Shown here: positions 1 through 10,150 of the stretch, one piece after another
How the letters are laid out: the number at the start of each line of letters is the position of its first letter
Position numbering within the stretch: position 1 is the first letter of the stretch
Assembly: GCA_044220955.1 (NCBI GenBank)
Contig: JBGAQA010000003.1
Coordinates: 98,448 to 108,597 of the forward strand
DNA from: Sandaracinaceae bacterium
Lineage (GTDB): Bacteria > Myxococcota_A > Polyangia > Polyangiales > Sandaracinaceae
DNA length: 10,150 nt
Direction of reading: 5' to 3'
Program-made: the position numbers and the translations under genes
The notes under the pieces: generated by a model
What the model saw: the letters and a program-made list of their open reading frames with translations, nothing else
Told to the model about the DNA's origin: nothing
Databases searched by the model: none

Positions 1-462
1 GAGCACGGTCGAGCGGCCGGTGAGGATGAAGAACTCGCCGAAGTTGCCCGGGTCGACGAGGTGGTGTCCCTCGACGCGCGCCATGCCCGTGATGCGGCCG
101 CCCCACGGGTCGTAGAGGTCCGAGGGGCCGACGTCCTCGATCGCGATCGCGATCCGGTCGTTGGCGAGCACGAACTCACCGCTGCCCCAGATCTGCAGCC
201 CGCTCTCGTAGGGCGGCAGCGCGCTCGCGGCGATGCGACCGGCGCGCGCCTCCGTCGGCCCGGCGCCGAGCGGATCGGGGTGGCCGTTCGGATCGCCGGT
301 CGGGATCGGGGTCACGCCGGCGCAGGGCGGACGGGCGGCGTCGCGGCCCGGGGCGTCGTCGCTCGCGCCGTCGCTCGCAGCGTCCTCCGCGGGCGGCGCC
401 GCGGGGTTCGAGCACGCGAGGCCGAGGACGATCGTGACGAGGCCGAGTCGGAGCCGTGGCAT
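1..462 (-). CDS. Probable exported (lipo)protein, 3'-truncated by the window edge; N-terminus reminiscent of CehA/McbA-family metallohydrolase precursors
   Basis: Not in the ORF track; translated by hand from the ATG at 462: MPRLRLGLVTIVLGLACSNPAAPPAEDAASDG...EARAGRIAASALPPYESGLQIWGSGEFVLANDRIAIAIEDVGPSDLYDPWGGRITGMARVEGHHLVDPGNFGEFFILTGRSTVL. The frame is open for 154 codons with strong G/C bias at third positions. A basic N-terminus, hydrophobic stretch and Cys17 give an imperfect lipobox (GLAC). The family resemblance is recalled and weak, and no catalytic domain lies in the window. Confidence 0.8.
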   Translation of the reverse strand, partial: MPRLRLGLVTIVLGLACSNPAAPPAEDAASDGASDDAPGRDAARPPCAGVTPIPTGDPNGHPDPLGAGPTEARAGRIAASALPPYESGLQIWGSGEFVLANDRIAIAIEDVGPSDLYDPWGGRITGMARVEGHHLVDPGNFGEFFILTGRSTVL

Positions 463-488
463 AGGCCACCAAGCGTACGGGAGATCTC

Positions 489-512
489 GCGGGCGTCACA
501 AGTTGCGCCCGC
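489..512 (-). terminator. GC-rich stem-loop just downstream of the helicase stop; possible terminator or mRNA-stabilising hairpin
   Basis: GCGGGCG (489-495) pairs with CGCCCGC (506-512) around a 10-nt loop, 5 nt after the TGA at 518-520. There is no U-tract. Confidence 0.3.
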
Positions 513-517
513 AAGCA

Positions 518-2368
518 TCAGCGCCGTCGGGGCGGCCGGCCGCCGCCGTCGGGACCGGGCCCGCGCTCGCGGCCGCGCGGAGGGCCGCGGTCCGGCGCCG
601 GACCACGGGGCGCGCGCTCGGGATCGAAGGGTCGGAAGCGCACGCGCGGATCGCGCGGATCGGGGCGCGCGCTCGCCTCGGCGAACGCCGCGGCGCGCTG
701 GGTCCGGACTTCGATGAGCGAGCTCGCCGGGCCGATCCGGATGGCGCCGACGTCGCGCGACTCGATGTCGCCGCGGCGGCAGGCGATGGCGAGCATGCGG
801 CGCGTGTCGGCGCCGTTGCGAGCGCCCCAGCTCACCTGGAACGTCACGAAGTCCTGGCTGGCCTCGGTGACCGGCAGCGGCGGGTGCTCGCGCGCGTCTC
901 GCGCCTCGCGCTCGCTCGGTTCGCGAGGCATCGGAGGTGGCATCTGCGTCTGCGGCGCGCGGCTCTCGTAGCGCTCCGTCTTCGGCGTTCGCTCGTTCGG
1001 GCGCGGCCGCTCCTCGCGCTCACGCTCGCGCGGCGGCGTGATCACCCGCACCTCGCGCGGCTCGGGCCCGCGCGTGATGCCCGTCTCGGCGAGCAGGCGC
1101 GCGAGTGCGCGCTGGGGCGAGCCCTTCTCGGCGATGCGCCCGGCGATCGCGGCGGTTCGCGCGTCGATCTCGATCGTCTCGTCGTCGCCCGTGAGCAGCT
1201 CCACGAGGCGGTCGTCCTCCATCTTGCGGATCTCGGCCGCCGTGGGCATCGGCAGCACGCGCGCGTGCACGCGGGCACCTCGGATGATGCGCTGCGCACG
1301 CGGGACCTCGCGCGGCGCGACGAGGACGGCGCTCGTGCCCTTCCTGCCGGCGCGGCCCGTGCGTCCGCTGCGGTGGGTGTACGAGTCGGAGTCGGTCGGC
1401 GCCTCCATGTGCAGCACGAGCGACACGTCGGAGACGTCGATGCCGCGCGCCGCGACGTCGGTCGCGACCAGGATGCGGAGCGAGCCGCGCTTGAACGCTG
1501 CGAGCGCGCGCGTCCGCTCGCGCTGCGCCATCTCGCCGCTGAGCGCCGCCACGGAGAACCCGGCGTCGCCGAGCGCCTCCGCCAGCTCCGCCACGCCGGC
1601 GCGCGTCTTGGCGAAGACGAGCGTGCGCGCCTCGGGGTGCGCGAGCAGCAGGTTCACGAGCGCGTCGAGCCGCTCGCTCGGGTCGACGAGGTAGACGACG
1701 TGCTCGATGTCCGCGTTCGCCACGCCGAGGCGCGTGCCCTCGACGTGAAGCGGGTCCTTCTGAACGCGGTCGGCCAGGCGCGCGACCTCGCGCTGGAAGG
1801 TCGCCGACACCAGGTGCGTGCGCCGGCCCTCGGGGATCCGCGCCAGGATCGTGTCGAGGGCCTCGGTGAAGCCCATGTCGAGCATCCGATCCGCCTCGTC
1901 GAGAACGACGGCGGCGATCGCGCTCGGGTCGAGCGAGCCGTTCTCGAGGTGATCGATCAGGCGGCCGGGCGTGCCCACGACGAGCGCCGGGAGCATCGCG
2001 AGCGCGCGGTGCTCGTCGCGGTAGCTGGCGCCCCCGGTGAGCGCCACGACCCGCGCGCCGAGCGGCGCGTAGAGCCAGCCGAGCTCCTCCTCGACCTGCC
2101 GGCCGAGCTCGCGGGTGGGCACGATGATCAGCGCGCGCGGCTTGGCCGCCTTGCTCGGCCGCGGCGAGGGCAGCATCACGAGGTCGCGCAGCACGAAGCC
2201 GATCGCGATCGTCTTGCCCGAGCCCGTCTGCGAGGTGATGCGCAGGTCGCGGCCGATCGCCATCGGGTCGAGCACGGCGTTCTGGACTGCCGTGAGCGTC
2301 GTGTAGCCTTTGCCCGTCAGCGCTTCGACCAGCGCCGGCCCGAGGGCCTCGGGGAGCTCGTGGCTCAA
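518..2368 (-). CDS. DEAD-box ATP-dependent RNA helicase with C-terminal DbpA-type RNA-binding domain (DeaD/CsdA-like), 616 aa
   Basis: Q motif GYTTLTAVQ, motif I SQTGSGKT, Ia PTRELGRQV, Ib GTPGRL, II DEADRMLDMGF, III SAT, V ATDVAARGID, VI HRSGRTGRAG. The C-terminal FQVSWGARNGAD...DVGAIRI...SLIEV segment resembles the DbpA domain. The TTG start overlaps the upstream TGA. Confidence 0.95.
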   Translation of the reverse strand: MSHELPEALGPALVEALTGKGYTTLTAVQNAVLDPMAIGRDLRITSQTGSGKTIAIGFVLRDLVMLPSPRPSKAAKPRALIIVPTRELGRQVEEELGWLYAPLGARVVALTGGASYRDEHRALAMLPALVVGTPGRLIDHLENGSLDPSAIAAVVLDEADRMLDMGFTEALDTILARIPEGRRTHLVSATFQREVARLADRVQKDPLHVEGTRLGVANADIEHVVYLVDPSERLDALVNLLLAHPEARTLVFAKTRAGVAELAEALGDAGFSVAALSGEMAQRERTRALAAFKRGSLRILVATDVAARGIDVSDVSLVLHMEAPTDSDSYTHRSGRTGRAGRKGTSAVLVAPREVPRAQRIIRGARVHARVLPMPTAAEIRKMEDDRLVELLTGDDETIEIDARTAAIAGRIAEKGSPQRALARLLAETGITRGPEPREVRVITPPREREREERPRPNERTPKTERYESRAPQTQMPPPMPREPSEREARDAREHPPLPVTEASQDFVTFQVSWGARNGADTRRMLAIACRRGDIESRDVGAIRIGPASSLIEVRTQRAAAFAEASARPDPRDPRVRFRPFDPERAPRGPAPDRGPPRGRERGPGPDGGGRPPRRR

Positions 2369-3405
2369 TGGGCTGCCGCCGGGGCGACGTGGATGCGCGA
2401 CCCACGACCCGCGCGCGGGCGCGTGCGCGCGCGCTCGGTGCCGATCGCGAAGGGAGGTGGACGGTTGGGATCGCAGTCGGGCCCGAAGCCGGTCGCGTCG
2501 AACTCGTACGTGAGCCGGCCGCTCGCCTCGGGCGTGACGGCCTCGACGCTCACGCGGTGCTGGCCGGCACGCGCGGGGCTGCAGTAGCTCAGCAGGTAGA
2601 AGCGCTGGGTCATCTCCACGATGCGCGCGCCGACCTGGCGGAACGCCTCGGTGATGGCCTCCGAGTCGGCGACGAGCACGTAGCCGTCGCGCCCGACGTC
2701 ACCGAGCGTGCCCTCGTCGATCTCGGTTCCGACGCCGATCGCGAACACGTCGTACGCGCTCTGGTCGATGGCGTGCCCCATGTCGTGGCGCGACACGCGC
2801 GCGGCGTGGTCCGTTCCGTCGGTGAACACGACGAGCGTCCCGAAGCGGAGAGGGACGACCGAGTGCGAGAGCGCCTCGTCCAGGGTCGCGAGGCCGGCGA
2901 CGACCGCGCCGTGGAGGTTCGTCGACGGATCGTCGGGGTGGAAGCCGCCGAGGCGCGCCACGCCGGCCGTCGCGCCGCCCTCGGTCGTGAAGCCCACGAT
3001 CTCGTGGATGTCCTCCGCGCCGTCGAACGCGAACACCGCGACGCGCTGGCTCGAGCCCTCGACCTGCGAGACGAGCTCGGTGGCTGCGGCCTGCAGGGCA
3101 GGGACCTGATCGCTCTCGGTGATGCTGCCGCTCATGTCGACGAGCAGCAGGGTGTAGTGCTCGGCCGCGACCTCGGGGTTCACGATCGTCTGCTGGCTCT
3201 CCGTGGGCGAGACGAGCGAGCCGTCCTCGTAGATCCGGAAGTCCTCCGCGGTGAGGCCGCCGACGGGGTCGCCGTTCGCCGCGTCGACCGTGAAGTAGAC
3301 GGCGACGTTGCTGGGACGCTGGTAGGCCGAGTCGACCACCGTGAGGCGCAGCCCCACGCAACCAGCCAGCAATCCGACGAGGGTGATCGCGAGTGAGCGG
3401 CGCAC
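2365..3405 (-). CDS. VWA-domain lipoprotein, about 346 aa
   Basis: C-terminal part of ORF 2365..3798. The likely start is GTG at 3405 (MRRSLAITLVGLLAGC, canonical LAGC lipobox). MIDAS elements are LLVDMSGS, STNLHGAV and VVFTDG. The N-terminal VYFTVDAANGDPVGGLTAEDFRIYEDG and C-terminal YLLSYCSP segments are typical of the beta-sandwich that flanks bacterial VWA domains. Confidence 0.88.
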   Translation of the reverse strand: MRRSLAITLVGLLAGCVGLRLTVVDSAYQRPSNVAVYFTVDAANGDPVGGLTAEDFRIYEDGSLVSPTESQQTIVNPEVAAEHYTLLLVDMSGSITESDQVPALQAAATELVSQVEGSSQRVAVFAFDGAEDIHEIVGFTTEGGATAGVARLGGFHPDDPSTNLHGAVVAGLATLDEALSHSVVPLRFGTLVVFTDGTDHAARVSRHDMGHAIDQSAYDVFAIGVGTEIDEGTLGDVGRDGYVLVADSEAITEAFRQVGARIVEMTQRFYLLSYCSPARAGQHRVSVEAVTPEASGRLTYEFDATGFGPDCDPNRPPPFAIGTERARTRPRAGRGSRIHVAPAAAH

Positions 3406-3428
3406 GGCCGCGACCTTAGCAGCCCCGG

Positions 3429-3860
3429 TCAGCGACTGCCTGCCACGGGGTGCAAGAACATCAGGCGGGCCACCAGCCAGGTCGTCCACGCGGCCCATGC
3501 CAGGCCGCCGACGAAGAAGAGGAGCCCACCGATCGTGTAGCCCCAGCCGCCGCCGTCCATGTGCGCGAACACGTCGAGTCCGTAGTCGAAGAGCGCGCCG
3601 ACCAGGACCATCGTCATCCCGAAGCCGACGACCGTCAGCATCGCGGCGAAGAAGAGCTGCGTCATCGCCCGCCACACGCTGATCGAGTCGAAGCTGGCGC
3701 TGCATCCGCCGCAGCGGTGCATGTACGTGCGGCCGGTCGGCAGTCCACGGCTGTAGTGCTGCGTCACGTGCACGACCGTCACCGAGGGCGCGGAGCACTT
3801 GGCGCAGCGACGGATCTCACGACAGCGCGCGTCGTTGGAAGTGTCGATCTCGCCCCACAT
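3429..3860 (-). CDS. Hypothetical membrane protein with N-terminal zinc-ribbon-like region, 143 aa
   Basis: Hidden as the tail of ORF 3429..5483, with ATG at 3860, 17 nt after the dehydrogenase stop. Motifs CAKC and CGGC are followed by two hydrophobic segments (LFFAAMLTVVGFGMTMVLVGALF and WGYTIGGLLFFVGGLAWAAWTTWLV). It fills the gap between its neighbours without overlap. Confidence 0.8.
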   Translation of the reverse strand: MWGEIDTSNDARCREIRRCAKCSAPSVTVVHVTQHYSRGLPTGRTYMHRCGGCSASFDSISVWRAMTQLFFAAMLTVVGFGMTMVLVGALFDYGLDVFAHMDGGGWGYTIGGLLFFVGGLAWAAWTTWLVARLMFLHPVAGSR

Positions 3861-3877
3861 GACGGTCGCTCTCGCTC

Positions 3878-5041
3878 CTACTCGAAGGCGCTGATGCCGG
3901 TGACGTCCTGCCCGACGATCAGCGTGTGGATGTCGTTCGTGCCCTCGTACGTGTAGACCGTCTCGAGGTTCAGCATGTGCCGGCCCGGCGGATAGGCGTA
4001 CATGATGCCGTTGCCGCCGAGGATGTCGCGCGCGCTCCGCGCGATGTCGAGCGCCATCGCGACGTTGTTGCGCTTCGCGAGCGAGATCTGCGCAGGCTTG
4101 ATCTTGCCCTGCTCCTTGAGCCGGCCGAGGCGCAGCGTGAGGCACTGGGCCTTGGTGATCTCGGTGACCATGTCCGCGAGCTTCTTCTGCACGAGCTGGA
4201 AGCTCGCGATGGGCTTGCCGAACTGGATGCGCTCCTTGCTGTAGGACAGGGCGCAGTCGTAGCTGCTCATCGCGGCGCCGATGACGCCCCAGCAGATGCC
4301 GAAGCGGGCCTGCGAGAGGCACGAGAGGGGCCCCTTCATGCCCTTCACGTTCGGCAGGATCGCGCTCTCCGGGACCACGCAGTCCTCGAGGAAGAGCTCG
4401 GCCGTCACGCTCGCGCGCAAGGACCACTTGTCCTCGATCTTCAGCGCCGAGAAGCCCTTCGTGCCCTTGTCCACGATGAAGCCGTGCACGACGCCGTCGA
4501 GCTTGGCCCACACGACCGCGAGATCGGCGATGGTGCCGTTCGTGATCCAGCGCTTGACGCCGTTGAGCTTGAAGCCCCCGGGGACGCGCTCGGCGCGCGT
4601 GATCATGCCGGTCGGGTTGCTCCCGAAGTCGGGCTCCGTGAGGCCGAAGCAGCCGATGGACTCGCCCCGGGCCATCTTCGGGAGGTACTTCTGCTTCTGC
4701 TCCTCGCTTCCGAACGCCCAGATCGGGTACATCGCCAGCGAGCCCTGCACCGAGCAGAACGAGCGGATGCCGGAGTCGCAGCGCTCGAGCTCCTGGAGCG
4801 CGAGCCCGTAGGCGACCGCGCCCATGCCGGCGCAGCCGTAGCCCTCGAGGTTGGCCCCGAGCAGCCCGAGCTTGGCGAACTCGCCGACGAGCTCCATCGG
4901 GAACGTGCCCGCTTCGTAGTGCTTGGCGATGATCGGATCGAGGCGCGCCTCGACGAACCTGCGTACGTTCTGGCGGACGAGGATCTCTTCCTCGGTGAGC
5001 TCGTCGTCGAGCTGATAGTAATCGAGGCCCACGAAACCCAT
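3878..5041 (-). CDS. gcdH: Acyl-CoA dehydrogenase, glutaryl-CoA dehydrogenase-like, 387 aa
   Basis: Motifs GCFGLTEPDFGSNP, LNGVKRWITNG, RIQFGKPIASFQLVQ, ARDILGGNGI and the GCDH-like C-terminus NLETVYTYEGTNDIHTLIVG containing the catalytic Glu. The start is reassigned to ATG 5041 (MGFVGLDYY) because a strong SD precedes it. Substrate specificity is inferred. Confidence 0.88.
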   Translation of the reverse strand: MGFVGLDYYQLDDELTEEEILVRQNVRRFVEARLDPIIAKHYEAGTFPMELVGEFAKLGLLGANLEGYGCAGMGAVAYGLALQELERCDSGIRSFCSVQGSLAMYPIWAFGSEEQKQKYLPKMARGESIGCFGLTEPDFGSNPTGMITRAERVPGGFKLNGVKRWITNGTIADLAVVWAKLDGVVHGFIVDKGTKGFSALKIEDKWSLRASVTAELFLEDCVVPESAILPNVKGMKGPLSCLSQARFGICWGVIGAAMSSYDCALSYSKERIQFGKPIASFQLVQKKLADMVTEITKAQCLTLRLGRLKEQGKIKPAQISLAKRNNVAMALDIARSARDILGGNGIMYAYPPGRHMLNLETVYTYEGTNDIHTLIVGQDVTGISAFE

Positions 5042-5046
5042 GTCCG

Positions 5047-5053
5047 TCCTCCC
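5047..5053 (-). promoter_or_regulatory. Shine-Dalgarno site for the acyl-CoA dehydrogenase
   Basis: GGGAGGA on the minus strand, 5 nt before ATG 5041. Confidence 0.8.
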
Positions 5054-5199
5054 TTGTCGCAGCGCGTCGAGCCAGGCTCGAGCGGCGGGAGGATGAAGGC
5101 CGGCCGGGCCCGCGTAAAGCGCGCGACGTGAGGCAAGCGTGCCCGGTTGCGCCGGCTCGCCTGGCGCTCGCTCCCGTCGAGCCCGTTCCCGCGGGGTCG

Positions 5200-5228
5200 A
5201 TTGACGCCGTGTCGGGGCCCGTGTCAAT
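5200..5228. promoter_or_regulatory. Dyad ATTGAC-N17-GTCAAT in the divergent intergenic region; candidate bidirectional promoter or operator
   Basis: Plus strand reads TTGACG-N17-TCAATG and minus strand reads TTGACA-N17-TCAATC. The -35 hexamers are perfect or near-perfect, but the -10 matches are poor. Confidence 0.4.
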
Positions 5229-5277
5229 GCTCGCGGCTTCCGCGCCGCCTCCGACGGGGCGTACGCTCAGAACGACG

Positions 5278-6282
5278 ATGCAGCTTCCCGACCTCGCCTC
5301 GAAGGGCTCGCTCGCCGCGGCCGCGCTCACGTGCGCGCTCGCGCTCGCGGCGACGTCCGACGCGGGCGCCGACGCCGTCACGCGCGTGTTCATCAACGGC
5401 CAGCCGACGCCGGTGAGCTTCAACGACGGCGACAGCTTCCGCCCGAGCGACGGAGAGATCGCCGGGCAGCAGTGCCGTCTCATCGGCTACAACACGCTCG
5501 AGAGCTTCGGCCCCGCGCACCAGTGGGGCGACTGGCACCCCTACGAGCTCTACGTGCTGGCGAAGATGGCGACGCTCCACGCGCGCCGCGGCACCTGGCA
5601 CTGCTCGTTCGACGGCCAGTTCGACACGTACGGACGAGCGGCGCTCGACTGTCCCGACCTCGCGGTCGACATGATCCGCCACGGCTACGCGATGGCGTAC
5701 ATGGTCGACGATCACGCCTCGCGTCCCGAGTACCTCCGCGCGCAGCGAGAGGCGATCCGCGCGCGTCGCGGCATCTGGGCGCACGGCGTGCCCGAGTTCG
5801 TGATGACCTCCGTGCACAGCTTCGACGAAGATCGCGACCGCGAGTGGCACTACAACCGCCTCATCTCGACGCGGGACGGCCACAGCGAGAGCATGCAGCA
5901 CCGCGACACGTACGCGGAGTGCCAGTGGGTGTGCAACGTCGAGACCGTCGTCGACGAGCTCGCAGCGCGCAGCGAGGCGCGTGCGCTCCGCGCGGACCCG
6001 GTGACGGGCCCCCTCGTCGCGACCCTCTCGAACCTGGTCGTCACGGAGTTCGTCTCTCGCTTCGCACGCCGCGGCGAGCTGCCCGCCTACGCCGACGCGG
6101 CAGGCCGCGACGCGATCACGGCGCGCCTCACGGCCGACGGGCGCGTCGCCACGCACGAGCAGCGCGGCTCGTGCGGGATCTACGTTCCCTTCGAGCGCCG
6201 CTACGGCCGCAATCGGGCACACTGTCTCGACGGTCACGGGACCGTCCCGCCCGATCTCGAGGGTCGCTGGGGTCACCACTGA
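5278..6282 (+). CDS. Secreted thermonuclease (SNase-like) family protein with Cys-containing C-terminal extension, about 334 aa
   Basis: Signal-peptide-like N-terminus (KGSLAAAALTCALALAATSDAGA-D). SNase motifs occur in order: NDGDSF, RLIGYNTLES, DTYGR, MIRHGYA, AQREAIRARRGIW. The start could be ATG 5278 or the in-frame ATG 5227. Confidence 0.8.
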   Translation: MQLPDLASKGSLAAAALTCALALAATSDAGADAVTRVFINGQPTPVSFNDGDSFRPSDGEIAGQQCRLIGYNTLESFGPAHQWGDWHPYELYVLAKMATLHARRGTWHCSFDGQFDTYGRAALDCPDLAVDMIRHGYAMAYMVDDHASRPEYLRAQREAIRARRGIWAHGVPEFVMTSVHSFDEDRDREWHYNRLISTRDGHSESMQHRDTYAECQWVCNVETVVDELAARSEARALRADPVTGPLVATLSNLVVTEFVSRFARRGELPAYADAAGRDAITARLTADGRVATHEQRGSCGIYVPFERRYGRNRAHCLDGHGTVPPDLEGRWGHH

Positions 6283-7664
6283 TGCGCGCCGCGGCTCTCC
6301 TCGCGACGAGCACGCTGGTCTTCGCCGGCTGCTTCACCCTCAGCCCGAACGGGCCGCCGCGCGGCTACGAGCGCGACGACGTCAGCTGCTCGGACAACAC
6401 CGACAACGACTTCGACCGCCTCGTCGACTGCCGTGATCCCGACTGCCTGATGGGCGGCTTCTGCGGCGAGCGCACGTCGCTCGACCCCGATCCGCACCCC
6501 GAGAACACGTTCGACCGCTGCGTCGATCGCATCGACAACGACCTCGACGGCAACTTCGACTGCGGCGACTCCGACTGTCTGCAGATCCTCGAGGTCTGCT
6601 GCACGCTCGAGTTCGACAACGAGAGCTGCAGCAACGGGCGCGACGACGACCAGAACCAGTTCGCCGACTGCCGCGACCACAGCTGCAGCCAGGCGGCCGT
6701 GTCGTTCATCACCGTCTGCGCCGCCGAGACCGTCTGCGACGACGGTCTCGACAACGACGGCGACCGCGACACGGACTGCGCCGATCGGGACTGCGCGATG
6801 GCTGCGGCGTGCGTCGAGCGAGACTGCGGCAACGGCGCCGACGACGACCGCGACGCTCGCACCGACTGCCAGGACTCCGACTGCTTCACGGCGCCCGGCT
6901 GCCCTGCCGGGAACGAGCACTCGCTCGCCGAGTGCAGCGACGGGATCGACAACGACCACAACACGTACGTCGACTGCGTCGACCGCGGCTGCACCAACGC
7001 GAGCAACGGCGCGAGCGCCGAGGCCATCGCCTACTGCGCCATGCACGCCGAGCACACGCTCGCCGAGTGCAGCGACCGAGTCGACAACGACGGCAACCGC
7101 TACGTCGACTGCGCCGATCGCGGCTGCTCGCAGGCGGCCAACGGCGCGAGCCCCGAGGCCGTCGCGCGCTGCGCCGAGATCGCCGAGAGCACGCTCGCCA
7201 AGTGCAGCGACCGGATCGACAACGACGGCAACGGCTACACGGACTGCGCGGACAACAGCTGCTCGATGAGCATGGACTTCGACATCATCGCGTACTGCCG
7301 GATGCACACGGAGGCCACGTTCGCGACCTGCACCGACGGCATCGACAACGACGACAACCGGTATGCCGACTGCGCCGACCGCTCCTGCCGCACCGTCGCC
7401 GACACCGATCCGGACACCGGCCGCATCCGTACGCCCTGCCAGGAGAGCGTGTCGCCGGCCGACTGTTCGGACGGCTTCGACAACGACCGCGACGGCTTCA
7501 CCGACTGCGAAGACTGGGACTGCAACTACAACCCGGCGACGCAGGCGAGCTGCCTCGCGGCCCGCGGCGCCCGCGGGCTGGTCTGCGGCACCCCCGACTA
7601 CGTCCTGCACCCGCGCGACGCGGGAGCCGCCCCGGGTGACGCGGGCGCCGACGCGGGCCTCTGA
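6282..7664 (+). CDS. Lipoprotein composed of 10 Cys/Asp-rich putative Ca2+-binding repeats, 460 aa
   Basis: C-terminal part of ORF 5331..7664. ATG 6282 overlaps the nuclease stop (TGATG). MRAAALLATSTLVFAGC is a lipoprotein signal with Cys17. There are ten C-x-[DN]-x-x-D-[ND]-D-x-[DN]-x-x-x-D-C-x-D-x-x-C units and a DAG-rich tail. Confidence 0.88.
   Translation: MRAAALLATSTLVFAGCFTLSPNGPPRGYERDDVSCSDNTDNDFDRLVDCRDPDCLMGGFCGERTSLDPDPHPENTFDRCVDRIDNDLDGNFDCGDSDCLQILEVCCTLEFDNESCSNGRDDDQNQFADCRDHSCSQAAVSFITVCAAETVCDDGLDNDGDRDTDCADRDCAMAAACVERDCGNGADDDRDARTDCQDSDCFTAPGCPAGNEHSLAECSDGIDNDHNTYVDCVDRGCTNASNGASAEAIAYCAMHAEHTLAECSDRVDNDGNRYVDCADRGCSQAANGASPEAVARCAEIAESTLAKCSDRIDNDGNGYTDCADNSCSMSMDFDIIAYCRMHTEATFATCTDGIDNDDNRYADCADRSCRTVADTDPDTGRIRTPCQESVSPADCSDGFDNDRDGFTDCEDWDCNYNPATQASCLAARGARGLVCGTPDYVLHPRDAGAAPGDAGADAGL
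6915..7388 (+). repeat. Intragenic tandem repeat: units start at 6915, 7050, 7185 (135-bp period) and 7311 (126 bp later, more diverged)
   Basis: The first three units share CGCTCGCC[G/A]AGTGCAGCGAC...TCGACAACGAC. The proteins read EHSLAECSDGIDND, EHTLAECSDRVDND, ESTLAKCSDRIDND and EATFATCTDGIDND. The end coordinate is approximate. Confidence 0.85.
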
Positions 7665-7715
7665 CTCCGCCGTCCTGTTCGACCGTTCGATCGACCCCCT
7701 CGAGAGCCGACACGC

Positions 7716-9350
7716 ATGCACTCCGCCGCCTCCGTTCGAAAGCACCTGATCGTCCTCTGCGCGACGTTGCTCGTCGCCGCGCCTGCCACGGCGCAGACCG
7801 AGCCGCCCCAGGAGATCCTCTCTCCGGTGCTGCCGGCCACGTCTTCGGCGGGACCGACCACCGAGGCCAATTGTGGCGACCGCCTCGACGACGATCACGA
7901 CGGACTGGCCGACTGCGGCGATGCCGACTGCTTCGAGTCGCCGAGCTGCGAGGCGGGCGGCAACGACGAGAACACCGAGGCGGCGTGCCGCGACTGGCTC
8001 GACAACGACGGGGACGGCTTCACGGACTGCGACGATCAGGACTGCCAGGTGCAGGAGATCCGCGCATGTCGCGGCAGCTGGGCGGGTGCGTCGTCGGCCG
8101 CGACGTCGAGCAGCCAGGGCGGCGACGACCTGCCCGAGCTCGGACCGGGGCAGAGCCTCGAGGATCTCATCGGCTCGGGCACCGACCGTGACGGAGAGCG
8201 CAGCGACGAGACGTGCTCGGACGGCATCGACAACGACCTCGACGGCGCGATGGACTGCGCCGACATCGGCTGCCGCTTCGATCCCTCCGTGACCGTCTGC
8301 CAGTCGCACGCCGGGATCCGCTTCTCCGTGGTCGCGGGTGCCGGCGCGCGCCTGACGCTCAACTACAACCTCGACGGCTCGTACGCGGGCAACCGGCCGG
8401 AGGGCGGCATCACGCTCATCCAGCTCCGGGCGCTCGGTCAGATCCCCGGGATCCAGAACTCGTTCTTCTTGCTCAGCGCGCGGCTCGACGACTCGTTCCG
8501 CCTCTCCTTCGTCACGTTCCAGATCCCGATCAGCTCCCGCGGCCACTACCTCGGGATGAACAGCGGCTCGGGCACGCTCTCGACCATCCGCATCATCTCG
8601 GCCGCGCGGCAGCTCTTCCTCGACCCGGCGAACTACCTCGCGTCCGCGTTCGAGCAGGGCAACGGCGTCGTGGTCGAGACGGGCGGTCCGATCGACGACG
8701 ACGGCAGGGTGCGCTTCCGGCTCTTCGGCGCCGTCGGGTCGAACCAGTTCTCGAGCTCGGTCGGCGGGCGCTTCTTCAGCGCCGACGATCGCAACTTCGC
8801 CTGGACGGTCGGTGGCGCGCTGCAGCTCGACGTGGCCGGGCACTACGATCGCATCGGCGACAACCCGTACCTGTACACGCCCGTCCCGCTCAACGTGTCG
8901 TTCCTCGCGGGCGTGAAGTTCGACACGCTGCCGAACGAGCAGGCGCTCGCCTGGCACGCGCTCGGCGTGTTCCGCTTCTGGCACTTCGAGCTGCGGGCCG
9001 AGAGCTACTCGCGCTACGTCATGGACTACGGCGCGTTCCAGACGGCCTACAACGTGATGCTCGCCGCGCTCGTCGTGCCGCGCGCGCTGCTGCTCGCCGC
9101 CGACATCGGCGGCTTCTACCACCCGATCGGCTACAGCAACCTGCCGACGAGCTCCTCCGCGATGACGCCAGCCGGCGTCACCTACCAGCCGGAGCTGCTC
9201 CAGTACCGCGCCGCGGTGCACTGGTTCTTCTACCGGAACGTCGGGATCCTCTCGCTCGTGTACGCGGGCACCCAGCGCGAGCACGTCGACGGCGCGCTCG
9301 TCTCCGACGTCGAGCACGTCGTCCGCGTCGAGTCGCGGTTCCGTTTTTGA
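7716..9350 (+). CDS. Probable outer-membrane beta-barrel (Porin O/P-like layout) with three N-terminal Cys/Asp-rich repeats, 544 aa
   Basis: Sec signal RKHLIVLCATLLVAAPATA-Q. Repeats are CGDRLDDDHDGLADCGDADC, CRDWLDNDGDGFTDCDDQDC and CSDGIDNDLDGAMDCADIGC. A Cys-free region of about 345 aa follows, with alternating amphipathic strands, and ends in VRVESRFRF with the terminal Phe typical of BAM substrates. Confidence 0.8.
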   Translation: MHSAASVRKHLIVLCATLLVAAPATAQTEPPQEILSPVLPATSSAGPTTEANCGDRLDDDHDGLADCGDADCFESPSCEAGGNDENTEAACRDWLDNDGDGFTDCDDQDCQVQEIRACRGSWAGASSAATSSSQGGDDLPELGPGQSLEDLIGSGTDRDGERSDETCSDGIDNDLDGAMDCADIGCRFDPSVTVCQSHAGIRFSVVAGAGARLTLNYNLDGSYAGNRPEGGITLIQLRALGQIPGIQNSFFLLSARLDDSFRLSFVTFQIPISSRGHYLGMNSGSGTLSTIRIISAARQLFLDPANYLASAFEQGNGVVVETGGPIDDDGRVRFRLFGAVGSNQFSSSVGGRFFSADDRNFAWTVGGALQLDVAGHYDRIGDNPYLYTPVPLNVSFLAGVKFDTLPNEQALAWHALGVFRFWHFELRAESYSRYVMDYGAFQTAYNVMLAALVVPRALLLAADIGGFYHPIGYSNLPTSSSAMTPAGVTYQPELLQYRAAVHWFFYRNVGILSLVYAGTQREHVDGALVSDVEHVVRVESRFRF

Positions 9351-9356
9351 CGATTC

Positions 9357-10150
9357 CTACAGCCGGATCTCGTGGGGGCGGCGGCGGGTGAAGACCGCCT
9401 CGCCCGACGCGACGATGCTGGCCGGGTAGTCGGCCGCGACGACGTCGGCGCCGATCACGCAGCCCGAGCCGATCACGTGGTCGGCGGGGACGACGGCGCC
9501 CTTGCCGACGACCGTGAGCGCGCCGCCCGGCTCGCCGATCTTCGCGCCCGCGCCGACGCGCACGCGCGCGTCGAGGATGGCGCGCTCGAGGACGGCGCCG
9601 CGCTCGATGGCTGCGTCGGTGAGCACGACCGAGTCGCGGATCACGGCCCCGGGCATCACGCGCACGCCGGGCGAGAGGATGCTGCGCTCGATGATCGCGC
9701 CCGAGTGCAGCGTGCAGCCGTGCGTGATCAGCGCGTCGTTGACGGTCACGCCCTTGGCGAAGCGCGCGGGCGAGCGGTTCTCGCTGCGCGTGTGGATGAG
9801 CCAGCCGAGATCGTTCAGATCGTACGCGGGCGGATCGCTCACGAGATCCATGTGCGCGTCCCAGTAGCTGTCCAGCGTGCCGACGTCCCGCCAGTAGCCC
9901 TTGTAGAGCCACGAGAACACCCGCTCGCCCTTGGAGATCATGCGCGGCAGGATGTCCTTGCCGAAGTCGTGGCTCGAGCCCTGGAGATCCTTGTCCTCGA
10001 GCAGCACGCGATCGAGCACGTCGTAGTCGAAGACGTAGATCCCCATCGAGCCGAGCCCCGGGACCGGCGTCTTGGGCTTCTCCACGAAGTGCGTGATGCG
10101 CCCGCTCGCGTCCACCTGGCAGATGCCGAAGCGCGACTTCTCCTCTTCGG
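9357..10150 (-). CDS. glgC: Glucose-1-phosphate adenylyltransferase (ADP-glucose pyrophosphorylase), 5'-truncated by the window edge
   Basis: Motifs SRFGICQVD, FVEKP (Glc-1-P-binding Lys), SMGIYVF, SHDFGKDILP and GYWRDVGTLDSYWDAHMDL, followed by hexapeptide left-handed beta-helix repeats. The frame stays open to the window edge. Confidence 0.93.
   Translation of the reverse strand, partial: EEEKSRFGICQVDASGRITHFVEKPKTPVPGLGSMGIYVFDYDVLDRVLLEDKDLQGSSHDFGKDILPRMISKGERVFSWLYKGYWRDVGTLDSYWDAHMDLVSDPPAYDLNDLGWLIHTRSENRSPARFAKGVTVNDALITHGCTLHSGAIIERSILSPGVRVMPGAVIRDSVVLTDAAIERGAVLERAILDARVRVGAGAKIGEPGGALTVVGKGAVVPADHVIGSGCVIGADVVAADYPASIVASGEAVFTRRRPHEIRL

Follow-up and report, generated by a model that had tools for sequence, protein, structure and literature searches.

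A conserved myxobacterial operon-like unit encoding a nuclease-fold protein, an acidic disulfide-repeat lipoprotein and a predicted porin

Introduction

The Sus systems of Bacteroidota and the chitin-uptake modules of Vibrio combine a hydrolase, a lipoprotein and an outer-membrane channel for the scavenging of polymers. Myxobacteria lyse their prey and meet much released DNA and RNA, and to our knowledge the route of nucleic acid across the myxobacterial outer membrane has not been worked out. Here we analyse a three-gene locus in a window of 10,150 nucleotides (the whole stretch of DNA studied) from a Sandaracinaceae genome, which encodes a nuclease-fold protein, a repeat-bearing lipoprotein and a predicted porin (Table 1). 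No published description of this trio was found in literature searches.

Results

The three genes form one conserved unit

Genes 1 and 2 overlap through the sequence TGATG at 6280-6284, and a gap of 51 nt separates genes 2 and 3. The trio is bounded on its 5' side by a divergent acyl-CoA dehydrogenase gene (minus strand, start at 5041) and on its 3' side by a convergent gene for a GlgC-like nucleotidyltransferase that ends at 9357. The open reading frame coordinates thus bear out the co-oriented, coupled arrangement described in an earlier sequence-only reading of this DNA. Homologues of gene 1 align from the ATG at 5278, the earliest start in the list of open reading frames being a GTG at 5128.

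Table 1. Features of the locus, with positions counted from the first nucleotide of the window
Feature	Position	Strand	Length	Description
Gene 1	5278-6282	+	334 aa	Exported staphylococcal-nuclease-fold protein
Gene 2	6282-7664	+	460 aa	Repeat lipoprotein
Gene 3	7716-9350	+	544 aa	Outer-membrane protein, predicted porin barrel
Three repeats, N-terminal arm of gene 3	7872-8273	+		NF033662 and strict pattern
Ten repeats of gene 2	6387-7523	+		Acidic double-disulfide type
TTGACG	5201-5206	+		Probable -35 box of an operon promoter of primary-sigma type; conserved TTGAC upstream

The barrel encoded by gene 3 was present in 60 of 401 sampled genomes, all 60 of which also carried a nuclease of the matching clade. 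In 57 of these the nuclease gene lay upstream of the barrel gene, on the same strand and within 3.5 kb, and in the other three the pair was split across contigs. Gene order was constant in all 61 loci with both genes, which span 19 families, while the flanks varied. Within Myxococcota the trio is single-copy, and within families it sits at a stable, housekeeping-like position. These synteny counts rule out chance adjacency, and the trio is one conserved operon-like unit, as had been proposed from the window. A close homologue of gene 1 is encoded by the cultured species Sandaracinus amylolyticus.

The same proposal implied that nuclease homologues should not usually occur without the other two genes. 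This held for the linked clade, since all 60 high-scoring nucleases were in barrel-bearing genomes, but not for a sister clade, whose 54 matches were unlinked. A quick tree placed 65 linked nucleases on one side of a branch with 99 SH-aLRT support, versus 22 unlinked ones. No fusion of trio parts was seen among the 120 nuclease homologues listed of 182 longer ones (334-402 aa) or among eight longer barrel homologues (609-632 aa), which is weak evidence, at the level of these sequences, that such fusions are absent.

Gene 1 encodes a predicted staphylococcal nuclease fold

Gene 1 matched the staphylococcal nuclease family PF00565 with 23.8 bits (cut-off 21), and a profile search returned a thermonuclease match (E 6.5e-4). 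Its structure was modelled with a pLDDT of 95.7, and all 50 Foldseek matches listed for this model were staphylococcal nucleases (best E 4.6e-5), with TM-scores of only some 0.53-0.66 relative to the target. The profile match and the model together support the fold that had been assigned from the window. The hydrophobic N-terminus ends in AGA-DA, an export signal judged, like those of genes 2 and 3, by eye rather than with a predictor; export signals on all three proteins agree with the earlier reading.

Compared against the catalytic residues given in the accessible part of bioRxiv 2021.10.25.465661, gene 1 retains four of five. The relevant positions are D50-G-D52, R67, N72 (for D40), E75, D116 and R120, and the equivalents of D21, R35, E43 and R87 (D52, R67, E75 and R120) were invariant in 87 of 87 homologues, in which the DxYGR motif was also invariant or nearly so. 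The equivalent of the Ca2+ ligand D40 was Asn72 in the same 87 of 87; the accessible part of that preprint reports reduced nuclease activity for D40E and D40G (bioRxiv 2021.10.25.465661). Invariant residues H81, H180, E184, R194 and H208 are, along with N72, common to both nuclease clades, and the C-terminal extension carries invariant His, Glu and Cys. We dropped the idea that the acidic repeats compensate for the Asp40 replacement because the unlinked clade shares it without repeat partners. As that clade keeps the same active-site residues with no partner, the enzyme needs neither rod nor pore.

Gene 1 resembles staphylococcal nuclease in its predicted fold, DGD, R35, E43 and DxYGR87 positions and export signal. 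It differs in having Asn at D40 and Leu at P42 throughout, about 165 additional C-terminal residues that include a variably present helical insert, and a fixed linkage with a lipoprotein and a porin.

The acidic repeats resemble the teneurin C-rich core

The gene 2 product contains 43 Cys and 99 Asp plus Glu residues and is largely composed of ten acidic double-disulfide repeats, with no Pfam match and no catalytic domain found. The Cys of its lipobox, FAG-C17, was found in all 64 homologous repeat proteins, with a pattern in 62 and by eye in two. A strict pattern identified ten repeats in gene 2 and three in gene 3, versus none in any of 10,000 shuffles of each protein, and NCBIfam NF033662 marked the same numbers of stretches (249.6 and 88.8 bits, respectively; cut-off 41), which upholds the shared module seen earlier. 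EF-hand and viral protease matches of gene 2 were taken as compositional or chance.

The best PDB match of gene 2 was the C-rich domain of teneurin-4 (7PLP), with E 4.7e-4 for the single sequence and 1.7e-5 for a profile. When the eight teneurin side-chain Ca2+ ligands listed in the accessible part of PMC9058538 (D840, D843, N844, D845, D847, D851, D854 and D856) were compared, all eight were D, N or E in seven repeats and seven of eight in the other six. In four of the 13 repeats a Glu stands at -3 from the first Cys; in the remaining nine it lies at -6 or -7. By these matches, the repeat is a homologue of the teneurin C-rich core and not of the complete domain. The Ca2+ binding postulated in the sequence-only reading is therefore kept as probable, by homology to a solved domain, and its likely type can now be named as teneurin C-rich or thrombospondin-3. 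Each repeat is predicted to take up two to three ions.

The repeats share with 7PLP three Cys spaced 0, +14 and +19 and acidic Ca2+ ligands that are likewise spaced, and four of 13 fit the published teneurin core consensus through its third Cys. Unlike the single teneurin copy, they stand in tandem arrays of three and ten. Most units have four Cys, whereas teneurin has six in three disulfides; Ser or Gly often stands at the D856 position, and the upstream Glu, which in teneurin (E835) is at -3, mostly lies at -6.

The genome abounds in this repeat, with 21 six-frame open reading frames that contain it, including some for proteins bearing protease or VWA domains. Its sharing by genes 2 and 3 is therefore weak evidence of partnership, for which synteny is the strong evidence. 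The accessible part of a preprint on cysteine-rich repeats and gene transfer (10.64898/2026.06.07.730663) has no bearing on this locus.

Gene 3 encodes a predicted porin-type barrel

Gene 3 has a signal ending at ATA-Q27 and a C-terminal Phe. Its model (pLDDT 81.6) contains 16 strands and a long third loop, with the barrel at about 8319-9347. Foldseek returned Omp32, chitoporin, PorB and OprP (E 3.5e-10 to 4.3e-9; 7-12% identity), the top match being an anion-selective porin; OprP had the highest query TM-score (0.48) and ranked seventh by E-value. The language-model likeness of gene 3 to Porin_O_P clusters in the Atlas was 0.95. PF07396 (OprO/P) gave no match to gene 3 at E 0.1 or to 31 family members at E 1, no other Pfam match was obtained, and the barrel family is without a Pfam or NCBIfam model. 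A barrel profile searched against PDB sequences gave one chance match. The OprO/OprP-like porin of the earlier reading thus survives as a predicted porin-type 16-strand barrel, but not as a member of OprO/OprP.

Three repeats were present in 40 of 51 rows of the barrel alignment, and two metagenome scans found no locus for four repeat-less barrels. Across 65 rows, basic residues were conserved at R238 (98%), R256 (86%), R335 (100%), K/R401 (98%), K/R433 (100%) and R498 (100%). From strand alternation in the predicted barrel, these residues probably face the lumen, which also retains acidic E321, D403, E429 and D463, as in general porins. Because of porin topology, the N-terminal repeat arm is predicted to be periplasmic.

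Gene 3 is like Omp32, OprP/OprO, the chitoporin VhChiP and PorB in ending with Phe and in its predicted 16 strands with a long third loop, and it may also share their first-strand arginines, which are conserved. It departs from 16-strand porins in giving no Pfam porin match and in adding a 150-residue N-terminal arm with three predicted Ca2+-binding repeats.

A TTGAC element is conserved upstream of the operon

Of 63 homologous upstream regions, 40 had TTGAC at a similar distance, compared with 361 of the 4996 genes in this genome, and 27 had TTGACA, compared with 1.7 in random windows. No full sigma-70 promoter match was found upstream of gene 1, the -10 being weak. A scan made without a myxobacterial Pho consensus for reference was dominated by TTGAC and found no dyad shared by more than seven of the 63 regions; no motif stood out as a phosphate-starvation promoter. 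The conserved -35 box suggests that the operon is expressed constitutively instead of being induced in response to phosphate.

Neighbouring genes differ between lineages

In one family, 25 of 28 genomes had ComEC directly downstream of the barrel and on its strand, with gaps of 72-359 nt, and the other three had the two genes on different contigs; outside that family ComEC was adjacent in none of 31 scored genomes. Of the 71 trio genomes that were searched, 69 contained ComEC, versus 10 of 14 controls. ExbB and two ExbD genes preceded the trio in 13 loci of the same family. In 17 fetched loci a canonical nuclease lipoprotein with an intact Asp40 was encoded directly behind the barrel, with a stop/start overlap in four. 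The ComEC and second-nuclease links are confined to one lineage each, were noticed post hoc and are missing from the genus of this window. Among 70 other flanking proteins scanned, no nucleotide transporter or phosphatase recurred, and PADLOC 2.0.0 defence models gave no matches to the three proteins at E 0.01.

Discussion

We tentatively favour the explanation that the trio is a housekeeping envelope module scavenging extracellular nucleic acid, and give it somewhat less than an even chance. The exported nuclease-fold enzyme would cleave DNA or RNA, the predicted porin would let short products through the outer membrane, and the lipoprotein would be a Ca2+-stiffened rod keeping the parts close together. 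Signal type would place the nuclease in the periplasm, where barrel topology would also place the arm, and expression from a primary-sigma promoter would be steady. The pores of 16-strand porins are too narrow for duplex DNA, which would make nucleotides or short oligomers the cargo. For scavenging speak the linkage in all 60 barrel genomes, the order in 61 of 61 loci, the linked-nuclease clade, the invariant D21, R35, E43 and R87 equivalents, the conserved basic residues of the barrel, its anion-selective top match, and ComEC and a second nuclease behind it. Against it speak the Asp40-to-Asn change in every homologue, the acidic lumen residues, the lack of an OprO/P model match, the single-lineage nature of the ComEC and second-nuclease links, the partnerless unlinked clade, and the absence of recurring flanking salvage genes and of fusions.

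The neighbouring ComEC, with ExbB and ExbD upstream, would also fit a competence accessory, in which the nuclease nicks incoming periplasmic DNA and the barrel passes single strands or releases degraded pieces. We consider this rather unlikely: the adjacency is found in one lineage only, the gaps are no proof of co-transcription, the presence of ComEC in most controls means that its co-presence says little, and a loop-constricted porin should exclude duplex DNA. Much the same standing, if slightly lower, is given to clearing rather than feeding, in which a surface rod would present the nuclease outside the cell. There it would destroy extracellular DNA or RNA in which gliding cells get caught, or the nucleic acid of incoming phages or plasmids, and the barrel would serve as an anchor and a general pore. 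A housekeeping-type -35 element, the lack of linked salvage genes and the occurrence of the repeat in protease- or VWA-domain proteins would suit such a role, but the proteins have no PADLOC match, the signal of gene 1 is of a cleavable type without an anchor, and the single-copy trio at its stable position is unlike mobile defence genes.

The D40N, P42L variant, with its invariant His/Glu/Cys extension, might instead be a repurposed nuclease. As a catcher or gating partner in the periplasm, it would bind or hydrolyse a small phosphodiester, such as a nucleotide or lipid head group, that comes in through a specific porin. Consistent with this are N72 and the invariant residues added in both clades, the weak Pfam score and the low TM-scores, and since Sandaracinaceae-level relatives encode a second, canonical nuclease behind the barrel, gene 1 could do another job; the other four catalytic residues and DxYGR are nonetheless (nearly) invariant, as for a nucleic-acid phosphodiesterase, and we hold repurposing to be distinctly unlikely. 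As the genes strictly co-occur and the 16-strand barrel has a predicted periplasmic arm, gene 3 could further be a dedicated exporter or insertase for delivery of the lipoprotein or nuclease to the surface, a role raised in the sequence-only reading for the lipoprotein. All 50 fold matches listed belong to solute porins or to FadL or MOMP types and none to Omp85, TpsB or Slam, and a long third loop would suit a constricted pore, which makes export very improbable.

Beyond scavenging, a bolder proposal is an ancestral myxobacterial DNA-uptake machine, in which a channel of Ca2+-gated porin and teneurin-like rod would feed a periplasmic nuclease and, via ComEC, the cytoplasm, linking predation to feeding and gene acquisition, together with myxobacterial repeats, not an algal enzyme, as the source of the teneurin C-rich domain. 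Taken jointly, these two claims are a long shot. The repeat, abundant in Myxococcota, in any case gains a structural reading as arrays of a teneurin-type Ca2+ module, which is relevant to where the C-rich domain of teneurins came from. Diatoms or algae have been proposed as the source of that domain (PMC3278476), and Myxococcota are the group in which teneurin-like proteins occur most often (PMC13018210). As the trio is single-copy, has one order in at least 19 families and has a nuclease with a close homologue in a cultured species, it is directly testable.

In comparison with Sus-type modules, the trio has a porin instead of a TonB-dependent transporter and an acidic repeat rod instead of a SusD-type lid, and neither a regulator nor an inner-membrane transporter was seen linked to it. 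What it has in common with the Bacteroidota Sus systems and Vibrio chitin uptake is that an exported hydrolase, an accessory lipoprotein and a channel are encoded together.

Conservation of the three-gene locus

The trio proposed by the sequence-only reading, comprising an exported protein with the staphylococcal nuclease (SNase) fold, a repeat lipoprotein and a barrel (genes 1 to 3), is real and strongly conserved. Re-reading of the window bore out three ORFs, of which the first two overlap at TGATG and the third follows after 51 nt, between a divergent acyl-CoA dehydrogenase gene and a convergent GlgC-like gene; signal peptides were judged by eye. A full-length barrel homologue was found in 28 of 40 relatives and the nuclease in the same 28, with the order nuclease, repeat protein, barrel on one contig in 27; in G011 the trio is broken up between contig ends. 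Among named records, barrels of 85% identity came from Sandaracinaceae MAGs, which puts the window within that family of Myxococcota or beside it. A 3178-bp contig labelled Acidimicrobiia (L016) also bears an 85% identical barrel and is probably misbinned. The frameshifts in genome G014, a low-contig-count assembly, are likely sequencing errors.

Across a sample of 401 partly incomplete and mutually related Myxococcota genomes, the barrel profile matched 60, always in one copy, and had no match in 341, while the nuclease profile matched in 95. The best 60 nuclease matches (E 1e-85 or better) came from exactly the 60 barrel genomes. The nuclease lies at most 3.5 kb upstream of the barrel, on the same strand, in 57 of these; in the other three the two are on different contigs, and the fetched contig ends bear the repeat gene, whole or in part. 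At all 61 fetched loci with nuclease and barrel, from 19 families, the order was kept and a repeat ORF was present. The genes flanking the trio differ from family to family.

A sister set is formed by the remaining 54 nuclease matches, all at E 8e-72 or weaker; 35 genomes had matches from this set only. Neither a barrel nor a multi-repeat ORF was seen near the 22 of these 54 that were fetched (21 loci), and a quick unrooted tree separated 65 barrel-linked nucleases from 22 unlinked ones with support of 99. The unlinked nuclease of family f54 is a tandem duplication with two domains in one frame, and double matches resembling it occur in G134, G318 and G396.

Crude start calls put an overlap between genes 1 and 2 at 27 of 58 loci. 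A conserved TTGAC stands at similar distance before gene 1 in 40 of 63 upstream regions, against a background of 7–10% of genes in the window's genome, with a weak accompanying -10. Five of the 63 regions hold GTCAT repeated with a 12-bp period, and nothing beyond this points to a shared operator there. The window's inverted repeat may be due to chance, since its second arm reads GTCAT in the closest relatives.

Features with coordinates in the window and in other loci
Feature	Location	Strand	Description
Gene 1	window:5278-6282	+	Exported SNase-fold protein, 334 aa
Gene 2	window:6282-7664	+	Repeat lipoprotein, 460 aa
Gene 3	window:7716-9350	+	Predicted barrel, 544 aa
Inverted repeat	window:5200-5228		ATTGAC-N17-GTCAAT, spans putative promoter
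Minus-strand run	window:518-3860	-	Small zinc-ribbon membrane protein, VWA-domain putative lipoprotein, DEAD-box helicase with DbpA domain; common to closest relatives only
G014 trio	L033:5240-9061		Genes 2 and 3 in frameshifted pieces
G198 nuclease (f54)	L061:5366-7559		Tandem duplication, unlinked
G047 frames	C222:23146-29592; C233:38452-42282		2400 aa and 1757 aa, largely repeat; genome barrel-less
G326 neighbour	L085:3060-4676		Convergent to barrel; MopE-type metal motifs, NHL / teneurin-NHL repeats
G135 genes	L069:2996-4900		Divergent 5-repeat protein and exonuclease-endonuclease-phosphatase gene just upstream of nuclease

Predicted functions of the three proteins

Gene 1 scored 23.8 bits against Pfam SNase, its family profile matches thermonuclease structures, and SNase, the identity originally assigned, was the sole fold match among the 50 listed hits for its model (pLDDT 95.7). 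In staphylococcal numbering, none of the 87 homologues departs from the equivalents of D19, D21, R35, E43 and R87; at D40 all have Asn, and at P42 86 have Leu. As D40 changes are the mildest among changes to SNase residues needed for activity, catalysis by gene 1 is plausible, not assured. D21, R35, D40, E43 and R87 are reported as required for activity (bioRxiv 2021.10.25.465661) and Asp19, 21 and 40 as active-site residues (PMC4776130). The gene 1 extension carries four Cys as well as H180, E184, R194 and H208, all invariant.

The module reported as shared by genes 2 and 3 was recovered in 10 and three copies, respectively, was absent from 10,000 shuffled versions of each protein, and is NCBIfam NF033662. 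Against PDB, the repeat protein matches the teneurin-4 C-rich domain best (E 1.7e-5 and 4.7e-4); that domain binds three Ca2+, two in thrombospondin-3 fashion (PMC9058538). Cys spacing is identical to that domain's. It has eight ligating side chains beyond the first Cys, and the corresponding repeat positions are D/N/E at all eight in seven repeats and at seven in the remaining six. Among 631 repeats from 63 lipoproteins, a selection that required D at +13 or +16, positions +2, +5, +7 and +9 are D or N in 99–100% and the last ligand position is D in 33%. The ligand and Cys match makes the earlier prediction of Ca2+ binding well founded by homology. Bound Ca2+ would offset much of the gene 2 protein's net charge (about -67) which, with calcium stabilising the teneurin domain, suggests a rigid rod and not a surface for binding DNA.

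Across the phylum the repeat is a general module, present in 21 ORFs of the window's genome and in four of four barrel-less genomes tested, and in none of 14 control genomes. Nineteen other repeat ORFs of the window's genome (L108-L124) include a papain-like protease plus P-domain, VWA/integrin-beta domains and MopE-type motifs; 11 of the 17 scanned had no Pfam match, and one 1458-aa frame holds 17 copies. Barrel-less G047 has at least 145 repeat matches overall.

A 16-strand barrel with a long loop following strand 5 is modelled for gene 3. Foldseek ranked Omp32, chitoporin, PorB and OprP highest, at 7–12% identity, and the Atlas gave a likeness of 0.95 to Porin_O_P clusters. A porin fold is predicted, with OprP among the top ranks; membership of the suggested OprO/OprP type is not supported, Pfam giving no match in 31 family members. 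The barrels form a small family, with 54 of 1.84 billion clusters at 50% identity, a few of them without repeats; homologues P0015, P0016, P0018 and P0020 (33–38% identity) lack the repeat arm. Strand alternation in 65 sequences predicts conserved inward-facing Arg/Lys and Asp/Glu. This suggests a constricted pore, possibly anion-preferring, and does not imply phosphate specificity. The even strand count should place the repeat arm in the periplasm.

Genomic neighbours and possible roles

The most economical reading, held tentatively at somewhat under an even chance, is a module that scavenges nucleic acid constitutively. Extracellular DNA or RNA would be broken up by lysis or, at the surface, by a nuclease, for example a second SNase; short oligomers would pass through the gene 3 porin, and gene 1, kept close to the pore by the gene 2 rod with its Ca2+, would cut them further; the geometry may also be reversed, with the enzyme outside. 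Of 18 trio genomes from the window's family but not its genus, 16 encode such a second enzyme, a canonical SNase lipoprotein, in the fetched DNA behind the barrel, as does one genome from another family; in 13 called loci it is directly next to the barrel, and in the window's genus its gene lies elsewhere. That the trio serves clearing or defence we consider distinctly unlikely.

A role as competence accessory is unlikely. In family f32, the next gene after the trio, on the same strand, is ComEC in 25 of 28 genomes (the other three have the genes on different contigs); it adjoins the trio in none of 31 other phylum-sample genomes having both. Each of the ComEC and second-nuclease links is one evolutionary event, yet both concern DNA at the envelope. 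At 13 f32 loci the nuclease is preceded by an ExbB and two ExbD genes, which may be a gliding-motor cluster. No recurring theme was seen among 70 other flanking proteins scanned (68 of 106 picked, plus two rescans). A repurposed gene 1 enzyme is improbable, and export through the barrel very improbable.

Comparison with known systems

The barrel family is unmodelled. In the paper listings and opening lines of abstracts searched, none was found under the NF033662 name or accession, nor was the combination of nuclease, repeat lipoprotein and porin. The available parts of PMC3278476 and PMC6425310 liken the teneurin motif to a diatom enzyme and the MopE metal motif, with no link to myxobacterial arrays found there; the bacterial resemblance is therefore already known in general terms. 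Each part of the trio belongs to or resembles a known kind.
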